Source of the DNA: a virus
Virus record (IMG/VR): IMGVR_UViG_3300042879_004946
Span: 44,458-108,457 of that record
Reading direction: 5' to 3' (one strand)
DNA length: 64,000 bases
Shown: positions 1 to 64,000 of the stretch, in pieces
Layout of the letters: each line of letters opens with the position of its first letter
Position numbering within the stretch: the stretch's first letter is position 1
Position numbers and translations under genes: made by a program
The notes under the pieces: generated by a model
Seen by the model: only the letters and a program-made list of their open reading frames with translations
Databases searched by the model: none
Told to the model about the DNA's origin: nothing

Positions 1-1
1 A

Positions 2-364
2 GAAACTTTAGGTTTTGAACTTTGTGGTCAAAATATTAAAAATTTTGATATCCCATTTTTAGCGAAAAGATACGTTATTAACGGGTTAAAACCACCAAAG
101 TTGTTTCCAAACCACAACACTAAACCTTGGGAGTTAAAAGTTGTCGATACCAGAGACGTTTGGAATTTTGGCGGTAAGAGCATTGGTTCTTTGGATTTGA
201 TATGTAGTGTTTTAAAAGTTGATTCTCCTAAAAACGGTGAAGTTAAGGGTGATAGTGTGACTACTAATTTTTGGGAAGGTAAATACGAAGAAATTAAAAC
301 TTATTGTCAAAAAGACGTTAAAGCTTTAGTAGATATTATAACAAAATTTAATAATTTAAAATGA
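2..364 (+). CDS. 3'-5' exonuclease (DnaQ/PolB-exo-like), 5'-truncated by the window edge
   Basis: The frame is open from base 2 (LCGQNIKNFDIPFLAKR = ExoII-like), then VDT, and YCQKDV (ExoIII). Confidence 0.75.
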   Translation, partial: ETLGFELCGQNIKNFDIPFLAKRYVINGLKPPKLFPNHNTKPWELKVVDTRDVWNFGGKSIGSLDLICSVLKVDSPKNGEVKGDSVTTNFWEGKYEEIKTYCQKDVKALVDIITKFNNLK

Positions 365-957
365 AAAGTGATTTAGAAAATTATATTAAAGAATTAGTTC
401 ACAGAAAAAAATTAGGTTTAATTTCAAATGACGAAATCACGGAATTAGACAGGCTCTTAAATGTAACAAAAAATATGGAATCATCTTTTAAATCTGAAAA
501 TGTTGATTGGGGTAAATTACAAATAAAATTTGTAAATCTATCTGACAACCCTGATCCTATTTGGGCTAAAGAAGGTGATTCTGGTTTTGATTTAAGAGCT
601 AACGAAAGTGGCATATTAAAACCGTTGGAAAGAATGTTAATTTCTACTGGGTTGTTTTTTGAAATACCTAAAGGATATGATATCGAAGTAAAATCTAGAA
701 GTGGTTTAGCTTTTAAACATGGTATAGGTGTTTTAACTGGTACTATAGACCAAAATTACAGAGGTGAAGTAAAAGTACTATTATTTAATATTAGTAATGA
801 AAATTTTGAATTTAAAAAAGGTGATAGAATTGCACAAGCTATTGTTAGAAATAGAATAAGTGACGATTTTGGTGCCTTAATTAAATTACAAGAGCTAAAT
901 CAACTTTCAGAAACTGAACGTGGTTCAGGTGGCTTTGGATCAACTGGTAAAAATTAA
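361..957 (+). CDS. dut: dUTPase (trimeric)
   Basis: Motifs SGFDL, RSGLA, GTIDQNYRGE, RIAQ, RGSGGFGSTG. Confidence 0.95.
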   Translation: MKSDLENYIKELVHRKKLGLISNDEITELDRLLNVTKNMESSFKSENVDWGKLQIKFVNLSDNPDPIWAKEGDSGFDLRANESGILKPLERMLISTGLFFEIPKGYDIEVKSRSGLAFKHGIGVLTGTIDQNYRGEVKVLLFNISNENFEFKKGDRIAQAIVRNRISDDFGALIKLQELNQLSETERGSGGFGSTGKN

Positions 958-961
958 TATT

Positions 962-1267
962 ATGTCACATTATAGGCCACTACCCGATTACTTAACAATT
1001 AAAGCATCAACAATAGATGGCCTTGGTTTGTTTACTAATGTAGATATCGACGCTAATTTTGTAATCGGTATTACACATGTTTTAGACAGTCGTTTTGAAG
1101 ACCACTACATTAGAACACCACTAGGTGGTTTTTTTAACCACTCAGAAACACCAAATTGTGAAGTTATTTATGATAATGATTTTATAAAATTAAAAACAAT
1201 TAAGAATATTAAAGCCGGTGAAGAACTAACCTCAAAGTATACACTGTATAACCCAATAAAAGAATAA
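962..1267 (+). CDS. SET-domain protein (lysine methyltransferase-like)
   Basis: GLGLF, FFNHSETPNC and IKAGEELTSKY SET motifs. ATG at 962 is preferred over the GTG at 920, which overlaps dut. Confidence 0.85.
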   Translation: MSHYRPLPDYLTIKASTIDGLGLFTNVDIDANFVIGITHVLDSRFEDHYIRTPLGGFFNHSETPNCEVIYDNDFIKLKTIKNIKAGEELTSKYTLYNPIKE

Positions 1268-1271
1268 AAAT

Positions 1272-1508
1272 ATGAAAATAAAATTAATTGTTATTGTTTT
1301 TTCACTTTTTTTGTTGTTAACATCTTGTTTTTCTTTAACGGATGTGCCAACGAACAATCTTTATCCTTACCATTATTATAGGCCAAATTGGTATTCGCCT
1401 TACTGGTACTCACCTTACTGGCCAAATAATAACTATTACTATTTAGACCAATACGGTTGGCAATATAGAACTTACCCCAGAGCCTGGAGACACCCTAGAA
1501 GAAGATAA
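1272..1508 (+). CDS. Small lipoprotein, Tyr/Trp/Pro-rich
   Basis: Basic N-terminus, hydrophobic stretch, LTSC lipobox; repeated WYSPY. Confidence 0.6.
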   Translation: MKIKLIVIVFSLFLLLTSCFSLTDVPTNNLYPYHYYRPNWYSPYWYSPYWPNNNYYYLDQYGWQYRTYPRAWRHPRRR

Positions 1509-1512
1509 AATT

Positions 1513-2004
1513 ATGTCAGTAGTAGCAGTAAAAGTTGAAAAAAATAAAATTGTAATTGGTGCTGATTCAGTGCTTATAAATGGTTATACACAAGAAAAAG
1601 ATAAAATGGCAAAACTGTTCCAAAATGAATGGTTAATTTGCGGTGATGTCGGTGAGGCCCAAGAAGGTGCTCTTTTTCAAATATTTTCAAAAACAAGAAA
1701 ACCCAGAGAGGCTTCGGTTGAAGCGGTGACAGAATATCTTTTTGATTTTTTTTCCTGGAAAAGAGAAAAAACTGATGCCGATAAATTAGAAAATAGTTAC
1801 ATTATTATTTTTAATAAAAAGGTTTTTCTAATTGAAGGTTTTTACGTTAAGGAAGTTACGGATTATGCGGCTATTGGTGCTGGGATGGATTTTGCTCTTG
1901 CAGCTCTATATCTAGGTTCCTCAGTAAAAGACGCGATTAAAGCTGCTTGCCATTTATCAATTTTATGTGAAGAACCTGTTAATATTATTACTGTTGAAAT
2001 TTAA
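1513..2004 (+). CDS. HslV/proteasome-beta-like Ntn hydrolase
   Basis: N-terminal (M)SVVAV..IGADS, K, and AAIGAGMDFALAAL pattern. Confidence 0.7.
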   Translation: MSVVAVKVEKNKIVIGADSVLINGYTQEKDKMAKLFQNEWLICGDVGEAQEGALFQIFSKTRKPREASVEAVTEYLFDFFSWKREKTDADKLENSYIIIFNKKVFLIEGFYVKEVTDYAAIGAGMDFALAALYLGSSVKDAIKAACHLSILCEEPVNIITVEI

Positions 2005-2016
2005 AAAATAAAAAAT

Positions 2017-2190
2017 ATGGAAAATTTATACGATTATTATTTTCACTACAACACTTACACAAAAGAGTGGAATGCTTTTTTAAGAACCGAAAATTCAAAA
2101 TATCTGAATGGTGAAGCCAAAATTTATAGTGACGAAGATATTAATAATTTGATTAAAAAAATCAAAGAAGTAGAAAAAGTAGAATCTTAA
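2017..2190 (+). CDS. Hypothetical protein, 57 aa (below the ORF-track cutoff)
   Basis: ATG at 2017 after an A-rich leader; MENLYDYYFHYNTYTKEWNAF...; the stop overlaps the next ATG (TAATG). Confidence 0.65.
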   Translation: MENLYDYYFHYNTYTKEWNAFLRTENSKYLNGEAKIYSDEDINNLIKKIKEVEKVES

Positions 2191-3776
2191 TGGTAAGTGT
2201 TGTTTACTCAACTAGGAAACCCAATAAAGAGTTTCAAGAGTACATTAAAAAAACCATTGGTTTAAAAGATTTTGAAATCTATGAAATTGTTAACAATGGT
2301 CAAAAATCTTTAACCCAATGTTATAATGAAGGGTTAGATAATACCAAAAATAACATTGTTGTTTTTTGTCACGATGATATTCTTTTAAAAGAAGGTTGGG
2401 GTAAAAAAATTATAAAACATTTTCAAAATACTGATTATGGTATTTTGGGGATGGCAGGAACTACCGACATGGCAGAAACAGGTCGTTGGTGGGAAGATCA
2501 ATCAAAAATGGTTGGCATTGTTTCTCATTCTCACCAAGGAAAAACCTGGGAAAATAGGTATTCTGAAAATTTTGGTGATGATATTATTGAAACAGTGATT
2601 CTTGATGGTTTATTTTTTGTTGCCCATAAAGACAGAATTAAAAAAAGATTTGATGAATCATTTAAAGGTTTTCATCTTTATGATGTTGATTTTACGTTTA
2701 ATAACCATTTAAATGGTGTTAAAGTTGGGGTTATGTTTGATATTAAGATAACCCATAAATCAATTGGGATGACCAACGAAGAGTGGGAAAAAAACCGTGA
2801 ACAGTTTGTCCAAAAATATAAGGGTAAACTTCCCTATAAAATTAAACCTGAATTAAGGTATGAAACTAAATTTAAAGCTTTAAAAGAATACCCTAAGTTA
2901 TCCATTATAATCCCAACCAAAGGTAACATAGATTTAGTTAAACAATGTGTTGACTCACTTTATAAACAAGGTGGATATATTGGTATGGCAATGAGAACTA
3001 TTATTGCTGACACTGGCTCAACACCTGAAGAATTAGCTGAGTTAAAAGATTATGTAGATGGGTTACAGTTTAAGTCGGATCAACATTACTGGGTTAAAAT
3101 AGTTGAATACGACTTTTATAATTTTGCAGTTATTAACAATGATGTGGTAGAAAACCATATTGAAAAAGATACAGAAGTTTTATTGTTCTGCAATAATGAT
3201 ATCAAAGTCGTTAACAATGCCATCAACTTAATGGTGGGTACTTATCTTAAAAACAAAAAAACAGTTGGTACTATTGGTGCTCGTTTACATTTTGGTGACA
3301 ATACGGTACAACATTCAGGTATTAGAGTTTTTTTAAATCAAGAACCAAATGGTATGTATCGAATAATGTTAACACACAAAGGTTTAAAAAGTTATTATTC
3401 TTTCTATGGTGACAATAGAAAAATATTTGGTAATACTGGTGCGTTTTTAATGATTAACAAAGAATTATTTTTAAAAATTGGCGGCTTTAATACGAACTAT
3501 AGAGAATGTTTTGAAGATGTCGAATTAAATATTCAATGTTTAAACCATAATAAAGAAAATATTTTTTGTGGTGATGCAGTTTGTTATCACTATGAAAGTC
3601 AAACCAGAAACAAAGATGAAAAAAAGGCCAGAAGAGAATATGAAGATTATTCAAGACTATTAATCCCTTTTGTTGTTAATAATAAAAAAACTTATCATTA
3701 TTTTGATAATATTGATGCCAAAAATTTAGATCACATTATTAAAATATCAGATGAGTTAAAACAATTTTTAAGATAG
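2190..3776 (+). CDS. Two-domain GT2-family glycosyltransferase
   Basis: FCHDD and FHLYDVD in the N-terminal domain; SIIIPT, FCNND, TGAFLMI, FEDVEL in the C-terminal domain. Confidence 0.85.
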   Translation: MVSVVYSTRKPNKEFQEYIKKTIGLKDFEIYEIVNNGQKSLTQCYNEGLDNTKNNIVVFCHDDILLKEGWGKKIIKHFQNTDYGILGMAGTTDMAETGRWWEDQSKMVGIVSHSHQGKTWENRYSENFGDDIIETVILDGLFFVAHKDRIKKRFDESFKGFHLYDVDFTFNNHLNGVKVGVMFDIKITHKSIGMTNEEWEKNREQFVQKYKGKLPYKIKPELRYETKFKALKEYPKLSIIIPTKGNIDLVKQCVDSLYKQGGYIGMAMRTIIADTGSTPEELAELKDYVDGLQFKSDQHYWVKIVEYDFYNFAVINNDVVENHIEKDTEVLLFCNNDIKVVNNAINLMVGTYLKNKKTVGTIGARLHFGDNTVQHSGIRVFLNQEPNGMYRIMLTHKGLKSYYSFYGDNRKIFGNTGAFLMINKELFLKIGGFNTNYRECFEDVELNIQCLNHNKENIFCGDAVCYHYESQTRNKDEKKARREYEDYSRLLIPFVVNNKKTYHYFDNIDAKNLDHIIKISDELKQFLR

Positions 3777-3816
3777 AATAAATTTACATTTTTAAAAAAA
3801 AAATTAATTTTAAATT

Positions 3817-4218
3817 ATGGGACACCTTATACAAAACTTTAAAACAAAAAAAATAGAAGATATTATTGAGAACTGGGAACACACAGGTCTAATATCTAAT
3901 GAAATGGTAAAAAATAAACAAAATGTTGCACTTTCTTATGAGTTAACCGCGTTGTATCTTTTATCAAAAAGTGATTTTGATAGTGACAAAAACGACCTAT
4001 CAACATTAATTTTCCCTGTTATGTGTAGGATTTTTAGTAAATACGAGGAAAATTTAACAACTGATACCATTTTTGAAGAGGTTGTTAAAATAATAAAAGA
4101 ATTCCAAACAAAATTAGAATCTACCGACAAAACTGAATGGTTAAAACCTTTTGTGGATACTGATTATGAGGCAGAATTTATTGTCGATTTCTGTGCTAAT
4201 TATAGTATAAAAAAATAA
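3817..4218 (+). CDS. Hypothetical protein resembling the N-terminus of the major capsid protein
   Basis: IENWEHTGLI..NVALSYE..LIFPVMCRIFSK aligns with MCP INKWESLGFL..NIALLYE..VVFPIVRRVFSK. Confidence 0.7.
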   Translation: MGHLIQNFKTKKIEDIIENWEHTGLISNEMVKNKQNVALSYELTALYLLSKSDFDSDKNDLSTLIFPVMCRIFSKYEENLTTDTIFEEVVKIIKEFQTKLESTDKTEWLKPFVDTDYEAEFIVDFCANYSIKK

Positions 4219-4223
4219 AATAT

Positions 4224-4997
4224 ATGAAATTAGGGGTATCTTACAACTTATGGGATGGTGAAGAGTTATTAGAAGGTTCTATTAAACAAATAAGGCAACA
4301 TGTGGATTACATAAGTGTTGTTTATCAAACAATATCAAATTTTGGTAACCCGTGTAACCCTGAATTGGTTCCACTTTTAGAAAGATTAAAATCAGAGGGT
4401 TTAGTAGATGAATTATTTGAATATTCACCTAAAATCAATAAAGGTGGACATTTCAATGAAATTCAAAAAAGAAATATTGGGTTATCCTTATCTCAAGGTG
4501 CCGGATGTACACATCATATGTCTATGGATTCTGACGAATATTATATCACGTCAGAATTTGAGAATCTTAAAAAAATAGTAGAAGATGGTGATTACGATTC
4601 CTCTTATTGTCAAATGCAAACTTACTACAAATCTTGGGAATACGCTTTAGACCCTCCAGAAACCTATTACGTCTCATTAATATTTAAAATCAAAAATGAA
4701 TCTAATTATGTTATCGGAGCTCCGGTACCAGTTTTGGTTGACCCAACAAGAAGAATGTCACCCAGTGATAAACCATTGGTTTTAAAACGTGAACAAATAC
4801 AAATGCATCATGGTTCTTATATTAGAAATGATATAAGAATTAAACTAACCAATAGTTCAGCTTCTGTTAATTTTAATAAAGATATTAATAGAATTGTTAG
4901 TCATTATGCTAATTGGAGATACCCCCAAAAAGTATTATGGGGTGGATTACCAAGTACATTACATAAAGTTAAAAAAGTTGAGGGTTTATTTGTATGA
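4224..4997 (+). CDS. Putative GT-A fold glycosyltransferase
   Basis: KRNIGL..MSMDSDEYY (DxD) and cluster context. Confidence 0.6.
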   Translation: MKLGVSYNLWDGEELLEGSIKQIRQHVDYISVVYQTISNFGNPCNPELVPLLERLKSEGLVDELFEYSPKINKGGHFNEIQKRNIGLSLSQGAGCTHHMSMDSDEYYITSEFENLKKIVEDGDYDSSYCQMQTYYKSWEYALDPPETYYVSLIFKIKNESNYVIGAPVPVLVDPTRRMSPSDKPLVLKREQIQMHHGSYIRNDIRIKLTNSSASVNFNKDINRIVSHYANWRYPQKVLWGGLPSTLHKVKKVEGLFV

Positions 4998-5632
4998 AAT
5001 TAAATGATTTTTTTGATGGTATATACTGTATTAACCTTGATGAACGAACAGATAGATGGGGGCAAGCCCAAAAAGAATTCAGGAAATTAGGCATTACCGA
5101 TGTTAATAGATTTTCAGCAATAAAACACGAAAAAGGGGCTATCGGTTGTAGAGAAAGTCATTTAGGTGTTATTACTGAGGCTAAGAAACTAGGTCTTAAA
5201 AATGTCCTTATCTTTGAAGATGACTTATTGGTGATTGGTGAAGACGTAAAGAAGTTAGAAGAGACATTAAACGACATCGAAGAACTTGATTGGGATTTAT
5301 TTTATTTGGGTGCTACTGTGGACCCTAACGTTAGTAGGTTACAGTATGTGACCCCTAATGTCGTTAAAACAAATTTCGCTTATACTACCCACGCGTACGC
5401 TATTAATAGTACAGCTTTCGATACAATTTTAGAACAAGCCCCATACCATGGGATAATAGACGTTTTCTATTGTCGACACATAATACCAAGAGGTAAGTCA
5501 TATATAATAAACCCAATGATGTGTATTCAACAAGAGAGTTGGAGTGATATAGAAAAACACCACGCTGACTATTGGTGGATGGTCGACTTTTTTAATCAAA
5601 TTAAATTAAAAAGCGGTATTAATGATAACTAG
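4994..5632 (+). CDS. GT25-family glycosyltransferase
   Basis: YCINLDERTDRW, GCRESH, LIFEDD, THAYAI. Confidence 0.85.
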   Translation: MKLNDFFDGIYCINLDERTDRWGQAQKEFRKLGITDVNRFSAIKHEKGAIGCRESHLGVITEAKKLGLKNVLIFEDDLLVIGEDVKKLEETLNDIEELDWDLFYLGATVDPNVSRLQYVTPNVVKTNFAYTTHAYAINSTAFDTILEQAPYHGIIDVFYCRHIIPRGKSYIINPMMCIQQESWSDIEKHHADYWWMVDFFNQIKLKSGINDN

Positions 5633-6437
5633 TTATTTACAGGGTGGATTAGGTAATCAAATGTTTCAAATAGCTGCTGCCTATGCTCACGCTAAAAAAA
5701 ATTATGATACAGCAGTATTCGATTTAAATAATTCATATACACCACACCAAGGTCAAAATATTTCCAAGTATAAAACTAATATATTTAATGGTTTTAATCA
5801 TATGGATAATGTTTATGATTTATGTAATAACACATTTACACAACCAAGTCATTCATATTGTGATATTCCGTATTTTAATAACCAACAATTACAAGGATAC
5901 TTTCAATCTGAAAAATTTTTTATAAATAATAAAACTGAGTTGATAAATTTGTTTATCGAAGGATTAAAATCACATAAATCTTGGTTCGAAGTTGAAAAGG
6001 ATTTTAAAGACATTAGACTGTTATTACGTGGGGAAATACCCATAGTATCGATACATATTAGACGAGGTGATTACCTTAAATTTTTAGGGATACATGACCC
6101 CTGTCCTATTGAATACTATCAAGAGTCTATCAAATTAATGAAGGATAAAATAGGTAATTTCCAACCTTATTTCATATCAGATGATATAGAGTGGTGCAAA
6201 ACAGCTTTCAATGGTATTGGTATGTATTCTAATAAAAAAGACGAATTAGAAGACATGATTATAATGTTAAATTGTGATCATAATATAATCGCTAACAGTA
6301 GTTTTAGTTGGTGGGGGGCTTATTTAAATAATAATAATAATAAAATTGTCATTGGACCTGAAAAATGGTTTGGACATTACGGGCCAAAAGACCAAGATGA
6401 TATAATACCAATTAATTGGATTAAAATATGGAAATAA
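5622..6437 (+). CDS. GT11 alpha-1,2-fucosyltransferase-like
   Basis: GGLGNQMFQ, GYFQSEKFF, HIRRGDY, ANSSFSWWGAYL. Confidence 0.9.
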   Translation: MITSYLQGGLGNQMFQIAAAYAHAKKNYDTAVFDLNNSYTPHQGQNISKYKTNIFNGFNHMDNVYDLCNNTFTQPSHSYCDIPYFNNQQLQGYFQSEKFFINNKTELINLFIEGLKSHKSWFEVEKDFKDIRLLLRGEIPIVSIHIRRGDYLKFLGIHDPCPIEYYQESIKLMKDKIGNFQPYFISDDIEWCKTAFNGIGMYSNKKDELEDMIIMLNCDHNIIANSSFSWWGAYLNNNNNKIVIGPEKWFGHYGPKDQDDIIPINWIKIWK

Positions 6438-7243
6438 AATGTGATCTTCACGGAAGTCACTTAATACCAAGAGATGAAAATGATGAAATTTGGGATTGGT
6501 ATTATAGTAAAAAAGTTAGTGTATCTTTCGATGTTCTTAATTTTACGCATGACGCTGACGTAAAAGTGTGGATTCAAATTGAATCACCTAGTGTTATTGA
6601 TAACACAGCCGGTATAATCGGTCAAAAAAATAATTTTGACCTAATATTAACATTTAGTGATGAGGTGTTAAATAATTGTAACCAGTCTAAAAAATTCATC
6701 TTTGGTGGTTGTATGTTAGACTTAAAAACACTATCATTAAATAAGAAAGATGAGATATCATATATTATGTCCAGTAAAAATTTCGCACCAGGTCATAGGT
6801 TTAGACACGAAATATGGGATAAATATAGTGATTTAAAAGATATAAATGGATTAACCACTAGATTTGTAAAAACAGGTCCATTTTGGTTACCGAATAAAAA
6901 CGAATTATTTGAGAATGCTAAATTTCATATAGTGGTAGAAAATTTAATAACTAACAGTTATATTACCGAAAAAATTGTTGATTGTTTTTTAAGTAAGACT
7001 GTACCCATATATTGGGGGTGTTCAAATATAGGTGAATTTTTTAACACAGATGGGATATTACAGTTTAATAATTTACATGAATTAGATGAACAACTAAATA
7101 AAGTTAATAGTGGTTTATATGAACAATTAACTGATGTTATAGAAGAAAATTATCAGACAGCTCAAAAATATAAAAACCTATATGTTAGAATTGATGATAC
7201 TATTAAGGATTTCATTTTGACTAAATACGGAAATAATAATTAA
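6428..7243 (+). CDS. GT10 fucosyltransferase-like
   Basis: KFHIVVEN..YITEKIVDCF..VPIYWG. Confidence 0.8.
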   Translation: MEIKCDLHGSHLIPRDENDEIWDWYYSKKVSVSFDVLNFTHDADVKVWIQIESPSVIDNTAGIIGQKNNFDLILTFSDEVLNNCNQSKKFIFGGCMLDLKTLSLNKKDEISYIMSSKNFAPGHRFRHEIWDKYSDLKDINGLTTRFVKTGPFWLPNKNELFENAKFHIVVENLITNSYITEKIVDCFLSKTVPIYWGCSNIGEFFNTDGILQFNNLHELDEQLNKVNSGLYEQLTDVIEENYQTAQKYKNLYVRIDDTIKDFILTKYGNNN

Positions 7244-7256
7244 AAATAAATAAAAT

Positions 7257-8591
7257 ATGTTAGAAAACACAGAATCAAATAATACACAAGAAAGAGGATT
7301 AACTGAGATATTAAGTGAACTTAATGATTATATAAGAGATAATAAACCAGATTATCTCTATAATCAAAAATTTGAACCCGGCAAAAGTCAGGTTCTATAT
7401 TCAGGACCTTATTGGGATGAAGAGGAGATTATGGCCGCCATTAAAACTTTTGTTAAAGGTAAATGGGTGGTAGCTGGTGAAAATGTTTTCATGTTTGAAA
7501 GAAAATTCGCTAAAATCTTTGGGGCTAAATACGCACAAATGGTGAATTCAGGTAGTTCAGCTAATCTTGTGTTAATTGCTGGATTGAAAAAATATTTTGG
7601 ATGGGAGGATGATGATGAAGTTATCGTCTCCCCAGTTGGGTTCCCAACAACAATATCGACTATCGTACAAAATGGGTTAAAACCTGTGTTTATCGATATT
7701 GAATATGAAACACTAAATTTTGATATAACTAAAATTGAAGAGAAAATAACTAATAGAACTAAAGCTATTTTTGTTTCACCAGTATTAGGTAATGTACCAG
7801 ATATGGATTTTTTAAAAGAGTTATGTGAAAGACGTGGACTTCAATTAGTTGGTGATAGTTGTGATAGTCTAGGTTCTAAATGGGATGGTAAACATCTTAG
7901 TGAATATTATGTCGCTTGGTCTTCATCATTCTATCCAGCGCATCACATCTCAACAGGTGAAGGTGGGATTATTTGTACTAATATAGAAGAATTAAAAAAG
8001 AACTTTACAAGTTTTGCTTGGTGGGGTAGAGATTGTTATTGTGTTGGTTCAGCTAATTTACTTTCATGTGGTACATGTGGTAAAAGATTTGATAATTGGT
8101 TGGACTCTTATAATGGTATTATTGACCATAAATACGTTTTCACCAACATGGGGTATAACCTTAAACCAATGGATTTACAAGGTTCAATTGGTTTGGTTCA
8201 GTTAAAAAGATTCGAAGAGATTGATACTAAACGAAAAATTTCTAAAAATAGAATGGAAAGTATCCTTTTAAAAAATGTAAAAGGTTTATCTGGTGTTAAA
8301 ATGTTAGAGAAAGCTGATACGTGTTGGTTTGGTACACCTTTTATTTGTGAGAAAAAAGAATTAAAAAATAAATTAGTTTCCTTTTTAGAAGTTAATAAAA
8401 TACAAACTAGAAATTATTTCGCTGGTAATATATTAATGCATCCAGGATATAAACACCTAGATGATTTAACTAAATACCCTAATGCTAATGAAGTATTAGA
8501 TAAGGTATTTTTCTTGGGTGCCGCACCACATTATGATGAACAAGTTTTTAATTACATAGAGGAAATTTTTGCTGAAAAATGGATAAATTAA
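7257..8591 (+). CDS. rfbH: RfbH/DdhC-like CDP-4-keto-6-deoxyglucose 3-dehydrase (DegT/DnrJ family)
   Basis: NSGSSANL; SFYPAHHISTGEGG with His at the usual PLP-Lys position; WGRDCYC..C..C Fe-S motif; GYNLKP. Confidence 0.85.
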   Translation: MLENTESNNTQERGLTEILSELNDYIRDNKPDYLYNQKFEPGKSQVLYSGPYWDEEEIMAAIKTFVKGKWVVAGENVFMFERKFAKIFGAKYAQMVNSGSSANLVLIAGLKKYFGWEDDDEVIVSPVGFPTTISTIVQNGLKPVFIDIEYETLNFDITKIEEKITNRTKAIFVSPVLGNVPDMDFLKELCERRGLQLVGDSCDSLGSKWDGKHLSEYYVAWSSSFYPAHHISTGEGGIICTNIEELKKNFTSFAWWGRDCYCVGSANLLSCGTCGKRFDNWLDSYNGIIDHKYVFTNMGYNLKPMDLQGSIGLVQLKRFEEIDTKRKISKNRMESILLKNVKGLSGVKMLEKADTCWFGTPFICEKKELKNKLVSFLEVNKIQTRNYFAGNILMHPGYKHLDDLTKYPNANEVLDKVFFLGAAPHYDEQVFNYIEEIFAEKWIN

Positions 8592-9280
8592 AAGTACTTG
8601 TATTGGGTGATGGATTACTTGGAAGTGAAATAGTAAAACAAACTGGATGGGATTATATCTCAAGAAAAAACAATAATTTTGATATCAATAATTTAAGAAT
8701 TTCTATACCTAAAGACGAATATCAAAATCCAATTCACAATGTTATTATTAATTGCGTTGCAAATACAGATACTTACTCAAATGATAAAGATTCACATTGG
8801 AATGTAAATTATAAAATGGTTGATGAATTGATTATTTTCTGTAATGATTATAATATAAAATTAGTTCACATATCAACAGATTATTTATATGCTGGGTCAA
8901 TTAATGAAGCTAGTGAAAATGACGTACCAGTTCATTGTAATACTTGGTACGGTTATACTAAATTATTAGCTGATGGTTTGGTACAACTAAAAACAAAGAA
9001 TTATTTAATTTGTAGGTGTACACATAAACCTAATCCTTTTCCATACGATAATGGTTGGATTGACCAAATAGGAAACTTTGATTATGTGGATAATATAACA
9101 TCATTGATAATACTAATGATAAATAAAGATTTATCCGGTGTTTATAATGTTGGAAATGGAGTTAAGACAATGTATGAACTAGCATCTGAAACAAATGACA
9201 ATGTTAGAGTTTCTTTTGCACCACCACATGTACCTAAAAATTTATCAATGAATACTAAAAAACTATGGAGTCAAATTTAA
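8579..9280 (+). CDS. RmlD-like NDP-sugar reductase
   Basis: LGDGLLG, HISTDY, YGYTK (YxxxK). Confidence 0.8.
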   Translation: MDKLKVLVLGDGLLGSEIVKQTGWDYISRKNNNFDINNLRISIPKDEYQNPIHNVIINCVANTDTYSNDKDSHWNVNYKMVDELIIFCNDYNIKLVHISTDYLYAGSINEASENDVPVHCNTWYGYTKLLADGLVQLKTKNYLICRCTHKPNPFPYDNGWIDQIGNFDYVDNITSLIILMINKDLSGVYNVGNGVKTMYELASETNDNVRVSFAPPHVPKNLSMNTKKLWSQI

Positions 9281-9966
9281 ACCAACCATTTTTTTCTATA
9301 GCCATCCCAACTTATGGGTATAATGGGAAAGGTGTTGAATTTTTAGAACATAATTTAAATATTTTGTTTAAACAAAAATTTACTGATTTTGAAATTGTAA
9401 TATCAGACCATAGTGTTGACGATACCATTTTTGAAGTAACTAAAAAGCATCCAACTATAAAATACGTTAAATGTGAACATGGTCGTGGTATTATTTCACC
9501 CAATTTAAATAATGCAATGAAACACTGCCAAGGTAAGTGGATTAAAGTTTTGTTTCAAGATGATTTTTTATATGATGAAAATTCTCTTCAAAAACAATAT
9601 GAAATACTTAATGAAAACCCAGATATAAAATGGTTGGTAACATCGTTTCAACACAGTAATGATGGTAGTACTTTTTATAGATTATATAACCCAACTTATA
9701 GTGATAATATATGGACTGGAAATAATACACTTGGTAATCCGAGTAACCTAACATTAAAAAATGAAGATTTACTTTTTTTTGATGAAGAGTTAAATTGGTT
9801 AGTAGATTGTGAATACTATTACAGAATGTATTTAAAACACGGAAAACCAACAATAATTAATGAGGTGACAGTTGTTAATAGAACTCATGGTGGTGGCTTA
9901 ACCGATACGACCCCAAGTAGTATTAAAAATCACGAATTAAAAAAAATAATTGAAAAATATGTTTAA
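9265..9966 (+). CDS. GT2 glycosyltransferase
   Basis: SIAIPTY, ISDHS, LFQDD. Confidence 0.85.
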   Translation: MESNLNQPFFSIAIPTYGYNGKGVEFLEHNLNILFKQKFTDFEIVISDHSVDDTIFEVTKKHPTIKYVKCEHGRGIISPNLNNAMKHCQGKWIKVLFQDDFLYDENSLQKQYEILNENPDIKWLVTSFQHSNDGSTFYRLYNPTYSDNIWTGNNTLGNPSNLTLKNEDLLFFDEELNWLVDCEYYYRMYLKHGKPTIINEVTVVNRTHGGGLTDTTPSSIKNHELKKIIEKYV

Positions 9967-10618
9967 ATTACATAACGTAACACTTATTGCACTTACTTCA
10001 GTAAAAATAGATAAAACAATTAAAGCTTTATCACACAGTTGTAAGGATATAGAATTTGGTGCTGTTAAATTAGTGTCAGATATTAAACCAGATAATATAA
10101 CCTATCCAATTTATCATGAATATTGTCCTAAGATGAGTAATATTGATGAATGGAATTACGCCGCTATTTATGAACTACCAAAACATGTCGAAACAGAATT
10201 TTGTATCTTGATACATGATGATGGTTTTATCGTTAATGCTGATTCATGGAGAACTGAATTTTTAGAATACGATTATATTGGGGCTCCTTGGCCTTTACCT
10301 AATGACGATTTTTCTTATAGAGATATAAACGGTGAACTTATTAGGGTTGGAAATAGTGTATCACTTAGAAGTAAGAAATTACTTGATTTAGCAATTGATT
10401 TACCATTAGAATGGAAACCATTTCACGGATATTATAATGAAGATGGGTTTATTTGTGTTAATAATAGACATATTTATAAACAACACGGGTGTAAGTTTGC
10501 AGATATAGATGTTGCTAAATATTTTTCACACGAAACAATGATACCAGAAATTGAAGATATCAAACCTTTTGCTTTTCATAGATATGCTGGGACTAATAAT
10601 AAGTACATAAAATTTTAA
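9959..10618 (+). CDS. DUF5672-like putative glycosyltransferase
   Basis: HDDGF, YDYIGAPW, GNSVSLRS, NEDGF. ATG at 9959. Confidence 0.65.
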   Translation: MFKLHNVTLIALTSVKIDKTIKALSHSCKDIEFGAVKLVSDIKPDNITYPIYHEYCPKMSNIDEWNYAAIYELPKHVETEFCILIHDDGFIVNADSWRTEFLEYDYIGAPWPLPNDDFSYRDINGELIRVGNSVSLRSKKLLDLAIDLPLEWKPFHGYYNEDGFICVNNRHIYKQHGCKFADIDVAKYFSHETMIPEIEDIKPFAFHRYAGTNNKYIKF

Positions 10619-10637
10619 ATTACCTTTAAATATAGAT

Positions 10638-11297
10638 ATGAAAAAAAAGATGATAATAAGTAGGTATAATGAAGATATTTCTTGGGTTAAAGAATATGAG
10701 AAAGATTTTGATTATATCATATATAATAAAGGTAAAAAGTTAGAAACAGGATATAAATCATTGGACGTAGATAATATAGGTAATAATCAAAGAGATATTT
10801 TCCATTTTATATATGAGAACTATAGTGACCTACCAGATATAATGATATTTGTACAAGGTCACCCATTTGACCACTGTAAAAAAGATTCGTTTGATAAATT
10901 GGTCTATAATGAAACGTTGACATCTTTAGAGGATTTAAGACACCTTCAAAATATGATGGATGAAAATGGTGGATACCAAGAAGGTAATGATTCTTGGTAT
11001 GTAAATGCTCATAACAATACATGGAATCAAACTTGTAAGTGGAATACTCTTGATGAGTTTATGGATAAAACATTTACTAATTATAAAAAATTGGATAAGA
11101 TTAGATTTACGCCAGGCTCACAGTATATAATAACCAAAGACATAGCTAAACACTACTCTAAAAACTTTTGGTTATACATGATGGATATTTTACATAAAAA
11201 TAATATGACAGAAGGTCACATTATAGAACGATCTCTATTGGAGATATTAAAATGTTATTTAGAACCGATAAATGAATTAAAAGATGATAACACTTAG
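10638..11297 (+). CDS. DUF3431-like protein
   Basis: SRYNEDISW, IYNKG, FVQGHPFDH, GHIIER. Confidence 0.65.
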   Translation: MKKKMIISRYNEDISWVKEYEKDFDYIIYNKGKKLETGYKSLDVDNIGNNQRDIFHFIYENYSDLPDIMIFVQGHPFDHCKKDSFDKLVYNETLTSLEDLRHLQNMMDENGGYQEGNDSWYVNAHNNTWNQTCKWNTLDEFMDKTFTNYKKLDKIRFTPGSQYIITKDIAKHYSKNFWLYMMDILHKNNMTEGHIIERSLLEILKCYLEPINELKDDNT

Positions 11298-12045
11298 TTC
11301 TATTATTTACGAAGGAAATTTTGATACATTTTTATCAGATGATTGTTGGTTTATGAAATTCAAATCACCATTAATTACTAATAAAATTATTGTGGTTAAT
11401 AACCTAACGTCTAAAGAGCTTTTTTTAGCTAAGGTAAACGATTTACTAACCAGACATGATTTCGAAGTAATTTATGTTAATGAAATTAAAGATATTGTAA
11501 TTAACAAATACAAACTTGGGATTAACGAATCAACACATGGGTATTATTATACAATACCTTATTTTTGTTTATTTGAAAAAGTAAAAACAAAATATGTTTT
11601 TAATGTTGCTAGTGACTGTATGTCTGATATTAAAATTAGTGAAACATTTCTAAATTTATCTGTTAATGAACTAGAAACAAATAACCGTTGTTCAACAACT
11701 ATGGTGGCTTGGGTAAAAAATAACCGTATCATGTCAAATAATCTTACTGTTGGGCAATCCGAAAATATAGAAACATTTAAACAACTATGTCTTAACTATA
11801 TTGAGTCTGAAAACTTCAACTATACCTTTGGCTTTACTGACCAATTTTTTATTGGGGATGTTGAAAGATTAAGGAATACGGATTTTAACATCCCAACACA
11901 TATCTCTGAACAGATATATCATGGACCTGATTATGGGGGTAATTGTTTTGAAAAAAGAATGGTAGGGCAACAAATACAAAATAATATTTTTAATTGTATA
12001 TATAAAGGTAGTGATTATTATATACATTCAGGAAATCTACATTAA
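11284..12045 (+). CDS. Hypothetical protein in glycan cluster
   Basis: Long ORF overlapping its upstream neighbour; no motif recognised. Confidence 0.6.
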   Translation: MITLSSIIYEGNFDTFLSDDCWFMKFKSPLITNKIIVVNNLTSKELFLAKVNDLLTRHDFEVIYVNEIKDIVINKYKLGINESTHGYYYTIPYFCLFEKVKTKYVFNVASDCMSDIKISETFLNLSVNELETNNRCSTTMVAWVKNNRIMSNNLTVGQSENIETFKQLCLNYIESENFNYTFGFTDQFFIGDVERLRNTDFNIPTHISEQIYHGPDYGGNCFEKRMVGQQIQNNIFNCIYKGSDYYIHSGNLH

Positions 12046-12062
12046 ATTTAAATAATTAAACT

Positions 12063-13163
12063 ATGGGATTAGAAGAGTCAAAAAGAATTAACGAAGAAGG
12101 TATAGTTGAAGGTAAAACCTACACCAGTAATGTTAGTAAACTACTAAAACACTTACCTAAAATAAAGAGATTACAAGATGGTATGAGACCATCACCAGTG
12201 ATGTTTCATATGTCACCAGCTAATCCATGTAATATGACATGTAGTTTTTGTTGTTTTGCTAATAGAACACTTAAAGAAATGTTAACATATGAACAGATGA
12301 CAAAAGCTATCGATTCATTCGTTGAATTAGGGGCTACAGGTATGGAGTTAACTGGTGGTGGAGAACCAACATTACATCCCGATTTTGGTAAAGTAGTTAA
12401 TTACGCTTATGAAAAGGGTTTAAAAATTGGTGTTGTAACAAATGGGACTATGATAACTAAGTGGCATAAAGTTGGTGGTGTATGGGATAAACTTGAATGG
12501 ATACGATTGGGTATGTATGGGTTCTATGAAGGGTATACTTACGATATTGAAGCTTTAAGAACCTACCCTAATTTAACAATTGGTGCCGCCTATATTTGGG
12601 ATGAAAATTTTGAACATTCTGATAACCCAAATGTTACTGGTAAATGGGAAACAAAAGAAGGTGATAAAAAAGGTAAAAAATTAGCTAAAAATAGACAAAC
12701 ACCAGAACATTTCGAAAGAATGTTAGAGTGGGTTGAGAAGGAAAAAATACCAACAAGAATCGCTTTCAATTCAATCAAAGTATCTGATATAATTAAAGAG
12801 GATATAAGTTTAATCAAAGATAGAATCAAAGATAGAAACTTAAAGTATGCTTTCTTATCTGATTTCAATTGGAAAGGTGAGAGAAGAGATAGTAAATGTT
12901 ATATGCACAACTTCAAACCGTTTGTTTTTACCGATGGTAATGTTTATGTATGTCCATGTGCTGAAATGTCGGTAGAAAATGCATATAGAGTTAATTCGGA
13001 GTTTAAAATTTGTGATATTGATGGTATATTAGACTTTTATAACAGTGTACAAGCTAATAATGGTGTTGAAAGGACACATGCTTGTACCTATTGTAAATAT
13101 GCAGCACAAAATGAATTAATTGGTGATGCTATGACAGAAACACAACATAATGATTTCGCTTAA
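12063..13163 (+). CDS. Radical SAM enzyme with C-terminal SPASM/twitch-like cysteines
   Basis: CNMTCSFC, TGGGEP, TNG, DGNVYVCPC, CTYC. Confidence 0.9.
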   Translation: MGLEESKRINEEGIVEGKTYTSNVSKLLKHLPKIKRLQDGMRPSPVMFHMSPANPCNMTCSFCCFANRTLKEMLTYEQMTKAIDSFVELGATGMELTGGGEPTLHPDFGKVVNYAYEKGLKIGVVTNGTMITKWHKVGGVWDKLEWIRLGMYGFYEGYTYDIEALRTYPNLTIGAAYIWDENFEHSDNPNVTGKWETKEGDKKGKKLAKNRQTPEHFERMLEWVEKEKIPTRIAFNSIKVSDIIKEDISLIKDRIKDRNLKYAFLSDFNWKGERRDSKCYMHNFKPFVFTDGNVYVCPCAEMSVENAYRVNSEFKICDIDGILDFYNSVQANNGVERTHACTYCKYAAQNELIGDAMTETQHNDFA

Positions 13164-13174
13164 AAACACAAGAA

Positions 13175-13873
13175 ATGAAAAAAATTAATATTGAAGAATT
13201 AAAAAATAAGAATGTTTACAATAATGAACACTTAGACACACCTTTTGAAGGAACATTCTATGATGCTGACTATTTTGAAAATGGTCAAGAATCCGGTAAA
13301 GGATGGTTGGAAAATTATAGATGGATGCCTAGAAGAACTTTTAGAGAAGCCTTAGGTATTATAGATTATCTAGAATTAGATGACAATAGTTATGTATTAG
13401 ATGTTGGTTGTGCGAAGGGATTTATTGTTAGAGCTTTAAGAGAGTTAGAGATAAAAGCTGACGGTTGTGATATTAGTGATTACGCTTTATCTTTTGCACC
13501 TGAAGGTTCATGGAATTGTACATCATGGGAAAGTCATTATAATTTTGGTTATACCCATATTATGGTAAAAGATATGTTGGAACATTTAACTATGAACCAA
13601 CTAAATGAAATGTTACAAACGATAAAGAAAGTTGGTAATACACTATTGGTTGTTGTCCCTATTGGTGATAAGGGTGTATATAGAATACCTGAATATCACA
13701 TGGAGATATCACACTTAATCGCTGAAGATGAAGATTGGTGGATGAATAAATTTATTGAAAATGGTTGGGAAATATATAAACATTGCCCATCAATCCCAGG
13801 AATGAAAGATAATTGGGATTCTCATGCTAATGGTTTAGGTAATCACGTATTTGTACTAAAAATTAAATCATGA
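13175..13873 (+). CDS. Class I SAM-dependent methyltransferase
   Basis: VLDVGCAKG, GCDIS, DMLEHL. Confidence 0.85.
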   Translation: MKKINIEELKNKNVYNNEHLDTPFEGTFYDADYFENGQESGKGWLENYRWMPRRTFREALGIIDYLELDDNSYVLDVGCAKGFIVRALRELEIKADGCDISDYALSFAPEGSWNCTSWESHYNFGYTHIMVKDMLEHLTMNQLNEMLQTIKKVGNTLLVVVPIGDKGVYRIPEYHMEISHLIAEDEDWWMNKFIENGWEIYKHCPSIPGMKDNWDSHANGLGNHVFVLKIKS

Positions 13874-14793
13874 TAACAGCAAATTTAACTGGAAATTTAG
13901 GAAATCACATGTGGCAATATGCTGTATGTAGAACCGTAGCAGAAAAATTAGGGTATGAGTGGGGTATTAATTCATCACCATCACACGATTACCATCAAGG
14001 TCAAAATCAAATGTATTTTATGGATGTTGACTTTGGTAAGCCAGTTGAAGGTATTTTACATGAATATCGTGAACCGTGGAAAGAAATATCACATGTCGAT
14101 AGGGTTAATATCACTATGTTGAATCCATCCTTATATGAGATACAAGATAACACTCTACTTGTTGGTGATAGAAATATTAATCCAGGTGCAGTTGGTGGTT
14201 TATTTCAATCAGAAGATTATTTAATTGATAGGAAAGAAGATGTGCAAAAATGGTTTAAGATTAGACCAGAGAATAAAGAAATATATGACAAAAAATTATC
14301 TGATTTAGGTATTGTGTTAGATGATAATTTATGTGTGATTAATTTTAGGGGTGGTGAATATCGTGGCCTTCATAACGTTATTTTAAGAAAAGAATATTGG
14401 CGAGATTCCATTAATCACATGTTATCTATTAATAATAATATGAAATTTTTGGTCATTACAGACGATATTGAATGGTCTAAAAATTTTATGCCATTTGAAA
14501 TTGATACGGTACATGTTGATATTGGATTTGATTTCTACGTTGTCAATCAAGCTAAATGGGTCATCCTTTCAAATTCATCATTTGGGTGGTGGGCAGCGTG
14601 GTTGAATATTAACTCTAATAAAATAATCGCACCAAAGTATTGGGCTAGACATAATGTTAGTGATGGGTATTGGGCTACTGGTGATGTATACACTAGGACA
14701 TTCACATATATGGATAGAGAAGGTAATCTATCTGATTATGAAACTTGTAGACGTGAGGCTGAAGATTATTATAGAGTAAAAAACATTATTTAA
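13870..14793 (+). CDS. GT11-family glycosyltransferase (second copy)
   Basis: GNLGNHMWQY, FQSEDY, NFRGGEY, SNSSFGWWAAWL. Confidence 0.85.
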   Translation: MITANLTGNLGNHMWQYAVCRTVAEKLGYEWGINSSPSHDYHQGQNQMYFMDVDFGKPVEGILHEYREPWKEISHVDRVNITMLNPSLYEIQDNTLLVGDRNINPGAVGGLFQSEDYLIDRKEDVQKWFKIRPENKEIYDKKLSDLGIVLDDNLCVINFRGGEYRGLHNVILRKEYWRDSINHMLSINNNMKFLVITDDIEWSKNFMPFEIDTVHVDIGFDFYVVNQAKWVILSNSSFGWWAAWLNINSNKIIAPKYWARHNVSDGYWATGDVYTRTFTYMDREGNLSDYETCRREAEDYYRVKNII

Positions 14794-15662
14794 TGAGAAA
14801 GATTTATGATTGTTTTTTATTTTTTAATGAATTAGATTTATTAGAACTTAGACTTAATATATTAGATGATTATGTCGATTATTTCGTATTAGCTGAGGCA
14901 TCTGTAACACATAGTGGTTTAGATAAACCATATTATTTTGAAGACAACAAAAAGAGGTACTCTAAATTTTTACATAAAATTATTCATGTAAAATCAAATG
15001 ATATACCTAATGATTTTAATAACTTACCTAGTATTGGTAGTACTAATGCATTCGATGATAAAGCTGTTAAACAAATCCATGATTTTATAAATACACAAAC
15101 ACATAGATTCAATAGAACAACCGAACCACATTTTGGTCGGGATTTTTTTCAAAAAGAGTCGATTAGAAGAGGTCTCATGAATTGTAATGATGAAGATATA
15201 ATTCTATCGTCAGATTTAGATGAAATACCAAACCCAGAAATTTTAAAACAAGTGGATGAAATATTAAGTAGTGGTAAATTTTTTACATTTAATCAAACCA
15301 CGTATTATTACTATTTAAATTTATTAAAAGAGTATGATTGGCAAGGTACTAGAATGGGTAAATATGGTGATTTAAAAAATTATTCATACAATGAATTAAG
15401 AGCTCAACAAAACATACGACTATCTAATGGTGGATGGCATTTTAGTTTCCAAGGTGGGTTAGAAAAAGTTAAAACCAAAATTAAATCATATTCACATCAA
15501 GAAATGAATACACCAGATATTTTTGAAAAATTACATAATAATATAGAAAATAATATCGACCCATTTAATCGCGGGTTATTAAATCTTGTTGAGATAGATA
15601 ATACATATCCAAAATATCTGTTGGAGAATAAAGAAAAGTATAAACATATGATAAAATCATGA
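14793..15662 (+). CDS. GT17-family glycosyltransferase
   Basis: YDCFLFFNELDLLELR, SDLDEIP, GGWHFS, SYSHQE. Confidence 0.85.
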   Translation: MRKIYDCFLFFNELDLLELRLNILDDYVDYFVLAEASVTHSGLDKPYYFEDNKKRYSKFLHKIIHVKSNDIPNDFNNLPSIGSTNAFDDKAVKQIHDFINTQTHRFNRTTEPHFGRDFFQKESIRRGLMNCNDEDIILSSDLDEIPNPEILKQVDEILSSGKFFTFNQTTYYYYLNLLKEYDWQGTRMGKYGDLKNYSYNELRAQQNIRLSNGGWHFSFQGGLEKVKTKIKSYSHQEMNTPDIFEKLHNNIENNIDPFNRGLLNLVEIDNTYPKYLLENKEKYKHMIKS

Positions 15663-16201
15663 AATATAATTCACAAATGGGCCAAGACAAGTTTGTTGTT
15701 GAACAGTTAAAAAATAAAAAAAATGGGATATTTGTTGATATTGGGGGGGCACATCCTATTTCCATAAATAATACATACACTTTAGAAAAGGATTTAGATT
15801 GGACAGGCATATCTTTCGATATAGGTCCACCACATACTCACGGATGTGAAACAATGTCTATTGATGAATATAAAATCTATTGGAACTCTAATCGGATAAC
15901 CCCGATAATTTGTGGGGATGCTTTAAAACAAAATTATAGTCAGAAGTTTAAAGAATATGACCTACCTAAACGTATGGATTATTTATCAATAGATTTAGAA
16001 CCACCTAAAGTAACTTTTGATTGTTTAATGTTAATACCATTTAATGAATATATCTTTAATGTGATAACGTTTGAAACAGATTATTATAGAGATCCAACAA
16101 CTAGAGAACCATCACGTCAATTATTATATTCACATGGATATAAATTAGTGACGTTTGATAATCAAGAGGATTGGTATGTACATAACACATTAAATTTATA
16201 G
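15659..16201 (+). CDS. FkbM/Methyltransf_21-like methyltransferase
   Basis: SQMGQD, FVDIGG, NNTY.LE, DYLSIDLE. Confidence 0.75.
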   Translation: MKYNSQMGQDKFVVEQLKNKKNGIFVDIGGAHPISINNTYTLEKDLDWTGISFDIGPPHTHGCETMSIDEYKIYWNSNRITPIICGDALKQNYSQKFKEYDLPKRMDYLSIDLEPPKVTFDCLMLIPFNEYIFNVITFETDYYRDPTTREPSRQLLYSHGYKLVTFDNQEDWYVHNTLNL

Positions 16202-16209
16202 TTTTTTTA

Positions 16210-17214
16210 ATGAAGAAAATAGTAGTCCTAGGTGGTGGTGGTTTTATTGGTTCACATTTAGCGAAAAGATTAAAAAAAGATGGTCATCATATCACAGTTT
16301 GTGATATTAAAAATCATGAATATCTTAACCATGATGAGTTTTGTGATGAATTTATTGTTGGGGATCTTAGAGACCCTGTGACAGTAAGCATGGTAATTAA
16401 ACAGAGTACGGACGAAGTATATCAATTGGCAGCGGATATGGGTGGTGCGGGTTATATTTTTACAGGTGAAAATGATGCAAATGTGATGCATAATTCAGCT
16501 TTAATAAATTTAAATGTCGCACATGAATGTGTGAAAAAGAAAATAAATAAAGTTTTTTATTCTTCATCTGCTTGTATGTATCCAGAACATAATCAATTAG
16601 ACCCTAATAACCCTAACTGTGAAGAATCTTCAGCTTATCCTGCAAATCCAGATTCTGAATATGGTTGGGAAAAATTATTCAGTGAGAGACTTTATTTAGC
16701 TTTTCAAAGAAATTATGGTTTAAATGTTAGAATCGCTAGGTTTCATAACATTTTTGGACCTTATGGTACTTGGAAAGGAGGTAAAGAAAAAGCACCGGCA
16801 GCTATGTTAAGAAAAGTTTCTGAAATCAATGAAAAGGGTGAAATAGAAGTTTGGGGTGATGGAACTCAAACTAGGTCTTTTTTATATGTTGACGAATGTG
16901 TTGAAGCGGTTTTAAAATTAATGGAATCAGATTTTATTGGTCCTGTTAATATTGGATCAGAAGAAATGGTTACCATTAATCAACTAGCACAAATAGCAAT
17001 AGATATATCAGGAAAAAAGGTAAAAATTAAAAATATTTATGGGGACGAATTTTTTCAAAAATACGGACATAAATGTCCTATAGGTGTTAAAGGTAGAAAT
17101 TCTGATAATAAATTATACAAAGAAAAAATTGGTTGGGTAGTTTCAGAACCACTTAAAAATGGTATGGAAAAAACTTACAAATGGATTAATAGTATGGTAA
17201 AAAAATATAATTAA
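16210..17214 (+). CDS. NAD-dependent epimerase, GDP-mannose 3,5-epimerase-like
   Basis: GGGGFIG, LAADMGGAG, YSSSAC, YGWEK, EKAPAA. Confidence 0.9.
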   Translation: MKKIVVLGGGGFIGSHLAKRLKKDGHHITVCDIKNHEYLNHDEFCDEFIVGDLRDPVTVSMVIKQSTDEVYQLAADMGGAGYIFTGENDANVMHNSALINLNVAHECVKKKINKVFYSSSACMYPEHNQLDPNNPNCEESSAYPANPDSEYGWEKLFSERLYLAFQRNYGLNVRIARFHNIFGPYGTWKGGKEKAPAAMLRKVSEINEKGEIEVWGDGTQTRSFLYVDECVEAVLKLMESDFIGPVNIGSEEMVTINQLAQIAIDISGKKVKIKNIYGDEFFQKYGHKCPIGVKGRNSDNKLYKEKIGWVVSEPLKNGMEKTYKWINSMVKKYN

Positions 17215-18006
17215 ATGACAAATAGACGAAGAAATAAAAAATTAACCGAAGAAGAAATACAAGAAATTGAATCTTTCATTGGTAAACACCCAGAAGAAGG
17301 TAAAATAATAAATCAATTAAAAATTGAAATTAAACCAAAAACTGAGAATCAAAAAAAATTAATCCAAGCGATCAAAGAAAATGAAATTATTATTGCTTCA
17401 GGTTTTCCTGGTAGTGGTAAAACTTTTCTTAGTTGTGCGGAAGCCCTCAAATTAATTAAAAATCCACAAACACCATATAAAAAAATTATTCTTGTTAAAT
17501 CGGTAACTACGTTAAAAGATGAAGAAATTGGTTTTTTAAAAGGAACAATGGAAGAAAAAATGGAACCCTTTATGGATTCTTTTTTGGATAATTTTAATAA
17601 AATTATTGGTGAGTATTTAACAGGTAAATTAAGAGAACAAAAATTAATTGAAATTAAGCCAATAGCTTACGTCAGAGGGCGAAGTATTGATAATTCAGTT
17701 ATCATTATTGATGAAGCACAAAATATTTCTTTGGATAATATGCGTACCTTAATGACCAGAATCGGTGATAATTCAAAATTAATTATTTTAGGTGATATTA
17801 AACAAAAAGACATTCGTAATAAACGTGAAAGCTCTTTGGAGATTGTTTTAAACAGGTTTAAAGATAAAAACAGTTTTGGTATTGTCGAACTTAGAAACGA
17901 AGAAGACATTGTTAGAAATCCAATTATTAAAGTTATCGAAGAAATTTTTGACCAAATAGATGACGAAAAAAGTAATAATGGTAAAAAACAAATATTAAAA
18001 GATTAG
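17215..18006 (+). CDS. phoH: PhoH-family ATPase
   Basis: GFPGSGKT, IGFLKG, RGRS, DEAQN, TRIG, GDIKQ. Confidence 0.92.
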   Translation: MTNRRRNKKLTEEEIQEIESFIGKHPEEGKIINQLKIEIKPKTENQKKLIQAIKENEIIIASGFPGSGKTFLSCAEALKLIKNPQTPYKKIILVKSVTTLKDEEIGFLKGTMEEKMEPFMDSFLDNFNKIIGEYLTGKLREQKLIEIKPIAYVRGRSIDNSVIIIDEAQNISLDNMRTLMTRIGDNSKLIILGDIKQKDIRNKRESSLEIVLNRFKDKNSFGIVELRNEEDIVRNPIIKVIEEIFDQIDDEKSNNGKKQILKD

Positions 18007-18602
18007 TGAGAAAATATAAAAATATTAGATTGAGAAAATCACCAATAGTAGAAGAAAGGGTGAAATTAATCAATAGAATTATTAAAGAAACTATTAATGA
18101 AAGTTTTGAATCTGTGATTAATACCGATTATGAGTTAATAGAAGAAAATTCAAATATTTTAATATATAGATTTAAAACAAATAGTGGTTATAGTTACGAT
18201 TTAGAATTTATTACAGATTTTATTGAGAATGATAAAAAATTTTATAATGGAAAAATTTTAAAAGACTATATCGATTCCGATTATATTGAACCTACCATAG
18301 ACATCGCTTTTGTGCCTTCTGAGGTTAACATGGAAGATAGAGATTCACCTGAATTATATACAAAAGAAACGAATAGGTATGAAACTATTGAATTAATGGG
18401 TAGAATATCTTTTTTAATAGAAGAGTTTATAAAAAACAATCCAAGAATAAAAGTTTATATTATTGGTAAAAATACCAAAGAAATTAAATTAAGTATTTAT
18501 TTAAAAATATTTGATAATATATTTTCTGATAACTTTTATAAAACAGAAGGTCGTAGTTTAGGTTATCCCAGCGGTGCTTTTTATTTTATAAAAAAACAAT
18601 AA
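18006..18602 (+). CDS. Hypothetical protein
   Basis: Long ORF with an IIKETINE motif near the N-terminus. Confidence 0.6.
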   Translation: MRKYKNIRLRKSPIVEERVKLINRIIKETINESFESVINTDYELIEENSNILIYRFKTNSGYSYDLEFITDFIENDKKFYNGKILKDYIDSDYIEPTIDIAFVPSEVNMEDRDSPELYTKETNRYETIELMGRISFLIEEFIKNNPRIKVYIIGKNTKEIKLSIYLKIFDNIFSDNFYKTEGRSLGYPSGAFYFIKKQ

Positions 18603-18628
18603 CAATAAAAACAAATATTAAAAACTTA

Positions 18629-19294
18629 ATGACAATAGGTGTTTCAGTTAACGGCGTACTCCGTGATTACTTTGGCAAAATAGAAAAAACACACACGAAA
18701 TATTTCAATCCTGAAGATGGGCAAGAAATAAAAATTAAAGATTATGATTTGGAAAAATGGATAAAATTTCCTGAAGAAGAAATTGTAAGACAAGAAATTG
18801 AATTTAATCCTGATTTTAATTTAAAAGATTTTGTGCAAACAGATTCTAGTTTTAAAATCGAAGAAGTTAAAGATGATCCAATAACGGTTGATGATTTTAT
18901 CTACGATAAATGTTGTTTGGAAATTTTTGGTTATGCAGAAGAAGAAATGGATGGTATTGTACAAGCTCTAAATGATTTTGATCTTCATTTAAAAATGTTA
19001 AAGAAAGATTATGAAGTAGTAATCACCAGTAGAGAGGCAGGTCGAAGTGTACCCGCAACTCTTTTCTTTTTATCAAAAACAGGTTGTATGATACAAAACG
19101 TTAAATTCACAATGGGAACCACTGATTGTTGGGATTTTGTTGATATTATGATTACAGATCATCCTGAAATTTTATCAACTAAACCAGAAAATAAAATTAC
19201 AATTAAAGTCGAAAAACCGTTTAACTCCCATATAGATTCTGATTACACTGTTAGAAGTATTAAAGAACTTACTGGTTTGGGGGTTTTTAATTAA
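18629..19294 (+). CDS. HAD/5'-nucleotidase-like protein with degenerate catalytic motif
   Basis: IGVSVNGVLRD (cf. DxDGVL), ITSR, MITDHP, PFN. Confidence 0.6.
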   Translation: MTIGVSVNGVLRDYFGKIEKTHTKYFNPEDGQEIKIKDYDLEKWIKFPEEEIVRQEIEFNPDFNLKDFVQTDSSFKIEEVKDDPITVDDFIYDKCCLEIFGYAEEEMDGIVQALNDFDLHLKMLKKDYEVVITSREAGRSVPATLFFLSKTGCMIQNVKFTMGTTDCWDFVDIMITDHPEILSTKPENKITIKVEKPFNSHIDSDYTVRSIKELTGLGVFN

Positions 19295-19330
19295 CGTTTA
19301 CTTATAAAAAAACTTATATAATTTTAAAAT

Positions 19331-19711
19331 ATGAATAAATTTAAAAAAAATGATAATCCAGAAATGTTTGCCATCGCTGGTAGTCAATACTATTTCGACT
19401 TGGACGAATTAAGTCGTTATATCAGGGTTGAAAAAACTGAAAGTGTTGAAGATATTCTTAATGAAGCGAAAAAAGAAATGACTGGAGACCCTGAAAACGC
19501 CGAAGAAGATGCTGAGATCTTAGGTCAAATAGTAGATGTCACCAAATGGGAAACCATTAAAGTTATGTTTGAATGTGTTTTAAGCGACCAAGGGCCAATA
19601 GATGAGGCTATGGGTATAGCGAGCCTTTCAAATCAATTATCAATACCTTTTAAATTATCATTTAATACATTACTAAAAAATAATATAATAAAACAACAAT
19701 ATGGAAAATAA
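19331..19711 (+). CDS. Hypothetical protein
   Basis: ORF coupled to the next gene. Confidence 0.6.
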   Translation: MNKFKKNDNPEMFAIAGSQYYFDLDELSRYIRVEKTESVEDILNEAKKEMTGDPENAEEDAEILGQIVDVTKWETIKVMFECVLSDQGPIDEAMGIASLSNQLSIPFKLSFNTLLKNNIIKQQYGK

Positions 19712-20780
19712 CACAAAAGAACTAATCAAAAACGCGATTCAAAATCTAGAAAAAAAAGATTTTAGAATTTTTTTCTTTGTTATGGATACAAAGGGAAATG
19801 CTGTTGCCAGTTTGGCAAATATCTATGAACATGCCAGAATTTTACGTCAATTAGGTTATGATGCACAAATTCTACATGAAAAAAATGATTATCCAGCCAT
19901 TGGGCCAATTTTAGGTGAAATTTACGCTGAAATACCACATGTATCTGCTGAGGGGCAACAATTAAAAGTAAATACACAAGATTTTATTGTGATACCAGAG
20001 ATTTTTGCAAACGTTATGGAACAAACAGCAAAATTACCGAGCAAAAGAATCGTTTTTGTTAACTCATATGATTATATTTTTGAAATGTTAATGCCTGGTA
20101 AGAATTGGGTAGAATACGGTATCACCGATGTCATCACTACAAATGAAAAACAAAAAGAATATATTACCGATTTATTTTCTAACAGAATTAACGTTGAAGT
20201 AGTACCTGTTAGTATACCTGAATATTTTAAACCTTCTGAAAAACCTAAAAAACCGATTATTGCGATTGCGACTCGTGATCAAAGAGATTTGGTGAAAATA
20301 TATAAAAGATTTTATCTTAAATATCCACATTTAAAATGGGTTTCATTCCGTGATATGCGTGGATTACCAAGAGAGGTTTTTGCGAATTCATTAGCTGAAT
20401 GTTGTTTGGCAATATGGGTTGACGATATCGCTGGGTTTGGTACTTTTCCGGTGGAAGCAATGAAATGTGACGTTCCAGTTTTAGGTCTTGTACCTAACAT
20501 GTTACCAGAATGGATTTCAGATAAAAATGGCCTTTGGACACATGAGACCAACAAAATTAGTGATTTAGCTGCCAATTATTTTCAAGCCTGGTTGGAGGAC
20601 GCTGAACCTGAAGAAATTTACACTGAAATGGCTAAGATGAAAGATTCTTACACTTTGGAACAACAAACACTTAAAGTACAGGAAGTTTATAACAAAATTT
20701 TTGAAAAAAGAATTGAAGAATTAAAATCAGTGATCCCTGTTGAAATAGAAGTTGAAAATAATGTAGAAATTGAAAAATAA
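19701..20780 (+). CDS. GT-B fold (GT4-like) glycosyltransferase
   Basis: VIPE and AGFGTFPVEAMKCDVPV (cf. ExFGxxxxEAM). Confidence 0.75.
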   Translation: MENNTKELIKNAIQNLEKKDFRIFFFVMDTKGNAVASLANIYEHARILRQLGYDAQILHEKNDYPAIGPILGEIYAEIPHVSAEGQQLKVNTQDFIVIPEIFANVMEQTAKLPSKRIVFVNSYDYIFEMLMPGKNWVEYGITDVITTNEKQKEYITDLFSNRINVEVVPVSIPEYFKPSEKPKKPIIAIATRDQRDLVKIYKRFYLKYPHLKWVSFRDMRGLPREVFANSLAECCLAIWVDDIAGFGTFPVEAMKCDVPVLGLVPNMLPEWISDKNGLWTHETNKISDLAANYFQAWLEDAEPEEIYTEMAKMKDSYTLEQQTLKVQEVYNKIFEKRIEELKSVIPVEIEVENNVEIEK

Positions 20781-20786
20781 AAAAAT

Positions 20787-21587
20787 ATGAATACCACAAA
20801 AACCACTGTTATTATACCAATCCATAAAATGGATGATAGTTTACAAAATTACTTTGAAAACGCAATTAAAAGTATTGAATCACAAAAAGTAAGGCCTGAA
20901 GAGGTTTTAATTGTAACCACAAAAGATGTGGAAATAAATAAAAGTGTTTTAGAAAACATTAAACACAGAATTGTCATTAACGAAGGTAAAACCGATTTTT
21001 GTTCCCAAGTTAATTTAGGGGTTGAAAATGTTAAAACTGAATATTTTAGTATTTTAGAAGTCGATGACGAATATTCTAAAATTTGGTTTAGTAATGTCAT
21101 TAAATACCTTGAACATTATCAGGAAGTTGATACCTTTTTACCAATTGTTTTGGATGTCAACACTGAAGGTCGTTTTTTACACTTTACAAATGAACCAGTT
21201 TGGGCAAAAGAATTTTCTGATAAATTAGGTTTTCTAGATAATGATTCTTTATTAAATTTTCCTAACTTCCAATTAAGTGGTGCGGTAATTAAAAAAGAGG
21301 CTTTTGAAGCAGTTGGTGGTTTAAAGCCTAGTATTAGACTACATTTTGTGTATGAGTTTTTCCTTAGAATGACTTATTATGATAAAAAAATCATGACAAT
21401 ACCAAAATTAGGTTACAAAAAAACTAACATGCGACCTGATTCACTTTTCTTTAACTACTACAATGAAGGTTCAGAAAAAATTGATGTTATTGAAGCCAGA
21501 TTTTGGTATAATACCGCTAGAAAAGAGTGTTATTTCCGTGCTGACAGAGGTATAAAATTCGATAGAGCGACTGCCACGATAGTTTAA
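20787..21587 (+). CDS. GT2 glycosyltransferase
   Basis: TVIIPIH, NLGV, ILEVDD, EFFLR. Confidence 0.75.
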   Translation: MNTTKTTVIIPIHKMDDSLQNYFENAIKSIESQKVRPEEVLIVTTKDVEINKSVLENIKHRIVINEGKTDFCSQVNLGVENVKTEYFSILEVDDEYSKIWFSNVIKYLEHYQEVDTFLPIVLDVNTEGRFLHFTNEPVWAKEFSDKLGFLDNDSLLNFPNFQLSGAVIKKEAFEAVGGLKPSIRLHFVYEFFLRMTYYDKKIMTIPKLGYKKTNMRPDSLFFNYYNEGSEKIDVIEARFWYNTARKECYFRADRGIKFDRATATIV

Positions 21588-21751
21588 ACAAGGTTTTTTA
21601 AAGCATTTCTAATAAATCTTAAAAATAGTAGCCAACATGATATTTGTAATAAAAATAATATCATGGATAAAATCAATAAATAACTGATAAAAAAAATATC
21701 AAAAGCATTGGTTCTATACCATAACAAGAAAAAAAATGATGATACGATTTA

Positions 21752-22531
21752 ATGGATGATAATCAACTAAAAAGGAGAGGTCGAAAGCCTAGTAAAGATC
21801 CTTATTTTGGTGTTGTAGAAGAATCGGCAGTTAAAGAATTTTTAACATTAGGATCCTTGATTCAGGATGAAAACTCCTCTGAAGGTTATATATGGACTGG
21901 CACGACAGCTGAAATATATCAAAGAGATAAAATTTACAGAGATCATTTAAAGGCACCTTTAGATAAAATGATTGAGAGTATTATTAGAAGATATAAATTA
22001 TACTCTAAAACAATGTCATTTGATGATCTACATTCAGACACTTTATCTTTTTTAATGGTAAAATTCCATAAATTTAAACCATCAAAAGGTAAAAAATCCT
22101 ATTCTTACTATGGTACCATTTGTAAACATTATTTATTAGGAAAACTAATGAAAGATGATAAAAAAATGAAAACTTTAATATCGTATGAAGATGTTTCTTC
22201 TGAAATTGAAGAAAATAAAGAGTTTTCATATGAAATGGAAGACGGTGAAATTAGTATTTGGATTTTAATAAATAAAATAACCGAATCCATTAAAGAAGAT
22301 ATAAAATCCAATATTTTAACAGAAAATGAAGTTAAAATAGGAAACGCTTTAGTTTCAATATTAGATAATTGGGAAAATATCTTTGAATCCCAAACTTCTA
22401 CCAACAAATACAACAAAAATTTGATTTTATATTACATACGTGAAATGACTTCTTTAGAAACTAAAGAAATTAGAAACGCAATGAAAAGATTTAAATCAAT
22501 ATATAAATTAGTTAGAAGTGGTGATTTATAA
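21752..22531 (+). CDS. Phage RNA polymerase sigma factor (gp55/late-sigma-like)
   Basis: Region-2-like DDLHSD..KFKPSKGKKSYSYYGTICKHYL; precedes structural genes. Confidence 0.65.
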   Translation: MDDNQLKRRGRKPSKDPYFGVVEESAVKEFLTLGSLIQDENSSEGYIWTGTTAEIYQRDKIYRDHLKAPLDKMIESIIRRYKLYSKTMSFDDLHSDTLSFLMVKFHKFKPSKGKKSYSYYGTICKHYLLGKLMKDDKKMKTLISYEDVSSEIEENKEFSYEMEDGEISIWILINKITESIKEDIKSNILTENEVKIGNALVSILDNWENIFESQTSTNKYNKNLILYYIREMTSLETKEIRNAMKRFKSIYKLVRSGDL

Positions 22532-22546
22532 AAATCACTGCTTTTG

Positions 22547-22555
22547 ATATTTATA
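22547..22555 (+). promoter_or_regulatory. ATATTTATA putative phage (late) promoter motif
   Basis: Recurs 4-30 bp upstream of many start codons on the coding strand (see finding). Confidence 0.6.
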
Positions 22556-22572
22556 TTATAAAAACAACGATT

Positions 22573-22974
22573 ATGGCAAGACCTAAAAAAAAAGAAATTC
22601 AATTAACAACTGATAGCTTTTTATCTTTAGCACAAGAAGCTTACAATGAATTGGTGGAACAAAGAAGTACTTGTATTAGAACAATCAATGAAAATAAAAA
22701 TAAAGTTGTTATTGAAGATGTTCACGATCTCGCGAACTTAAACAAAGCAAACTCTGATTTATTAAAAATAGTGGATTCTACTATTGATAAAAAAATAACA
22801 ATGGTAAAATTATTTAGTCAATTACTATATAAATCAGAATTATCAAAAGAAAACACATCTAATAACGCTATAACGCCAGAAGATATGGCTTTATTACGTG
22901 ATATCTTTAAAGAAGACGTTAAAACAGATGGTGGTTCAAATGGCGATGATAAAAAAGAGTATAATTTAAAATAA
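22573..22974 (+). CDS. Hypothetical protein
   Basis: ORF after the promoter motif; TAATG coupling to the next gene. Confidence 0.65.
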   Translation: MARPKKKEIQLTTDSFLSLAQEAYNELVEQRSTCIRTINENKNKVVIEDVHDLANLNKANSDLLKIVDSTIDKKITMVKLFSQLLYKSELSKENTSNNAITPEDMALLRDIFKEDVKTDGGSNGDDKKEYNLK

Positions 22975-24380
22975 TGGCTTTTATTGATGATAAACAAAAT
23001 ATTGTTACTGGTTTAAATATTTTAGAGATTTTAAACGAATTACCTAAAAAAAAAGCAATTTCTTCTTTAGAATCTGTAAACTCTAAAGATAAAAATTTAA
23101 TACAATTTATCATTGATTTATTATCACTTACTTGTCGTGACAGCAGTACCAACCCAAAAGATAGAGGTCGTTGTGAAGCTTCTAGAATTTTAACCGAAAT
23201 ATTAACACAATTTTTTCCTGCTTTAATTAGAATATTAAAAGAAGGTATTATAAAAGCTATTAAAGCCGGTTTAATGTGTGGATCAGATTTTACAGTACCA
23301 AACATTGAACTAAAAATAAAAATGTCTGAATTGGATTATAACGGTCTTTTAAAGTTAAACCCAAATAGTCCTAATGGTTCACTTTTTTATGGTAGAAACT
23401 CATCAACAGATATTAATTGGTTTTTATATAATTTAATACAAAATGGTGGTAGTTCTAATTGGGGAAATATATTTGATTTTACTTTTGACCAATCAAATGA
23501 AGAATTAAACATCAAAACCACAAGCAATGTCCAAAATCAAAAATTTGAAGAATTCTTAACCAAATATCTGGATTCTATTGAGTTATTTTCTTCTTCCAAT
23601 TTTTTAACACGTTTAACTGATAATTTAACAGGTTCATTAACATCTAATCTTTTTCCAAGTTTAGAAAACATAATTAACCAAGAAAAAACAAATAAAGTTA
23701 TTGAGAAGATAAACAACACGGATACATGTGAAGCCGAATACGAAGTTAGTGATAATTATTTTATTTTTAGTAATGATGAATTATTTGAAATAGAAAACAC
23801 ATCGACACAAAAATTTGCTGGTGCAACAAACTTAGATTTGGGTTGTGGGACTTTTTCTTCAACAATATCAGCAGATACCTTTAAAGTTATTTTTGATAAT
23901 ATTAAAAACGCAAACCCAAATCAAATATCACAAGTAATAGAAGAATCGATAACAACAATAAATTTAAATTTAACAAGTAATGTAGGTGATGCCGATAAAA
24001 ACGTCGCCTCTAATTCGTTAAATTTAAAAATGATTAAGTCGATACCTTTAGTTTTAAGTAATGTTATTTTTGAACCTAAAATAGTTTTACTTTACTTGAT
24101 GTCACTAAAAATGGTTAAAGGGCCTTTAAATAATGACACCCCAAATCTTAGTGTTAAAAATAGTTTTGATTTTAGTAGTGCGTCAAAAGTTTTTTTTGAA
24201 TTTGTGGTTAGAGAATCTTTAGCCGCCTTATTAGAAATACTATATAATCAATTAAAAAAAGAAATTTTAAATTTATTGATATTAACAACAACCTCAATTG
24301 TTAAAGAACAATTAAAATTAAAATATAAAATATTATCAGGTTCACTTTCAACCACAAATTCGCCGATACCCCAACCCTAA
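22974..24380 (+). CDS. Hypothetical, probable virion structural protein
   Basis: 468-aa ORF in an operon with the baseplate-like gene. Confidence 0.55.
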   Translation: MAFIDDKQNIVTGLNILEILNELPKKKAISSLESVNSKDKNLIQFIIDLLSLTCRDSSTNPKDRGRCEASRILTEILTQFFPALIRILKEGIIKAIKAGLMCGSDFTVPNIELKIKMSELDYNGLLKLNPNSPNGSLFYGRNSSTDINWFLYNLIQNGGSSNWGNIFDFTFDQSNEELNIKTTSNVQNQKFEEFLTKYLDSIELFSSSNFLTRLTDNLTGSLTSNLFPSLENIINQEKTNKVIEKINNTDTCEAEYEVSDNYFIFSNDELFEIENTSTQKFAGATNLDLGCGTFSSTISADTFKVIFDNIKNANPNQISQVIEESITTINLNLTSNVGDADKNVASNSLNLKMIKSIPLVLSNVIFEPKIVLLYLMSLKMVKGPLNNDTPNLSVKNSFDFSSASKVFFEFVVRESLAALLEILYNQLKKEILNLLILTTTSIVKEQLKLKYKILSGSLSTTNSPIPQP

Positions 24381-24391
24381 CAACATAAATT

Positions 24392-24859
24392 ATGGCCAAA
24401 TGTAAAGATACTAGCGTAGGTTCTAACAATAATTGTGTTCCTAACTTTAAAAACCCAAATTCAATATTAAACAGTATTTTATGTTTATTTAATTCAACAC
24501 CAAAAGTGGGATTAACAGCAATGCCTTCTGTTTTGAATTTAAATTCTAGGTTAACAAGATGTGCTGGTGGTGGTTTAAATGCTTCAAAAGTCGCGTCAAG
24601 AATTATTCAAAGACAATCAGAGGCGGGAATACCCATTGGGCCTTTAGCCGATGGGTCGCCAAGCCCTGACGAAATAATGGAAAAAATTAGAATTGAGGAG
24701 ATTATTAACGCGATAACAACCGAAATGGTTTTAGACGTTGCAATACAACCAGGTTCTAATGTTGTTTCTACAGTTACATCTCCTGTTGGTCCTTTACCAG
24801 CAAACGGTGTTGTAACCACAATAGCTAAAGGCCAAGCAATAGTAAATCCTTGTGTTTAA
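24392..24859 (+). CDS. Hypothetical, probable baseplate/tail protein
   Basis: Operon context; Gly/Pro/Thr-rich C-terminus. Confidence 0.5.
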   Translation: MAKCKDTSVGSNNNCVPNFKNPNSILNSILCLFNSTPKVGLTAMPSVLNLNSRLTRCAGGGLNASKVASRIIQRQSEAGIPIGPLADGSPSPDEIMEKIRIEEIINAITTEMVLDVAIQPGSNVVSTVTSPVGPLPANGVVTTIAKGQAIVNPCV

Positions 24860-24860
24860 T

Positions 24861-25043
24861 ATGGAAAATATAAAAAATAAATCAAATACAGAATTGGCTA
24901 AAATACAAAAAGATTTGGCCGATGAATACGAAAAAGTTAGACAAGATTTGTTAAAAACCTATAACTATTGGTTATCTATTGAGAAAAAATACAATGAAAT
25001 TATTGTTGAATTAAATAACAGATTTGGTGTTAATAATAAATAA
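24861..25043 (+). CDS. Small coiled-coil hypothetical protein
   Basis: ATG at 24861 directly after the previous stop. Confidence 0.55.
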   Translation: MENIKNKSNTELAKIQKDLADEYEKVRQDLLKTYNYWLSIEKKYNEIIVELNNRFGVNNK

Positions 25044-25045
25044 AA

Positions 25046-26125
25046 ATGGAAAATGTTAAACTTTTTAATAACAACAATGCGTTTGGTGATATAACTAATA
25101 TTATTTGGGCTTACGCAAAAGTTGTCGATATTAACGACCCTTATGACGCGGGTAGGATTAAAGTTCGTATGCCAATAGAAGATAGGGATACTAGCATAGG
25201 GCTGGAAGATTTATCACTAGATGACGGTGGTTTGCCCTGGTGTGAACCTTTGTTACCAAAATACTTAAATATAGTGCCAGAAGTTGGTCAATTAGTTAAA
25301 GTAACGACTTTTAATATAAAAAATAAAAAAATAAGAAGACAATATATAGGCCCCGGTATTTCTCAAATAGCCGCATCAGATTTATTGAATCCTGAATATG
25401 ATACTCAAAAAACCAAAATAGAATTTAGTAGTTACACGGGTAAGTGGTCAGCAAAAGGTGATGCGATTGACGGTGATTGGAAGATATATCCAGATAAAAG
25501 TGATGTTGCTTTTTTAGGAAAAAGAAATACAGATATTATTTTACGTAATAAAAATTTTTTCGATGAAATACAATTACGTGTTGGTAAAATTGACTCGGTT
25601 ACATTAAATTCAGCGTCAAACAGTTCTTTTAGGGATTCCCCTCTTATTTTAAATAAAAAAAATCCTGGTTATATTACAATAAATTTTACAGAAGCTTCTG
25701 GATTACAACAAAAAGGTATTAGTAATAACTATAAAAATTTAAATCTTCAAAAAGACAGATCACATGTTAATATTGTTGCCGACCATATTAATTTTATAAG
25801 CCATTTAACAGGTGATCAACCAAAAATTTTACAAGGTCAAAATATTGTACAACAAATAGACGTAGAAAATTCAAAATTACACCCAGTAATTTATGGGGAT
25901 GTTTTGTGGGAGTTTATGCAATTATTAAGATCTTACATTGAGGGCCATGTGCACAAAGGTGCTGGAAAAACAATACCAGACGAAAATTCAGTTAAACAAA
26001 ATTTAATTAAATGGTTTAACGATAATATGGGTACCCCTTCTAAAAAAACAACCTCAAACGGCAAGGATACTTATATTGAAATTGATAATTGTACATTTTT
26101 AAGTAAAGGCGTAAAAACTAATTAA
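25046..26125 (+). CDS. Baseplate hub/central spike protein (gp5/gpV-like OB fold)
   Basis: KVVDINDPYDAGRIKVRM..LPWCEPL..VPEVGQLV; HVH motif near the C-terminus. Confidence 0.75.
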   Translation: MENVKLFNNNNAFGDITNIIWAYAKVVDINDPYDAGRIKVRMPIEDRDTSIGLEDLSLDDGGLPWCEPLLPKYLNIVPEVGQLVKVTTFNIKNKKIRRQYIGPGISQIAASDLLNPEYDTQKTKIEFSSYTGKWSAKGDAIDGDWKIYPDKSDVAFLGKRNTDIILRNKNFFDEIQLRVGKIDSVTLNSASNSSFRDSPLILNKKNPGYITINFTEASGLQQKGISNNYKNLNLQKDRSHVNIVADHINFISHLTGDQPKILQGQNIVQQIDVENSKLHPVIYGDVLWEFMQLLRSYIEGHVHKGAGKTIPDENSVKQNLIKWFNDNMGTPSKKTTSNGKDTYIEIDNCTFLSKGVKTN

Positions 26126-26133
26126 ATCTTGGC

Positions 26134-26142
26134 ATATTTATA
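26134..26142 (+). promoter_or_regulatory. ATATTTATA putative late promoter
   Basis: 13 bp upstream of ATG 26156. Confidence 0.55.
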
Positions 26143-26155
26143 GTAAAAAGATTTA

Positions 26156-27694
26156 ATGGGTATTTTACATACATATTTTACGAAAAATAATACAATAGTT
26201 AGGAATTCTTACGTTAACACGGGTAAAAATCCTGTTGTCGAGTTATTCCATGGTGGTTCATTAAATGCCGACCAAGTAACTTATTCTAGATATATATTTA
26301 GTTTTGATTTTACGGAAATACTCCAAAGGTTGAATGCTAAACAAACAACTTTGGATAAAATGTCACACACTTTAAAAATCACAAACACTTCAACATTTGA
26401 TGAAGAACAATTTTGTAAAAGTGTTAATTCTTGTATTGGGGATGTTAAAAGATCAACTTGTTTTGATTTAATTCTTTTTGAAATTCCTGAAGCTTGGGCA
26501 GAAGGTGATGGTTACGATTATACCGATGTTAAAATAAGTTGTTCTGATAGTGATAGAACTTATTGTGAGGGACCATCAAACTGGTTTCAAAGAAATAATC
26601 TAATAAATTGTTGGTCAATCCCTGGTATTTATAGTGACCCAACAAATTGGTGTTCTGGGAGCACTTCTGGAGCAACTTCAGGTGGTACTACATGTTCAGG
26701 TGGTACTAATTTAATTATTGCAACACAACATTTCGATTATGGTGACGAAAATGTTAATATCGATATCACTTCTTATATTAACAATTTAATTTTAAGTGGT
26801 TATACCGGTTTAACTTATGGTTTAGGATTGGCATACGCAAATGCTTTAGAAATTGCACCATTGGAAAACGCAGAATATGTTGGTTTTTTTAGTCGTCACA
26901 CAAATACTGTTTATGAACCTTTTTTAGAAACTAAATGGGATGACACCATAAAAGACGATAGAGACAACTTTTATTTAAATAAAGATAACAACATATGTCT
27001 TTATGTTAATGCGGGTGGACAAGCAACTAATGCAACTTTTTCAGGGGTAACCATTTACGATCAATTAGGTAATGTTTTTAAAGAAATACCACCTTCTGGA
27101 ATTACACAAGTAACCACGGGCGTTTATTGTGTTAATTTTGCGGTCGACGATAATCCGGCATCAGGTTATTGTGGCAATATCCAATTCACTGATGTGTGGC
27201 AAGACGTTACTATTGGTAACAAAAATTTAGGTGATGTTGAACTTAGTTTTATTGTTTTAGAGGCTGATGACTACTATCGTATAGGTTCTAGTAATAGTGC
27301 TGGTGCAAACGGTTTAGGTGTCGGTAAGGCTACCAATTTGTCTATTTATGAATATGATGTTAATATTCGTGGTATTAAATATAAAGAAAAAATTAAAAGA
27401 GGTGATACCAGAAGAATTAATGTTGATGTCAGAATTCCATACACATACGATTCTACTGTTACACTAGATAAGGTTTATTATCGTATGTATACTTTAGATA
27501 ATGGAACTACACAAATAGAATATATTGATTGGCAAGAAATAAGTAGAACACCAGATGGTAACTTTTTTATTGTTGACACTTCTTGGTTTATACCTAATGA
27601 TTATTTTATTGAGATTAAAATAGAATCAGGTAACGAGGTTAGGACTTTTCCACAAACAATCTCGTTTACAATTGTATCAGAAAAAAACGTATGA
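26156..27694 (+). CDS. Probable virion structural protein
   Basis: Beta-rich composition, SGST/SGGT-type repeats, promoter motif and context. Confidence 0.55.
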   Translation: MGILHTYFTKNNTIVRNSYVNTGKNPVVELFHGGSLNADQVTYSRYIFSFDFTEILQRLNAKQTTLDKMSHTLKITNTSTFDEEQFCKSVNSCIGDVKRSTCFDLILFEIPEAWAEGDGYDYTDVKISCSDSDRTYCEGPSNWFQRNNLINCWSIPGIYSDPTNWCSGSTSGATSGGTTCSGGTNLIIATQHFDYGDENVNIDITSYINNLILSGYTGLTYGLGLAYANALEIAPLENAEYVGFFSRHTNTVYEPFLETKWDDTIKDDRDNFYLNKDNNICLYVNAGGQATNATFSGVTIYDQLGNVFKEIPPSGITQVTTGVYCVNFAVDDNPASGYCGNIQFTDVWQDVTIGNKNLGDVELSFIVLEADDYYRIGSSNSAGANGLGVGKATNLSIYEYDVNIRGIKYKEKIKRGDTRRINVDVRIPYTYDSTVTLDKVYYRMYTLDNGTTQIEYIDWQEISRTPDGNFFIVDTSWFIPNDYFIEIKIESGNEVRTFPQTISFTIVSEKNV

Positions 27695-28068
27695 AAAACC
27701 TTATAAGAAAAATATTAAAAGAAGAATTTGATGATTTTGGTTGGGCTGAAGAATTGATTGGTAATACTAAACAATTTTCCCCCGCTGAAGAGTTCTTATA
27801 TGAAATCATGTCCAATTTAAAGGCAGTTACTTCGGAAAAAAATCCAGGTTGGATGGAGTATAAGGATGAAAGTGGGGTTATTTTAATGGCGGATAATGTG
27901 GATAGAAATGAAAAAACCCCCCATTTATGGGTTGATTATGATAAAATTTGGAGAAAATTAAATCAAAAATTTGGTCTTAACAATCAGGAAGCCAAAGACT
28001 TATGCGTGCGTATGCTGGAGATGGTTCATAAACGAAAGGTGTTGACAGCTGATGTCGGGCAGTGGTGA
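27691..28068 (+). CDS. Array-fused small protein A (paralog of 36694..37080)
   Basis: MKNLIRKILKEE leader; C-terminal LEMVHKRKVLTA is encoded by repeat 1, and the stop codon lies in the spacer. Confidence 0.85.
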   Translation: MKNLIRKILKEEFDDFGWAEELIGNTKQFSPAEEFLYEIMSNLKAVTSEKNPGWMEYKDESGVILMADNVDRNEKTPHLWVDYDKIWRKLNQKFGLNNQEAKDLCVRMLEMVHKRKVLTADVGQW

Positions 28069-28115
28069 CGCTTTTTTAGGCTGGAGATGGTTCATAAACG
28101 AAAGGTGTTGACAGA
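28014..28115 (+). CRISPR. CRISPR-like mini-array: 2 repeats of 36 nt, 1 spacer of 30 nt
   Basis: GCTGGAGATGGTTCATAAACGAAAGGTGTTGACAG(C/A) at 28014-28049 and 28080-28115; spacer 28050-28079 TGATGTCGGGCAGTGGTGACGCTTTTTTAG. Confidence 0.7.
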
Positions 28116-28138
28116 TCCAATTATTTAGAGTATAAATA

Positions 28139-28166
28139 AAAAAACCCAGATTAATCTGGGTTTTTT
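28139..28166. terminator. Bidirectional intrinsic terminator
   Basis: Palindrome AAAACCCAGATTAATCTGGGTTTT between convergent genes, just after the mini-array. Confidence 0.8.
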
Positions 28167-28185
28167 CTTTTAATATTAAAAATTT

Positions 28186-28605
28186 TTAAGCGTAATATTT
28201 TCCTTTTGACATCGCATCTTCACGCTTTTTCATGTAATCCATTTTCTTTTTCTTCATGTAATCCATTTGTTGCATTTTGTTTCTTTGTTGAACAAACTTA
28301 GCAATTTTTTCTTTGGAATCCAACAACTTATTTTGAAGTGCTAAAAACTGCCTTCTCATACCATCAATATCTTTGGCAAAACCATCATTACCTGTAACTT
28401 GTTGACATAAATCACCGAATTTCTGACCAGCCCCACTAACCATTTGAATGATATCTTCTACGGAAGATAATTCACCATTATTTGTTTGTAACAACTCAAT
28501 ACTTTTTTCTTCTTTTGGTTTTGGCATCGATTGTTCTTCCTCACGAATAATTTTTTTAACCAACTTTTCAATATCGTTTTCATTTAATTTAATTATATTT
28601 TTCAT
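28186..28605 (-). CDS. Hypothetical protein with IKLNE..KKIIREE leader
   Basis: Start moved to ATG 28605, which follows an ATATTTATA motif (28620-28628) and avoids overlap with the 28694 gene. Confidence 0.7.
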   Translation of the reverse strand: MKNIIKLNENDIEKLVKKIIREEEQSMPKPKEEKSIELLQTNNGELSSVEDIIQMVSGAGQKFGDLCQQVTGNDGFAKDIDGMRRQFLALQNKLLDSKEKIAKFVQQRNKMQQMDYMKKKKMDYMKKREDAMSKGKYYA

Positions 28606-28693
28606 ATTAATGTTTTTTATATAAATATCAACAAAAGAAATAAAATTGACAATTTCAGATAAAATTTGTAATTTTGTTTTATAAGTAAAAAAA

Positions 28694-29434
28694 ATGGCAA
28701 AAAAGAAAGATATCAAAATTCAAAACCCCAAATTTACAATTGATTTAATTGAAATTTTGGCCGAAAATGACCCAACAGATAGCAACAAATACTTACCTTT
28801 TATGGTTAAACAGGCAGAAAGTTGGGTTGATTGGTTGATAAATGAACTTAAAAATAACACTTTTAAAGACATGTTTGAAACTATAAGAGATTTTGAAGAT
28901 ATGTCTGCCAAAAATTTAATCAGCAACAAAGACATCTATTCTTATAACAACAACCAAGAAATTGTTGATTCTATAAAAATGGCAAAAGAAAAAATCACCA
29001 AAAGTCAAGTAAAAAAGAATGAAACCATAATACTACATGAAGATGACCGTTATTTGGTTTTACAACCATTAACCAGCAGAAGCTCTAACTTATATGGAAA
29101 AGCAACTAAATGGTGTGTTTCATCAGAACAAAATGATTTTAAAAAATATTTTAACCAATATATAGATTCAGGTTCTCTTGTTTTTTTTATCGATAAATCA
29201 GTTAAAGAAGAAGAGACAAGAAATGAAACACTTTCAAAAATTGCATTCCACAGAGATAACGTAAAAGGTTTAACCGTTTGGGACACCAAAGATGTTCAAT
29301 TAAATGCTGAAACCATACTTGGCTTATCGGAAATAATTCCAACAGACATATTAAGTATTATTATGAAAGCAACTAAAGATAAAACTAATAGAGAGTTGGC
29401 CGAAGAAAAAGGCATCAAAAAAGAAACTTTTTAA
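28694..29434 (+). CDS. Hypothetical protein with a PcfJ-like (G..TKWC) domain
   Basis: DP..NKYL, KDIYSY and LYGKATKWCVS are shared with 48606..51401; TTGACA upstream. Confidence 0.6.
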   Translation: MAKKKDIKIQNPKFTIDLIEILAENDPTDSNKYLPFMVKQAESWVDWLINELKNNTFKDMFETIRDFEDMSAKNLISNKDIYSYNNNQEIVDSIKMAKEKITKSQVKKNETIILHEDDRYLVLQPLTSRSSNLYGKATKWCVSSEQNDFKKYFNQYIDSGSLVFFIDKSVKEEETRNETLSKIAFHRDNVKGLTVWDTKDVQLNAETILGLSEIIPTDILSIIMKATKDKTNRELAEEKGIKKETF

Positions 29435-29445
29435 CAAAAATTAAA

Positions 29446-29709
29446 ATGGAGTTTAAAACACTAAAAGAACAATATATTGATTTGGTAACTGAAAAAGTAT
29501 CCATTAATAAAGAAGATCTTACAGAAACCGAATCCGCCATAATCGATATTGGTTACAATTTGTTGGTTGAAAAATTGGAAGATATAAAAATTCTAAAAGA
29601 TGAACTTCGTAGAATTTCCATTGATTTGGCTAACATGAAAGTTTTTAATGCAGATGTTAAAAATAAATATTGTGATGATTCCGATATCTTAGATGAAGAT
29701 TGTTTTTAA
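29446..29709 (+). CDS. Hypothetical protein
   Basis: ORF with an A-rich leader. Confidence 0.55.
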   Translation: MEFKTLKEQYIDLVTEKVSINKEDLTETESAIIDIGYNLLVEKLEDIKILKDELRRISIDLANMKVFNADVKNKYCDDSDILDEDCF

Positions 29710-30386
29710 ACAATTTGACTTAAAAACTTCCTAATGGAACGACGAATGACACCTTTCTCAATATTAGGAAAATTCTCTTGTAATTCAATAAATAATTTAT
29801 TTGTTAAATAACTTTTATTACCTTCGATGAAATAAGGTTTTTCATCTACAACAATATAGGGTTTATTATCATAGATATCTGGGATTGTTAATCTATTGAT
29901 TTCATAATTATCCTCCAAATAAGAAATAATTGGATCTTCGACCCTAAAAGGATCTCTTCTGGTAAGTTCAAAAGCCCAATCATATTCTTCAGATTCTTTT
30001 AAAAATGTTGTTTTAAAAAAAGGTTCTAAAACTTTTATAAGATGTAAATATTCGTCAGAAATTTGCATATTTGTTGCTGTTCTCGCAACGTGCTCAAGTT
30101 CACTTTTAATATTTTTAATATTGAAATCTCTTGCAAACCAAGTTTCATATGTTCCAAGATTATCACGAATATGATACATATCTTGTTCAGGGAAGTCTTC
30201 ATCTCTATCAACATCAACAATAAATTTGGATCCTATAAGTGGTTTTTTATCTTTTAAAAATTTATTTAACTCTGAATAAAGTAATTCTGCCTCACTTTTT
30301 GGGTTATCTTGGTAATATTTTATTATATGATAAACCCAATCATATTCTTCAGATTCTTTTAATATTTTACGGATTAAATTTTTCAT
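29706..30386 (-). CDS. Hypothetical protein with MKNLIRKILKE leader and duplicated LKESEEYDW
   Basis: Leader shared with the 27691 and 37080 genes; promoter motif at 30391-30399. Confidence 0.75.
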   Translation of the reverse strand: MKNLIRKILKESEEYDWVYHIIKYYQDNPKSEAELLYSELNKFLKDKKPLIGSKFIVDVDRDEDFPEQDMYHIRDNLGTYETWFARDFNIKNIKSELEHVARTATNMQISDEYLHLIKVLEPFFKTTFLKESEEYDWAFELTRRDPFRVEDPIISYLEDNYEINRLTIPDIYDNKPYIVVDEKPYFIEGNKSYLTNKLFIELQENFPNIEKGVIRRSIRKFLSQIV

Positions 30387-30401
30387 ATAATATAAATATC
30401 C

Positions 30402-32117
30402 TTAAAAATTGATTTCGTATTTAAATAAACCACAATCCCATATCCTGTCATAACCCAAAAGTTTAACCATTTCCCACTCAGTTAATGAATTATCGAATCC
30501 ATATTTTTGTATTATTTTTTTCTTACTCAATCTGAATTTATGGAATCTATCATTAGTATTAGTTCTTTTAAAATAAAAATAACTTTGCTTACTATTACCA
30601 ATATAACTAAAACCTATTTTAGTATATAAATTATCTTGATGTGATAAAGTCCATCTTCTATCGGCGAAACTTATTATTTTTTTAGGGTTATAATCATTTA
30701 TAAATTTTTTCATCATTTTACTACCTAAACCACTTATTTTATATTGTTTACTAGTAGCAAACCTGTTTAATACAAAAACATCACTGCTATTTTTGGCATT
30801 ATTCATTCCTCTGTTATTTGAAAATGACATAACACCTACTAAAACGTCACCATAAAAAGCTCCATAATTGATGGGTGATAAATCCTCTCCTTGTATATGA
30901 TTTTCATTTAAAAAATCACATTTTAAATGGAAATCAATTTTCATAACATTGCATTTTCTGGCACCTATTTTAATACCGTCAGACTTTTTAAGTAGATTTT
31001 TTAATTTTTCTTTTACTATTTCTTTTTTTAATATCCATTCATCGGAAAAAATATGTATTAAACCATATCCAGCAAAATTCATTAATAAAGTTTTATTTAA
31101 ATGATAATTTAAATCTTTATGACCAAAATCTTCAGAGTGCCATAAAACACCATTATATTCTATACCTATTTTTAATTCAGGTATTAAAATATCAATTTCC
31201 ACACCTTTTAAAACAGTTCTATCATTAGTTATAATTTGTAAATCTAAGCTTTTTATGAAATCAATAATTTCTTTTTCTTCCTTTGATGATTTATTAAAAG
31301 TTTTAGTTTGATTAATTATTTTACAATTTTCACTTAAAAAATTTGATATTGTTTTTGAAACTATTTTTGGTGTACCATATAATTCATTATATTTTTTCAT
31401 TGTAATACCATGTTTATTTTTAAGATGAGTATTAGTTATTACACCAAACTTTTCACCACAAATCTCACATATTACATGATTCGATTTATCATTTAAAAAA
31501 TTTAATCTTTTAACTTTTTTTTCGTGTGTTGGGTGGTATACAATGTCTTCAGGGTATTCATTTAGATATTCTTCTAAGGTTTTACTGTGTTCTTTTTTTA
31601 AATGATTTTCATAATAACCACTTTTATTGTTAATATCTATTGTTTCCCATGTACAGTATCTACATTTTCTTGTTGCCACATGTTCTAATGGTATTTCTTT
31701 TAAATCAAAAAATATTTCATGCCAATACTTACCTGTGGTTTTAAATAACATACTTCTTTTATATTGCGAAGGTATTTCTATATCACCTATTATTTGTTTA
31801 ATATGTGTAAATAATACGCCCGATTTATTTGAATAATCATTAAATACCTTACCAGTAGATTTACATATTGCTATTATTTTTTTACCATTTTCTAATAAAT
31901 TTTTATTAACAACATTTTGTGTTATAATGATATCACCGTATTTTTTTTGACCACCTTTTTTATTTATTTCAATACCGTTTGACTTTAGTACGTCACTTAT
32001 TTTTTTATGACCTACTGAAAATATTTTAGCTAACTTATGTGTACTAGAAACATTACCGCTTGTATATAAATTTATTATTTTATTGATCTCTGATTGTGTT
32101 AATTTTTTTATTTTCAT
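30402..32117 (-). CDS. Hef-like free-standing homing endonuclease (HTH, Zn fingers, PD-(D/E)xK-like and GNAT-like C-terminal region)
   Basis: CRYC..HLKKEH, CEIC..HLKNKH, EIDI..GIEYNGVLWHS, IHIFSDEW, ISFADRRW; lies directly downstream of the MCP gene. Confidence 0.7.
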   Translation of the reverse strand: MKIKKLTQSEINKIINLYTSGNVSSTHKLAKIFSVGHKKISDVLKSNGIEINKKGGQKKYGDIIITQNVVNKNLLENGKKIIAICKSTGKVFNDYSNKSGVLFTHIKQIIGDIEIPSQYKRSMLFKTTGKYWHEIFFDLKEIPLEHVATRKCRYCTWETIDINNKSGYYENHLKKEHSKTLEEYLNEYPEDIVYHPTHEKKVKRLNFLNDKSNHVICEICGEKFGVITNTHLKNKHGITMKKYNELYGTPKIVSKTISNFLSENCKIINQTKTFNKSSKEEKEIIDFIKSLDLQIITNDRTVLKGVEIDILIPELKIGIEYNGVLWHSEDFGHKDLNYHLNKTLLMNFAGYGLIHIFSDEWILKKEIVKEKLKNLLKKSDGIKIGARKCNVMKIDFHLKCDFLNENHIQGEDLSPINYGAFYGDVLVGVMSFSNNRGMNNAKNSSDVFVLNRFATSKQYKISGLGSKMMKKFINDYNPKKIISFADRRWTLSHQDNLYTKIGFSYIGNSKQSYFYFKRTNTNDRFHKFRLSKKKIIQKYGFDNSLTEWEMVKLLGYDRIWDCGLFKYEINF

Positions 32118-32120
32118 GAT

Positions 32121-32227
32121 GGATTAAAGTTAAATGGTTTATTAATATAAATATAATAATAACGGATTAAAGTTAAATGGTTTATTAATATAAATATAAT
32201 AATAACGGATTAAATTTAAATGGTTTA
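32121..32227. repeat. 43-bp tandem repeat, ~2.5 copies
   Basis: GGATTAAAGTTAAATGGTTTATTAATATAAATATAATAATAAC at 32121 and 32164, partial at 32207. Confidence 0.9.
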
Positions 32228-32257
32228 ACAAAAAATAAAAAAAATATTTAAGACAAT

Positions 32258-32287
32258 AAAAAAAGGGGGTAAAAACCCCCTTTTTTA
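32258..32287 (-). terminator. Intrinsic terminator after the major capsid gene
   Basis: A7-GGGGG-TAAAAA-CCCCC-T7. Confidence 0.8.
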
Positions 32288-32311
32288 TATAAAATATAAC
32301 TATTTTAATTA

Positions 32312-34084
32312 TTAACGTAATTCTCTAACGTCAAATGTACGTAAACCGTCAACACGAATATGCCCATAAAAGCGGTTATTCACGAACTTTTTCGCATATC
32401 TCGTCATTATCCCCTTTACGGGTACGAAGTTAAACGGGTTATACATTGTTGGTGTCAACTGCATCGGTACGTATGGAGCGTAGATGTAACCAGTGTCTAA
32501 CAATGACTTACCTTTATGACCAATAATGATAGAGTAAGCTGGAGCGTAAGGGTCACGGTAAACTTGGTAACGTCCACCTAATGCACCGATTCTCTCGATA
32601 CCCATGTTATACTGATCTTGCTCAGGAGAAGCGTTAGATACGTGGAAATATTCTAAGTCATCGAATACTGCTGATACCTCAGAAGATACAACGATGAAAT
32701 TAGCACCACCACGAAGGGTTGACTTATGGATTTGAGCTGAGATTTGGTTGATAGCGGTAATCAACGTTTGGTTCCAATCTTTTTGAGTGTAACCATTGTT
32801 GTTAGGTAGACGCTTCCATCCGTTGTAATCCCAACGTAATTGCCATGCTGCACCTTTTCTTAAGTCGATAAGGATTTCACGGTCAATTTCAGCTGCAACT
32901 TGTTCTGACAACAATGCTGTCAATTCAGCTTCAGCATCGATGTTGTGGAATGCACTAACGTCTTGTGCTAATTCAGGTGTCCAAGTAGCTCTCAACTTTC
33001 TTTCAGTCACAGAAACTGTTACAGAATCAAGTTCAAAACTTACTTCAGCAAGTGCTGATTCAGCTTCAAGGTCAGCGTACTGTCTCCAGAACACTAATGT
33101 GTTAGCTCCACCAATTGTAGTACCAGTGTAGTTAGCACCGATGTAACCATCAAAAGTGTTTTCAGAACATGTAATACAAGTTGGAGTTGTTAGATCTAAT
33201 TCGATGTAAAGGTTTCCACTAGGAGAACAAATATCACCGTAGTTAACGATACCTGTACCGTATTTTTGCGTTACCACGCGGAAAGGAATTGAATCGCCAA
33301 CGTTAAAGATTACCCTTCCTGCTGAAGTAGAAATTGTAGCGGTAGCAACAACAGTTAAAGATGCCAAGAAAGCTTCAGTATCCATTTCATTACCATCTGG
33401 GCCAGAAAGACGACCAGGTGTTGTAGTGTTAAATCCTGTTACTTGAAGAACTTGGTAACGTAATGAACCATCAGAAGATGCTGGAGTTTTACCTGCCGCC
33501 CATTCAGAACCTGAAGTACAAGCGGTCAACACATATCCAGTACCTGTAACTGCTTTCAAAGTGATTTGACCTTTTGATTGATCAAACAAACCATCGTTGT
33601 AGAATCTATCGTAAAGATTTTTAGCACAAGATGAGAAAGTAGCTGCAGATGCACAGTTAACACAAGTTGCGATTGGCATTTGAGGGTTACTAGAAGTACC
33701 ACCGTTAGTGTTACTTGCAAAACCACCCGCATCAATTCTGTCAGAAGTTTTAGGTACGAAGTAGAACAATTTACCGATTGGTAGGTTCAAAGCTTGTACA
33801 GATACGATGTCATTCGCTAACAATTTAGAGAATACACGTCTTACGATTGGGAAAACTACAGTTTCGAAAGAACCAGTAGATTGGCCACCAGTAGCTTCAG
33901 TAGTTTCGTTAATAAGAGCGCTAGCACTGTTTTCGTATAGAAGAGCAATGTTCTCTTTAATGTGGCCTTCAAGGCCTTCCAAGAATCCTAAAGATTCCCA
34001 TTTGTTGATAGTTGCTTCACGGACTGCTTTTTGATGTTTAAGCCCGATATTACCAACTTCACCTGATTTTAATAAATATCCCAT
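32312..34084 (-). CDS. Major capsid protein (T4 gp23-like)
   Basis: RKLRATWTPELAQD, DAEAELTALLSEQVAAEIDREI, YAPYVP, GIMTRY. Confidence 0.95.
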   Translation of the reverse strand: MGYLLKSGEVGNIGLKHQKAVREATINKWESLGFLEGLEGHIKENIALLYENSASALINETTEATGGQSTGSFETVVFPIVRRVFSKLLANDIVSVQALNLPIGKLFYFVPKTSDRIDAGGFASNTNGGTSSNPQMPIATCVNCASAATFSSCAKNLYDRFYNDGLFDQSKGQITLKAVTGTGYVLTACTSGSEWAAGKTPASSDGSLRYQVLQVTGFNTTTPGRLSGPDGNEMDTEAFLASLTVVATATISTSAGRVIFNVGDSIPFRVVTQKYGTGIVNYGDICSPSGNLYIELDLTTPTCITCSENTFDGYIGANYTGTTIGGANTLVFWRQYADLEAESALAEVSFELDSVTVSVTERKLRATWTPELAQDVSAFHNIDAEAELTALLSEQVAAEIDREILIDLRKGAAWQLRWDYNGWKRLPNNNGYTQKDWNQTLITAINQISAQIHKSTLRGGANFIVVSSEVSAVFDDLEYFHVSNASPEQDQYNMGIERIGALGGRYQVYRDPYAPAYSIIIGHKGKSLLDTGYIYAPYVPMQLTPTMYNPFNFVPVKGIMTRYAKKFVNNRFYGHIRVDGLRTFDVRELR

Positions 34085-34118
34085 TTTAGTTGTTTTTTGG
34101 ATTTGTTATTTGTTATTA

Positions 34119-35672
34119 TTATTTTTTGTAACCGTATTCCCAAAGTTTTTTCATGTTTTGTAACTCTGGATGTACAAAAACTGTTTGTTCACTAATTTGA
34201 ACTGATCCACTAGAAGCAGTTTTATTAAGTTTTTCCTCAACAGATTCTTTAATTGTAGGTTTTGAATTAGTAAATTCTTTAACAAGTTGTTTATAGATTG
34301 ATTGAGATTCTTTTAAAGATTTTGCCTCATCTAATCTTTTTAAAATTTCTTGTTTTTCCTCTTTTGTTGTACTTTGTTCAGTAAATAATCTAACTGCGTA
34401 AGTAAGATTGCTGTTGAAAACTGCTACTTCTTGAAGTTTATTTCTGAATTGTTTTAATGCGTCAACCATTTTTTCTTGGTTAGCTTTTAATTCTTCATTT
34501 TCACTTCTAAGAGTTGAAACAGATTCACTTAGATTTGTGTTTTCGTTGATGAGTTTGGAGATTTGTGGATTTTTAGATTCACCCATATAAGTTGAATTAC
34601 CCATTCTTGCTATTGCGTTAGGGTTGGTTCTATTACCTACACGATATCTACCTTTTGTAGATTTTGTTCTACTTGCGTAATCTTCATCACTATGCCTCAT
34701 GTAAGAAGACATTTCATCTTCGTTACCTTTTTTACGAGCCGCTATAACATCACCCATAGTAACTTTATTTTTGTCCCCATACATAGAGGCAAGTTCTTGG
34801 TTTGTATTATATTTTTTACGTTTCATATACATTGGCATTGACATTTTACGTTCATTAGAATTCATATCCATATAGTCTTCATCCATATAGTCTTCATCCA
34901 TATAGTCTTCATCCATATAGTCTTCATCCATATAGTCTTCATCCATATAGTCTTCATCCATATAGTCTTCATCCATATAGTCTTCATCCATATAGTCTTC
35001 ATCAACTACAATTTCATATATAACTTGATTGGATTCACTTAAACCTTCTTCCATAGATGACATTTCAACATCACCTACTTCACCGGTTCTAGTATTAAGT
35101 TCAATTCTATACTCAGATCCTGACTTATTATCTTTCAAGGTAACCATACCATTATCGTTAACAACTTCGATTTCATCTTCTGGTCCCATTTTTTTGAAAA
35201 CAGAGATTACATCAGCGTCGGAACTATCTGTAAGGTCGACAGTATCCATTGGTTCCATCATTCCTACATCTTCGGTTTCGTCACCTAAATCAAGGTCCAT
35301 ATCCATATCTTCCATATCTTCATCTTCTTCAGATTCCATGTCTTCCATATCAAGATCCATGTCCATGTCCTCGTCATCACCTTCTTCTGCGCCCATGTCT
35401 AAATCCAAATCCATTTCTTCTTCACCTTCTTCGGTATCCAAATCCATTTCTTCTTCATTGTCATCGTCAGAATCAAGTTCTAAGTCAATTTCCTCCTCTT
35501 CATCTTCCTTCAAACCCTTTTTTGAACCTGTAAGAGATTCCTTTACCATTTCTTCAATTTCTGAACTCATAGTGTGAGCCAGTATTTCTTTTGCGTTTGA
35601 TTTGAAAGCGGCGTCGATTTTTTCTGCCTCTAGAAGAGCTTCTTCAATAATTGATTTTTTTTCGTTTGCCAT
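34119..35672 (-). CDS. Prohead core/scaffold protein (acidic, coiled-coil)
   Basis: Immediately upstream of MCP; very acidic; many (L/I)xE sites. Confidence 0.7.
   Translation of the reverse strand: MANEKKSIIEEALLEAEKIDAAFKSNAKEILAHTMSSEIEEMVKESLTGSKKGLKEDEEEEIDLELDSDDDNEEEMDLDTEEGEEEMDLDLDMGAEEGDDEDMDMDLDMEDMESEEDEDMEDMDMDLDLGDETEDVGMMEPMDTVDLTDSSDADVISVFKKMGPEDEIEVVNDNGMVTLKDNKSGSEYRIELNTRTGEVGDVEMSSMEEGLSESNQVIYEIVVDEDYMDEDYMDEDYMDEDYMDEDYMDEDYMDEDYMDEDYMDEDYMDMNSNERKMSMPMYMKRKKYNTNQELASMYGDKNKVTMGDVIAARKKGNEDEMSSYMRHSDEDYASRTKSTKGRYRVGNRTNPNAIARMGNSTYMGESKNPQISKLINENTNLSESVSTLRSENEELKANQEKMVDALKQFRNKLQEVAVFNSNLTYAVRLFTEQSTTKEEKQEILKRLDEAKSLKESQSIYKQLVKEFTNSKPTIKESVEEKLNKTASSGSVQISEQTVFVHPELQNMKKLWEYGYKK
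34866..35003 (-). repeat. Perfect 15-bp tandem repeat x9 encoding DEDYM
   Basis: ATCCATATAGTCTTC repeated nine times from 34866. Confidence 0.95.
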
Positions 35673-35817
35673 TTCAATTTTTTTTATTATTGTAATTAAT
35701 TATTTCTGGCACAAAAAGTGCCAGATTTACAAATAAATAGTCTCAAAAAATGAAAAAAATTAATAAGTCAATATTTTTTTAATTTTTTTTTAAAAAAATA
35801 TTGTATATTTATTAATA

Positions 35818-36294
35818 ATGAAAGCAATAATTAAAAAAATACTTAGAGAATACGTTGAAAATAATCTTAGAAATGATGATTTTATGCGAAAAATTGATTA
35901 TGCACAAAAAAAAGCAATAATCGATTCCGAATATCCAACAGAGACAAAAGAAATTAAAAAAATAGAAAAAGATATAAAAAATAAAGTAGAAAGGGCCTAC
36001 AAAGATGTAACGGGTGAAGAACCTGAGAGTGTGGATAACATTGTTGTTAAAGTTGATGATACAATGCCACCAGAAAAAATTGGTTCATTTAAACATCCTA
36101 AAAACAAAAAAGACATCGGATTGATGAAAATTCATCCCGATGCCTTAAATGACAAAAACTATGTTAAAGATATTTTAAAACATGAGTTGATACATGCGGC
36201 TCATGGTTTGGAAGATACCACGGCAAGAAACCATGGGGGTGTTTTTCAAAAAGTTGCAGATAAAGTTGGATTGCCCAAAAAATATCGTCACTAG
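35818..36294 (+). CDS. SprT-like zinc metallopeptidase with MKAIIKKILRE leader
   Basis: ILKHELIHAAH..HGGVFQK. Confidence 0.75.
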   Translation: MKAIIKKILREYVENNLRNDDFMRKIDYAQKKAIIDSEYPTETKEIKKIEKDIKNKVERAYKDVTGEEPESVDNIVVKVDDTMPPEKIGSFKHPKNKKDIGLMKIHPDALNDKNYVKDILKHELIHAAHGLEDTTARNHGGVFQKVADKVGLPKKYRH

Positions 36295-36297
36295 ATT

Positions 36298-36531
36298 TTA
36301 TTTCACATCAGTTACTTCAATAACATCTTCAATTGGACTTTTACTGGTACTAACAATTTCATAATCCATAACTGAATCTTTCAAGTAAGTTCTTGCACGT
36401 GCTTCAGCCTCAGTACAAGACATTGCATCTACCAAATATTGGGTTTTAATTTTTTTAGGTTTACCATTATTTTCATTAATGGTTTCGAATTCTACTTTTA
36501 CTAAGTAGTACTTTGTTGTCATTTCATTCAT
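36298..36531 (-). CDS. DUF4494-like protein
   Basis: YLVDAMSCTEAEAR resembles the Bacteroidota DUF4494 family (from recall). Confidence 0.65.
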   Translation of the reverse strand: MNEMTTKYYLVKVEFETINENNGKPKKIKTQYLVDAMSCTEAEARARTYLKDSVMDYEIVSTSKSPIEDVIEVTDVK

Positions 36532-36603
36532 AACTATATTTTTTTTATAAAATAATAATAAAAAAAATAAGTAAATATGTCAACCAATTTGATTTTTTTT
36601 TAT

Positions 36604-36769
36604 GTTGTCAACACCTTTCGTTTATGGGTCATCTCCAGCGCACAAGGCCAGGGGGCTCATCGCCCCTTGCTGTAAACACCTTTCGTTTATGGGTCATTTC
36701 CAGCGGTAAATTATGCCAGACTTATTGGTGTAAGCTGACAATACCTTTCGTTTATGGGTCATTTCCAGC
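36604..36769 (-). CRISPR. CRISPR-like mini-array: 3 repeats of 36 nt, 2 spacers of 29 nt
   Basis: Minus-strand repeats GCTGGARATGACCCATAAACGAAAGGTRTTKWCARC at 36734-36769, 36669-36704 and 36604-36639; spacers TTACACCAATAAGTCTGGCATAATTTACC and AAGGGGCGATGAGCCCCCTGGCCTTGTGC. Confidence 0.8.
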
Positions 36770-37080
36770 ATACGCATACATAAGTCTTTGATTTCTTGTT
36801 CATTAAGACCAAATTCTTGACGTAATTTTAACCAAATTTGACGATAATCAACTAATAAATAAGGTTTTTTTTTATCTCTATCCACACTATCCGCCATTAA
36901 AGTAACCCCACTTTTATCCTTATATAACATCAAACCTGGATAATTTTTTGAAGGAACCACCTTTAAGTTTGACATGATTTCATACAAAAATTCTTCAGCG
37001 GGGGAAAATTCTTTAATTTCCCCCACCCAATCAAAATCATCAAATTCTTCTCTCAATATTTTTCTTATAAGATTTTTCAT
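36694..37080 (-). CDS. Array-fused small protein B (paralog of 27691..28068)
   Basis: Shares FSPAEEFLYEIMSNLK, YKD.SGV.LMAD and VDY..IW.KL; reads through repeat 1 and spacer 1 and stops in repeat 2. Confidence 0.85.
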   Translation of the reverse strand: MKNLIRKILREEFDDFDWVGEIKEFSPAEEFLYEIMSNLKVVPSKNYPGLMLYKDKSGVTLMADSVDRDKKKPYLLVDYRQIWLKLRQEFGLNEQEIKDLCMRMLEMTHKRKVLSAYTNKSGIIYRWK

Positions 37081-37083
37081 ATT

Positions 37084-37623
37084 TTACATATAAGATTTTA
37101 TTTTATCAGAACCATAAATTTTTATTAATTTTTTAATAACTGACGCAGGATTTTTTCTCATATATTCAAGAGCTTGTGGTGGAATGTCTTCACCATATGG
37201 GCCAAAAATTGTTTTTAATTCCGATTCCCTTTGATAAGGTTCAAAACTAGATTTACGATATTTAGTTTCTTTTCTTTCTAGTTCTTTTTTTGGTGTTGCC
37301 TCATTTAATATTTTAACTACCAAGTTTTCAATATCGTTTTCGTTAAGTCTAATTATTTTACTCATTTTATTTTCTTTTAGGTTTTCCATTTTATCTTTTA
37401 AAAGTTTGATACGATTTTGTAATAACATTCTTGTACCATAAGTTGATTTACCACCTGGTGTGGCGTTACCAATCACTTTAATTTGATTTTCTATTTTAGA
37501 AATAGCTTTTTGTAAATCTTCTTTAGTTTTTAAACTTTCAACATAACCATGACTAAAGTCACTTGGTTGTATCCTACTTTTATCACCTATACGTGATGCT
37601 CTAGCCTCGTTAAGTTTTTTCAT
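37084..37623 (-). CDS. Hypothetical head-associated protein
   Basis: Follows the protease gene; internal IIRLNENDIENLVVKILNE is shared with 28186..28605. Confidence 0.65.
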   Translation of the reverse strand: MKKLNEARASRIGDKSRIQPSDFSHGYVESLKTKEDLQKAISKIENQIKVIGNATPGGKSTYGTRMLLQNRIKLLKDKMENLKENKMSKIIRLNENDIENLVVKILNEATPKKELERKETKYRKSSFEPYQRESELKTIFGPYGEDIPPQALEYMRKNPASVIKKLIKIYGSDKIKSYM

Positions 37624-38411
37624 TTTAAAAATTTATTTAAACTGTCAATTATTTTTTGACTTCTATTATTTGTAATGTCTGTAAAAGATACTGTCGTAGG
37701 TTTAATATCTTCCATTAAATTCCATTGGCAAGTATAACCGTTACAACCTTTTAATTGTGATTCAGTAAAAGTTTTTAAATCACCAGAATCGGTTGAAATC
37801 CAAGACCCTGGGGTTGATGGTGAGGTTACAATATCCCAACAGATTAATTCAAAATCATCTTGAACAACGTTTTTACCATCTTCTTGTTTTAAAGAACCAA
37901 CACCGCGAGAAGAGATACCAACAGTCCAACCTTTTCTAACCATATTTACTACTTTATCACCAACAGAACTAATAATACCAAGTTTATGATAACCTGGAGT
38001 GGTGTCAATTTCCATCTCACCCATCAAAGTCCTACCATCCCACCAAGTTTTTGTGATTCTATGTGAAACACGGTCAGCATCGATAACGGAGGCTTCCGGG
38101 TGATTTAATTCACCTAAAGAAGTTCCCATTTTAATATATTCTTGATATCTAATATTTTCTCTTTCTAAAATTTCTTTGGGGTAAATTCTACCGTTTTTGT
38201 TTTCCACGCCCCATTTTTGAAGTACGGCATACATGGTGATCACCTCTGGTAATGAACCGTCTTTACCGATATTAGTACCCGATTTAAATTCTCTAATTAA
38301 ATTTTTATTACTAATTCCTTTATACGATAAATCAAGTGAAGCATAACCTGCATCATATTCTACAAGTATACCTCTCCCTAATTCTCCTGGTTTTATTATT
38401 TTCATAAGCAT
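37620..38411 (-). CDS. Prohead protease (T4 gp21-like)
   Basis: NKNGRIYP, GELNHP, GISSRGVGS, WDIVTSPST. Confidence 0.92.
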   Translation of the reverse strand: MLMKIIKPGELGRGILVEYDAGYASLDLSYKGISNKNLIREFKSGTNIGKDGSLPEVITMYAVLQKWGVENKNGRIYPKEILERENIRYQEYIKMGTSLGELNHPEASVIDADRVSHRITKTWWDGRTLMGEMEIDTTPGYHKLGIISSVGDKVVNMVRKGWTVGISSRGVGSLKQEDGKNVVQDDFELICWDIVTSPSTPGSWISTDSGDLKTFTESQLKGCNGYTCQWNLMEDIKPTTVSFTDITNNRSQKIIDSLNKFLK

Positions 38412-38442
38412 ATTTTTTTAATAAATATACCATAATAATAAA

Positions 38443-38478
38443 AAATAAAACCCCTGAGATATTTCAGGGGTTTTATTT
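38443..38478 (-). terminator. Intrinsic terminator
   Basis: AAATAAAACCCCTGA..TCAGGGGTTTTATTT inverted repeat. Confidence 0.75.
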
Positions 38479-38908
38479 AACTTTTTCTTTTATAAAATTT
38501 AAAATCCTCGTCTTTTTCAAAGACATTATTTATAATTTCCTCTGATATCTTGTTTAATTTTGGTAATAATTTATCAGAATTTATTGGAAGTGGTTCTTTT
38601 TGAAATAATGTCATTTCAACCGACATGTAACTTCTTTTTTTGTGACTAATACCGGAAGATGCCATATTAAAATCAATAATTATTTTAGGATAAAAATGAT
38701 TACTATCCAAAGTCTCGTATAAAAATTTTTTAACTTTTTTAGATTTTTGTTTTATTATAACTTCAAAATTATCTTCATTTTTATTTTTTAATTGACCCCA
38801 AGCAGATATTTGAATATAAATTGATTCTGGGTTCTTATTGTCGACGGTTCCTGATATAACATTGTATTCATACGGTAAGTTAAGTTTAATTTCTTTGCCT
38901 TTTTTCAT
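38477..38908 (-). CDS. Hypothetical protein
   Basis: ORF downstream of glutamine synthetase. Confidence 0.6.
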   Translation of the reverse strand: MKKGKEIKLNLPYEYNVISGTVDNKNPESIYIQISAWGQLKNKNEDNFEVIIKQKSKKVKKFLYETLDSNHFYPKIIIDFNMASSGISHKKRSYMSVEMTLFQKEPLPINSDKLLPKLNKISEEIINNVFEKDEDFKFYKRKS

Positions 38909-38919
38909 TCATTAAATTA

Positions 38920-40059
38920 TTATTCTATAGTTATGCTAACTTTATCAAAAACAGTTTCTATCATTAAGTTAGAAACTTTATAAGGATCACAATTAGCGGC
39001 TGGTCTTCTATCTTCAAAATAACCTTTTTCGTTTGTGTATGTGTGAACTGGAATACGAATGCTTGAACTTCTGTCGGAATTTCCAAAACTAAAAGAGTCC
39101 ATACTAGAGGTTTCGTGTTTGCCAGTTAAACGTTTATCATTAAATTCGCCATAACCTTCAATATGCTCTAAATGTCTTTCTTTTAACTTTTTACAGGCTT
39201 CTAAAATCTTTTTAAGACCACCTTTTTCTCGCATTTCTTTGGTGGAAAAATTAACATGACAACCGCTGCCATTCCAATCACCGTTAACTGGTTTTGGGTG
39301 ATAAGAAATTCCATAACCCCTTTTTTCTGCAACTCTTTCTAAAATATAACGAGAAACCCAGAGTTGATCAGAACCATTAAGTGCAGTCACTGGGCCTATT
39401 TGATATTCCCATTGGCCAATGAGAACTTCAGCATTAATACCACCAATACTTAAACCGATTTCTGCACATTTTTGAAGGTGTTCCTCAACTATCTCGCGAC
39501 CAACAACATTAAGGCCACCAACACCACAATAATAATCACCTTGTGGTCTTGGGTTGCCGTCTTGTGTTGTTTGAAAACCAAGCGGGATACCACCGCCGTA
39601 TTTAAATTTATTTAAAGGATTTACTGCATGTGTGATAACATACTCTTGTTCCCATCCAAACCAAGGAACTTCAGAATGGTTTGCATCAAATTCTTTAAAT
39701 TTAAGATCTGACAATAATTCACGTAATTTAAACCTGGTATTTGTTTTGTGCGGTGTAACACCATCTGGGTTAAATACCTCACAAAAAACTAATTTGTGTT
39801 TTTTACCCCTAAAAGGGTCTTCAACAACATAAACAGGTTTTAAAACGCAGTCAGTACCTTGGAATTCATATTCTTTGGTAGCTGCCTGTTTAGTAGAACT
39901 GCCGTCAAAACTCCAAAGTGGGTACGACTCTGGATAACCTTGTTTTGGATTACCTTTTGACTCCAACGTCTCAATGTCTTCGACAACTTTTGTTTTACTT
40001 CTTAAATTTTGTGGGTTATTCCCATCCAACCAAATGTACTCTAAAAAAACTTTACTCAT
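38920..40059 (-). CDS. glnII: Glutamine synthetase, type II
   Basis: EYIWLDG, WSFDGSST, QGDYYCGVG, GINAEV..GQWEYQ, WNGSGCH, RLTGKHET, EDRRPAANCDPY. Confidence 0.93.
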   Translation of the reverse strand: MSKVFLEYIWLDGNNPQNLRSKTKVVEDIETLESKGNPKQGYPESYPLWSFDGSSTKQAATKEYEFQGTDCVLKPVYVVEDPFRGKKHKLVFCEVFNPDGVTPHKTNTRFKLRELLSDLKFKEFDANHSEVPWFGWEQEYVITHAVNPLNKFKYGGGIPLGFQTTQDGNPRPQGDYYCGVGGLNVVGREIVEEHLQKCAEIGLSIGGINAEVLIGQWEYQIGPVTALNGSDQLWVSRYILERVAEKRGYGISYHPKPVNGDWNGSGCHVNFSTKEMREKGGLKKILEACKKLKERHLEHIEGYGEFNDKRLTGKHETSSMDSFSFGNSDRSSSIRIPVHTYTNEKGYFEDRRPAANCDPYKVSNLMIETVFDKVSITIE

Positions 40060-40138
40060 ATATTTTTTTTAATATTTAAATTTTTGTTATATAAAACAAT
40101 GGTAATGAAAAATTTTATATTTGAAAACCGCTATAAAC

Positions 40139-40169
40139 AAAAAAACCCCACAAATAGGGGTTCTTTTTT
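40139..40169 (-). terminator. Probable intrinsic terminator
   Basis: AACCCC..GGGGTT stem with flanking A and T tracts. Confidence 0.55.
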
Positions 40170-40929
40170 AAAGACTATTTTTCAAGTCATAAATTTTTAA
40201 AATATCTTCTTTAAAAGTTTCTAAATTGAATTTTGTGTTATATAAAACATCTTTAACTTCCAGTAATCTAACTTTTACCTCAAGATTATTGTTGTGTTCT
40301 TTTATAGATTTACTTAACAAATCAATAGTTTCTTGTTTTATTTCTTCTAGTGTAATTTCTTTTTCTTTACTTTTTTCGGATAGAATTGCCTTTACAATTT
40401 TCTTTTCTTCTTCAGAAATATTTGAATATTTATCATTGTATTTTTTAGTTACAATTTCTAAAAACCTATCAACATCAACATTATTTTTTTCTTTTTTAAC
40501 CTCTTCAATTTTTTTAGGTGTTACTAGCCAATTTTTAACAATCTCAAAAGATTCTGTTAAAGTTTTAATTGTATTAACGTTTTTCTCTAAAGTAATTAAA
40601 TTGTTTAAAGCTACATGTAAATTTTTAGTTTCCACCAACTTTCTTTTACCCAATGTTTTTTGTAAATTATTATTTTCTTTAATAATAATTTCTTTTTTAA
40701 ATTTATCAAAAAGGGAAATGTTTTCTTTAAGGTATTCAACTGCACTAACTTCAGAAGAGAAGTAACCGTTTTCAATATTTTTATAAACAACAAATTGTGT
40801 TTTTAAAATTTCACTCTCTGAAAGTAATTTAATAAACTTTTTATAAGTTAATTTTTCTTTTTTAGATTCATTGATATAGGAATCAATCAAAATTTTTGCG
40901 TATGTATCTTTTATTGTACCAAAATTCAT
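40168..40929 (-). CDS. Hypothetical protein downstream of portal
   Basis: ORF with promoter motif at 40946-40954. Confidence 0.65.
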   Translation of the reverse strand: MNFGTIKDTYAKILIDSYINESKKEKLTYKKFIKLLSESEILKTQFVVYKNIENGYFSSEVSAVEYLKENISLFDKFKKEIIIKENNNLQKTLGKRKLVETKNLHVALNNLITLEKNVNTIKTLTESFEIVKNWLVTPKKIEEVKKEKNNVDVDRFLEIVTKKYNDKYSNISEEEKKIVKAILSEKSKEKEITLEEIKQETIDLLSKSIKEHNNNLEVKVRLLEVKDVLYNTKFNLETFKEDILKIYDLKNSL

Positions 40930-40953
40930 AATTATATTTTTAATATATAAATA

Positions 40954-43900
40954 TTAGGAATTTAATAATAATTCATCATCACCGTTTAAATCTTCATCTT
41001 GTTCATCAATTAAACCTTTAATACCTTCAATCATCATCATAATGTCTTCATTTTTACTGATACCTTCCATTAGTAATTTATCAATAATGCTTTTATTTTG
41101 GTTACGAAATCCCTCACCAAAACCTGTTTCAGTTCCTTGTGTTTCCCCACCACCTAATTCAGTTTCCCCACCTAATTCAGTTTCCCCACCTAATTCAGCC
41201 CCACCGCCGAAACCTCCGCCACCTAATTCAGCCCCACCGCCGAAACCTCCGCCACCTAATTCAGTTCCGCCACCAAAGCCACCAGCTTCAGCCCCAGTTT
41301 CAGTTCCACCGGCCCCAACATCTCCCGCGGCAGCTTCACCGCCTGTTGGTTTAATTTCACCATATATTTTATCAACACGAGTGAATAATCCACTATTTTT
41401 AATAACTTCAGCCGTACCTTCAAGTTCTTTAGTTGCGGCACGTTCCAATCTTTGACGTTCATCATCAACTTTAATTTCTTCGTCCGTCCAGTGGAAAATG
41501 TTTTTCTTTGCCCACATATGTGATGTTGGAGCAAAACCAGAATCAATTTGTGAAACTAAGTCCTTGTATAGGGTAACTTTTTCCTTCCATTGTTCAATCT
41601 TTAACATTTCACCCTGTGTTGATGGGTTTGTAAGGTTTAAAGAAAAATTATTTAAATCATCTGTTAACCCTAAAATATACAAATGTATGATTGCAATTTT
41701 ATTCAATTCCTGAATCATTGATTGTTGGATTTTATTAATAGTTCTGGCAAAACGAATGTCTAGCAAAGAAAGCGTCTTACCTTCGCCAACGGCTTCTTCA
41801 AAACCTAAAAAGGCTTTTGGTACCCTAAGAGCTGTTAATAATTTTTTCTGAATATACTCAATATCAGCAATATCACCCAAATTAGAGGCACCTGCCAAAG
41901 TATCTATTGGGTTTGGTGCGTTAGGGTCACGAACCGGAACAAAATAATCTTGGTCAACCGCTAAAGTATTGTAGCGTAAATCTACTTGCCCTGTTTTTTG
42001 GTCAACCAATTGTTGTCTTTTAAATTTATTTGCAACTTTTTGTACATATGCATCAACATCTTTATCATCTATATTACCAACATAAATTTTAAAAACACGT
42101 CTTTCTGGTGCTCTAACAACGCGATAAACTAACATCGCATCTTCGGATAACAAAAGTTGTTTCCAAATACGTCTTGCTTTTTCTAACATTGATGTTCCAT
42201 AAGGTAAACGTCTATCATCACCCAATAAACGGAAATGAGCAACCTCCCACGGGTTAAAATCCATTGCCTTTTCACGCCAACGAAATGTAACCTGTTTTGA
42301 TTTATTCGGCTCTTGGTTTAAATTACCTTCGGGTTTTGTCGGGAACAAACCTTCTTCTTTTCTCTCAATTTCAATATTGGTTAATTGTGATGAACCAATA
42401 ATTCCTTTTTTGTTATCTATTTTTAAAAAAACGAAATTATCACCATATTTACAGTTGGACAAAAACACCCCAGAATCCCTTGAAAACAAACCATTTACAT
42501 CCTTACCTAACACTGGAAAGTTATGTCTATCATGTTCTCCATTAGGCCCAACAGCTTCTAAACAATAGACATCCGATGTTTCATTTAATTTAACAACAGA
42601 AACAACTTTATGGTTTAATAAAGCTTTTTCTGTTGTTTTACCTAAATAAATTGATTTAGCTTTTATGTAATTTTTATCTAAAATGAGACTTGATTTAATT
42701 GACAACACAAAATCAAAATAATTCTGATTTGTTTTTCTATAAATAACCTTATTTAATGTTGTCGGGTTTATCGACTTAGTAATGTCTTTTTTTAATGTGT
42801 AATTTTGATTAAATAACTCAATGAATTCAGGATCGTATTTAAGTAATTCAGATAATTTATTAATACCGACATAATTTTCAGAATTTTTTATAATATTTGA
42901 AATATATGTTAAGCATTCATCAGTTATAGTTATAGTCATACCTTTTTTGGTTTTCTCTATGAACTTATCTGAAGACCAATTGGCTAACATTTTTTTAACA
43001 CGAATTTGATTGTGTTCTGAGTGTAAATCACTATGGTTATATTGTTCAAAATATTTAGGATAAATACCAGACATTTCTTTAGATAAACGTTCTTTTCGTT
43101 TATCTGACCTTAAATATTTATCAATACCTTCCATTCTTTTTTTAACAACTTCAGGAGACCCTAGTGTTTTATCAAAATGTTCTACATGTAGTTTAAAATG
43201 GTCTGAATGTGTTAGTCTAATTAAATTATTAGGATTGTTATTTAATTTATTGAAATCATTGTGATGTGTGTCAAACTGACCTCCAATAGATTTTTCATAT
43301 TCTAAATCCCTAACACACTCATGAGCAACTAAAGAATGTGTAAATTTATATTTACTAGAATTAGGGTTATACACTTTTTCATATCCCACAATGCGGTCTT
43401 TTTTCTTCTCACTTTTTCTAGTATAAAAAGGCATTAAGGATTGGCCAGATGTTAATTCATCGGCTCTTTTATAAGAACCGTCTCTAAGCATGTATTCATG
43501 GTCTGGTGTCGTATCAATATGTGTTCCATCGTCTAAGGTAACTCTTACTAATTCACTATTTTTTCTAGTTAGGTCACACCATATTATTTTACTAGGGACA
43601 ATAGCCTTTGTACCGTCTTGAATAGCGTACGACCATATTTCTTCACCAGATTTAACTCTATTTGAGAGTTCTTTAATAGTAATTTCGGTACCATCTAACA
43701 ATGGTATCATACTATTATCCCTAATAGGTGTGTTTCTAGTCCACATAGGTAAATTTGTTTGAATATCTAAAATATTGTAAAACAAATCTTGTAACACACT
43801 TTTAACTCTTTTAGAGTCAGAATGTATGGTTAAAATATAACCTTGTTCACTTGGGGTTGTTGCCTCTTCGGAGTAAATATCTAATGCAGCGGAGATTTCC

Positions 43901-45357
43901 GGAGTATTATGTGAAAATATTGTATCTGTTGCAAAGTTTTTATACCCTGGAACTGTTAAATCATAAACTGGCATAACACCATAAGGCTCAATAGATTTTA
44001 TTTTATGATTTATAATAACAGATTCTTCAACAGGTTTTTTTCTACCCGCTTGTCCTTTTGTGATACCATAGGCTTCAGTGAATACTGTCCAATTTTTAAA
44101 ACCACCTCTTTCAATCGATCTCATTAGTTTACCTGTGGTCACATTTAAAGTTTTAGCTGTTTTTTGTATTGTGTTACATTTTTCAGCAGTTTCAACTATT
44201 AAATCCCACGGTATTAAATTAAAGTTTAAGTTTTTACGATTTTCAGCACTAGACGGGTTGTATTTTTCAATATTATAAACATCTAAAAAATCCATCCAAT
44301 TTTTAAATCCATTAAATTTTAGTTCATTTTGAATTTTGTGTATAGAAACTTTAAGGTTTTTAGCGGTCAACTCAATTGTTTTATATTTTCTAGCCGTTTC
44401 AACTATTAAATCAAAAGATAATTCTAAGTAAGAAGGATTATTCCTACCAACTCTTTTACCATCCCAGTGAAATTTACCAACATTATTACGACTAACTTCT
44501 ATCATTTTTGCCCTATATTCAGGATTTGCCCACAATTTCTCATTGTTTAATCTAGCATGGTAAGCTCTATGTTCACTTCTGTCCATTATAACCAAATTTT
44601 CTGGGTTATTATTTTTTCCATTAAAATCTTTATGATGGACCTCTTCATTTTCATTTTTAGGTCTGTAAAACCATTCGGCAATTATATCATGTTCAGGAAC
44701 CCAACCATTTTTACCTGATCCTAATTTTGAATTACAGGTATAAATCCAGTTATAATTTTGGTTATTATAAAAAGATTTACGATAGAAAGGCATCATTGAG
44801 TCCCCTTCTTTTAGTTCTTCAACTTTAGCAAAAATACCATCACGTTTTAAAAATCTATGACCATATGTTGCAACAATAAATGAATCATCATCAAAAGTTA
44901 TTTTATATGTCATTTCATCTCTTGTATAATGAGCGTTTCTGGCTTTGGCAGGAACCACTTGTTTTAAATTGTGGTCGTAAGCGTAAGTTATAAATTCATA
45001 ATCTCTACCCTTATCGGCCAACTCTTTAATAGTGATAAAACCATCTGGAGTTGCTATTTTAGTATCACCAATTATTGAAAATTCCATGCCCTCATAATCC
45101 ATATAAGACGCAATTCTAGACGTTTCGTAGTAAACTGCCTTTTGATAAAGTTCACTATCAACTCTTGCCCATTGAGCCTCAAGATAACTTTGTTGTTGTA
45201 ATTCTAATTTTTGTTTACTATAATCTTCTTTAGATTGAAACGTTAAAAGTTCTTTATCATTAAAATTATATTTTGGTGGAGTTCGTAAACTGCCTTTATT
45301 TGGACCAAAAAGATAAAATAACTTTTGGTATATTGTTAAATCTTTATTATCTGCCAT
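40954..45357 (-). CDS. Portal protein (T4 gp20-like) with two inteins; ~651 aa after splicing
   Basis: PEISAALD, CKYGD, EDAMLVYRVVRAPERRVFKIYVG, QDYFVP, ALRVP. Confidence 0.93.
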   Translation of the reverse strand: MADNKDLTIYQKLFYLFGPNKGSLRTPPKYNFNDKELLTFQSKEDYSKQKLELQQQSYLEAQWARVDSELYQKAVYYETSRIASYMDYEGMEFSIIGDTKIATPDGFITIKELADKGRDYEFITYAYDHNLKQVVPAKARNAHYTRDEMTYKITFDDDSFIVATYGHRFLKRDGIFAKVEELKEGDSMMPFYRKSFYNNQNYNWIYTCNSKLGSGKNGWVPEHDIIAEWFYRPKNENEEVHHKDFNGKNNNPENLVIMDRSEHRAYHARLNNEKLWANPEYRAKMIEVSRNNVGKFHWDGKRVGRNNPSYLELSFDLIVETARKYKTIELTAKNLKVSIHKIQNELKFNGFKNWMDFLDVYNIEKYNPSSAENRKNLNFNLIPWDLIVETAEKCNTIQKTAKTLNVTTGKLMRSIERGGFKNWTVFTEAYGITKGQAGRKKPVEESVIINHKIKSIEPYGVMPVYDLTVPGYKNFATDTIFSHNTPEISAALDIYSEEATTPSEQGYILTIHSDSKRVKSVLQDLFYNILDIQTNLPMWTRNTPIRDNSMIPLLDGTEITIKELSNRVKSGEEIWSYAIQDGTKAIVPSKIIWCDLTRKNSELVRVTLDDGTHIDTTPDHEYMLRDGSYKRADELTSGQSLMPFYTRKSEKKKDRIVGYEKVYNPNSSKYKFTHSLVAHECVRDLEYEKSIGGQFDTHHNDFNKLNNNPNNLIRLTHSDHFKLHVEHFDKTLGSPEVVKKRMEGIDKYLRSDKRKERLSKEMSGIYPKYFEQYNHSDLHSEHNQIRVKKMLANWSSDKFIEKTKKGMTITITDECLTYISNIIKNSENYVGINKLSELLKYDPEFIELFNQNYTLKKDITKSINPTTLNKVIYRKTNQNYFDFVLSIKSSLILDKNYIKAKSIYLGKTTEKALLNHKVVSVVKLNETSDVYCLEAVGPNGEHDRHNFPVLGKDVNGLFSRDSGVFLSNCKYGDNFVFLKIDNKKGIIGSSQLTNIEIERKEEGLFPTKPEGNLNQEPNKSKQVTFRWREKAMDFNPWEVAHFRLLGDDRRLPYGTSMLEKARRIWKQLLLSEDAMLVYRVVRAPERRVFKIYVGNIDDKDVDAYVQKVANKFKRQQLVDQKTGQVDLRYNTLAVDQDYFVPVRDPNAPNPIDTLAGASNLGDIADIEYIQKKLLTALRVPKAFLGFEEAVGEGKTLSLLDIRFARTINKIQQSMIQELNKIAIIHLYILGLTDDLNNFSLNLTNPSTQGEMLKIEQWKEKVTLYKDLVSQIDSGFAPTSHMWAKKNIFHWTDEEIKVDDERQRLERAATKELEGTAEVIKNSGLFTRVDKIYGEIKPTGGEAAAGDVGAGGTETGAEAGGFGGGTELGGGGFGGGAELGGGGFGGGAELGGETELGGETELGGGETQGTETGFGEGFRNQNKSIIDKLLMEGISKNEDIMMMIEGIKGLIDEQDEDLNGDDELLLNS
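41140..41300 (-). repeat. Gly-rich tandem repeats in the portal C-terminal tail
   Basis: 33-bp (ELGGGGFGGGA) and 18-bp (ELGGET) units. Confidence 0.8.
42454..43728 (-). mobile_element. Portal intein 2, 425 aa, Pro-initiated (class 3-like), HNH endonuclease
   Basis: Extein WTRNT|PIRDNSMI..TTPDH..HHNDFNKLNN..DVYCLE..FLSN|CKYGD. Confidence 0.85.
43906..45078 (-). mobile_element. Portal intein 1, 391 aa, HNH endonuclease
   Basis: GMEF|SIIGDTKI..ATYGH..HHKDFNGKNN..VYDLTV..FSHN|TPEIS. Confidence 0.9.
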
Positions 45358-45420
45358 TATTATTTTTTTTTATATAAATATCAAAATTAAAAATAAATAA
45401 ATACTTGTAAATGTGAACTT

Positions 45421-48400
45421 TCAGCCACCTAATATTGATTTATTTTTATCTTTATCTTTAAAACCAGGCATCCCAAAGAAAACCCAGTTATGTTCGGTTC
45501 TGGGTGCTTGAATATGCCTAGAAGTATCTTTATATGCTGGACTATTACTAACCATTTCTGGTATTGATTGTACTTCATTACTAGAAACAACCCAAGAATC
45601 TAACATTGCTTTTGCTTGGCCTTTACTTTTTTCAAAATCTTTAAAAGAAGTTTGACTAACATAACAACACATTGCTATTGCCATTAAGCAATCGTCATGA
45701 TAACCTTTCATGTGATCAGGTCTGCCATTTTTAAAAATAAAAGTATCCATTTCAGTAACAGACCTAATAGACCTCACTTTAAAAGAGTTCATCCTAATGG
45801 ATTCTTCTAACTTGGTAATGATGGTATTTCTGTTTTTTTGGAAATTAAGGCCAGGTAATTTACCATCATTCATAAATTTTTCTAATTTTTTATTGTTATT
45901 GACAGCATCAATACCAATAACGGTATCATAATACATCTTTTTAGATGAATACCCAAGTTCAATCATTTTTAGAACCGTTGATACGCCATAACCACCAGTA
46001 ATATCAACAACAGTAAAGGCTTCATATCGATTACCGTATTCAACAGCAATCTCACCTAACGTATCTGGAGCGACTTTACCGTGGTATTCTGCAACTTGAT
46101 TACCTGTTGTAAAATCATATATACAAATACAAGCGGAATCTTCGGCGGAACCTGAAGCTGCGTCTGCGGATAAAATGTATTCATGTCCTAGTTGAGGATC
46201 TTCCCAAATCCACATATTACCATCCAACCATTCGGTTCTAATAGGGTCTATAACATTATTTTTTCTGTGATATTCTATGTACTTACTATCGATAACATTA
46301 TCACCGGAACCGTTAAAAGCACATAACAACTCTTGAGAGATCGTTCTAGGATTGTTATTTAACTGACCACACATCATTTCAAACCAAGGGGCTGTTGGGA
46401 CCCAACCTTCTGTTTCTAATTGGTCGAAATGTTCATATTCCATATCAATTTTTTCCTCAATAACATCACCAGCCTCATTCTTTTTTTGCCATTTCATGCC
46501 TACATTATAACGTGGATCTTGAAACCATCGCATCTCTACAATGTTAAAAGGATTGTTAGTTTTTTCTTTGGTTTTTGCTGAAACGTATGTTTTATAATAA
46601 AGGGCGTCCATTCCGTTTGGTGTTTGGTGACCTAACATGCCATTATATAAAACACTATGACACCATATATCTTCTTCATTATTTGGTAATGAAAAATCAT
46701 AAGTATAATTTTTACTATCGACAATATCTTTTATCGGTACCCAAACAATATTTTCATCTACGTTATTATATTTTTCATTTATAATATCTAAATAACTCAA
46801 CAATAAACCACGACTAACATGATTAACTTTACTATTTTTTCTAGTTATATGTGATATCTTACAATTTTTGTCCGAAAAATATTTTAAACCTAAATCACTG
46901 TTACCATAAGTGGTACGAATTATATCACCACCCATAGGTACAACATCATATGGTTCATTAACTTTATGTTTAACTAAATTATATTTTTTAATATTTTTAC
47001 GTTCCAAACCAAACCCAATTAAATCATAATATAGTTTAGAGTTTTTACTGTTCATATGTAATCTATAGTTCATAGATTCCACTTTAACCAATTTAGTTAC
47101 AGGTGTCAATTTTTCTTGATACTCACATAGTATACCGATGTTCATAAATAACACCCTAAATTGTTCGATAAGTCTTTTAGATGAAGAACATAAACCAACA
47201 TTACCGTTATCACTTCTACTGTAACCATTACCATCCATAAAACCACGTATAAAGTGTATAACATTATCTTTAGATAATGAGAATATACGTTTAGGTATTA
47301 CTTTATTTTTAGCCTTTAAAGATAGATCAAAACCAATGTATTCTAAAAACTCACCCAATTCTTTTGATGACGTTGTATAATGAAATTTACCGTCATAACC
47401 ATATTTTAAGTTTAAATCCCTAAAAATTTGTGAGATATCGTCACCACAACTAATAGTTATGGATGTACCGACATGTTTACCCTTTTTGATAGATTTGTAG
47501 ACACTACCTTTGGATAAAAATAAACCCATAAAATAACTAATATCTTTTGTTATTTTATTTGGGTTAAACTTATTTTTGTTTCTACTATTTTTTTTTGGTA
47601 TAAAATCAGTACAATCATCGTCATTACCCCACATATTTTGATTATACAATACAGATACATAATCCCCTACCGATAAGTCATTTAATTTATACCAACCAAA
47701 ACTATTATCTTTTTGTGAGTAGGCATATAATTTATGGTTTAAACTACCCTCTAAATTAGTAATCTTTGTTTTTATAATTTTAGTGTCAACGTAACCGTTG
47801 TTAAACATGATATTAGAGTGTCTAACACCACCATAACCCATAACACCATAGTTATTTATAACATAACCACCATCTTTAGTGTCATCAATAAATTCTGAAA
47901 CCTCTTTTATACCTTTATCAGTAAAAACAAATGTATCTTTTGTTACACATGAAATTAATATCGCCCTACCACCAGTAGAAAGTGCGGGTTGTGCTGCCGC
48001 ATAAACTTCTTCACCACCTTCAATATATGCCGCCTCATCCATGACTAACAATGTTGGTGTATAACCACGTAATGCATCTAAAGAAGTTGCAACCGCTTTA
48101 ACTTCAGAACCATTAGTTAATCTATAGTGTTTTGCTGAATTTTTTTCTGGGTCAAACCAGGAATCACCACCACTCCAAACGTTCATCCAATTTGGTAGTT
48201 GTGCAGTAAAATCTTTTACTTTTTTTAAAAATTCAATTGCTGTTTCTTGTTTATTTGCCAAAATCAAAACCCTTTGTGGGTTATTTGGATCAGCAAATGC
48301 GGTTATAACCGCTATGTAAGCGGCCGTAGTTGTTGAAACCCCCGCCTGACGAGGTTTCATTACAATGTTAAAACGTTCTTTTTTATAAGAAGTAATTAGT

Positions 48401-48552
48401 TCCCTTTGTTTTGGAAATAATTTAAACCTAACAAAACCTTTTTGTGTTTGGTCGAAAGTTTCCAAAAAATTTTCAATTGCATAAACTGGGTCTTTAATAC
48501 ATTTACCGATTTCTAATAATTTTTGGCTTTTACTTTGTGGTGTATCCGACAT
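45421..48552 (-). CDS. Terminase large subunit (gp17-like) with intein
   Basis: KPRQAGVST Walker A, LVMDEAA Walker B, IS/TPNG split by the intein, ADAASG and HDD nuclease motifs. Confidence 0.93.
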   Translation of the reverse strand: MSDTPQSKSQKLLEIGKCIKDPVYAIENFLETFDQTQKGFVRFKLFPKQRELITSYKKERFNIVMKPRQAGVSTTTAAYIAVITAFADPNNPQRVLILANKQETAIEFLKKVKDFTAQLPNWMNVWSGGDSWFDPEKNSAKHYRLTNGSEVKAVATSLDALRGYTPTLLVMDEAAYIEGGEEVYAAAQPALSTGGRAILISCVTKDTFVFTDKGIKEVSEFIDDTKDGGYVINNYGVMGYGGVRHSNIMFNNGYVDTKIIKTKITNLEGSLNHKLYAYSQKDNSFGWYKLNDLSVGDYVSVLYNQNMWGNDDDCTDFIPKKNSRNKNKFNPNKITKDISYFMGLFLSKGSVYKSIKKGKHVGTSITISCGDDISQIFRDLNLKYGYDGKFHYTTSSKELGEFLEYIGFDLSLKAKNKVIPKRIFSLSKDNVIHFIRGFMDGNGYSRSDNGNVGLCSSSKRLIEQFRVLFMNIGILCEYQEKLTPVTKLVKVESMNYRLHMNSKNSKLYYDLIGFGLERKNIKKYNLVKHKVNEPYDVVPMGGDIIRTTYGNSDLGLKYFSDKNCKISHITRKNSKVNHVSRGLLLSYLDIINEKYNNVDENIVWVPIKDIVDSKNYTYDFSLPNNEEDIWCHSVLYNGMLGHQTPNGMDALYYKTYVSAKTKEKTNNPFNIVEMRWFQDPRYNVGMKWQKKNEAGDVIEEKIDMEYEHFDQLETEGWVPTAPWFEMMCGQLNNNPRTISQELLCAFNGSGDNVIDSKYIEYHRKNNVIDPIRTEWLDGNMWIWEDPQLGHEYILSADAASGSAEDSACICIYDFTTGNQVAEYHGKVAPDTLGEIAVEYGNRYEAFTVVDITGGYGVSTVLKMIELGYSSKKMYYDTVIGIDAVNNNKKLEKFMNDGKLPGLNFQKNRNTIITKLEESIRMNSFKVRSIRSVTEMDTFIFKNGRPDHMKGYHDDCLMAIAMCCYVSQTSFKDFEKSKGQAKAMLDSWVVSSNEVQSIPEMVSNSPAYKDTSRHIQAPRTEHNWVFFGMPGFKDKDKNKSILGG
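46624..47949 (-). mobile_element. Terminase intein, 442 aa, C-terminal Gln, degenerate LAGLIDADG endonuclease
   Basis: AILIS|CVTKDTFV..SLNH..TYDFSL..GMLGHQ|TPNG. Confidence 0.9.
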
Positions 48553-48605
48553 AAATATCTCAATATTTTATTAAATAAATATCCAGATATTCCGTAAACC
48601 TAATT

Positions 48606-51401
48606 TTACTCTATTTCTTCTATTTTTTCTTCTAAAATAAGAACAAAATTTCTAATAACATGATCCTCATCAGGATAATAACTATCTAATAGATATTCAA
48701 AATCAGTATCAATATACCCGTTTTTAAATCTACCAACTTCGTCTTGCATTAGGGATTCAATTAACCATTTAACGTTATCTGGCAGTTTTTCATCTTCAAA
48801 GTCTGGTGTATGGTTTACATAAGCAATAATATCATCCAAAAGAAAATCATACCTAAATTGTAATCCTGATTTTTCTTTTTTATCAAAAATAATCGTCTTT
48901 TGTCTTGAGTAGTCATCACCAAAAACATTTTCAATTTCAGAAATGGTTACATCTTTTGCATACTCAATTACAGTTGTTTCAAAAGCATTATTATAAGCTT
49001 TTTTAAATAATTTATTTAAATTATTAAAAATCGGTGCATTTTTAATTAAAATCTCTAAAAGGTAAGGTTCTAAACTAAGAATTATTTCATCATAAAGAAT
49101 AAAAGAAAACGTGCCATCGTCATCATTAATATTTTCTGCCCAATAATCAAAATCATCAACAAACTCTAAGTCCATGATGATTTTTTTATTTCTATATAAC
49201 ATTAGATATTCATTTACCATATATCTAACATCTTTATTTTCTAATAAATTAGAATACTCACCCTCAACATATGTGTTATTGTTTTTTTTATCAGTTTCTA
49301 AAACATAATAAGCATCACTAGAATTTTTAAAAAAATCACCTAAATAACTAATAAGGCCAGTAAAAACATAAAAAGTATCACCTTCTCTTTGGAGATAAAG
49401 CCTGTTTGGTGTGCCTTTTAAGGTTTGTTCTGCGATATTTAAAATCTTTTCTTTTAAACCACTTTTTTCATCTACTGGAGCATCGTCATAAGCCTTAATT
49501 AAAAATATATCATTTAATTCATTTTCTTTATTTAATTTTAAAAAATCAGAATACATTGCGTAATGATCAAAACCATAAAAAACTTTTAAAATTCTTTTTT
49601 TATTAATATCGGTATCAACATTAATATTAAAATCTGTTTTATTTTCAATAAAATTTTTAAAATTTTCATAATTTTTAAAAACTTTTTTTAACGTTCCCTC
49701 TTTTTCATCTTCTAAAATTTGATTTAAAAAATATTTGGCATCATCAGAATCAGAAACTTTTTCATTAAAATAATTTAAAAAAGCCTCTTCAGGGGACTTA
49801 CCCAAAGTTATGTAATCTTCAATTTTTAACTTATTTATTAAATTATTACTTATTAAATAGTTTAATAATTTTTCTTTATTTTCAGATTTGTTTACATAAT
49901 TTAAAACTTCTTCATTTGAAAATCCTAGACTTATTAATTGATCTTTAACACTGTCTAAATTTTTAAAAACATATTCTAAAGCCTCTTCCTGTTTAAATTT
50001 TCTTTTTAATAAGCCATTAATAGTTTTAGTATCTAAATCGGTGAAAATATTAATTCCGAAATTTTTTGCATAACCCCAAACTAAATCTATATTATCACCA
50101 AAAATTCTCATTAATTTTTGATAAACACTCGATCCTGTCCAACCACCACTACCGTATAAACCGGTTAAAATGGTGAATAAATTTTGATTTTCCCCAAATA
50201 AACTTAAAAATCTACTATCATTTATTAAATTTAAAAAATCATCTAAAGAAATTTTACCCGCTTCTATAGCATCAATAACGTACTCAGCCTTTCTACGAAG
50301 ATTAAACATGGTTGTAAGTGGATTAATACCGGCATCTTTATAACCTTGCCATATTTTAGTTGTTAAAGTTTCATAATCAACCACCTTCTCAGTACTACCG
50401 AACAAAATAAGTAAATCGTCATAATCAAAATAAGAAAAAGGATTAATATTGCGTTCTTTTAAATAATCACTTAAAATGTTTACCCCAATTTTTTCAACTA
50501 AAGCTCTTGGGCTTAAAACTTTTAATGGATCAATACCTTTTGATTTATACCATGTTAAAAGTTCAATACCGGTATATAAATTAGGAACTCCCTTGGAGTT
50601 TATTTGATATAAATAATCAACAATTACATCTCTAATAGTTGCCCATTTATCACCTAATTTTTCGGATGCAACATTTATTCGTGTTGGATTATCTGGTGCG
50701 TCAAAAGCTTCTACAGTTCCGTCGATTTCATTAACAAGAATTGCGGTTCTATACCAAGGATTACTTTGAGGTTCTTTTTTTTGTATGACATAAAATAAAG
50801 TACCCTTTCTAGTATAGCTTCTAAAATGAGAATCACTTTCTTTGTTTGTGGTACACCATTTAGTACCTGCACCGTAATAACAAGATGCTCGATGGGATTC
50901 TGGTATTACAATTAACAAATCAGGACTGTCGTATAAGATATTAGCTTCTAATTTTTTAACTTCCGATTTGGTTAATTTTTGTTTTGTATATTTTACTAAG
51001 ATCTCCATAAGGGTGATACCACCAGTACCAAAGTACGACATAATGTCTTTAGGTGCTTTATAAACTTTTTTTATCGTCTTACCCACCGGAGAACTTTCAA
51101 GAGGATCTAAATATGGGATAAAATTTTCTCTTTTGGCAATATCTTCTAATAACTCAGCATCTATTTTTGGTAAATTTTTATGAAAATCTTGTACAGTTTG
51201 AATTAAATTATCATTAAACAAAGTACTTGTTTTTGAATAGTTTTTTACTAAAAATTCTAAATATTTGTTATTACCAGAAGGATCGTCTTCTGACAGACTA
51301 TCTATTATTTCAGCTGGTACTGTTTTATATTTATTTTTAATATCGTCTAATCGACCCTCAAAAAGTATATCTTCTAATAAAAAATAATTTTTCATATACA
51401 A
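48606..51401 (-). CDS. Large hypothetical protein with N-terminal PcfJ-like (G.GTKWC) domain
   Basis: Motifs shared with 28694..29434; LLE/LFE near the N-terminus; promoter-like motif at the start. Confidence 0.65.
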   Translation of the reverse strand: MYMKNYFLLEDILFEGRLDDIKNKYKTVPAEIIDSLSEDDPSGNNKYLEFLVKNYSKTSTLFNDNLIQTVQDFHKNLPKIDAELLEDIAKRENFIPYLDPLESSPVGKTIKKVYKAPKDIMSYFGTGGITLMEILVKYTKQKLTKSEVKKLEANILYDSPDLLIVIPESHRASCYYGAGTKWCTTNKESDSHFRSYTRKGTLFYVIQKKEPQSNPWYRTAILVNEIDGTVEAFDAPDNPTRINVASEKLGDKWATIRDVIVDYLYQINSKGVPNLYTGIELLTWYKSKGIDPLKVLSPRALVEKIGVNILSDYLKERNINPFSYFDYDDLLILFGSTEKVVDYETLTTKIWQGYKDAGINPLTTMFNLRRKAEYVIDAIEAGKISLDDFLNLINDSRFLSLFGENQNLFTILTGLYGSGGWTGSSVYQKLMRIFGDNIDLVWGYAKNFGINIFTDLDTKTINGLLKRKFKQEEALEYVFKNLDSVKDQLISLGFSNEEVLNYVNKSENKEKLLNYLISNNLINKLKIEDYITLGKSPEEAFLNYFNEKVSDSDDAKYFLNQILEDEKEGTLKKVFKNYENFKNFIENKTDFNINVDTDINKKRILKVFYGFDHYAMYSDFLKLNKENELNDIFLIKAYDDAPVDEKSGLKEKILNIAEQTLKGTPNRLYLQREGDTFYVFTGLISYLGDFFKNSSDAYYVLETDKKNNNTYVEGEYSNLLENKDVRYMVNEYLMLYRNKKIIMDLEFVDDFDYWAENINDDDGTFSFILYDEIILSLEPYLLEILIKNAPIFNNLNKLFKKAYNNAFETTVIEYAKDVTISEIENVFGDDYSRQKTIIFDKKEKSGLQFRYDFLLDDIIAYVNHTPDFEDEKLPDNVKWLIESLMQDEVGRFKNGYIDTDFEYLLDSYYPDEDHVIRNFVLILEEKIEEIE

Positions 51402-51434
51402 TAAATATCATAACAGAATTAAATGTGAACAGTT

Positions 51435-51469
51435 AAAAAAAAACCCACCTGGAGCGAACAGATGGGCTT
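51435..51469 (-). terminator. Intrinsic terminator
   Basis: Minus strand AAGCCCATCTG-TTCGCTC-CAGGTGGG-T9. Confidence 0.8.
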
Positions 51470-51513
51470 GTGTGAGGAATGACCCCATAACTTAACGGTC
51501 CTAAGCGTTAAGA
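51470..51513 (-). ncRNA. Candidate structured RNA element with complementarity to 23S rRNA H69
   Basis: Hairpin CTTAACG-CTTAGGAC-CGTTAAG, a second hairpin and then the terminator; the plus strand reads CCATAACTTAACGGTCCTAAG. Confidence 0.4.
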
Positions 51514-51518
51514 TTTTT

Positions 51519-53309
51519 TTAACCAAATTTTTTATCTAAAATACTTTGTAAATAAGCTACTGCTTTATAGTCACCAGAATCTAAAGCCTCATCCCTGGCG
51601 TCCTCAAGGTCTCTTTTCGACCAAGTTTCTGGGTTATCAACATTTTCTTCTTTTTTAGTGATTAAAGACTTTAGAATTGGATCTTCATCATCATCACCAC
51701 CTACAGTTTCTGGTTTATCATCATCATCGTCATCACGATATTCACTAAAGGCCTGTTCTACCGCTTCTTCATTTTTTTCTCTGATAACACCAAAAACAAT
51801 ATCTTTTAAATTTTCAATTGCCTCTGGATCGTCATTCATTAAATTATTAATTAATTCACTAAATTCTGTAGCAGGTAATTGTGATATTTTTTGTAGAATT
51901 TCAGCTTTATAAGCCAAGTGGTCAACATCTAAAATATCTAAAAACTTCTCCCAAATTCTAGAACCAAGACGAATATCCATAGTTTCAGATTCCAAATTAT
52001 CTGTTTTATCTTCAACGTAATCTCTAGTTTCTTTATCTTGTTCACGACCCCATGTGGTAATTAATTCAATGACACCTTTTGTTAATTCGTGTAATAAAAA
52101 TGGGAATGTCATTCCTTCAGCCTCAATAAGTGGTTTTTTACCCGCAGCTGGTGGTTTACCATGTGGGTAAACTCTAACTTGTCCAGCGTGAGTACCGCTT
52201 TGGCCTTCACGTTTAATAGTATCATCATCTAAAGCCCAATATATAAAATCATTGCTAGCCATAATGTTACCATAACCACTAACTAAATCAGGATCAATTC
52301 TGTTTAATTCATCTGACGCTAAATGAAATAAGTTTTGACCTTTACGAGCCGCACCATGTATCATTGCATTTATAAGCCTACGTTTTGTGACATTTGGTTT
52401 TAACTCTTCCTCTGTTTTACCTTCTGGTGGTCTTTTGGTGCCTTTGTTCATTTTTAAACCTGTTTTTGTAATTTCTCTACCACCTAGTTGTGGATGACCT
52501 GTGATTTCTGCTTTAAAATCAACACTGCCAACTGGAACGTTATATTCCTCAGACACCAATTTAATAGCTAGATTTTCTAATTCTCTTTTGTTTGCCACTT
52601 CTTTTTGTAAGACATTACTTAAACTATCAAACAAAACTCTAGTCGCATTTTGTAAGTTAACCCTTCTACCTGTTTTTGCTTCAAAATTTCTTGTAACATC
52701 ACTAATAATGTCGTTAGAAATTCTTCTAATAGTTTCAGGGTCTAAATGTTCTGAATAATCAGTCTCACCTCTTTCGATTTTACGACGTAAATTATCATCC
52801 ATACCTTCTTTTAATAGGGTTTTTTGAATATTTTCAAGAATTTCTTTTTTAGTAATTTTAGTTGGTTCCGAATTTTCTACCATTCTAAAAATATCTTTTT
52901 TTGTTAATTTTGCCATTTTTTGTTTTTTTATATTTTCTGTAACACCTGTTTTAAGTGTTGTTTCTAATTTATTTTCTTCAGTTTCTGGTGTTGATTTTAA
53001 AGCCCTAATTTCATTTTCTAAAGATGTGATTTCATTTTTTAATTGTGGCATTTGATCTTTTAAAATGTCATCAAGTTGAGCTTGCCTTTGTGATTTTTCA
53101 GCACTTTTGGCGGCTTTCGCCTTAGATTTTTCAACACTAATATTTTTTGGATCTTCAGAAGTTGTTGATGGGTTAGAAGCTTCTTTACCTAAAAGAGAAA
53201 TTTGCATATTTTTTATTTGTGCTTGTTTAGGTAAACTACTAAGCTTATCTTTTTTAACTTTTAGTTGGTCTTGTAATTCTTTTATTCTTTCTTCTTTAGT
53301 TTTAGACAT
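51519..53309 (-). CDS. Hypothetical protein, probably virion-associated
   Basis: 596-aa ORF, coiled-coil N-terminus, LLKE site, LLHELTKG. Confidence 0.65.
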   Translation of the reverse strand: MSKTKEERIKELQDQLKVKKDKLSSLPKQAQIKNMQISLLGKEASNPSTTSEDPKNISVEKSKAKAAKSAEKSQRQAQLDDILKDQMPQLKNEITSLENEIRALKSTPETEENKLETTLKTGVTENIKKQKMAKLTKKDIFRMVENSEPTKITKKEILENIQKTLLKEGMDDNLRRKIERGETDYSEHLDPETIRRISNDIISDVTRNFEAKTGRRVNLQNATRVLFDSLSNVLQKEVANKRELENLAIKLVSEEYNVPVGSVDFKAEITGHPQLGGREITKTGLKMNKGTKRPPEGKTEEELKPNVTKRRLINAMIHGAARKGQNLFHLASDELNRIDPDLVSGYGNIMASNDFIYWALDDDTIKREGQSGTHAGQVRVYPHGKPPAAGKKPLIEAEGMTFPFLLHELTKGVIELITTWGREQDKETRDYVEDKTDNLESETMDIRLGSRIWEKFLDILDVDHLAYKAEILQKISQLPATEFSELINNLMNDDPEAIENLKDIVFGVIREKNEEAVEQAFSEYRDDDDDDKPETVGGDDDEDPILKSLITKKEENVDNPETWSKRDLEDARDEALDSGDYKAVAYLQSILDKKFG

Positions 53310-53725
53310 TACTTTCTAATTTTAAAATCGTCATAATTTAAAACCAAATCAAGTGAATAGAGTTTTTCTTCAACTGATTTTTGGTTTTCACCAAATTTAA
53401 AAACCAATCTTTCTTCTGGATAATCATTACCATCTTCTAATTTCTCCCAAGCTAAAGCTATAATACCTTCAACAGCATTGTAAATTTGAAAAACACCTGA
53501 ATTTTGTATTAATTCCAAATCTAATTCTGATGTTTTTAACCCACCAACAAGTTTAATAAAACTTGAATCAGGGGTTAAGTCGTTCTTATCGTTAATAACC
53601 GAAGATTCGTACCAAGATTCGTCCCAGTCCCAGTTTGTTCTATCTGAAAACAAAAATTCAAAGATATGTTCACCTTTGAAATTTGTCCCAATTTTATTGA
53701 CGTATATAAGATATAAATCTTTCAT
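53309..53725 (-). CDS. Hypothetical protein
   Basis: Translationally coupled (TAATG) on both sides. Confidence 0.65.
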   Translation of the reverse strand: MKDLYLIYVNKIGTNFKGEHIFEFLFSDRTNWDWDESWYESSVINDKNDLTPDSSFIKLVGGLKTSELDLELIQNSGVFQIYNAVEGIIALAWEKLEDGNDYPEERLVFKFGENQKSVEEKLYSLDLVLNYDDFKIRK

Positions 53726-55938
53726 TAATAATTTCTGTTAAATCTAGCTTTTGGTGCAGGTTCCTCACCGGGTTCAATAAAAGGCGGAGGCGTAAAAGGA
53801 CTTGGTTTAGTACCAGGTCTGGTGCCAGGCTTAATACCAGGTTCAGTTTTTGGCCTTTCTTTAGGTCTAGCGGGTGCAGGATTTCTCATATCAATATTTT
53901 TTTCATCCAAATATTCCTCAAAATCTAAATAAGAATCAACTGGTTGACCTGTAAATTTTTTATTTTTCATTTGACCCATTTCAATATCACCAACAGAATT
54001 AATTCTAACTTTTCCAACTACTTTGTTGTTTTTTTTAAGTTCTAAATAAATTGTTTTTTCTTCTGGATCGGAAGATTTGTCTTTATGACAATAACCAACC
54101 TTTAAACCGTGCTTTAATGCCATTTCTTCAACATCCATAAAAGCTTGTTCTTGTTCATAAGTTTCCATTTTATCAACCAAAGATTCTCTTATAATATTTT
54201 TTTTAGTTTTAATAGACTCATAAACATAAGAATTACATCCACTTCCATCCACAGTAAAAGGCTCGTCTACTTCATAATTTGACTCAGTTCTAGGTATAAA
54301 ACCAATACCCATACAATCGTGACAATCATTAAATTTACCTTGGCAAGTTGGGCAGGTCGTATACATTTCACTCGACATAAAATCTTCTTGGTCTCTCATA
54401 TACTCGTTATGGTATTCAGCTTTTGGTGCAGGTTCCTCACCGGGTTCAATAAAAGGCGGAGGCGTAAAAGGACTTGGTTTAGTACCAGGTCTGGTGCCAG
54501 GCTTAATACCAGGTTCAGTTTTTGGCCTTTCTTTAGGTCTAGCGGGTGCAGGATTTCTCATCATTCTTTCGTCATACATATAATCTTCACTAGAGCCCAT
54601 ATTCTCTAGAGTTCTAATGTCTCTAGCTAAATCACTAACCTCAGAGAAGTTATAAATAACAGGTTCACTAAAATCTCTCATCGCTTTTTCTTTAATGTGC
54701 TCAGGAATTTCAGAATAATTAATTTCATTTGAGATGTACATCCTATAACCGTCACGATCAATTTCAACCATACCAAACTTACCTTGAATGTCGTTATTGC
54801 CCACTTTAAATTTTTTATCCCCTCCTAACTTCCTAACCAAAGTGTTTTTTATATTTTCAATATCATAAATCTCAAGATTTCTACCTTTAATTTTTGAACC
54901 ATATTTTGTATATTTTGACATATAATCGCTTTCACCGATTTCATCGTCTAAAATTAAATCCATTTCTTTACCACCTCTCATAACTCTAATTGGTTCGGTT
55001 TCATCACCGGCAATATTTGGATTACTCGCCCCTGATAAAATTTCTTCTTTTTCTTTTTCTGACAATTCATCCCAATTAGCCATATTATCATATTTAGACA
55101 TGTAACTCATAAAATCGAATTCTTCATCAGAACTTTCACTTTTCCTTTTCTTAACCGCTCTAATGATGTCTTTTTTATCATTAGAATCCATATTTTCTAG
55201 GTCTAAAGCTGAAATTACGCTCTTAACAACCCATTTCATGGTGTCAGATGATAGATCTTCCGTGTCTCTAATTTTTTGACCTAATTTACCAGTCAATCTT
55301 TGAATATCTTTAATAGGATCATCCTCTAAATCGTAATCTTCATCGTCTTCATCAAATTCTTCCTCACTATCTTCCTCGGTTTCTTCCTCACCACCAAAAT
55401 CAAATTCTTCCTCACTATCTTCCTCGGTTTCTTCCTCACCACCAAAATCAAATTCTTCTTCACTACCTTCCTCACTACCTTCCTCACCACCAAAATCAAA
55501 TTCTTCTTCACTACCTTCCTCACCACCAAAATCAAATTCTTCCTCAGCTGGAGTTTCTTTAGCTGGTTCTGTTTTCTTTTTTTTATTTTTTAAAACAAAT
55601 TTTTTTTCGGTTATGATATCAGATGACAAAATATCATTATTTTTTTCAACACCATAAGTTCTATTAAAATCTTCGAACATAATATTAAGTCTCTTAACGG
55701 CTTCTTCATAAGATTGATATTGATTTTTTGTTTTATTAGCCAAACCACCAATATAATCGTAATCAATACCGTCATTAGATTCTTTAATGAAGTATTTTTT
55801 ATTTTCTCTCACAATGCCATAAAATTTACCGTTAGGTGATTTTTTTTGTAATTCTATTGCGGAGTTTGATATGTTTTCATTAATAGGTTTTTTAATACCC
55901 ATTAGTTCTATCATCCTTTTTAAGTCTTTGTTGGTCAT
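53725..55938 (-). CDS. Acidic, repeat-rich probable prohead-core/internal protein
   Basis: RMIELMG..INE leader, EEEFDFGGEE repeats, duplicated Pro-rich module. Confidence 0.65.
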   Translation of the reverse strand: MTNKDLKRMIELMGIKKPINENISNSAIELQKKSPNGKFYGIVRENKKYFIKESNDGIDYDYIGGLANKTKNQYQSYEEAVKRLNIMFEDFNRTYGVEKNNDILSSDIITEKKFVLKNKKKKTEPAKETPAEEEFDFGGEEGSEEEFDFGGEEGSEEGSEEEFDFGGEEETEEDSEEEFDFGGEEETEEDSEEEFDEDDEDYDLEDDPIKDIQRLTGKLGQKIRDTEDLSSDTMKWVVKSVISALDLENMDSNDKKDIIRAVKKRKSESSDEEFDFMSYMSKYDNMANWDELSEKEKEEILSGASNPNIAGDETEPIRVMRGGKEMDLILDDEIGESDYMSKYTKYGSKIKGRNLEIYDIENIKNTLVRKLGGDKKFKVGNNDIQGKFGMVEIDRDGYRMYISNEINYSEIPEHIKEKAMRDFSEPVIYNFSEVSDLARDIRTLENMGSSEDYMYDERMMRNPAPARPKERPKTEPGIKPGTRPGTKPSPFTPPPFIEPGEEPAPKAEYHNEYMRDQEDFMSSEMYTTCPTCQGKFNDCHDCMGIGFIPRTESNYEVDEPFTVDGSGCNSYVYESIKTKKNIIRESLVDKMETYEQEQAFMDVEEMALKHGLKVGYCHKDKSSDPEEKTIYLELKKNNKVVGKVRINSVGDIEMGQMKNKKFTGQPVDSYLDFEEYLDEKNIDMRNPAPARPKERPKTEPGIKPGTRPGTKPSPFTPPPFIEPGEEPAPKARFNRNY
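53746..54561. repeat. Identical 144-bp direct repeat (53746-53889 and 54418-54561)
   Basis: Both copies encode MRNPAPARPKERPKTEPGIKPGTRPGTKPSPFTPPPFIEPGEEPAPKA. Confidence 0.95.
55350..55545 (-). repeat. Tandem EEEFDFGGEE repeats
   Basis: Recurrent TTCCTCACCACCAAAATCAAATTCTTC. Confidence 0.9.
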
Positions 55939-55958
55939 ATTTAGTTATTTTAATATAA

Positions 55959-56255
55959 TTATTTAATTGAAAAACTTCCAGGACTATTACCTTTATCACT
56001 AGATAGTGGATTCTCCCAGAAACCGATTGTTGTTCCAGAAGTGGCACCAAATTTTTTACCCCCTATTAAAAAAACATTACCACTTATTTGTGATGCATTA
56101 GCAACACCAATAGGTAAAATTATAGGTCCTACGGTGGTAGGTAATGTAACACCATTTATTGTTACTGAAGTACTACTTGGTACTAATATGGATGTATACC
56201 AGTAGTTATTAAAATTGGCCCCACTAACTGGGTGTATTATTTCTCCTTGTGTCAT
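55959..56255 (-). CDS. Hypothetical protein
   Basis: ORF with promoter motif at 56267-56275. Confidence 0.6.
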   Translation of the reverse strand: MTQGEIIHPVSGANFNNYWYTSILVPSSTSVTINGVTLPTTVGPIILPIGVANASQISGNVFLIGGKKFGATSGTTIGFWENPLSSDKGNSPGSFSIK

Positions 56256-56294
56256 TTTTATTTTTTTATAAATATCTATTAATTTGTATTATTT

Positions 56295-57077
56295 TTATTT
56301 TTTATTAGTTGATGGTAAAGAAACTTGTTTATCATATGCAACCGTTTTAATATCTGATAATCTTTCTAACATACCATTACGTCTTAAAACTTTAAAAACC
56401 ATATTCTCAACAGAAAATTCACCGGCCTTATCTAGACCTGCTTGACGCATTTTTTTTATTTTATCTTTAATTTTATCAGCTTTTTGAACGATATTTTCGT
56501 AATTTTTTTCTTTTTTCATCTCATCATATAAATCATCAATACTATCCATTATACGATTAGATTTTAATTTAACATTAATATTGTCAATTTTTATTGGTTT
56601 TTTTTCAGGCTTAACTATCCATTTATTTTTTAAAATAGAATAGACGCCAGTTGAAACATGTTCTTCCGCTATGTCTTGAACGTAAAGTTCTACATCGTAA
56701 CCATAGATTTTAACATCGTGATTTTGATTCCAACTAGTGCTTTTTGTTTTTAAAAAATCTTGAACCAATCTTTCATCAACCGGAACTTCTTTATAATCAA
56801 TAAGTATGTGTAAATCAACATCTGAATATTTAGACCAATTATAATTTGCTAAACTACCAGTAAAAGTAACGTCTTCAATGTCAACGCCTGGTAATTCTAA
56901 ACTTTCAAAATAATCATCAGCAATTTTAAGTAAATTTTTTCTAATTTCCGGTTGTAAAATATCACCACCCCAAATTCTAGGGTTTAATTTTTTTTGGGTT
57001 TGAAAGCCTGTTAGATCAACTTCCCTATCACTTTGTGTAATTTTTTTTATTTCATTTATTAATTGATATTTTTTCAT
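56295..57077 (-). CDS. Pol-beta-superfamily nucleotidyltransferase
   Basis: FTGSLANYNWSKYSDVDLHI (hGS..DxD) and VELYVQ. Confidence 0.8.
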   Translation of the reverse strand: MKKYQLINEIKKITQSDREVDLTGFQTQKKLNPRIWGGDILQPEIRKNLLKIADDYFESLELPGVDIEDVTFTGSLANYNWSKYSDVDLHILIDYKEVPVDERLVQDFLKTKSTSWNQNHDVKIYGYDVELYVQDIAEEHVSTGVYSILKNKWIVKPEKKPIKIDNINVKLKSNRIMDSIDDLYDEMKKEKNYENIVQKADKIKDKIKKMRQAGLDKAGEFSVENMVFKVLRRNGMLERLSDIKTVAYDKQVSLPSTNKK

Positions 57078-57116
57078 GATCTTAAATATTCTTAAAATTA
57101 AAGATATTTATAATTT

Positions 57117-57449
57117 ATGAAAAAGAAATTTATTTTAACAGAAAACCAAGTTAAAAAATTATTAGAAATGAGGGTCAATGACTTTAATTTAGAAGACATT
57201 GTAAAGCATTTAGAATCTATTGAATGTACCGGTGATGATTTAAAATATTTAGTTAAAGATGTTTTATTTAAATATGGTTACGAAGATATCTCTGTTATTT
57301 TTTTAGGGCACGAAGAAAAAACTAAAAATTTAAAATATATCGCATACACTGAAGGCCCTATTTTTATTTATAAAACAAAATCAGATGTCTCTATCGACGA
57401 TAGGCCTTGTTTAACTATTTATGATGTTAAAGCCTATCAAGAGATATAA
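57117..57449 (+). CDS. Hypothetical protein with FILTENQVKKLLE leader
   Basis: Promoter motif at 57104-57112. Confidence 0.65.
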   Translation: MKKKFILTENQVKKLLEMRVNDFNLEDIVKHLESIECTGDDLKYLVKDVLFKYGYEDISVIFLGHEEKTKNLKYIAYTEGPIFIYKTKSDVSIDDRPCLTIYDVKAYQEI

Positions 57450-58047
57450 TATCTTTTGATTCTAATAATGTCAAACTAAAAGAATTACCATGTATTTTTG
57501 CTGCTTTTTTACATATTGACATAAAAGCATCAAAATCCATAACTCTTTTAAAAACTAAACAACCTGCTGACCAATTTTCCACCCAGGTAGAATCACGGCC
57601 AGCTTTATGTATATTAATACCGTATAAGCCTTCAGTTATCTTGTTTTCATCATATTCTAGATCAAAATCATCATCACGATAAACTTTAACATTTCTTTGT
57701 TGGCGAAGGGCTTCGTATCTGCCTTGATGTAATCCTATTGTGTGTGAACCTCGGTATTGTCCAGGTATTAATCTAGCACAACCACCAGTTATACCCATTT
57801 TTTGCCATTCTAACATACTTTTTTTACCTGGGTCTGTTGTTGCTGACCAAATATGGAATTTCCAAATACCATTTTCTTTATAAGAAATGGTTAACCAATC
57901 ATCAAATACATTAGTGACATTTTTACCTGTTGAGGAATTTCTAATACCTATGATATTAACATCGTAACCTTTGTTTTCCGCATCTTCAAACCAAACGTAA
58001 CCTTTTGATTTTACGGTCTTTTCGATTTGCTCTCTTGTATAACTCAT
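57427..58047 (-). CDS. Putative cell-wall enzyme with a YkuD/L,D-transpeptidase-like motif
   Basis: GINIHKAG..NWSAGCLV (H..SxGC). Confidence 0.55.
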   Translation of the reverse strand: MSYTREQIEKTVKSKGYVWFEDAENKGYDVNIIGIRNSSTGKNVTNVFDDWLTISYKENGIWKFHIWSATTDPGKKSMLEWQKMGITGGCARLIPGQYRGSHTIGLHQGRYEALRQQRNVKVYRDDDFDLEYDENKITEGLYGINIHKAGRDSTWVENWSAGCLVFKRVMDFDAFMSICKKAAKIHGNSFSLTLLESKDIISLDRL

Positions 58048-58194
58048 GACATTTATTTTAATAAATAAATATCATGAATTTTACCTTTTAAAAGATTATA
58101 TGTCTAGTAATCGATAAATTGAGTATCCCCATTAGGTGACATCACAATATAACCACCTTTCACTCCATTTATTATAGTAATTTCCCACATAATT

Positions 58195-58338
58195 TTATTT
58201 TTTTATTGAAATATATAAACCATTATACCATCCGAAAATTTCAGTATCAAATTCTCGGTTTTTTTTAAAATCTTTAAAATCAATTTCGATTTCTATAAAA
58301 AAAGATTCATTTGGGAACCTTGCTAATATTTTTTTCAT
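58195..58338 (-). CDS. Hypothetical protein, 47 aa
   Basis: MKKILARFPNESFFIEIEIDF..; fills the intergenic gap on the coding strand. Confidence 0.4.
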   Translation of the reverse strand: MKKILARFPNESFFIEIEIDFKDFKKNREFDTEIFGWYNGLYISIKK

Positions 58339-58364
58339 ATAAATTAATTAATTTTAGTTTATAT

Positions 58365-58940
58365 TTATAACTTTACTTTTTCAATTATATTTTTTACTTG
58401 TTGTAAATTAAACTCACAGTCTCTTTTGTATCTTTGTAATCTATCAATTATATAGTATTGTTCATGTTTATCATCTATTAGATTTTCATCGGTAGTTGGG
58501 TACCCGCTATGTAATGTCCAATAATCTTTATGAATATAAATTGGGTTTAATTTACTTTGTGGTGGTCTTATTAACATAATTGTACCACCATCCCTAATAG
58601 TTGATATATTGTATATTGACCATAGGACACCACCTTCTTTAACATACTCTTTAATATAACCTTCTTTTTCAAAAATATCAACTTCTGGGAATATAAGTTT
58701 AGCTGAATTATTTGGTGTAAAGTTTACCCTATCGTATCCTGATGTTATAATTTCGAAATCAACTTCCAAACCTTCTTTAAGTACGTTATATTTAATTTCA
58801 CCATCTTTAATGTACTTGATTGAATTACTATCATTAGATAGTTCTGTATAAGACCAATGCCATCCGTGACCGAATGAATGTAAATCGGACCATTTTACCA
58901 TCCAAATGCCTTGTTCGTCCCTTGTTAATATTCCTTTCAT
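58365..58940 (-). CDS. Hypothetical protein
   Basis: 191-aa ORF. Confidence 0.6.
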   Translation of the reverse strand: MKGILTRDEQGIWMVKWSDLHSFGHGWHWSYTELSNDSNSIKYIKDGEIKYNVLKEGLEVDFEIITSGYDRVNFTPNNSAKLIFPEVDIFEKEGYIKEYVKEGGVLWSIYNISTIRDGGTIMLIRPPQSKLNPIYIHKDYWTLHSGYPTTDENLIDDKHEQYYIIDRLQRYKRDCEFNLQQVKNIIEKVKL

Positions 58941-58963
58941 AACTTAATTTTTTATTATATAAC

Positions 58964-59836
58964 TTATATCGCTAACTCTAATTTTGAATTTAATTTAGTG
59001 ATGCCTTCCGTTCCAACAATTTCAAAATCATCAATAATGTAATGATAAAAATTCTTATTTTCTTTTAAGATTAATTTTGGTTGAATATCCAATGGTGTTT
59101 TATTTAATAACTCGGAAACCGCATCAAAATGTCTGTCGTAAATGTGAAGATTCTGAACCAAATGACAAAATTTACCAACCTTGTAATTGCAATGTTGAGC
59201 AACCATCATTAAAAGAGCCAGATATTGTACCTTATTAATGTAACCGGCAACTAAATAATCTGATGAGCGTTGAATTAATGTCATATCAAGAATTAATCCG
59301 TCGCCGCTCTTTCTTACCGAAAACATAACTTCATAAGCACAAGGATGGAGCCCTTTTGTTTCCTCCAGATCTGAATACTGGTACATATTAATAATGTGTC
59401 TACGACTAAATGGATCTTTTAATAAACCACTCAATAATTTATCCATCAATTGGTATTTAGCGATCGTTCTTCCGTATCTTTGGCCAATTGTACCATCACC
59501 AATGTCCCATTCGTCCCACCAATTAATTCCCATTTTATGGGCAACATCAAGTGATGATGATTGTTCTTGGTATATCCAAAATACTTCACTTATTCCCGTC
59601 TTAATTGCGGTGTTTCTTATAGTTGGAATAGGAAATTCCCCTTTTGATATATCATATTCTTCAAACACTTGTGTTATAAATCTAGAATAAGCTGGTGTTC
59701 CGTCAGGGTATTTTGGCCTTGGATTTTCATCCCAAGAACCTTCTGACATAATTTTTTGAATATTTTGGATATAGTATTTATCAGCTTTATTAAACATCTT
59801 ATGTGTTTTTATAAGTCCATGAATAGGGTGCTCCAC
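58964..59836 (-). CDS. thyA: Thymidylate synthase
   Basis: SRRHI, LHPC, QRSSD, IN..QY, HIYDRH. Confidence 0.92.
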   Translation of the reverse strand: MEHPIHGLIKTHKMFNKADKYYIQNIQKIMSEGSWDENPRPKYPDGTPAYSRFITQVFEEYDISKGEFPIPTIRNTAIKTGISEVFWIYQEQSSSLDVAHKMGINWWDEWDIGDGTIGQRYGRTIAKYQLMDKLLSGLLKDPFSRRHIINMYQYSDLEETKGLHPCAYEVMFSVRKSGDGLILDMTLIQRSSDYLVAGYINKVQYLALLMMVAQHCNYKVGKFCHLVQNLHIYDRHFDAVSELLNKTPLDIQPKLILKENKNFYHYIIDDFEIVGTEGITKLNSKLELAI

Positions 59837-59837
59837 C

Positions 59838-60140
59838 TTAATATGGTGTACTTGTGGTGTTTGTTTTTATTTTACCGCTATTTCTATCAACAAGTTTATT
59901 TCCGATAACACAACCACAAATTCCACTTCCACCATTTTTAGGGTTACAACCACAAATTTCAAAATAAGGAACTTTATCATCAACAGGTTTATTGGTTGGT
60001 TGATTTGGCACAAAAAAGGGTGGTGTTGATTCTGATGCGTATAAATCGATTAGTCTATACACCTCTACTTTAAATTGTGAAATGGTTTCACTCCTTTCAA
60101 ACTCAACTTCAATTAATTTTTTTAAGGTTTCTATATTCAT
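59838..60140 (-). CDS. Hypothetical protein with Cys motif
   Basis: ICGCNPKNGGSGICGC. Confidence 0.6.
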   Translation of the reverse strand: MNIETLKKLIEVEFERSETISQFKVEVYRLIDLYASESTPPFFVPNQPTNKPVDDKVPYFEICGCNPKNGGSGICGCVIGNKLVDRNSGKIKTNTTSTPY

Positions 60141-60176
60141 TTTTCTTTTGTTAATGTGTACACCGAATTTTTAGTT

Positions 60177-60638
60177 TTAATGTGTGTTGTTTATTAAACT
60201 AATGCCATGCTTGATACCGAAAATAAATTCTGAAATTTCGTGGTCTTTTATATTTTCTATAGATTTACCTATAGCAATACCGATTTCATTTCCAATATCG
60301 GAGATATCACCATTATTATATTTAACAATCATAAGCATTTGACTAATACTTTTTAATGTTTTTTGAAAATCGAGTTCTCTATCAGAATGTTCGTAAGCTC
60401 CATCAGGGCCTATTTGAAAATCATCACTAATATATGGAGGTTCTTCTTCCAATCCATCCATTAAAGTAACATCCCAGTGTCCCAATTCTTCTTCATACTC
60501 ATCAAGAGATCTAAGACCGTTATGAGGTGGTGGAAGTTCCATATTAGAAAATTTCCATTCAGACCATTCTTCAAAAGTAAATGTGGATTCTGGATTTTCT
60601 TTAAGATAGTTTTGATATTGTGTTTGTAGAGTACTCAT
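60177..60638 (-). CDS. Hypothetical protein
   Basis: ORF with promoter motif at 60654-60662. Confidence 0.6.
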   Translation of the reverse strand: MSTLQTQYQNYLKENPESTFTFEEWSEWKFSNMELPPPHNGLRSLDEYEEELGHWDVTLMDGLEEEPPYISDDFQIGPDGAYEHSDRELDFQKTLKSISQMLMIVKYNNGDISDIGNEIGIAIGKSIENIKDHEISEFIFGIKHGISLINNTH

Positions 60639-60687
60639 AATTATTTTCTATGCTATAAATATACGAATAAAAATTTAGTAAGCCAAA

Positions 60688-61488
60688 TTAAATGGGTAAA
60701 TTAACTTTGTTTAAGAGTTGATTTGAAACATGTGTGTAAATTTCTGTTGTTTTCACATTAGAGTGTCCTAATATTTTCTGAATTATTTTTAAATCAGTAC
60801 CATTCTCTAAAAGATTTGTTGCACAACTATGTCTCAACTGGTGGATGTGATATTTCTCACCTAAATATTTTTTAACAATTTTATTACAACTCCCTGAACT
60901 ATATTTTAAACTATTCTGACCGTTGAATAGGTACTCTTTAGGTTTATATTTTATAAAATATTCTCTAAGTAATTCCAAAATTTTTTGTGATAGAGGAACC
61001 ACTCTGTCTTTTCTACCTTTGGCGTTTTTAATATGGATAATCATTCTTTTGGAATCGATATCTTCAATTTTAAGGTTAATTACTTCAGACACTCTTAATC
61101 CAACTGAATAGGTTAAAGATAATATTGATTTGTGTTTAATATTTTCAATTTTAGATAATTGTTCTTTAATATATTCTCCATCAATAACCTGTGGTAATTT
61201 CTTCTCTGATTTGGGTCTCTTAAATGAGACTTTATCGTATTTCTTATTAAGTCCGAATTTGTAGAGGAAACGGATTGCATTTATTACTTGATTTTGTTGA
61301 GAAACTGAGGTGAATTGATAATTATCTAAATAAGATTGGAAATCATTAGATGTTAATCTTGTTGGTGGTATTGAAGCACCCTCCAAAAATTGATTTATGT
61401 AAAAAAGGTAGGATTTTATTGATCTATCCGAGTAGTTTAAGTACTTCAATTTTTGATTACAAATTTTGTAATAATCTGTTTTTTTCAT
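60688..61488 (-). CDS. Tyrosine recombinase; candidate integron-like integrase
   Basis: SAM-like N-terminal domain (YSDRSIKSY), GLRVSE, KGRKDR, HQLRH, LGH, TTEIY; abuts the cassette array. Confidence 0.9.
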   Translation of the reverse strand: MKKTDYYKICNQKLKYLNYSDRSIKSYLFYINQFLEGASIPPTRLTSNDFQSYLDNYQFTSVSQQNQVINAIRFLYKFGLNKKYDKVSFKRPKSEKKLPQVIDGEYIKEQLSKIENIKHKSILSLTYSVGLRVSEVINLKIEDIDSKRMIIHIKNAKGRKDRVVPLSQKILELLREYFIKYKPKEYLFNGQNSLKYSSGSCNKIVKKYLGEKYHIHQLRHSCATNLLENGTDLKIIQKILGHSNVKTTEIYTHVSNQLLNKVNLPI

Positions 61489-61546
61489 TACTAAAACATT
61501 GGTTTTAAAGGGTTTTTAGCCACTTGTTGATATATGATAGTTATAG
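61489..61546 (+). other. attI-like primary recombination site
   Basis: GTTATAG at 61540-61546, 51 bp upstream of the integrase ATG. It is complementary to the left core of the first attC and has no hairpin arm of its own. Confidence 0.65.
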
Positions 61547-61879
61547 TGAATTTTGTTTCTTCCACTTATCTAATTCTTCTCGTGTTGGTGCCGAATATAT
61601 ATCTTCGTGTATATTATTGTAGTTTTTTAATTTACCAACATAAATACCCTTATCACCAGCATACATTATACCAACTTCATCTTCTGATAATTCTTTACCT
61701 AAATAATAGTGGAATGTTGGTAAATTAAAACCAACTTTCTTTAATTTTTTAGCAGATTTCTTATCAACTACATCACCAACAAAACTCACTATAACATCAG
61801 ATATATTCAATTTTTTCTTTGAATTTTCTGTAAGGAAGTTCCTAAAGTTGTCAATGTGTTCTCTCATTTCTTTGCTCAT
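61541..61879 (-). CDS. Cassette 1 ORF (starts in the attC1 loop)
   Basis: MSKEMREHID..LTE..NISDV; the stop TAA is the TTA of the 61540 core. Confidence 0.8.
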   Translation of the reverse strand: MSKEMREHIDNFRNFLTENSKKKLNISDVIVSFVGDVVDKKSAKKLKKVGFNLPTFHYYLGKELSEDEVGIMYAGDKGIYVGKLKNYNNIHEDIYSAPTREELDKWKKQNSL

Positions 61880-61945
61880 AATTTTATTTTATATATAAAT
61901 ATTGAAAATTCAGAAAAAACTAAATATATCTGAGTATCGTTAGTG
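61789..61945 (+). other. attC-like site 1
   Basis: CTATAAC-A-TCAGATATATT..AATATATCTGA-GTATC-GTTAGTG. Confidence 0.75.
61894..61902 (-). promoter_or_regulatory. ATATTTATA motif inside the attC1 loop
   Basis: 14 bp upstream of ATG 61879. Confidence 0.6.
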
Positions 61946-61951
61946 ATAATT

Positions 61952-62173
61952 TTATTTTGAATATTTGTGTTTGAACCATTTTTCAAATTCTTCTAACAAT
62001 TCTTCTTCATTATAAGGTTGATTACTAATACTTGTGAAAGCATAGTGTGAAAATGCTTCAAACAAGTCTTTTTTAGTAAAACTATCACTAACATCAGATA
62101 TATTCAAGTTTTCTGATTCAGTTAGTTTAAACTTGTTAAATTTGTCTATGTGTTGTCTCATTTCTTTGCTCAT
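61952..62173 (-). CDS. Cassette 2 ORF (starts in the attC2 loop)
   Basis: MSKEMRQHID..LTE..NISDV. Confidence 0.8.
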   Translation of the reverse strand: MSKEMRQHIDKFNKFKLTESENLNISDVSDSFTKKDLFEAFSHYAFTSISNQPYNEEELLEEFEKWFKHKYSK

Positions 62174-62230
62174 AATTTTGTTTTATATATAAATATCAGA
62201 AAACCTAAATATATCTGAGAAACGTTAGGT
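62086..62230 (+). other. attC-like site 2
   Basis: CACTAAC-A-TCAGATATATT..AATATATCTGA-GAAAC-GTTAGGT. Confidence 0.75.
62188..62196 (-). promoter_or_regulatory. ATATTTATA motif inside the attC2 loop
   Basis: 14 bp upstream of ATG 62173. Confidence 0.6.
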
Positions 62231-62271
62231 GCAATAAAAAATAAATTTCCCACCGCACCCTACCATCAACA

Positions 62272-62583
62272 TTAGTCCTCAAATTCAAAATATTCATCCT
62301 GTGCTGGAATAATCTTTCCATAAATAGGTTCTGACTTATTCCATTTACCATCAACACAACTGTAAATGATTTTCACAGCCCTTTCATCGTGATAAGGCGG
62401 CAATCCTCCAGTTCTTGAAAATTGTGAAGTTTGAGTGTAAATCATTTCGATTGTTTCTCCTACCTCATTTACCTCTTTGAATACCATTGGATTCCATAAT
62501 CCACCGTGTGCCGTTGTTCCGCTTGCAATCGTTGATGTCATTGCACCTGAAGCTGTGTTTGTTTTAATGTTTAATGTTTCCAT
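62272..62583 (-). CDS. Cassette 3 ORF, hypothetical
   Basis: Single ORF between cores 62224 and 62634. Confidence 0.75.
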   Translation of the reverse strand: METLNIKTNTASGAMTSTIASGTTAHGGLWNPMVFKEVNEVGETIEMIYTQTSQFSRTGGLPPYHDERAVKIIYSCVDGKWNKSEPIYGKIIPAQDEYFEFED

Positions 62584-62633
62584 TTTCGTGTTATTTAAAA
62601 TTTAAGCCCACGCTAAATTTATTTTTTACAGAC

Positions 62634-62731
62634 ACCTAACAGCAGGTAGGCAAAATGCCGCTATGAGCCTGAGTGCTTTGATTTAAAATTTGTGGTAAGC
62701 GGCACTATCGCCTACCTGCAAAACGTTAGGC
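62634..62731 (+). other. attC-like site 3 (98 bp)
   Basis: ACCTAAC-A-GCAGGTAGGC..TGCCGCT..AGCGGCA..GCCTACCTGC-AAAAC-GTTAGGC; canonical RYYYAAC/GTTRRRY. Confidence 0.85.
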
Positions 62732-62736
62732 ACAAT

Positions 62737-62985
62737 TTATGAAATGGTAATAGGTTTTACTATAACCGTTGCGCCATAACTTGCAAAATCAGTTGCACTA
62801 TATGTACCATCTTTTCGTTCTCTAAGTTCTGTATCTTTATGAAAGAACCTTGTTTTGATATAATTAGTTGCAACTGATTTTGCTTCATCTAAATCAAACT
62901 TATAACCTAATTCTTCAAACACCATTTCATCTGAGTCTCTGGTCGTGTCTGCCAAATTTCGCTCTGTGTAAATTCTATATGCCAT
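62737..62985 (-). CDS. Cassette 4 ORF, hypothetical
   Basis: Fills the cassette almost exactly. Confidence 0.75.
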   Translation of the reverse strand: MAYRIYTERNLADTTRDSDEMVFEELGYKFDLDEAKSVATNYIKTRFFHKDTELRERKDGTYSATDFASYGATVIVKPITIS

Positions 62986-62995
62986 AATAAACTGT

Positions 62996-63119
62996 GCCTA
63001 ACAAAGTGTATAAGCAATAGCCGTTAGGCATTTTAAACTATTGCAGTTGTTAATATTTAATTTTCTACTTCTAATTAAGTTTTGTGTTCGGCTACTGCTC
63101 ATACACTCAACCGTTATGT
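62996..63119 (+). other. attC-like site 4 (124 bp)
   Basis: GCCTAAC-AA-AGTGTATAAGCAATAGCCG..CGGCTACTGCTCATACACT-CAACC-GTTATGT. Confidence 0.85.
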
Positions 63120-63134
63120 TTAATTTTAAAAATT

Positions 63135-63503
63135 TTATGATTGTTTTATACAAAACTTATCATTTAATTCTTTTGACCATTCTTGTAACGAACCCATATT
63201 GCTATCAACCCTTACCCAATCACCATAAGTTTTGTGTTCCCAATAAATAGAACCATCATATTTTTCATTGTATAAAAACTTACTTTCATTGTCTTGTTTT
63301 TCATTCCAAGTTTCACCATCATTTATCATAAAAGTAATTTTCTCACCTTGTTTAAGTTTTGAAATAATATCTTTTATAGAATATCCTTCTCTGTTAATTG
63401 CTAAATTAACTTTATTTACATTATTGTAATCAAAATCATATTCAAAACTTAAACCACTATCAAGTAAGTTTTTTATTTCTATTTCTGCTTTTTTTGTTTC
63501 CAT
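63135..63503 (-). CDS. Cassette 5 ORF, hypothetical (122 aa)
   Basis: ATG 63503 (METKK) is preferred; the longer call runs through attC5. Confidence 0.7.
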   Translation of the reverse strand: METKKAEIEIKNLLDSGLSFEYDFDYNNVNKVNLAINREGYSIKDIISKLKQGEKITFMINDGETWNEKQDNESKFLYNEKYDGSIYWEHKTYGDWVRVDSNMGSLQEWSKELNDKFCIKQS

Positions 63504-63542
63504 ATATTTATTTTTTATTTGTATAAAATTTTTAAAACTAAA

Positions 63543-63596
63543 ACATAACAACAAATAAAACACATTAAAACGATGTTTTATTTGCAACCGTTATGT
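63543..63596 (+). other. attC-like site 5 (54 bp)
   Basis: ACATAAC-AA-CAAATAAAACA..TGTTTTATTTG-CAACC-GTTATGT. Confidence 0.8.
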
Positions 63597-63830
63597 GTAA
63601 TGATTTATAACAATATCACAAAGAATTTTAGAAGTAGTCTTTATATCTTCCACTTGTTTATTTATAAATTCATCTTTAGTAATTATACCTTTCATCAATT
63701 CTTTATGAATTAACGTTATATAAAAATTGTGTCTAATTAATTCCTTTTCGAAATCACTACACATAACATCAGATATATGTAATTTTTTATCTGTGTTATC
63801 AACTTCTGTGTTATTATTTACTTCTTCCAT
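63591..63830 (-). CDS. Cassette 6 ORF (starts in the attC6 loop)
   Basis: ..KKLHISDVM..; the stop TAA is the TTA of core 63590. Confidence 0.75.
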   Translation of the reverse strand: MEEVNNNTEVDNTDKKLHISDVMCSDFEKELIRHNFYITLIHKELMKGIITKDEFINKQVEDIKTTSKILCDIVINHYT

Positions 63831-63890
63831 ATTATTTAAGTTTTATGTTTCAATTTAAGAAAAAACTACATATATCTGTGACCGTTATAT
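63761..63890 (+). other. attC-like site 6
   Basis: ACATAAC-AT-CAGATATATGTA..TACATATATCTG-TGACC-GTTATAT. Confidence 0.75.
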
Positions 63891-64000
63891 GCAATTTTCA
63901 GTTTGTTTTGAATTATTTAATAAATCTGCATCGCACCCAATAAATAATATCACCATTTGGTTCGTGTTGTGTATATAAAGATAGAAAATAACATTTGGTA

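Follow-up and report, generated by a model that had tools for sequence, protein, structure and literature searches.

A gene-fused array at locus A

The window, by which we mean the whole 64,000-nucleotide stretch of DNA that was analysed, comes from a giant freshwater T4-like phage. It carries two genes of one family whose 3′ ends run into short repeat arrays, here called locus A and locus B. The features are listed by position in the window.

27691 to 28068, plus strand: 125-aa open reading frame (ORF), member of a phage gene family present in several copies; repeat 1 supplies its final conserved codons, and the spacer its tail and stop codon
27999 to 28013, plus strand: conserved junction coding for ..LCVRM, directly 5′ of repeat 1, at the position of a CRISPR leader–repeat junction
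28014 to 28049, plus strand: direct repeat 1, GTT variant, 36 nt, translated as (M)LEMVHKRKVLTA
28050 to 28079, plus strand: locus A spacer, 30 nt, G+C 15/30 (50%)
28080 to 28115, plus strand: direct repeat 2, which ends the array; it shares 35/36 bases with repeat 1, the last base alone differing
28139 to 28166, both strands: bidirectional intrinsic terminator, between the locus A array and a convergent gene (28186–28716, minus strand)
36604 to 36769, minus strand: locus B array, with two 29-nt spacers between three repeats of the ACC type
36694 to 37080, minus strand: locus B paralogue, a 128-aa gene that runs into its own array
36705 to 36733, minus strand: locus B spacer 1, 29 nt

The original prediction, made from the letters alone, had described locus A as a protein-fused mini-array, and its account of the repeats, of the 30-nt spacer with 50% G+C and of the reading frame, which translates repeat 1 as LEMVHKRKVLTA and, after DVGQW, reaches its stop codon in the spacer, proved accurate. 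So did the predicted terminator, which has a 12–13-bp stem flanked by A/T runs and scores on both strands; a terminator of the same kind lies 3′ of the orthologous arrays in a related phage (G001) and of an array-less orthologue (L099). A 21-nt core of the repeat occurred five times in the window, compared with zero expected from 100 shuffles. As predicted, repeat positions 11–13 read GTT in both repeats of locus A and ACC in all three of locus B. The further claim that repeats are homogeneous within each locus held for loci A and B and did not hold for the orthologous locus of G001 (48316–48549), where repeat 1 has ACC and repeats 2–4 have GTT. Because that locus mixes the two variants, homogeneity within a locus is not absolute.

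The start codon of the 125-aa ORF overlaps the stop codon of an upstream 512-aa ORF (ATGA, 27691–27694), which makes co-transcription of the array with the upstream gene plausible. The genes upstream, which the original prediction took for a virion operon, gave one weak PHROG match to a baseplate hub and no Pfam match. The family to which the ORF belongs comprises 139 clusters, all metagenomic, and is present in 5–8 dispersed copies per phage genome; members with the Val variant of the repeat include P0010, P0098 and P0120. Pfam, PHROGs, Foldseek against the PDB and a wide VIA-align search (best Z 4.5) returned no function for the 125-aa protein, and its sole matches in BFVD were uncharacterised phage proteins. 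An AF2 model (pLDDT 85) placed residues 119–123 in a β-strand. Tail length varies among family proteins, some of which read through the second repeat.

Over the gene body, dN/dS is 0.38. Synonymous divergence was four-fold lower in the repeat-1 codons (dS 0.14) than in the gene body (dS 0.57), and only slightly lower in the junction at 27999–28013 (dS 0.46). This ..LCVRM junction precedes every array found.

Array growth and the origin of the spacers

Contigs of related phages contained 28 distinct arrays, all fused to the end of this one gene family. Their repeats are 36 nt long and recur with a strict 36+30 periodicity; the 44 unique spacers measure 28–32 nt, and 33 of them are exactly 30 nt. 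The arrays are short (1–4 spacers), and their distal repeats have decayed at the 3′ end. In three lineages we found arrays that share an old spacer at the trailer end and carry newer spacers on the gene side, the polarised growth expected if, as originally predicted, spacers are acquired with duplication of the repeat. The leader-proximal repeat is formed by the final 36 nt of conserved coding sequence, and 30-nt spacers enter beside it as the repeat is duplicated. The array has been lost in the orthologue L099, and the gene–array fusion has been kept where the repeats diverged along with the C terminus of the protein (L100, L103 and L104). A metagenome scan for the repeat returned phage contigs only. 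Alternation of repeats with unique spacers, polarised growth and spacers traced to other DNA are the general marks of a CRISPR array, and all were found here; it is very probable that locus A is a genuine array of CRISPR type, built by integrase-type acquisition.

The proposed search for the target of the locus A spacer traced it to chromosomal genes of Flavobacteriales. The spacer matched 30/30 in four freshwater Flavobacteriales/Bacteroidota contigs from metagenome-assembled genomes (MAGs; L165, L167, L171 and L172) and 29/30 in two others (L166 and L169). The protospacer lies in a gene for an SBBP β-propeller protein with a T9SS Por_Secre_tail, and the spacer is in sense orientation relative to the host coding strand. 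Locus B spacer 1 matched a MazG gene of a Bacteroidia MAG at 29/29 positions, antisense to MazG. The core of locus B spacer 2 gave a borderline match (24/29) in a Solirubrobacteraceae MAG. Because the two traced spacers differ from each other in orientation relative to host transcription, they show no sign of selection for RNA targeting. The exact match of the locus A spacer to a chromosomal gene of Flavobacteria suggests that the phage lets host CRISPR machinery insert host DNA into a gene of its own.

Phage DNA yielded no such matches. None of 48 spacers matched approximately 700 kb of DNA from this phage and its relatives, including a 96%-complete genome (G004). INPHARED contained no match to the locus A repeat–spacer–repeat unit, the sole unit searched there, and IMG/VR none to three spacer cores, one of which probably spans the border between two storage chunks. 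For nine spacers from the arrays of another relative (G002), the five protospacer-bearing MAGs contained no match.

Strand, fold and likeness to type VI-B arrays

The functional hairpin had been predicted to lie on the mRNA strand, and the folds agree. Across the repeats, 89.7% of hairpin cells were paired on the sense strand, compared with 71.5% in the antisense mirror; G–U wobbles numbered 71 on the sense strand and 9 on the antisense strand, which has 97 mismatched cells. RNAalifold returned a consensus structure for the sense strand only. Folding the repeats on both strands, as had been suggested, gave more stable sense structures (−8.6 and −7.1 kcal/mol) than antisense structures (−5.8 and −2.1 kcal/mol). 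The covariation analysis suggested alongside was not significant: 79 of 500 shuffles reached the observed pairing, and changes on both sides occurred in two pairs only. The argument that ACC>GTT favours the sense strand by staying compatible with wobble pairing found no support. The change turns a Thr codon of repeat 1 into a Val codon, an isosteric replacement that by itself dictates two of the three transitions; since the remaining one is synonymous, compatibility with wobble pairing is close to no independent evidence. Given the terminator and the convergent downstream gene, there is no obvious source of antisense transcription at locus A. The sequence thus makes the sense (mRNA) strand the better candidate for the functional RNA.

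The Cas13b repeats used for comparison were taken from real, retrieved Cas13b loci. In two such loci (L195 and L196), from the family to which a protospacer-bearing MAG belongs, the repeats are 36 nt long, recur every 66 nt and have GTTG..CAAC ends. The phage repeat folds with the same outline as theirs, and its ends, GCTG..CAGC here and GTTG..CAAC in relatives, have the type VI-B geometry. Phage repeats were identical to the two Cas13b repeats at 15–23 of 36 positions, compared with approximately 9 for shuffled sequences (P ≤ 0.017); identity in the reverse orientation was about as high, because the repeat ends are palindromic. A search of Rfam gave no CRISPR-DR match for the repeat, returning terminator-like noise only, and Cas13b and Cas13X repeat strings had no match in text searches.

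In Flavobacterium columnare, type II-C systems fill type VI-B arrays in trans, host-derived VI-B spacers are frequent and transcription runs from leader to array (PMC8092290). The phage arrays share with these Bacteroidota arrays the 36-nt repeat, spacers of about 30 nt and the 66-nt period, the GYTG..CARC inverted ends, a predicted hairpin on the leader-to-array strand, growth at the leader end, the lack of cas1 and cas2 in cis and spacers from host chromosomes (PMC8092290). They differ in that the phage has no cas13b beside the array or elsewhere in the records searched, in that leader and first repeat are protein-coding and occur in 5–8 dispersed copies, and in that no host array with the phage repeat was found. 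On balance we consider it probable that the array is of type VI-B and is read on the sense strand.

No recognisable cas gene was found in the phage lineage, even in relatives with 96% and 100% completeness. PADLOC detected no Cas family among 96 ORFs of this phage (G000, approximately 33% complete) or 144 ORFs of the 96%-complete G004; PADLOC covered ORFs of 230 aa and above, a range that excludes those of Cas2 size, and in G004 all of these but two giant ORFs (2687 and 2213 aa); a six-frame Cas13b HMM search of G004 took in the ORFs omitted. The Cas13b HMM NF038190 had no match in G000, G001, G002, G004 or G005. Two candidate effectors were set aside: a 605-aa ORF with two HEPN motifs is a DNA helicase, and an 871-aa ORF of G004 from the HEPN motif scan had no PADLOC or PDB match.

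An exact scan for the repeat core across 185,579 species representatives found no array, and a degenerate pattern of the repeat family in the same set gave 24 single chance matches and no array. BLAST of the repeat–spacer–repeat unit against the five protospacer-bearing MAGs and 401 family genomes matched the spacer alone, and a generic 36+30 pattern gave only chance matches in the five MAGs. These MAGs, which are incomplete, had no detectable Cas13b, and so no effector was identified; Cas13b was present in 4 of the 401 genomes sampled from the family of a protospacer-bearing MAG. One protospacer-bearing MAG, a candidate host, has a type II-C Cas9–Cas1–Cas2 locus with 29–30-nt spacers and a 47-nt repeat whose interior is unrelated to the phage repeat. 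The actual host of the phage may be unsampled.

A proposed host-filled phage array and its alternatives

The reading that we favour overall, at a probability of roughly 55%, is that locus A is a mini-array of type VI-B architecture in the 3′ end of a phage gene, filled by the host. During infection, the adaptation module of the host would insert fragments of host DNA at the repeat mimics of the phage. This module is likely to be a type II-C Cas1–Cas2, since VI-B arrays are known to be filled in trans by modules of this type, which also take up spacers from the host genome, and fragments would be plentiful if this T4-like phage degrades the host chromosome. The array would be transcribed as a 3′ extension of the mRNA of its gene, and its repeats would fold into Cas13b-style hairpins on the sense strand. 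The phage would thereby supply repeat-bearing RNAs to be bound by a Cas13b-type effector of the host, which, in the most likely form of the benefit, would be occupied or redirected by guides that do not target the phage. We advance this counter-defence benefit only tentatively. Host-directed Cas13b guides should be harmful or neutral for the phage, which speaks against the proposal. There is also an outside chance that the phage acts as a recorder, in which pieces of the host chromosome, written by host adaptation into dispersed, translated genes, are inherited, and mRNA-borne guides later load a Cas13b-type effector. If so, the effector would be blinded or turned on host transcripts, giving the phage a self-updating, host-specific shut-off or counter-defence.

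The arrays could instead be a by-product, the 3′ end of the gene resembling a host repeat and leader closely enough to draw ectopic Cas1–Cas2 insertion without functional guides; at most, adaptation events would be diverted from the array of the host itself. This would fit the lack of an effector or a matching host array in the genomes, MAGs and phage records searched, host-DNA spacers in either orientation, arrays of 1–4 spacers that can be lost, as in L099, and distal repeats that frequently bring back a stop codon immediately 3′ of the conserved Thr codon. It does not account for synonymous sites conserved four-fold better in the repeat than in the rest of the gene, for internal repeats that are untranslated and yet intact, or for a fusion that persists in diverged lineages (L100, L103 and L104) and in 5–8 copies per genome, and we judge it unlikely, if worth keeping in view. 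Nor is insertion valued for what it encodes a promising explanation. If spacers mattered as coding sequence, each insertion would give the protein a new C-terminal tail, and the ORF does read through repeat 1 into the spacer, the 66-nt unit keeps the frame, tails vary in length with some passing through the second repeat, and the β-strand modelled at residues 119–123 lies in this region. The tails are, however, unrelated in sequence, and distal spacers and repeats are mostly untranslated and yet conserved. In-frame stops are not enriched, occurring in 20 of 44 spacers in the gene frame and in 23 and 10 of 44 in the other frames, and the same counts led us to reject an in-frame stop as a feature of every spacer. 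Diversification of the protein tail is accordingly very improbable.

A scarcely better case can be made for a type II-C (Cas9)-style array read antisense, with transcription starting inside the array and running towards the gene-side leader as in Flavobacterium II-C. Repeats of 36 nt, 30-nt spacers and GTTGT-type ends occur in II-C arrays too, which are transcribed towards the leader (PMC8092290); the candidate host has a II-C locus, and the level of identity to Cas13b repeats depends little on orientation. Against this, the II-C repeat of that host is 47 nt long with an unrelated interior, antisense folding leaves 97 mismatched cells and yields no consensus structure, the terminator and convergent gene block incoming antisense transcription at locus A, and neither an anti-repeat nor a tracrRNA was found. 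A chance duplication or other non-CRISPR tandem repeat at the gene end might be entertained if locus A, with two repeats and one spacer, stood alone; the five occurrences of the repeat core where none are expected, the related arrays with strict 36+30 spacing and unique spacers, and the traced spacers of loci A and B, which are exact copies of foreign DNA, leave it next to no credence.

The proposed host-filled VI-B-type array has partial counterparts. Huge phage genomes also carry CRISPR arrays, and these compact orphan arrays, some of which reportedly lack adaptation or effector genes, are said to be intergenic, unlike the gene-fused arrays here. Mini-arrays of the Saccharolobus viruses SPV1 and SPV2 and of other viruses are likewise short, virus-borne and Cas-less, with one to few spacers, and are presumed to use host Cas proteins; they carry repeats identical to those of the host, and the targets of most spacers are related viruses (PMC11656645). 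In the phage, by contrast, no identical host repeat and no spacer matching related phages was found in the DNA searched, the two traced spacers are of host-type chromosomal origin and the first repeat is translated. Racr RNA anti-CRISPRs are non-coding, solitary repeat units without acquired spacers (PMC10651486). Like them, the phage repeats are mimics that could occupy host Cas proteins, which is the benefit mechanism that we favour; they differ in that locus A has a repeat–spacer–repeat arrangement within an mRNA, with a coding repeat 1 and active acquisition. A fusion of an array to a dedicated gene family was not found in the literature searched, the huge-phage study being unread.

Mini-arrays have been known as intergenic copies of host arrays directed against rival viruses. 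Here, leader and repeat 1 are the coding end of a gene: a dedicated, multi-copy phage gene carries the array, the traced spacers are host fragments, and even near-complete genomes have no cas genes. The exact spacer matches tie an uncultured lineage of giant phages to freshwater Flavobacteriales hosts. If the arrays are functional, the phage would exploit both the adaptation and the effector stages of an RNA-targeting CRISPR system of its host, and the repeat would offer a natural example of a single sequence under constraint as protein and as CRISPR repeat at once.

Arrays fused to a phage gene

The repeats, the spacer, the ORF reading through the first repeat and the terminator that the original prediction described at locus A were all recovered on re-examination of the source record (108,457 bp, of which the window is bases 44458-108457; approximately 33% complete by CheckV). 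The phage is T4-like, with Gp23, a Gp20 portal, an S77 prohead protease and a family B polymerase.

Features of locus A and of the paralogous locus B
27691-28068 (+): ORF of 125 aa, translating repeat 1 as LEMVHKRKVLTA, with its stop codon inside the spacer
28014-28049: repeat 1, 36 nt
28080-28115: repeat 2, 36 nt, differing from repeat 1 solely in the last base
28139-28166 (both strands): predicted terminator, a 12-13 bp hairpin with A/T runs on its flanks
36604-36769 (-): locus B array, three copies of the 21-nt repeat core

The spacer between the locus A repeats is 30 nt long and has 50% G+C, compared with 30.7% genome-wide, and the ATG of the 125-aa ORF overlaps the stop of an upstream 512-aa ORF (ATGA). 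The window contains five copies of the 21-nt repeat core, two at locus A and three at locus B, against a chance expectation of none. Three further gene-plus-array units lie upstream of the window in the same record and nine in two related phage contigs; with additional contigs from repeat-core scans of viral and metagenome collections, the set comprised 28 distinct arrays with 44 unique spacers, of which 33 have a length of exactly 30 nt. The identical coding junction of one gene family precedes every collected array, and none of the 28 is unfused. The repeat farthest from the gene has a degenerate 3′ end. In three cases different contigs have the trailer-most spacer in common, with additional spacers on the gene side, the pattern left by polarised acquisition at the leader-proximal end. 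More distant members of the family (protein identity 31-55%) have other 36-nt repeats likewise fused to the gene end, some with canonical GTTG..CAAC termini, and one locus A ortholog lacking an array has a decayed repeat and retains the same terminator. Together, these data show that the end of a phage gene carries a growing CRISPR-type array.

The fused protein and neighbouring genes

Clustering at 90% identity divides the gene family into 139 clusters, all of them metagenomic and none named. The gene body has a dN/dS of 0.38 (dS 0.57), which shows that purifying selection acts on a real protein. The 11 repeat-1 codons have a dN/dS of 0.49 and a dS of 0.14, 4-fold below the body, which points to either extra nucleotide-level constraint or homogenisation. 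AlphaFold predicted a confident alpha/beta domain (residues 31-125, pLDDT 85), and searches with this model of the 125-aa protein returned no informative fold match. The same C-terminal domain occurs in a 522-aa protein (L048:11514-13079), together with the repeat and running into a four-spacer array, and in a 425-aa protein (L052:12685-13959) with a solitary, degenerate repeat. Residues 12-22 of the 125-aa family match an E-x-DFGWAEDII-type motif that also links the modules of an 871-aa ORF (L140:204-2816; G004:40204-42819) in a 96%-complete relative, G004; this ORF had no PADLOC or PDB match.

An N-terminal leader, MK[ND]LI[KR]KILKE, is common to unrelated ORFs, eight in the whole source record (G000) and 14 in G004.

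Sites of the MK[ND]LI[KR]KILKE leader (window positions unless marked)
27691-27726
37045-37080 (-)
29709-30386 (-)
35818-36294
G000:36537-36881

Its L-x-E motif resembles T4 capsid-targeting and cleavage signals, and the phage carrying these ORFs encodes a T4-type prohead protease (Peptidase_S77). The leader-bearing ORFs may be packaged internal proteins. Elsewhere in the window, a large homing endonuclease gene lies near locus A (30405-32117, -; phrog_3339, E 2.5e-84), and a 15-nt tandem repeat of about ten copies (34866-35003), encoding (DEDYM)n, sits within an ORF for a very acidic 517-aa protein (34119-35672, -). The source record also contains an intein splicing domain and one Pfam Phage_integrase match.

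Spacer origins and cas genes

Eight genome contigs matched a 20-nt core taken from the locus A spacer. All 30 nt were exact in four Bacteroidota MAGs (a Flavobacteriales and a Flavobacterium from Lake Mendota, a Lake Erken Bacteroidetes bin and a 35% G+C MAG labelled Chitinophaga), and 29/30 matched in two more. The gene containing this protospacer encodes an SBBP beta-propeller protein that bears a type IX secretion sorting domain, a hallmark of Bacteroidota, and the spacer on the phage sense strand reads as the host coding strand does. At locus B, spacer 1 is identical over 29/29 nt to a MazG gene in a Bacteroidia MAG from Lake Mendota, antisense to that gene; for spacer 2 (69% G+C) the best match was 24/29, in a Solirubrobacteraceae MAG. 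None of 48 spacers matched the fetched phage records, including the 96%-complete 318-kb relative, and no spacer searched against GenBank phages and IMG/VR found a match there. Each of the two loci has one exact copy of host-type chromosomal DNA.

PADLOC identified no Cas families in 96 ORFs of the source record or 144 of G004, and the NCBIfam Cas13b model NF038190 had no match in any of five phage records, of which two are at least 96% complete; this phage lineage is without recognisable cas genes. No array with the phage repeat, or with a degenerate form of it, turned up when 185,579 species representatives were scanned twice. The phage repeat and Cas13b were both absent from five protospacer-bearing MAGs, one of which has a type II-C locus with a 1487-aa Cas9, Cas1, Cas2, a 47-nt repeat and 29-30-nt spacers. 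In L184 (G011:C28:21000-40878), from a protospacer-bearing MAG that is Flavobacteriales-like (about 31-35% G+C) though labelled Chitinophaga pinensis, the II-C locus with its 47-nt repeat has at least nine spacers and reaches the contig end.

Repeat hairpin, strand and possible mechanism

Across 33 distinct non-terminal repeats, 89.7% of sense-hairpin cells are paired (counted over 34 repeats: 234 Watson-Crick, 71 G-U, 35 mismatched), compared with 71.5% for the antisense mirror (9 G-U, 97 mismatches). With RNAalifold, the sense strand yielded a weak consensus structure and the antisense strand yielded none. At pairs 7-30 and 10-27, G-U, A-U and G-C alternate, which is sensible on the sense strand only, and pair 2-35 switches from C-G to U-A in three repeats. 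Both-sided changes are confined to two hairpin pairs, and a covariation shuffle control was not significant (observed pairing reached by 79/500 shuffles). The original prediction had argued for a sense-strand hairpin from the wobble compatibility of ACC>GTT between loci. In repeat 1, this substitution turns a Thr codon into a Val codon (A>G and C>T forced, the third change synonymous). It is of the conservative type that the prediction itself had named as counting against it, and it therefore cannot serve as independent support. At the orthologous locus of a related phage (G001), repeat 1 has ACC and repeats 2-4 have GTT, so repeat 1 can change separately from its copies. The sense strand nevertheless stands as the better candidate for a functional RNA hairpin because of the other evidence: the pairing, RNAalifold, the locus A terminator and the convergent downstream gene.

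Cas13b was found in 4/401 sampled genomes of the same family as a protospacer-bearing MAG; adjacent repeats have a 66-nt period at three of the four loci, within the stretch fetched. Two of their repeats, extracted in full, are 36 nt with GTTG..CAAC ends, and share with the phage repeat the outline of the sense fold (outer 4-bp stem, internal loop, inner stem); the phage repeats are identical to these two at 15-23/36 positions, compared with about 9 for shuffles. In Flavobacterium, VI-B arrays have no cas1/2 and receive their spacers in trans from a II-C module; host-genome and phage spacers enter them at about equal frequency, and their transcription runs from leader to array. In other species, II-C repeats exceed the 36-nt VI-B repeats by about 11 nt (Hoikkala et al., PMC8092290). 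The phage array agrees with all of these features, which fits an array that would work like a VI-B array. VI-B systems have an effector gene, however, whereas the phage array has none in the phage records and five MAGs searched. Viral mini-arrays have been described as host-identical in repeat and virus-targeting (PMC11656645); the literature searched contained no description of a gene-array fusion.

The arrays might alternatively diversify the tail of the protein, although the gene frame shows no excess of in-frame stops in spacers (20/44 versus 23/44 and 10/44 in the other frames), so that no selection on spacer-encoded tails is seen in this data set. They might also be a by-product or sink of integration, or II-C arrays read antisense, the strand with the poorer pairing. 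We favour a model in which a host II-C-type Cas1-Cas2 would insert spacers into the phage gene end during infection and the sense transcript would bear Cas13b-style hairpins. The benefit to the phage may be counter-defence, with a host effector occupied or redirected.

Follow-up and report, generated by a model that had tools for sequence, protein, structure and literature searches.

We report that the coding region of a 128-aa phage gene ends in a genuine CRISPR-type mini-array: the last 12 family-conserved codons of the gene are, in frame, the first of three 36-nt repeats that alternate with two unrelated spacers. The gene-plus-array design is family-wide, and this recurrence is the strongest result of the analysis. 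We consider it rather probable that the repeat is a selected mimic of a CRISPR repeat, carried within coding sequence, which would be filled in trans by the Cas1-Cas2 of the host and would act mainly as a decoy.

Results

Genome setting and anatomy of the loci

The window, which is the whole stretch of 64,000 nucleotides that was analysed, comes from an IMG/VR virus record of 108,457 bp (30.7% G+C) that is estimated to be one-third complete. The gene of interest (locus B) lies in a head-assembly block, with a T4-type prohead protease directly upstream, and a related phage measures 318 kb at 96% completeness; the protease and the size of this relative point to a giant T4-like phage. An unrelated 161-aa ORF occupies the slot of the locus B gene in the 318-kb relative, which marks the gene-array module as an insertion specific to a lineage. 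GenBank phages contained no DNA relative of the locus B region.

An earlier, sequence-only reading of this DNA had described the three 36-nt repeats and the two unrelated 29-nt spacers of locus B, and this anatomy was borne out (Table 1), every factual detail being correct. The period is 65 nt, and the two spacers bear no relation to each other. The ORF likewise confirms that repeat 1 is in frame within the 128-aa reading frame, that spacer 1 encodes an unconserved tail of nine residues, and that the stop codon of the gene falls inside repeat 2. When repeat 3 is read in the same manner, a stop lies just beyond the repeat, resembling the end of an ancestral gene. The count of 20 G+C among the 29 nt of spacer 2, against a genome of 30.7%, was also confirmed. 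A search with a 20-nt repeat core gave five copies in the window and none in 100 shuffles. No terminator was found between the locus B array and the promoter match that follows it. The paralogous gene (locus A), which had been claimed to carry the same fusion with a different spacer, does so on the opposite strand, with one 30-nt spacer.

Table 1. Features of the two gene-array loci, given as positions in the window.
Feature	Position	Strand	Remarks
128-aa gene, locus B	36694-37080	(-)	From the ORF list; member of the phage family; no Pfam match
Repeat 1, 36 nt	36734-36769	(-)	Within the coding region, gene-proximal; occupies the position of a leader-proximal repeat
Spacer 1, 29 nt	36705-36733	(-)	34% G+C
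Repeat 2, 36 nt	36669-36704	(-)	Holds the stop codon of the gene
Spacer 2, 29 nt	36640-36668	(-)	69% G+C (20/29); internally self-complementary
Repeat 3, 36 nt	36604-36639	(-)	Terminal, gene-distal
Putative sigma-70-like promoter	36555-36583	(-)	Strong match (11/12); just downstream of the array, facing the DUF4494 gene
DUF4494 gene	36298-36531		Next gene after the locus B array
Locus A, paralogous gene and array	27691-28115	(+)	Gene at 27691-28068
Locus A repeat 1	28014-28049	(+)	
Locus A spacer, 30 nt	28050-28079	(+)	Single spacer
Locus A terminal repeat	28080-28115	(+)	
Locus A intrinsic terminator-like hairpin	~28138-28168		After the array

Recurrence across phages and across the protein family

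Five gene-array loci are present in the 108-kb record, each of them a paralogue of a ~125-aa gene that ends in the repeat, and each carries one to three spacers. A two-repeat scan of IMG/VR returned 15 stretches on ~10 contigs; together with a protein-guided scan, it yielded ~24 arrays on ~10 related contigs, with 35+ unique spacers. The repeats are 36 nt long and the spacers 28-32 nt, 25 of 35 unique spacers being exactly 30 nt. All arrays are fused in the same register to genes of the family, including homologues that are only 42% identical, and where the domain of the family forms the C-terminus of two larger proteins, arrays are likewise fused to it. No gene other than the family gene itself is found next to every array. 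Two homologues carry one repeat without any spacer, and in one of them the repeat runs straight into the stop codon. The proposal of a repeated module of protein and array, with a sequence that serves at once as codons and as repeat, is thus supported by its recurrence in homologues; a search with the repeat and the protein across this genome and related contigs found that the homologues consistently carry different spacers of constrained length. The opposite pattern, namely homologues that generally lack arrays and inter-repeat segments without length constraint, was not seen: the spacers are unrelated and stay within the 28-32 nt range.

The design extends well beyond these contigs. A profile search of 1.84 billion representatives identified 111 family members, and 23 of the 111 called proteins contain an in-frame second copy of their own C-terminal motif. 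The offset between the two copies is exactly 22 aa (66 nt) in 21 of the 111 representatives, which between them have at least 12 different motifs. Since reading through into a second copy requires a stop-free 30-nt spacer, the true share of the family with arrays must exceed 21-23 of 111. At the DNA level, genes with their arrays stand in tandem in a distant second subfamily; its 36-nt repeat is a different one, with spacers of 30-31 nt, and starts and ends at the homologous codon positions. Two single-protein IMG/VR scans for further subfamilies returned no relatives. Within a subfamily, no part of the gene is better conserved than the repeat segment, and between subfamilies no part differs more, which is the pattern expected from co-evolution with different partners. 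Such wide divergence between subfamilies would also require either many co-evolving host systems or an integrase that is loosely demanding.

Polarity and turnover of the arrays

Three independent comparisons each revealed a related phage with one additional gene-side spacer, the distal spacer being common to both phages. The position of these extra spacers indicates that growth is polarised, with the gene acting as leader, and spacer 1 of locus B is probably the newest of its array. The terminal, gene-distal repeats are degenerate and diverge at their 3' ends. At several loci the terminal repeat encodes the C-terminus of the family and is followed by a stop and by the start region of the next gene, so that the sequence of the far repeat resembles what was once the end of the gene. 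Turnover is illustrated by an orthologue of locus A, whose flanks are 97.5-98.8% identical to those in the window and which holds three spacers, none of them in common with the single spacer here. The loci thus have the fixed-length repeats and the near-constant, unique spacers of a generic CRISPR array, as well as its polarised spacer gain and degenerate far repeat. In the place of the non-coding A+T-rich leader of such an array stands a coding gene, and of the cas genes that would be expected nearby, no Cas1, Cas2 or large effector was found in the phage records, nor was TnpB.

Selection on the nucleotides of the repeat

Among the five codons of the repeat core are some that this genome rarely uses, accounting for 3.8% of its Arg, 9.7% of its Lys and 16% of its Thr codons, and the five would be expected together with a probability of 3.7e-4. 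Nevertheless, 15-16 of the 16 family genes have them unchanged, including genes that are only 42% identical. One homologue in which the core has drifted has no array, an absence that fits a dependence on sequence and indicates that loss is possible yet uncommon. Across 28 distinct repeats, the pairing of a hairpin with paired ends is retained in 88.6% of cells, as compared with 24-50% in slid controls. Some of its pairs are compensatory, and many G-U pairs can form only in RNA of the gene sense; since one of the compared sequences served to derive the structure, the support that it provides is modest. From the comparison of codons and pairs, the repeat appears to be kept by selection on DNA or RNA, and not only on protein.

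Origin of the spacers

The mean G+C content of the spacers is 41.8%, against 30.7% for the phage (p = 8e-10). The spacer of locus A matches exactly, over 30/30 nt, a gene found in four freshwater Bacteroidota MAGs, which encodes a beta-propeller-repeat protein with a type IX secretion sorting domain. This gene is flanked by PEPCK and galactose genes, and nothing other than the gene itself is common to the contigs; the housekeeping flanks and the sharing of the gene alone argue for a chromosomal gene rather than a mis-binned phage. If transcribed with the phage gene, the locus A spacer would have the sense of the host mRNA, and in this orientation it could not guide an RNA-targeting effector.

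A source was found for one of ~37 spacers, the searches of large collections having covered a minority of them. Neither spacer of locus B found a source in exact scans of IMG/VR, in GenBank phages or in 31 Bacteroidota genomes (the four protospacer MAGs and 27 genomes of the genus of one of them), and the core of spacer 2 had no match in JGI metagenome contigs. BLAST of four array regions (10 spacers, eight of them beyond locus B) against the 27 genus genomes gave no source, the locus A match being recovered as a positive control. The arrays compared with GenBank phages (nine spacers) gave only chance A+T-rich matches, and no spacer matches the analysed phage sequences of related loci. The search of host, phage and metagenome data that had been suggested earlier was fruitful for locus A, with its exact Bacteroidota match, and left the two spacers of locus B without a source. 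In a separate comparison, three weak repeat-like matches in candidate host MAGs were set aside as chance, each being single and non-arrayed.

The family protein

The alignment of the family comprises 16 members that are 42-85% identical. Residues 1-11 of the 128-aa protein form a leader that is common to unrelated phage proteins. The AlphaFold2 model is an alpha/beta fold (pLDDT 80.5, pTM 0.71), for which Foldseek found no match in the PDB at E <= 0.001 and a wide VIA-align search gave a best Z of 4.2. Pfam contains no family for the small protein, and its only match in the ESM Atlas is a viral cluster without a name. A reading of the C-terminus as a HEPN motif was rejected, the arginine not being conserved in divergent homologues. 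The tails encoded beyond the conserved region vary from 3 to 37 residues and are unconserved, some of them continuing into the repeat that follows; roughly half end within five codons, and they have no compositional theme.

Cellular relatives of the repeat

The phage repeat is identical at 21-22 of 36 positions to the repeat of a Flavobacterium columnare array without cas1 (repeat taken from PMC5395568), and at 11-12 of 36 to the II-C repeat of the same species. The nearest cellular repeat found belongs to a 36-nt array of a Flavobacteriales MAG (G020), with 24/36 identical positions (67%). In G020, Cas9-Cas1-Cas2 lie on a contig other than that of the array, and the array adjoins a 165-aa ORF fragment with an R-N-x3-H motif, which had no homologue in PADLOC, NCBIfam, PDB sequences or a search of 5.8 billion proteins. 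A two-repeat core scan of one genome each of 185,579 species detected no cellular array with the phage core, nor did a five-repeat scan of JGI metagenome contigs detect a long array with this core; Rfam, at a permissive threshold, gave no match to a CRISPR repeat family. The resemblance to type VI-B that had been pointed out earlier holds for the geometry, since the 36-nt repeat with complementary ends and the ~30-nt spacers are all present, but this geometry is not diagnostic of the type: in a sample of 401 Flavobacteriales genomes, arrays of 36-nt repeats that have the end motifs of the phage repeat and 30-nt spacers are likewise found beside Cas9 and beside a Cas12f-like gene. As far as the repeats can be compared, the term VI-B-like should be taken to denote resemblance and not membership.

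Enzymes of the phages and of candidate hosts

None of five phage records (the 108-kb record, the 318-kb relative and three other relatives) encodes Cas1, Cas2 or TnpB, and the earlier observation that no cas gene is present holds for these three families, which were scanned on the whole 108-kb record. In the 318-kb relative, 0 of 18 ORFs of at least 738 aa match the Cas effector models used. For Cas13, the two NCBIfam models considered in the analysis represent Cas13a and Cas13d. One of the protospacer MAGs encodes Cas9, Cas1 and Cas2 together with an array of 47-nt repeats and 30-nt spacers. In F. columnare, the II-C Cas1-Cas2 fills in trans a VI-B array with 36-nt repeats that has no adaptation genes, and the II-C and VI-B repeats have only one end motif in common (PMC8092290). 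An exact duplication of 36 nt around a foreign insert of ~30 nt is the signature of Cas1-Cas2, from which we infer that the spacers are written by a host Cas1-Cas2 acting in trans.

Discussion

Proposed mechanism

We propose that the last 36 nt of the conserved coding region work as a CRISPR-type repeat, with the body of the gene as leader. During infection, the Cas1-Cas2 integrase of the host would act in trans on this gene-end repeat, the most likely source of the enzyme being the type II-C adaptation module of a Bacteroidota host. It would insert a fragment of ~30 nt at the gene-proximal repeat and duplicate the repeat, and the short arrays formed in this manner would be inherited by the phage. 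Fixation in a lytic phage lineage would demand integration into replicating phage DNA, a requirement that we count against the proposal. The arrays would be transcribed as the 3' part of the gene mRNA, and the repeat-bearing RNA could be bound by a single-protein effector of the host, of a VI-B-like kind. Such an RNA would be mainly a decoy that competes with the guide RNAs of the host, in other words an RNA anti-CRISPR whose dose would grow with each added repeat, and some units of the array may serve as guides. The phage, it seems, lets the CRISPR machinery of its host write into its own genes; the processing of the RNA and the benefit to the phage are presumptive parts of the scheme. With regard to the role, a decoy for a host effector would be our first choice and the supply of guides our second. 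A guide or decoy RNA for a host effector was one of three options in the sequence-only reading, and it is the one that we favour. A more far-reaching version may also be considered, in which C-terminal codons have turned into a host-matched repeat, the host builds arrays in phage mRNAs, and this self-amplifying source of decoys or guides co-evolves with host CRISPR systems that differ from one subfamily to the next, the small protein with its novel fold being perhaps a partner; we regard it as possible but doubtful.

Alternative explanations

The arrays might be a by-product without benefit, the gene end merely resembling a host repeat, so that Cas1-Cas2 integrates there ectopically and the altered tail is tolerated. 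Such an account would agree with spacers that form no pattern of useful targets, the sole identified one being a host gene in the non-targeting sense, with tails that are random and unconserved, and with a multi-copy family in which damage to one copy is cheap. However, a few synonymous changes would suffice to abolish the site, yet the rare codons do not vary even between homologues that are 42% identical, the spacing of 66 nt has been retained while the family diverged deeply and its repeat took on many variants, and the homologue with a drifted core and no array shows that loss, although possible, is uncommon. On balance we hold a by-product to be unlikely. It could also be proposed that the arrays supply working guides which direct a host effector to rival phages, to defence genes of the host or to its chromosome. 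Virus-borne mini-arrays with such a role are known (PMC11656645), turnover is fast enough for spacers to differ between near-identical phages, and one spacer matches a host surface-protein gene exactly; but no spacer matches were found in IMG/VR viruses (two spacers, exact scan) or in GenBank phages (nine), the host-matching spacer has the sense orientation for RNA targeting, and no host array with the phage repeat was found. A hijacking of the effector by guides is accordingly judged quite improbable.

The selected mimic filled by the host must also be weighed against readings that dispense with host enzymes or with a repeat function. A phage enzyme, possibly together with the family protein, could capture 30-nt fragments and duplicate the gene end without host Cas proteins. 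The family gene is the only constant array neighbour, the design holds across very different repeat sequences, and the confidently predicted fold has no known relative, as an autonomous system would have it. A protein of 115 aa without an invariant catalytic set across subfamilies is nevertheless an unlikely integrase, Bacteroidota arrays have the same 36 + 30 geometry and end motifs, and no Cas1-like or transposase-like gene was found; we see very little likelihood in it. The related suggestion of a new compact RNA-guided system, made in the sequence-only reading, found no support either, there being no candidate for a phage integrase or effector and no recognisable fold in the protein. The same reading had offered the diversification of the C-terminal tail, by spacer capture or recombination between repeats, as a selected function. 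Every first spacer does alter the tail, but the tails are random peptides that are neither conserved nor of any compositional theme, about half being cut short within five codons, and selection acts on synonymous sites of the repeat and not on the tail, which makes this function highly unlikely. Finally, the terminal repeat resembles the old gene end, as it would after ordinary partial duplications of the 3' end of the gene; against these stand a duplicated unit that is always exactly 36 nt, unrelated inserts of 28-32 nt with foreign composition, one of them an exact fragment of a host gene, and the recurrence of the pattern at dozens of loci, and the probability that we would give to them is negligible. 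A diversity-generating retroelement, which has a reverse transcriptase and a template whose variable repeat differs from it at adenines, was considered separately and does not fit the repeat copies: these are 36 nt long, their differences are scattered and not adenine-specific, and unrelated inserts lie between them.

Significance

The loci indicate that viral protein-coding genes can hide CRISPR repeats, which standard surveys that mask ORFs would miss, and that the adaptation enzymes of hosts may make repeated, heritable additions to phage genomes. If the favoured reading is true, it would supply a missing example of repeat mimicry against the 36-nt Bacteroidota systems, whether VI-B-like or II-C-linked. 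The repeat would also be a natural case in which the constraints on codons and on an RNA element overlap. In addition, a testable link is provided between a giant-phage gene family without an assigned function and anti-CRISPR biology, and the spacers may be read as a record of the cells in which uncultured phages have been.

Comparison with known systems

Virus-borne CRISPR mini-arrays were reportedly described by Faure et al. 2019 and Medvedeva et al. 2019. Viral mini-arrays and solitary repeats are similar to the present loci in being short repeat-spacer units that have no cas genes and presumably use the Cas proteins of the host. Here, in contrast, the first repeat lies in a coding region and is conserved as codons, and the design characterises an entire protein family, with numerous variants of the repeat and five or more copies per genome; there is no identical known host repeat, and no spacer matches related viruses among those searched. 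Huge phages, too, are said to carry CRISPR arrays, some of them without adaptation genes (Al-Shayeb et al. 2020). These are likewise giant uncultured phages bearing arrays, but their arrays are intergenic and usually lie beside a phage effector, whereas ours are fused to genes and no effector was found. Ectopic spacer integration by Cas1-Cas2 is reported to have produced 'neo-CRISPR' loci in E. coli (Nivala et al. 2018). Integration at a non-canonical site also duplicates the target there and makes a new repeat-spacer-repeat unit; such events are rare, unselected and located in the host chromosome, whereas the phage arrays are conserved, multi-copy and constrained at the nucleotide level. Passages of PMC7054753 and PMC6698737 cite this work on ectopic integration.

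In the known viral mini-arrays and RNA anti-CRISPRs, the repeats are identical or at least 90% identical to those of the host (PMC11656645, PMC10651486), and the decoy role of a repeat mimic has been shown experimentally for type I-F (PMC10651486). An RNA anti-CRISPR is a non-coding solitary repeat, at least 90% identical to that of the host and with a promoter of its own, whereas the phage repeat is coding, mostly arrayed and at most 67% identical; by analogy, it may nevertheless work in a similar way. The published search tool for solitary repeats masks ORFs and reported no type VI units (PMC10651486), and this masking may explain why the design has gone unnoticed.

The VI-B arrays of Flavobacteriia that are filled by II-C systems (Hoikkala et al. 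2021, PMC8092290) have in common with the phage arrays the 36-nt repeat, the ~30-nt spacers and the end motifs. They also have no cas1/cas2 of their own, grow in a polarised manner at the leader side and contain many spacers that are self-derived or in non-targeting sense. The phage arrays differ from them in that they do not lie beside cas13b, in that their leader is a coding gene and in that only 21-22 of 36 positions of the repeat are identical; no Cas13b was identified in the candidate hosts by searches that included no Cas13b model. What is new in comparison with known mini-arrays is that a repeat without an identical host counterpart is present in several copies per genome, overlaps with coding sequence and co-varies with its gene across the whole family.

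Leader, promoter and gene neighbourhood

The array-bearing family, whose C-terminal codons are the first 36-nt repeat, has an 11-residue N-terminal leader ending in a Leu/Ile-x-Glu motif, which is common to the family and three otherwise unrelated phage proteins (Table). Given that a T4-type prohead protease is encoded nearby, the leader sequence may represent a capsid-targeting propeptide, in which case its carriers would be injected head proteins. A near-consensus match (11/12) to a sigma-70-type promoter lies between the array of locus B and the DUF4494 gene. Such a promoter is unusual, being out of keeping with the A+T-rich motif that other gene starts of the phage have in common.

An extremely acidic 517-aa protein, with nine five-residue repeats in a run, is probably the head-module scaffold; the long ORFs overlapping its gene on the complementary strand and in different reading frames are likely artefacts of this five-residue repeat. 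The phage also encodes a 379-aa glutamine synthetase-like protein with both Pfam domains present, an auxiliary metabolic gene that adjoins the head module.

Coordinates of the leader carriers and associated features
Feature	Location	Strand
Leader carrier, family gene, locus B	window 36694-37080	(-)
Leader carrier, family gene, locus A	window 27691-28068	(+)
Leader carrier, 226-aa protein	window 29706-30386	(-)
Leader carrier, SprT-like 158-aa protein	window 35818-36294	(+)
Leader carrier, 114-aa protein	record 36537-36881 (outside window)	(+)
Sigma-70-type promoter match	window 36555-36583	(-)
Acidic 517-aa protein	window 34119-35672	(-)
Glutamine synthetase-like protein	window 38920-40059	(-)
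Distant family genes, viral contigs	L106:2500-3450; L107:1900-3350	
Source gene, locus A spacer	L026:2742-4469	
G020 ORF fragment	L066:3-500	
G020 array	L066:479-975	
15-repeat array	L067:14360-15315	
Cas12f/Cas12-U3-like protein	L067:15544-17340	

Relatives of the genes, spacer and repeat

On two further viral contigs, distant family genes occur in tandem runs, each ending in an array whose 36-nt repeat is a different one; its spacers measure 30-31 nt and its terminal repeat is truncated. The host gene from which the locus A spacer derives belongs to a secreted beta-propeller protein family, with paralogues in L024, L025 and L027; it is 84-94% identical between MAGs set apart by the genus search, one of which has two tandem paralogues.

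The closest 36-nt repeat to that of the phage (24/36 identical) lies in an array on contig 7 of the Flavobacteriales MAG G020. This array is preceded by an ORF fragment (the C-terminal 165 aa) with an R-N-x3-H motif, which had no match in PADLOC, NCBIfam, PDB sequences or a large protein collection, and which may represent an HEPN effector that is new or has diverged. In a Flavobacteriales genome, an array of fifteen 36-nt repeats sits immediately upstream of a gene for a Cas12f/Cas12-U3-like protein of 598 aa, showing that CRISPR types in the Flavobacteriales have this repeat class in common.

Follow-up and report, generated by a model that had tools for sequence, protein, structure and literature searches.

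The right end of the window (the whole 64,000-nt stretch of DNA analysed here) carries a recombinase gene beside a row of small hairpin-bearing gene units, and the question it raises is whether a phage can operate a gene-cassette system with an enzyme of its own. Our reading, to which we give a probability of about 0.78, is that the locus is a phage-encoded gene-cassette platform, integron-like in operation, with an Xer-like recombinase as its presumed catalyst. The phage origin of the DNA is supported by a major head protein and a terminase encoded within the window. The end of the window (64,000) is also the end of the 108-kb contig. The preliminary description spoke of a jumbo phage; near-complete relatives of 281-465 kb agree with this, and the estimate for the contig itself is the CheckV completeness of 33% for 108 kb. 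Apart from the basis of that term and the spacing of two recombinase motifs, all features that it listed are present in the sequence. A megablast search of positions 58000-64000 against 50,697 phage records gave zero matches, and we found no publication describing such a phage system.

The gene at 60688..61488 (minus strand) encodes a tyrosine recombinase of 266 residues, which Pfam, NCBIfam and PDB matches place with Xer/XerA. The motifs RVSE, KGRKDR, HQLRHS, GHS and IYTHV match the catalytic set, Pfam returns Phage_integrase (2e-39) and SAM_4, and archaeal XerA (PDB 4a8e) aligns end to end (1.8e-40). Scores against NCBIfam XerA_Arch (195 bits, cut-off 220), XerD (155 bits, cut-off 330) and XerC (152 bits, cut-off 335) lie below the cut-offs; judged by these comparisons the protein is Xer-like in length and fold class, yet no equivalog of XerC, XerD or XerA. 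The integron integrase profile TIGR02249 reaches 158 bits in two stretches (cut-off 265) and PRK15417 reaches 99.9 bits (cut-off 435). TIGR02249 leaves its positions 180-259 unmatched, and in the alignment with V. cholerae IntI4 (2a3v), from which ~48 IntI residues are omitted, residues 180-213 of the recombinase (34 aa) face IntI4 residues 183-264 (82 aa). KDRVVPL had been said to lead directly to YLF; 22 residues separate the two, and the IntI insertion reported missing is indeed absent from both the IntI4 alignment and the profile match. The enzyme is XerA-like over its full length, misses both IntI cut-offs and lacks the IntI-specific domain, and is therefore outside the IntI family, as originally proposed. 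PMC9668308 gives this additional domain, around patch III, as the IntegronFinder criterion for an integron integrase, and cites Messier and Roy 2001 for its being necessary for integron recombination. Its absence from the phage recombinase counts against hairpin-based cassette recombination by this enzyme. The exact integrase sequence is present on 14 contigs.

Upstream of the recombinase gene lies an attI-like insertion site (61489..61543, plus strand), in which ...GATATATGATA precedes the invariant GTTA (61540-61543), a motif conserved in relatives. The start codon of the intact recombinase gene is 51 nt from GTTATAG at 61540, as first described, and almost all relatives have TATATAATA-GTTA at a distance of ~52 nt from the start of the integrase. 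Beyond this GTTA the sequence differs even among near-identical phages.

The array that follows was said to hold at least six one-gene units; it consists of six complete units and one more, the seventh, which the end of the contig interrupts. The six ORFs all point toward the integrase (minus strand), as does the 3' end of the seventh, and every unit closes with a TAAC...GTTA hairpin that measures 48-151 nt from TAAC to GTTA, the earlier figure of 54-157 bp being the same hairpins with 3 nt added per side. Cassette 1 (61541..61939; ORF 61541-61879, 112 aa) has its hairpin from TAAC at 61792 to GTTA at 61942, with R'' TCACTATAAC at 61786-61795. The stop codon of its ORF is the TAA of the core, and the start codon and ~30 N-terminal codons fall inside its own hairpin, which has a DNA fold z of -3.9 and is 98.7% identical to positions 2457-2608 of related locus L046, the match being confined to the hairpin region. 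Cassette 2 (61940..62224; ORF 61952-62173, 73 aa; hairpin 62089-62227; R'' TATCACTAAC) also has an ORF that begins within its own hairpin, and scores 22.6 bits with the covariance model. The sites of cassette 3 (62225..62725; ORF 62272-62583, 103 aa; hairpin 62637-62728; R'' CACCTAAC) and cassette 4 (62726..63113; ORF 62737-62985, 82 aa; hairpin 62999-63116; R'' TGTGCCTAAC) score 46.7 bits, with a fold z of -2.5, and 50.7 bits, respectively. Cassette 5 (63114..63590; ORF 63135-63506, 123 aa from ATG) has a 48-nt hairpin at 63546-63593 (R'' AAACATAAC; 52.1 bits; fold z -3.7). The ORF of cassette 6 (63591..63884; ORF 63591-63830, 79 aa; hairpin 63764-63887; R'' TACACATAAC; 32.6 bits) again begins within its own hairpin, and here the minimum-energy fold differs from the long hairpin, though the 12-bp stem is present. 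Of the truncated cassette 7 (63885..64000) only the 3' end of the ORF is seen, with the TAA of the core GTTATATGCA as its stop. All seven are minus-strand units. Taken one by one, the sites fold with modest energies (z -1.8 to -3.9). Over the 64 kb, a simple hairpin detector returns the six array sites, a false positive that overlaps within the array, and two weak hits outside it, and the covariance model recovers five of the six window sites and no others on the 108-kb contig (E<0.1). Scanned against Rfam with E values of up to 10, positions 60000-64000 gave chance-level matches alone and no attC family. Pfam assigned no family to the six window cassette proteins, and an ESM Atlas search with the cassette-5 protein gave no match above chance level.

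The outer bases of the cores tie each hairpin to the far end of its own unit. The complementarity reported in the preliminary description is exact in all six pairs: GTTA at 61540, 61939, 62224, 62725, 63113 and 63590 pairs with TAAC at 61792, 62089, 62637, 62999, 63546 and 63764, respectively, and the outer 4-6 nt of each TAAC (6, 6, 4, 6, 5 and 6 in order) complement the start of the same unit. The chance of four 6-nt, one 5-nt and one 4-nt extensions in the right order is ~1e-20. At related loci the rule is obeyed at 109 of 160 neighbouring sites (68%), compared to 9/200, 8/160 and 12/127 (5-9%) in three control pairings, and the complementarity peaks sharply at exactly 6 extra nt. The rule is independent of the stem-requiring detector. 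In integrons, crossover at G/TT leaves R'' matching R' at the start of its own cassette, and the same match is found here, with the position given to within GTTA. The 6 nt flanking the cores find their complement only across the cassette, an arrangement that is sensible only if they are paired in an excised circle. Transposon-like inverted ends were rejected as a reading of these repeats, because the 6 variable nt are unique to each unit.

Each cassette bears one attC-like site, read as a folded hairpin. Its R stem of 10 bp, N6-TAAC paired with GTTA-N6, would be completed only in the excised circle. It is followed by an asymmetric unpaired spacer, with 1-2 nt on one arm and 5-6 nt, usually CAACC, on the other, by an L stem of 11-13 bp with a conserved TATA and A.C mismatches, and by a variable loop of 11 to ~150 nt. 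The structure is conserved: in a set of 43 diverse sites, covariation is seen at 11 of the 13 pairs of the L stem and 89% of L-stem cells pair, versus 25-51% with the partner slid, a test that is partly circular because its sites were first picked by a detector requiring a stem. The sites are strand-specific (86 vs 31 bits), and their side and strand with respect to the recombinase never vary; of those picked up by the detector, 200 are on that strand and 3 on the opposite one. Integron attC sites are imperfect hairpins of variable length with RYYYAAC/GTTRRRY cores, in which structure is kept rather than sequence; the attC-like sites here show cores of AAC/GTT, stems that covary, a spacer with unequal arms and lengths of 48-210 nt.

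We infer that the recombinase is the catalyst, that there are cassette circles and that recombination takes the site in the form of folded single-stranded DNA. In integrons it is the folded bottom strand of attC that recombines, with resolution by replication; the covariation and the strand asymmetry of the phage sites lend indirect support to a similar use here. The enzyme would insert circular one-gene cassettes at the fixed attI (...TATATAATA directly before GTTA), 52 nt upstream of its own gene, and would excise or reshuffle them through recombination between cassette sites. The crossover falls inside the invariant GTTA, its position being resolved only to within these four bases. With XerCD, which recombines the attP of CTX phage in its folded single-stranded form, there is a precedent for an Xer-type enzyme on a hairpin. 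The broader proposal, that this is a second, phage-borne integron-type lineage in which a minimal Xer-like enzyme devoid of the IntI domain carries out recombination on hairpins of folded single-stranded DNA and the site doubles as an expression module, seems to us evenly poised between right and wrong. Such a site would move whole genes and could also join leaders to new coding bodies. The same platform and enzyme might instead use the sites as ordinary duplex DNA, with CAACC-GTTA-K bound and the palindromic arms serving termination or regulation. The enzyme resembles a standard Xer recombinase and is missing the IntI domain, which makes the contacts to extrahelical bases; this fits the duplex version, as do the sequence conservation of spacer, core and flank (CAACC, GTTA and an invariant A at +7) and the intergenic position of the hairpins, where terminators or promoters are expected. 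It is nevertheless improbable, since the arms vary in sequence but stay paired through covariation, the 6 nt outside the cores match only across the cassette, and the arms stand 48-150 nt apart, unlike any duplex core site.

The layout recurs in ~40 related viral contigs, near-complete genomes of 281-465 kb among them. Arrays are present at 40 of 53 related loci; 11 of the 13 array-less loci have <1.3 kb of upstream sequence. The remaining two are L017, where a hairpin resembling that of window cassette 4 is still detected, and L054, which is only 29% identical. In five near-complete genomes (281-465 kb) the sites are confined to one stretch beside the recombinase, of 10-16 kb in two of them. 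Array walking with gapless stems stopped early in many loci and was excluded from the counts. Covariance model R1 gave no match on Polaribacter phage Freya_10, and found no sites of the window type at eight bacterial or archaeal loci with homologues 30-53% identical. A different type of hairpin, with GTTGG...CCAAC, is visible in the Freya clade. The Freya isolates are cultured distant relatives with variable arrays, and their existence makes the idea testable at the bench.

Whole cassettes are inserted and exchanged at the cores among these relatives. L004 and L005 are 99.84% identical over 10,853 nt, and L007 and L010 100% identical over 2,651 nt, both identities ending at the A of the attI GTTA. 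L008 equals L010 plus a single 797-bp cassette at attI with matching ends (TGTACATAAC/GTTATGTACA), a comparison that rests on the 118 nt by which the L008 contig extends into the second cassette; as in integrons, new cassettes enter at the attI beside the integrase. L014, L015 and L019 have common cassettes at 99.6-100% identity in differing order, one of them being first in two of these loci and eighth in the third. Window cassette 5 differs from its counterpart in L030 by 1 mismatch in 477 nt, with identity limits exactly at the GTTA cores, and the L030 recombinase is 66% identical to that of the window. The same cassette is found in a third context, again within an array, in L076/L077 (97.6% identical). 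The cassette-shuffling platform put forward in the preliminary description is therefore supported by divergence at the integrase-side GTTA, by reordering and by a near-unchanged cassette in a distant phage, and the comparison of cassette order and content that it had called for reveals a gene order that is not fixed (L014, L015 and L019; L008 vs L010).

These comparisons bear on whether the array could be a fossil, the product of an old capture (from a bacterial integron, for instance) that has since been inherited only vertically, the recombinase no longer acting on cassettes. The array of the window itself is seen in one arrangement only, and phages are known to contain pieces of integrons as well as attC clusters that lack an integrase (PMC9892861). 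Such a history is the least probable that we considered, given backbones 99.8-100% identical with different first cassettes, the sharing of cassette 5 between phages with such divergent recombinases, the lack of a window-type array beside the sampled bacterial homologues, and recombinases that are full-length without internal stops in most relatives. Scarcely more credible is the shuffling of promoter/stem-loop (PeSL-like) modules by homologous recombination, with the recombinase a lysogeny integrase or dimer resolvase that has no role in the array. The hairpins do carry promoter-like motifs, some hairpin classes are nearly identical among cassettes and might allow exchange by homology, shuffling through PeSL elements has been documented (PMC2839356, PMC4122927), and similar recombinases of cultured flavobacterial phages have been read as signs of lysogeny (PMC8776804). 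PeSL exchange would place breakpoints throughout the repeats and involve no dedicated recombinase; here they fall at one fixed tetranucleotide, GTTA, and a recombinase is always adjacent, the array always starting ~52 nt from its gene. Cassettes enter attI though attI and the attC-like sites have only GTTA in common, which is evidence against homologous recombination, adjacent hairpins are often unrelated in sequence and length, and the unit-specific 10-bp inverted ends are unexplained by homologous exchange.

Where the platform departs from integrons is in gene orientation and expression. The gene is aimed at the recombinase in 110 of the 113 cassettes of the family, and the hairpin lies upstream of its own gene; comparison of relatives shows that each hairpin moves with the gene whose 5' end it adjoins. 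The ORF begins inside the hairpin in 44 of the 113. Integron cassettes are mostly promoterless, with attC downstream of a gene read from Pc, and this arrangement is not what we find. In many cassettes the hairpin contains promoter-like sequence motifs, the start codon and sometimes an N-terminal leader, and each cassette thus appears to provide for its own expression, in the direction of the recombinase gene. For the 10-bp inverted ends, invertible, shufflon-like segments were also considered and rejected because of this single orientation and because the differences between relatives are whole units gained or lost, and not inversions. The cargo consists mostly of small uncharacterised proteins, plus a DNA methylase.

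If our reading of the enzyme is right, the IntI domain is no general requirement for hairpin-based cassette recombination, and an enzyme acting on hairpins would provide a second, simpler model of structure-specific recombination. It would also explain how small accessory genes, possibly for host takeover or anti-defence, are gained and exchanged across distant lineages of Bacteroidota giant phages. The 'integrase' genes of such phages have been taken as signs of lysogeny (PMC8776804), a reading that would change, as many of these Bacteroidota phage enzymes would be cassette recombinases.

The closest known systems are the integrons, especially sedentary chromosomal ones. In both, a fixed insertion site next to the recombinase gene leads into an array of one-gene units that run in a single direction, with the same relative polarity of recombinase, attI and hairpin. 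The phage units close with an imperfect hairpin that resembles attC in its AAC/GTT cores, unpaired spacer, mismatched second stem and variable loop; outer core bases are swapped between neighbours, as a G/TT crossover predicts; new units enter at the recombinase-side site; and the cargo is similar, mostly small uncharacterised proteins and DNA methylase. Integrons are regarded as bacterial, and recently also archaeal, devices defined by IntI and its special domain. In contrast, the phage enzyme lacks that domain and falls below the IntI cut-offs, the genes are inverted, with a hairpin upstream that bears promoter-like motifs and in many cases also the start codon, the R stem has 10 bp (TAAC + 6) instead of 7, the spacer is 1-2 vs 5-6 nt, the recombinase is co-oriented with the cassettes and downstream of them, and the carrier is a lytic-type giant phage, not a bacterium. 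With XerCD on CTX and archaeal XerA on dif the platform has in common a short Xer-type tyrosine recombinase and, with CTX attP, probably a hairpin of single-stranded DNA with an unpaired centre. Those systems serve whole-phage integration or chromosome dimer resolution at one dif site, and, unlike the phage platform, build no gene-cassette arrays. Attention has been drawn to attC-like sites and cassettes in phage genomes, including those of marine Bacteroidota phages and with DNA methylase cargo, by Qi et al. 2023 (PMC9892861), who used IntegronFinder and described 17 CALINs, each with at least two predicted attC sites, or bacterial integron fragments. Those sites are of the bacterial type and were tested with bacterial IntI1, and that study describes no recombinase native to phages that is accompanied by a conserved attI and long arrays. 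The PeSL modules of T4-type phages (PMC2839356, PMC4122927) resemble the cassettes in their small accessory genes with promoter and stem-loop flanks, in variable regions of large myoviruses shuffled between relatives; they differ in that their exchange is attributed to homology among copies of the module, with neither a dedicated recombinase nor a fixed tetranucleotide for the crossover nor inverted ends particular to each unit. The phage platform would follow the same logic as integrons, but in large lytic-type phages, with a plain Xer-like enzyme and with reversed cassettes that carry their own expression signals.

By far the best reading of the array is a site-specific cassette platform, to which we give a probability of about 0.8 because its anatomy, the conserved structure of its sites and the way in which close relatives differ by cassettes all point to it. 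The tyrosine recombinase gene (266 aa, 60688–61488, minus strand; ORF and domain search) is intact and lies 51 nt from a GTTATAG that starts at 61540, counted from the start codon, as the preliminary description had it. The six GTTA cores of the array (61540, 61939, 62224, 62725, 63113 and 63590) have TAAC partners at 61792, 62089, 62637, 62999, 63546 and 63764. In all six pairs the 4–6 nt after GTTA complement the bases preceding the paired TAAC, so a script check confirms the complementary core pairs that had been claimed. The imperfect hairpins are also present as described: every TAAC opens one and the next GTTA closes it, the usual form being TAAC, 1–2 unpaired nt, stem, loop, stem, 5 unpaired nt and GTTA. 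The array continues on the minus strand with a seventh unit from 63884, which is incomplete since the window stops where the contig does. Single-strand DNA folding gives z-scores of –1.8 to –3.9 for the window sites, and the minimum-energy fold of site 6 is not the long hairpin; folding thermodynamics by itself therefore lends only modest support to the hairpin reading.

An alignment of 43 diverse hairpin sites reveals four invariant core pairs and an inner stem in which 11 of 13 pairs have changed on both sides. Pairing occurs in 89% of cells, compared to 25–51% when the partner column is slid, a percentage that is partly circular because the sites were preselected by a stem-requiring detector. 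The core-swap rule, by which the nucleotides outside TAAC complement those after the GTTA at the start of that cassette, is independent of this selection. At two inner-stem positions A usually faces C. Among unpaired and flanking positions, the A that follows TAAC and the A at +7 never vary; also conserved are a TATA in the stem, a spacer resembling CAACC ahead of GTTA, and a K behind it. The covariance model made from this alignment, R1, recovers five of the six sites in the window and has no other hit on the contig at E<0.1; a weak match at 19706–19785 (minus strand, 20.4 bits, E 0.3), within a 359-aa ORF, is probably due to chance. R1 distinguishes the strands, the same site scoring 86 bits on one and 31 bits on the other. 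In five near-complete giant genomes its matches are confined to one stretch beside the recombinase gene, which reaches 10–16 kb in two of them.

The related set comprises 53 viral-contig loci found with the recombinase (29–91% identity), many on contigs of 100–465 kb. Here the hairpin detector reports 200 sites whose strand and side match those of the window array, and 3 on the opposite strand. No site is detected in 13 loci, 11 of which have less than 1.3 kb of upstream sequence. The remaining two are L017, where a hairpin 88% identical to that of window cassette 4 is still present, and L054, whose recombinase is merely 29% identical to that of the window. The core-swap rule is obeyed at 109 of 160 neighboring sites, compared to control values of 9/200 for the site's own closing core, 8/160 for the next site and 12/127 for the site before the previous one. 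Complementarity beyond the cores peaks sharply at exactly six extra nucleotides; each unit therefore has 10-bp inverted ends, GTTA-N6 ... N6-TAAC, with an N6 that differs from unit to unit. These outer six nucleotides can pair only in the circle, which together with the covariation and strand asymmetry suggests that the recombinase acts on folded single strands. In one related locus (L016, 18244–20579) six further R1-type hairpins follow one another on the same strand, about 8 kb past the recombinase gene and on the opposite side of it from the array; they resemble an integrase-distal cluster. In four others (L042, L045, L047 and L051) the recombinase gene is matched partly (residues 1–170 or 74–266) or in two pieces, and may be disrupted while the array persists.

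Comparison of cassette order and content among relatives, proposed in the preliminary description, shows that gene order is not fixed and that whole cassettes are gained at attI, the putative insertion site beside the recombinase gene. Loci L004 and L005 are 99.84% identical over 10,853 nt that stop at the A of GTTA in attI, past which the two are unrelated; L007 and L010 are 100% identical over 2,651 nt ending at the same A. Five loci share a near-equal attI left arm and have four different first cassettes. L008 equals L010 plus one cassette at attI, a match supported beyond the inserted cassette by 118 fully identical nt, after which the L008 contig stops. The backbones of L014, L015 and L019 are 97–99.6% identical and their common cassettes 99.6–100% identical, in differing order: a 956-bp cassette takes first place in L014 and L015 and eighth place in L019, which carries two other cassettes at attI, and five consecutive cassettes shared by L014 and L019 are missing from L015. 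Nucleotides 1–114 of L014 repeat, without mismatch, the attI-proximal end of the first cassette of that locus and adjoin the block that is next to that cassette in L019; the probable cause of this repeat is that two array orders coexisted in the sampled population and broke the assembly. Window cassette 5 (63114–63590) recurs in L030 with one mismatch in 477 nt, beside a recombinase of 66% identity. The identity spans CAACC-GTTA to the next GTTAT, with unrelated flanks, and the cassette also lies, at 97.6% identity, within a third array setting on two metagenome contigs. Only 9 cross-locus pairs among 113 cassettes are alike over most of their length, which implies a very diverse cassette pool.

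By itself the core-swap pattern is symmetric, and the hairpin could be assigned to the left or the right gene; comparison of relatives decides between the two. L008 reads attI-GTTA-TGTACA...TGTACATAAC-hairpin-CAACC-GTTA-TGCTCC... and L010 reads attI-GTTA-TGCTCC..., so the inserted 797-bp unit consists of a gene body and the hairpin at that gene's 5′ end. The L014/L019 block borders agree with a hairpin belonging to the gene whose 5′ end adjoins it. Read from these junctions, each cassette in gene direction is hairpin, gene, TAA|C. The longest ORF is directed at the recombinase in 110 of 113 cassettes, and the minus strand holds all array ORFs of the window, which bears out the earlier claim of inverted cassettes. 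The core TAA serves as the stop codon in 25 of the 113, and the ORF starts inside the hairpin in 44. Two recurrent promoter-like motifs, AATATTTATATATAAA and TTGAAACAC..AAACTT, lie 10–30 nt upstream of cassette start codons; in the window they fall in hairpin loops at 61880–61915 and 62174–62205 (minus strand). They may represent two promoter classes borne within recombination sites. The cassette 1 hairpin (61790–61942) contains a promoter-like motif, a start codon and about 30 leader codons, and is 98.7% identical to L046 2457–2608. As the match is limited to the hairpin region, one leader seems to have been joined to different coding bodies.

The cargo comprises 105 distinct proteins of 46–355 aa (median about 85), eight of which match a Pfam family at E≤0.001, five of them strongly (DNA methylase, RNA ligase with its OB-fold domain, YopX and DUF7448). 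A nucleotide phosphatase and a small number of unnamed families come in addition from PHROGs. The six window cassette proteins have no match in Pfam, nor has the cassette 5 protein one above chance level in the ESM Atlas.

The window encodes a major head protein, a large terminase and an HNH endonuclease. Its source contig (108,457 bp, of which the window is the final 64 kb) is 33% complete according to CheckV, and near-complete relatives with the same recombinase measure 281–465 kb, one of them with terminal repeats. Completeness and relatives' size together make the jumbo phage of the preliminary description a sound inference. The 281-kb, 94% complete contig of L003 is entered in IMG/VR as a "provirus", an odd label for a giant phage of lytic type.

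The recombinase contains the Pfam Phage_integrase and SAM-like N-terminal domains, and the motifs RVSE, KGRKDR, HQLRHS, GHS and IYTHV match the catalytic set. Its top NCBIfam match is archaeal XerA (195 bits, cut-off 220), followed by integron integrase (158 bits in two stretches, cut-off 265), XerD and XerC. It aligns with Pyrococcus XerA (4a8e) at 1.8e-40 free of large gaps. With Vibrio IntI4 (2a3v), residues 18–179 and 214–257 align, and 34 residues stand in place of 82. Positions 180–259 of the integron-integrase profile have no match in the recombinase, and the earlier assignment as a non-IntI integrase stands. The unmatched region is the IntI-specific domain, treated as defining and necessary where PMC9668308 cites Messier and Roy (2001). 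The invariant linkage and the fixed spacing to the insertion site argue that the adjacent recombinase is the catalyst.

The recombinase family is abundant in metagenomes, mostly under the label XerD. In a collection with one genome per species no bacterial homologue exceeds 53% identity, and an R1 scan of eight bacterial and archaeal loci found no such sites near the homologous genes. Recombinases of cultured flavobacterial phages are 38–42% identical to that of the window, and their gene has been interpreted as a sign of lysogeny (PMC8776804). In Polaribacter phages Freya_6 and Freya_10, 99.9% identity runs as far as ...AAC|ACCCC next to the recombinase gene, upstream of which the two diverge. 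They carry a different kind of hairpin, GTTGG...CCAAC, and an R1 search of Freya_10 found no site. The genomes of Freya_10, Freya_1 and Freya_6, cultured isolates from one host, range from 43,978 to 48,920 bp, the differences arising from small genes upstream of the recombinase gene with the break at ...AAC|ACCCC.

The full-text literature searched, which excludes most subscription journals, holds no description of such a phage cassette system. The nearest phage concept is the PeSL modules of T4-type phages, which work by homology. Using IntegronFinder and bacterial IntI1, Qi et al. (2023) reported fragments of integrons, and attC clusters lacking an integrase, in 21 phages; they did not describe a recombinase native to phages that comes with attI and long arrays (PMC9892861). 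The phage system works like an integron; it departs from integrons in the IntI domain and in cassette polarity, both of which define membership, and is therefore best described as an integron-like variant rather than an integron proper.

Follow-up and report, generated by a model that had tools for sequence, protein, structure and literature searches.

Integrons have been reported in phages (PMC9892861), in an account that mentions neither Flavobacteria nor Cellulophaga. According to the available text of the respective reports, promoters occur within the cassettes of chromosomal integrons (PMC11014356, PMC6557892), and inverted cassettes can carry promoters of their own (PMC13108822). Two questions about integron cassettes form the background here: how they acquire their recombination sites, and how they are expressed when they lie far from, or face away from, the platform promoter. 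Modular designs have also been described in T4-type phages. The internal proteins of T-even phages are diverse defense proteins that have only a capsid targeting sequence in common (PMC3012670), and T4-type phages shuffle ORFans by way of promoter and stem-loop (PeSL) cassettes, with mini-circles and without a known recombinase (PMC2839356, PMC4122927). In the available portions of the literature on phage integrons, in-cassette promoters, inverted cassettes, and PeSL, we encountered no recombination hairpin in which promoter, start codon, and leader are all encoded.

The locus described here has such a design: a putative recombination hairpin that carries a promoter-like motif, a start codon, and a swappable N-terminal leader, and that recurs in approximately 60 other uncultured phage contigs. 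The window (the whole 64,000-nt stretch of DNA analyzed) covers the final 64 kb of an IMG/VR contig of 108 kb, for which CheckV gives a completeness of approximately 33%. The source is a giant, T4-like phage of Flavobacteria; its T4-like genes include a gp23-type major head protein and a portal with HNH inserts, and Flavobacterium myoviruses are among the best matches to its large terminase. The hairpin family is named here for the LNISDV peptide read across one of its arms, and we consider it likely that these hairpins serve both as recombination site and as expression module, in a phage-borne integron-like system run by an Xer-type recombinase.

At least six one-gene units lie to the right of the recombinase gene, every ORF being on the minus strand and directed toward the recombinase; the contig end interrupts the array (Table 1). 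On the minus strand, cassettes 1 and 2 consist of an outer core (TAAC), a 5-nt spacer, the 5′ arm, ATATTTATA, a further 14 nt, the ATG and leader, the 3′ arm with the inner core (GTTA), and the cargo, with LNISDV read across arm and inner core in both frames. The leaders and promoter regions of these two cassettes are 90% identical over 67 nt and their cargos are unrelated; similarly, the cassette 2 hairpin is 96% identical to one in L023, whose cargo differs. The beginning of cassette 1 and the flank of that cassette's inner core are complementary. Cassette 6 also starts within its loop and reads LHISDV followed by M, with a different leader and without ATATTTAT. A prior sequence-only reading of this DNA had proposed the loop motif, the ATG 14 nt further on, and the near-identical leader in cassettes 1 and 2, the passage of the frame through hairpin arm and core (ISDV) into unrelated cargo, and the in-loop start, differing leader, and missing motif of cassette 6; each of these holds, at the positions it had given.

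Cassettes 3–5 belong to other hairpin families, and their ORFs begin downstream of the hairpin, outside the loop. The sequence CTTAAATT, which occurs only six times in the window, precedes the ATG of cassette 3 by 15 nt and that of cassette 6 by 21 nt (62599–62606 and 63852–63859, respectively, both minus strand), and may represent a second, cassette-specific promoter class. The cassette 4 hairpin (window 62994–63116) is 83% identical to L001:4001–4122, an intergenic hairpin of Cellulophaga phage phi18:3 (KC821620). This phage is cultured, and its hairpin is likewise part of an array of small ORFs on the minus strand, next to a 428-aa tyrosine recombinase. The phi18:3 array was considered as evidence for the 266-aa recombinase family of the window and set aside, its recombinase being only distantly related (27% identity over 162 aa).

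Table 1. Positions of the cassette array and associated phage genes, numbered from the first nucleotide of the window
Feature	Positions	Strand	Details
MK..LI..IL.E ORF	27691
MK..LI..IL.E ORF	29706-30386	(-)
MK..LI..IL.E ORF	35818
MK..LI..IL.E ORF	36694-37080	(-)	a further five lie upstream of the window on the same contig
T4 gp21-type prohead protease (Peptidase_S77)	37620..38411	(-)	99.7 bits, above cut-off; ATATTTAT 9 nt upstream
Portal gene	40954-45357		promoter-like motif upstream at 45373..45381 (-)
Xer-type tyrosine recombinase, 266 aa	60688..61488	(-)	Pfam Phage_integrase + SAM_4; proximal end of array
attI-like junction	61489..61543	(-)	closing TAAC core of cassette 1, then TAT.ATATAT box, 51 nt upstream of recombinase ATG
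Cassette 1 (cargo and own hairpin)	61541..61939	(-)	ORF 61541-61879; stop is the TAA of the attI-side core
Cassette 1, LNISDV-type hairpin	61789..61945	(-)	outer core 61939-61942; inner core 61792-61795; arms 61797-61818 and 61912-61933
Cassette 1, loop content		(-)	ATATTTATA 61894-61902; ATG 61877-61879, 14 nt further on; 29-aa leader 61793-61879
Cassette 2	61940..62224	(-)	ORF 61952-62173; 45-aa cargo, found elsewhere with other leaders
Cassette 2, LNISDV-type hairpin	62086..62231	(-)	outer core 62224-62227; inner core 62089-62092; arms 62094-62117 and 62195-62218
Cassette 2, loop content		(-)	motif 62188-62196; ATG 62171-62173; 28-aa leader 62090-62173
Cassettes 3-5	62225..63590	(-)	other hairpin families, about 62636-62733, 62990-63120, 63530-63595
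Cassette 6	63591..63884	(-)	ORF 63591-63830; class D leader; hairpin 63764-63887, arms 63770-63788 and 63860-63878

Among NCBIfam models the best match of the recombinase is XerA, below cut-off. It aligns continuously and end to end with archaeal XerA (4a8e), and matches the integron-integrase model TIGR02249 in two pieces, with 158 bits against a cut-off of 265. Compared with VchIntIA (2a3v), it has 34 residues where IntIA has 82 (approximately 48 fewer), at the site of the IntI-specific domain. An integron in the IntegronFinder sense has an integrase with this domain; since it is missing here, the recombinase does not qualify as an IntI, and the system is best called integron-like and not an integron. 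Homologs of the recombinase (44–86% identity) were found in 24 loci, always downstream of, and co-directional with, cassette ORFs within the flanks fetched.

On the recombinase side, the array ends in a core and a TAT.ATATAT box without a hairpin; this pair is conserved 48–55 nt upstream of the recombinase start in most of 17 aligned loci (window 61530–61543 and 16 related). Because this attI-like core lacks a hairpin, each hairpin belongs with the cargo proximal to it. No ATATTTAT motif was found at the junction or upstream of the recombinase. Between cassettes and recombinase the gene strand has no terminator-like site, no T-run terminator was found, and transcription of the cassettes may possibly read through into the recombinase gene. 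We propose that this recombinase acts on the LNISDV-type hairpins.

The wider distribution of the hairpin was assessed with a gapped pattern for both arms, followed by filtering, which yielded 70 distinct sites from 61 sources; a plain 15-mer scan returned mostly chance matches and was filtered for the partner arm. Beyond cassettes 1, 2, and 6, the pattern scan recovered 67 further LNISDV-type sites in 60 other viral contigs (4–318 kb). All 70 sites have an in-loop ATG that is in frame with LNISDV and open into a cargo of 40–241 aa, whereas the remaining two frames are stop-free in only 3/70 and 0/70 sites. The predicted in-loop gene start is confirmed by these counts as general to the hairpin family, in excess of chance. 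The cargos are nearly all mutually unrelated (six similar pairs), and a scan of 68 cassette proteins against Pfam and PHROGs matched no family apart from one recombinase fusion; as the cargos match no family, nothing in them points to a virion role. Paired CxxC motifs occur in several cargos (L030, L098, L099, L170, P0029), which suggests that some of these are small zinc-ribbon proteins. Among the remaining ORFs of the 108-kb contig, a regular expression for the class A leader found none beyond cassettes 1 and 2.

The motif in the class A loops is one that also precedes genes elsewhere in the window. In an unbiased count, ATATTTAT was the most gene-start-specific 8-mer of the window, with 15 of 29 sites lying 0–40 nt upstream of a same-strand start, as opposed to 2 of 27 for its reverse complement; the 9-mer ATATTTATA occurs 15 times in the window, compared with 6.0 ± 2.2 times in shuffled sequence. 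ATATTTAT precedes the portal, terminase, and prohead protease genes, and in each of the eight class A loops its distance to the ATG is 15 nt. In class B loops the motif is TAATATATA, for which 32 of 71 occurrences outside hairpins in related loci precede ORFs. Class C and D loops contain TTAAATT-type sequences or none, and 8/70 loops have no recognized motif at all. A scan for sigma-70 promoters remained at background (27 vs. 22 ± 4.4). In some genes the motif lies merely 4–6 nt from the ATG, so that a promoter reading would require leaderless mRNAs there. It had been claimed that the loop carries the phage promoter; the motif of the structural genes is indeed present at a fixed distance in class A, but cassette 6 lacks ATATTTAT, and the loop motifs are promoter-like by position only.

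Evidence that the leader is more than a by-product of the hairpin comes from its codons. Among 26 unique class B leaders, Phe is invariant and is encoded by TTT in 13 and TTC in 13; the neighboring Glu is GAG in 13 and GAA in 11, and Ile is ATA in 17 and ATT in 5. Since the amino acids are constant while the codons vary, DNA structure alone is not a sufficient explanation, and the pattern indicates that the leader is translated and under protein-level selection. The earlier proposal that the loop supplies a translation start and an N-terminal leader is borne out by these synonymous changes and by the open frame throughout the family.

A hydrophobic-x-Glu motif stands 6–13 residues before the Val in 50/70 leaders, including 43 of the 46 whose loops have ATATTTAT or TAATATATA and only 7 of the 24 whose loops have neither, counts that are not independent because leaders within a class are homologous. 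The motif is absent from 12 of 16 TTAAATT loops, the group that includes the cassette 6 leader type. Leaders of classes A and E have it in the strict form L-x-E, and those of class B as F-x-E; the description of an LxE-containing leader is therefore apt for classes A and E, and in its looser hydrophobic form for most of the family, but fails for 17 of the 24 loops with neither promoter-like motif.

It could be argued that the leader has no peptide function beyond starting translation, the ORF being obliged to begin upstream of the structured arm, and that its conservation reflects ancestry and DNA constraints. The 17 leaders just mentioned, which lack hydrophobic-x-Glu, include class D, and are hydrophilic, would fit this explanation, as would the tolerance of one cargo for many leaders and a predicted structure in which the leader forms a separate, low-confidence helix followed by a linker. 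Its conserved Phe, Glu, and Ile, however, vary at synonymous positions only, the leader survives loss of the hairpin (L182) and occurs outside loops, and the leader of P0010 resembles a type found on nine ORFs of the phage genome, some of them otherwise unrelated. On balance we regard a functionless leader as unlikely, and favor a translated and selected one.

The hairpin also shows signs of selection. Ten stem columns that the search pattern left free are paired in 61–70 of the 70 sites, with compensatory changes in five; in one example, an Asn-to-His codon change is matched by a T-to-G change in the opposite arm. One G.T wobble, present on the sense strand only, is retained in 66/70 sites, where a synonymous Leu codon could have provided a Watson–Crick pair. 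The sense (minus) strand folds more stably than the plus strand in all four hairpins folded (e.g., −21.8 vs. −17.7 kcal/mol; for cassette 2, −17.1 vs. −12.8 kcal/mol), and each of the four has a one-sided bulge of 4–5 nt beside the outer core. These patterns indicate that the hairpin is under selection, and that this selection acts on the sense strand.

Comparison with other loci delimits the unit that moves. Between cassette 6 and a cassette in L138, 299 nt are shared at 92% identity: the block begins at the outer core, takes in hairpin, leader, and cargo, and stops at the next core, with different flanks on either side. The ends of most cassettes are also complementary: in 60/68, the 12 bases that follow the inner core match the 12 ahead of that cassette's closing core at 9 or more positions (the average for shuffled partners is 5.2 of 12), and in 18 of these 60 cassettes the stop codon of the ORF is the TAA of the closing core. 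From these boundaries, hairpin, leader, and cargo are read as a single mobile cassette; with leader and cargo within one cassette, ordinary exchange at the outer core makes no fusion. The opposite polarity, in which the hairpin would travel with the distal cargo, was rejected on the strength of the cassette 6/L138 block and the hairpin-free attI side.

Across all 68 complete LNISDV cassettes, the complementarity of cassette ends peaks at 11/12 and reaches 12/12 in none, which implies one conserved mismatch in the extended stem. Cassette 5 (window 63108–63602) is 99.4% identical over 495 nt to L150:8872–9366. In L150 its place is upstream, not downstream, of a class D hairpin, and the array order differs; its presence in a changed order at this level of identity suggests recent cassette movement.

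A separate mode of exchange is apparent from the 45-aa cargo of cassette 2. No relative was recovered in the scan of viral contigs; a metagenome scan returned L181–L183, and metagenomic relatives are 62–85% identical as whole proteins and 81–86% identical in their cargo parts (two loci read as DNA). At least six types of leader precede this single cargo: A (window), B (P0002, P0005, and others), D (L181, P0013), F (P0011), a long leader (P0003), and a MK..LR..LIREE type (P0010), with DNA identity beginning at the arm/core. In L182, 12 nt of the arm/core and the 5′ arm have been lost, while the promoter-like motif and leader are retained. Ten further proteins have a MSKEMR-type leader behind the same motif without LNISDV, and at least three of these (L132, L023, L157) lie shortly after the inner core of a hairpin from another family. 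L182 and the MSKEMR leaders outside LNISDV loops indicate that the promoter-leader is a module in its own right, which is housed in the loop in the LNISDV family. As judged from these junctions, modules have been swapped between cargos over evolutionary time. The sequence-only reading had tied promoter and leader to the attC loop; they do reside in the loops of class A, but the MSKEMR type also follows its motif outside hairpin loops.

These swaps raise the question of whether the hairpin is strictly a fusion device, in which recombination joins a resident promoter-leader to captured, start-less DNA, leader and cargo belonging to different mobile units. The many leaders of the cassette 2 cargo, with their joins at arm/core, are what such a device would produce, and the inner-core frame is identical in 70/70 sites, so that swaps stay in frame; a leader fused to the catalytic half of a recombinase (L174) and two cargos joined through a second LNISDV element (P0008) can be read in the same way. 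Against this, the unit shared by cassette 6 and L138 includes leader as well as cargo between its outer cores, the recombinase end of the array has an attI-like core but no hairpin, so that the hairpin pairs with the proximal cargo, and homologous recombination over the approximately 20–35 conserved bases also explains the swaps. We consider a strict fusion device very unlikely. Of the original proposal that the hairpin is a fusion module, the portability of the leader between cargos stands, whereas routine fusion does not.

The two unusual proteins merit separate description. In L174:5844–6566 (minus strand), an LNISDV-type leader continues in frame, via approximately 55 residues of unrelated sequence, into the catalytic C-terminal half of the recombinase, and takes the place of the N-terminal SAM-like domain; its origin may lie in the decay of a platform or in a secondary-site event involving the inner core. 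In P0008 (108 aa), a cassette 2-type cargo reads in frame through another ...SLNISDV element to a further cargo, and the two appear to be cassettes fused through loss of a stop codon.

A PeSL-like regulatory cassette, in which the hairpin would be an RNA or terminator element beside a promoter, shuffling would proceed by general homologous recombination, and the recombinase would be incidental, has a precedent in the T4-type phages cited above and would accommodate both the sense-strand wobbles (which would be G.U pairs in RNA) and the location of module-swap junctions in conserved sequence, but seems very unlikely given that recombinase homologs down to 44% identity keep their position and orientation in 24 loci, that unit boundaries fall exactly at the TAAC/GTTA cores, that every cassette has its own complementary ends beyond these cores, and that a loop of 75–95 nt holding the promoter is not terminator-like, no T-run terminator having been found.

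Under the preferred reading, that of a combined recombination site and expression module, gene-sense single-stranded DNA would fold into a stem of 25–30 bp closed by the TAAC/GTTA core pair, with the 4–5 nt bulge beside the outer core, and this hairpin would be the recombination site of the cassette. Because the cassette genes point toward the recombinase, the reverse of classical integrons, no platform promoter can serve them. Each cassette would instead keep its expression module in the loop, comprising the promoter-like motif, a short untranslated stretch, the ATG, and a leader of 20–29 aa. Transcription would begin within the loop and yield an mRNA without the 5′ arm; translation would then cross the 3′ arm and inner core as (E)NLNISDV, proceed through the next 2–3 codons into the cargo, and usually end at or just before the next TAAC core. 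The whole cassette (hairpin, leader, and cargo) would move together, outer-core exchange making no fusion. As arm and core are near-identical among classes and always in the same frame, a rare exchange there, whether homologous or in the form of an inner-core crossover, would re-tag a cargo with another promoter-leader.

In T4, the prohead protease of the gp21 family cuts after (L/I)-x-E, and the phage encodes a protease of this family (Table 1). Capsid targeting of the cassette products is thus a plausible function for the leader. Nine ORFs of the genome have a common MK..LI..IL.E N-terminus; some of them are paralogs and some have unrelated continuations. Four of the nine have ATATTTAT no more than 35 nt from the ATG, and they may be regarded as candidates for a like leader function. 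In P0010, the leader that resembles this type is joined via an LNISDV element to the cassette 2 cargo. AlphaFold models the cassette 2 protein as a helical leader joined by a flexible linker to a cargo of two helices, with low confidence (pLDDT 67). We put forward tentatively, as a possibility somewhat short of probable, that the leader is a cleavable propeptide resembling the T4 capsid targeting sequence, and that processing by the gp21-type protease would take class A and B products into the head. It is more doubtful that any ORF behind an LNISDV-type hairpin would acquire a phage-class promoter and a cleavable propeptide, be loaded into the head, and be injected with the DNA, the array being a self-diversifying arsenal of injected proteins that would probably act against host defenses. 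If this were true, a swap of hairpin class would re-time or re-route the same protein.

Several consequences follow for the study of cassette systems. In the LNISDV family, site and expression signals would form one exchangeable piece of DNA, which offers a concrete model of how cassettes are assembled and re-tagged. The family would bring together a dedicated recombinase and the kind of design, a leader on variable cargo, that T4 internal proteins exemplify, and would make several hundred small uncharacterized proteins candidates for virion-delivered factors. A module of approximately 125–150 bp that contains a promoter-like motif, start codon, leader, and recombination site is also a potential portable part for loading proteins into phage heads.

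The system can be placed by comparison with those already described. Its resemblance to PeSL lies in a promoter and stem-loop module that flanks ORFans in plastic genome regions of T4-type phages and allows modular shuffling (PMC2839356, PMC4122927); PeSL, however, is an early promoter of sigma-70 type followed by a terminator stem-loop between genes, without start codon, leader, core sites, or recombinase, whereas here the stem encloses the promoter-like motif and coding sequence. With T4 internal proteins and the ip locus, which is polymorphic among T-even phages (PMC3012670, citing Repoila 1994), it shares a short conserved leader on unrelated small proteins, an encoded gp21-type prohead protease, and, in many but not all of the leaders, a hydrophobic-x-Glu motif at the end. 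It differs in that the leader DNA is inside a hairpin recombination site beside a dedicated recombinase; the likeness, known here from sequence, is one of design rather than of demonstrated leader homology.

The closest parallel is with integrons. Both have an array of one-gene units beside a tyrosine recombinase with a simple attI-like site, and identical cassettes in different orders and genomes. As in integron attC sites, each unit has an imperfect hairpin with inverse cores (...AAC/GTT..., corresponding to R″/R′, of which R′ is the crossover site in integrons), unit boundaries fall at the core, and one strand folds better; TAAC and GTTA close every putative site of the family, and homology blocks end at the cores. 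Classical attC sites have two extrahelical bases in the L box and a central spacer; the hairpins as folded here show a 4–5 nt bulge beside the outer core and conserved G.T wobbles instead, and cassette-specific pairing extends approximately 12 nt beyond the cores. Cassette ORFs in integrons lead away from the integrase and are expressed from Pc, whereas all ORFs here, in the window and the 24 recombinase loci, run toward an Xer-like recombinase. Cassettes with internal promoters and inverted cassettes with their own promoter, as presented in the available text on them, are likewise expressed independently of a platform promoter. In those cassettes the promoter belongs to the cassette, as far as that text describes; in the phage, the promoter-like motif, start codon, and first 20–29 codons of the gene lie within the hairpin loop, and the arm and core of the recombination site are themselves translated.
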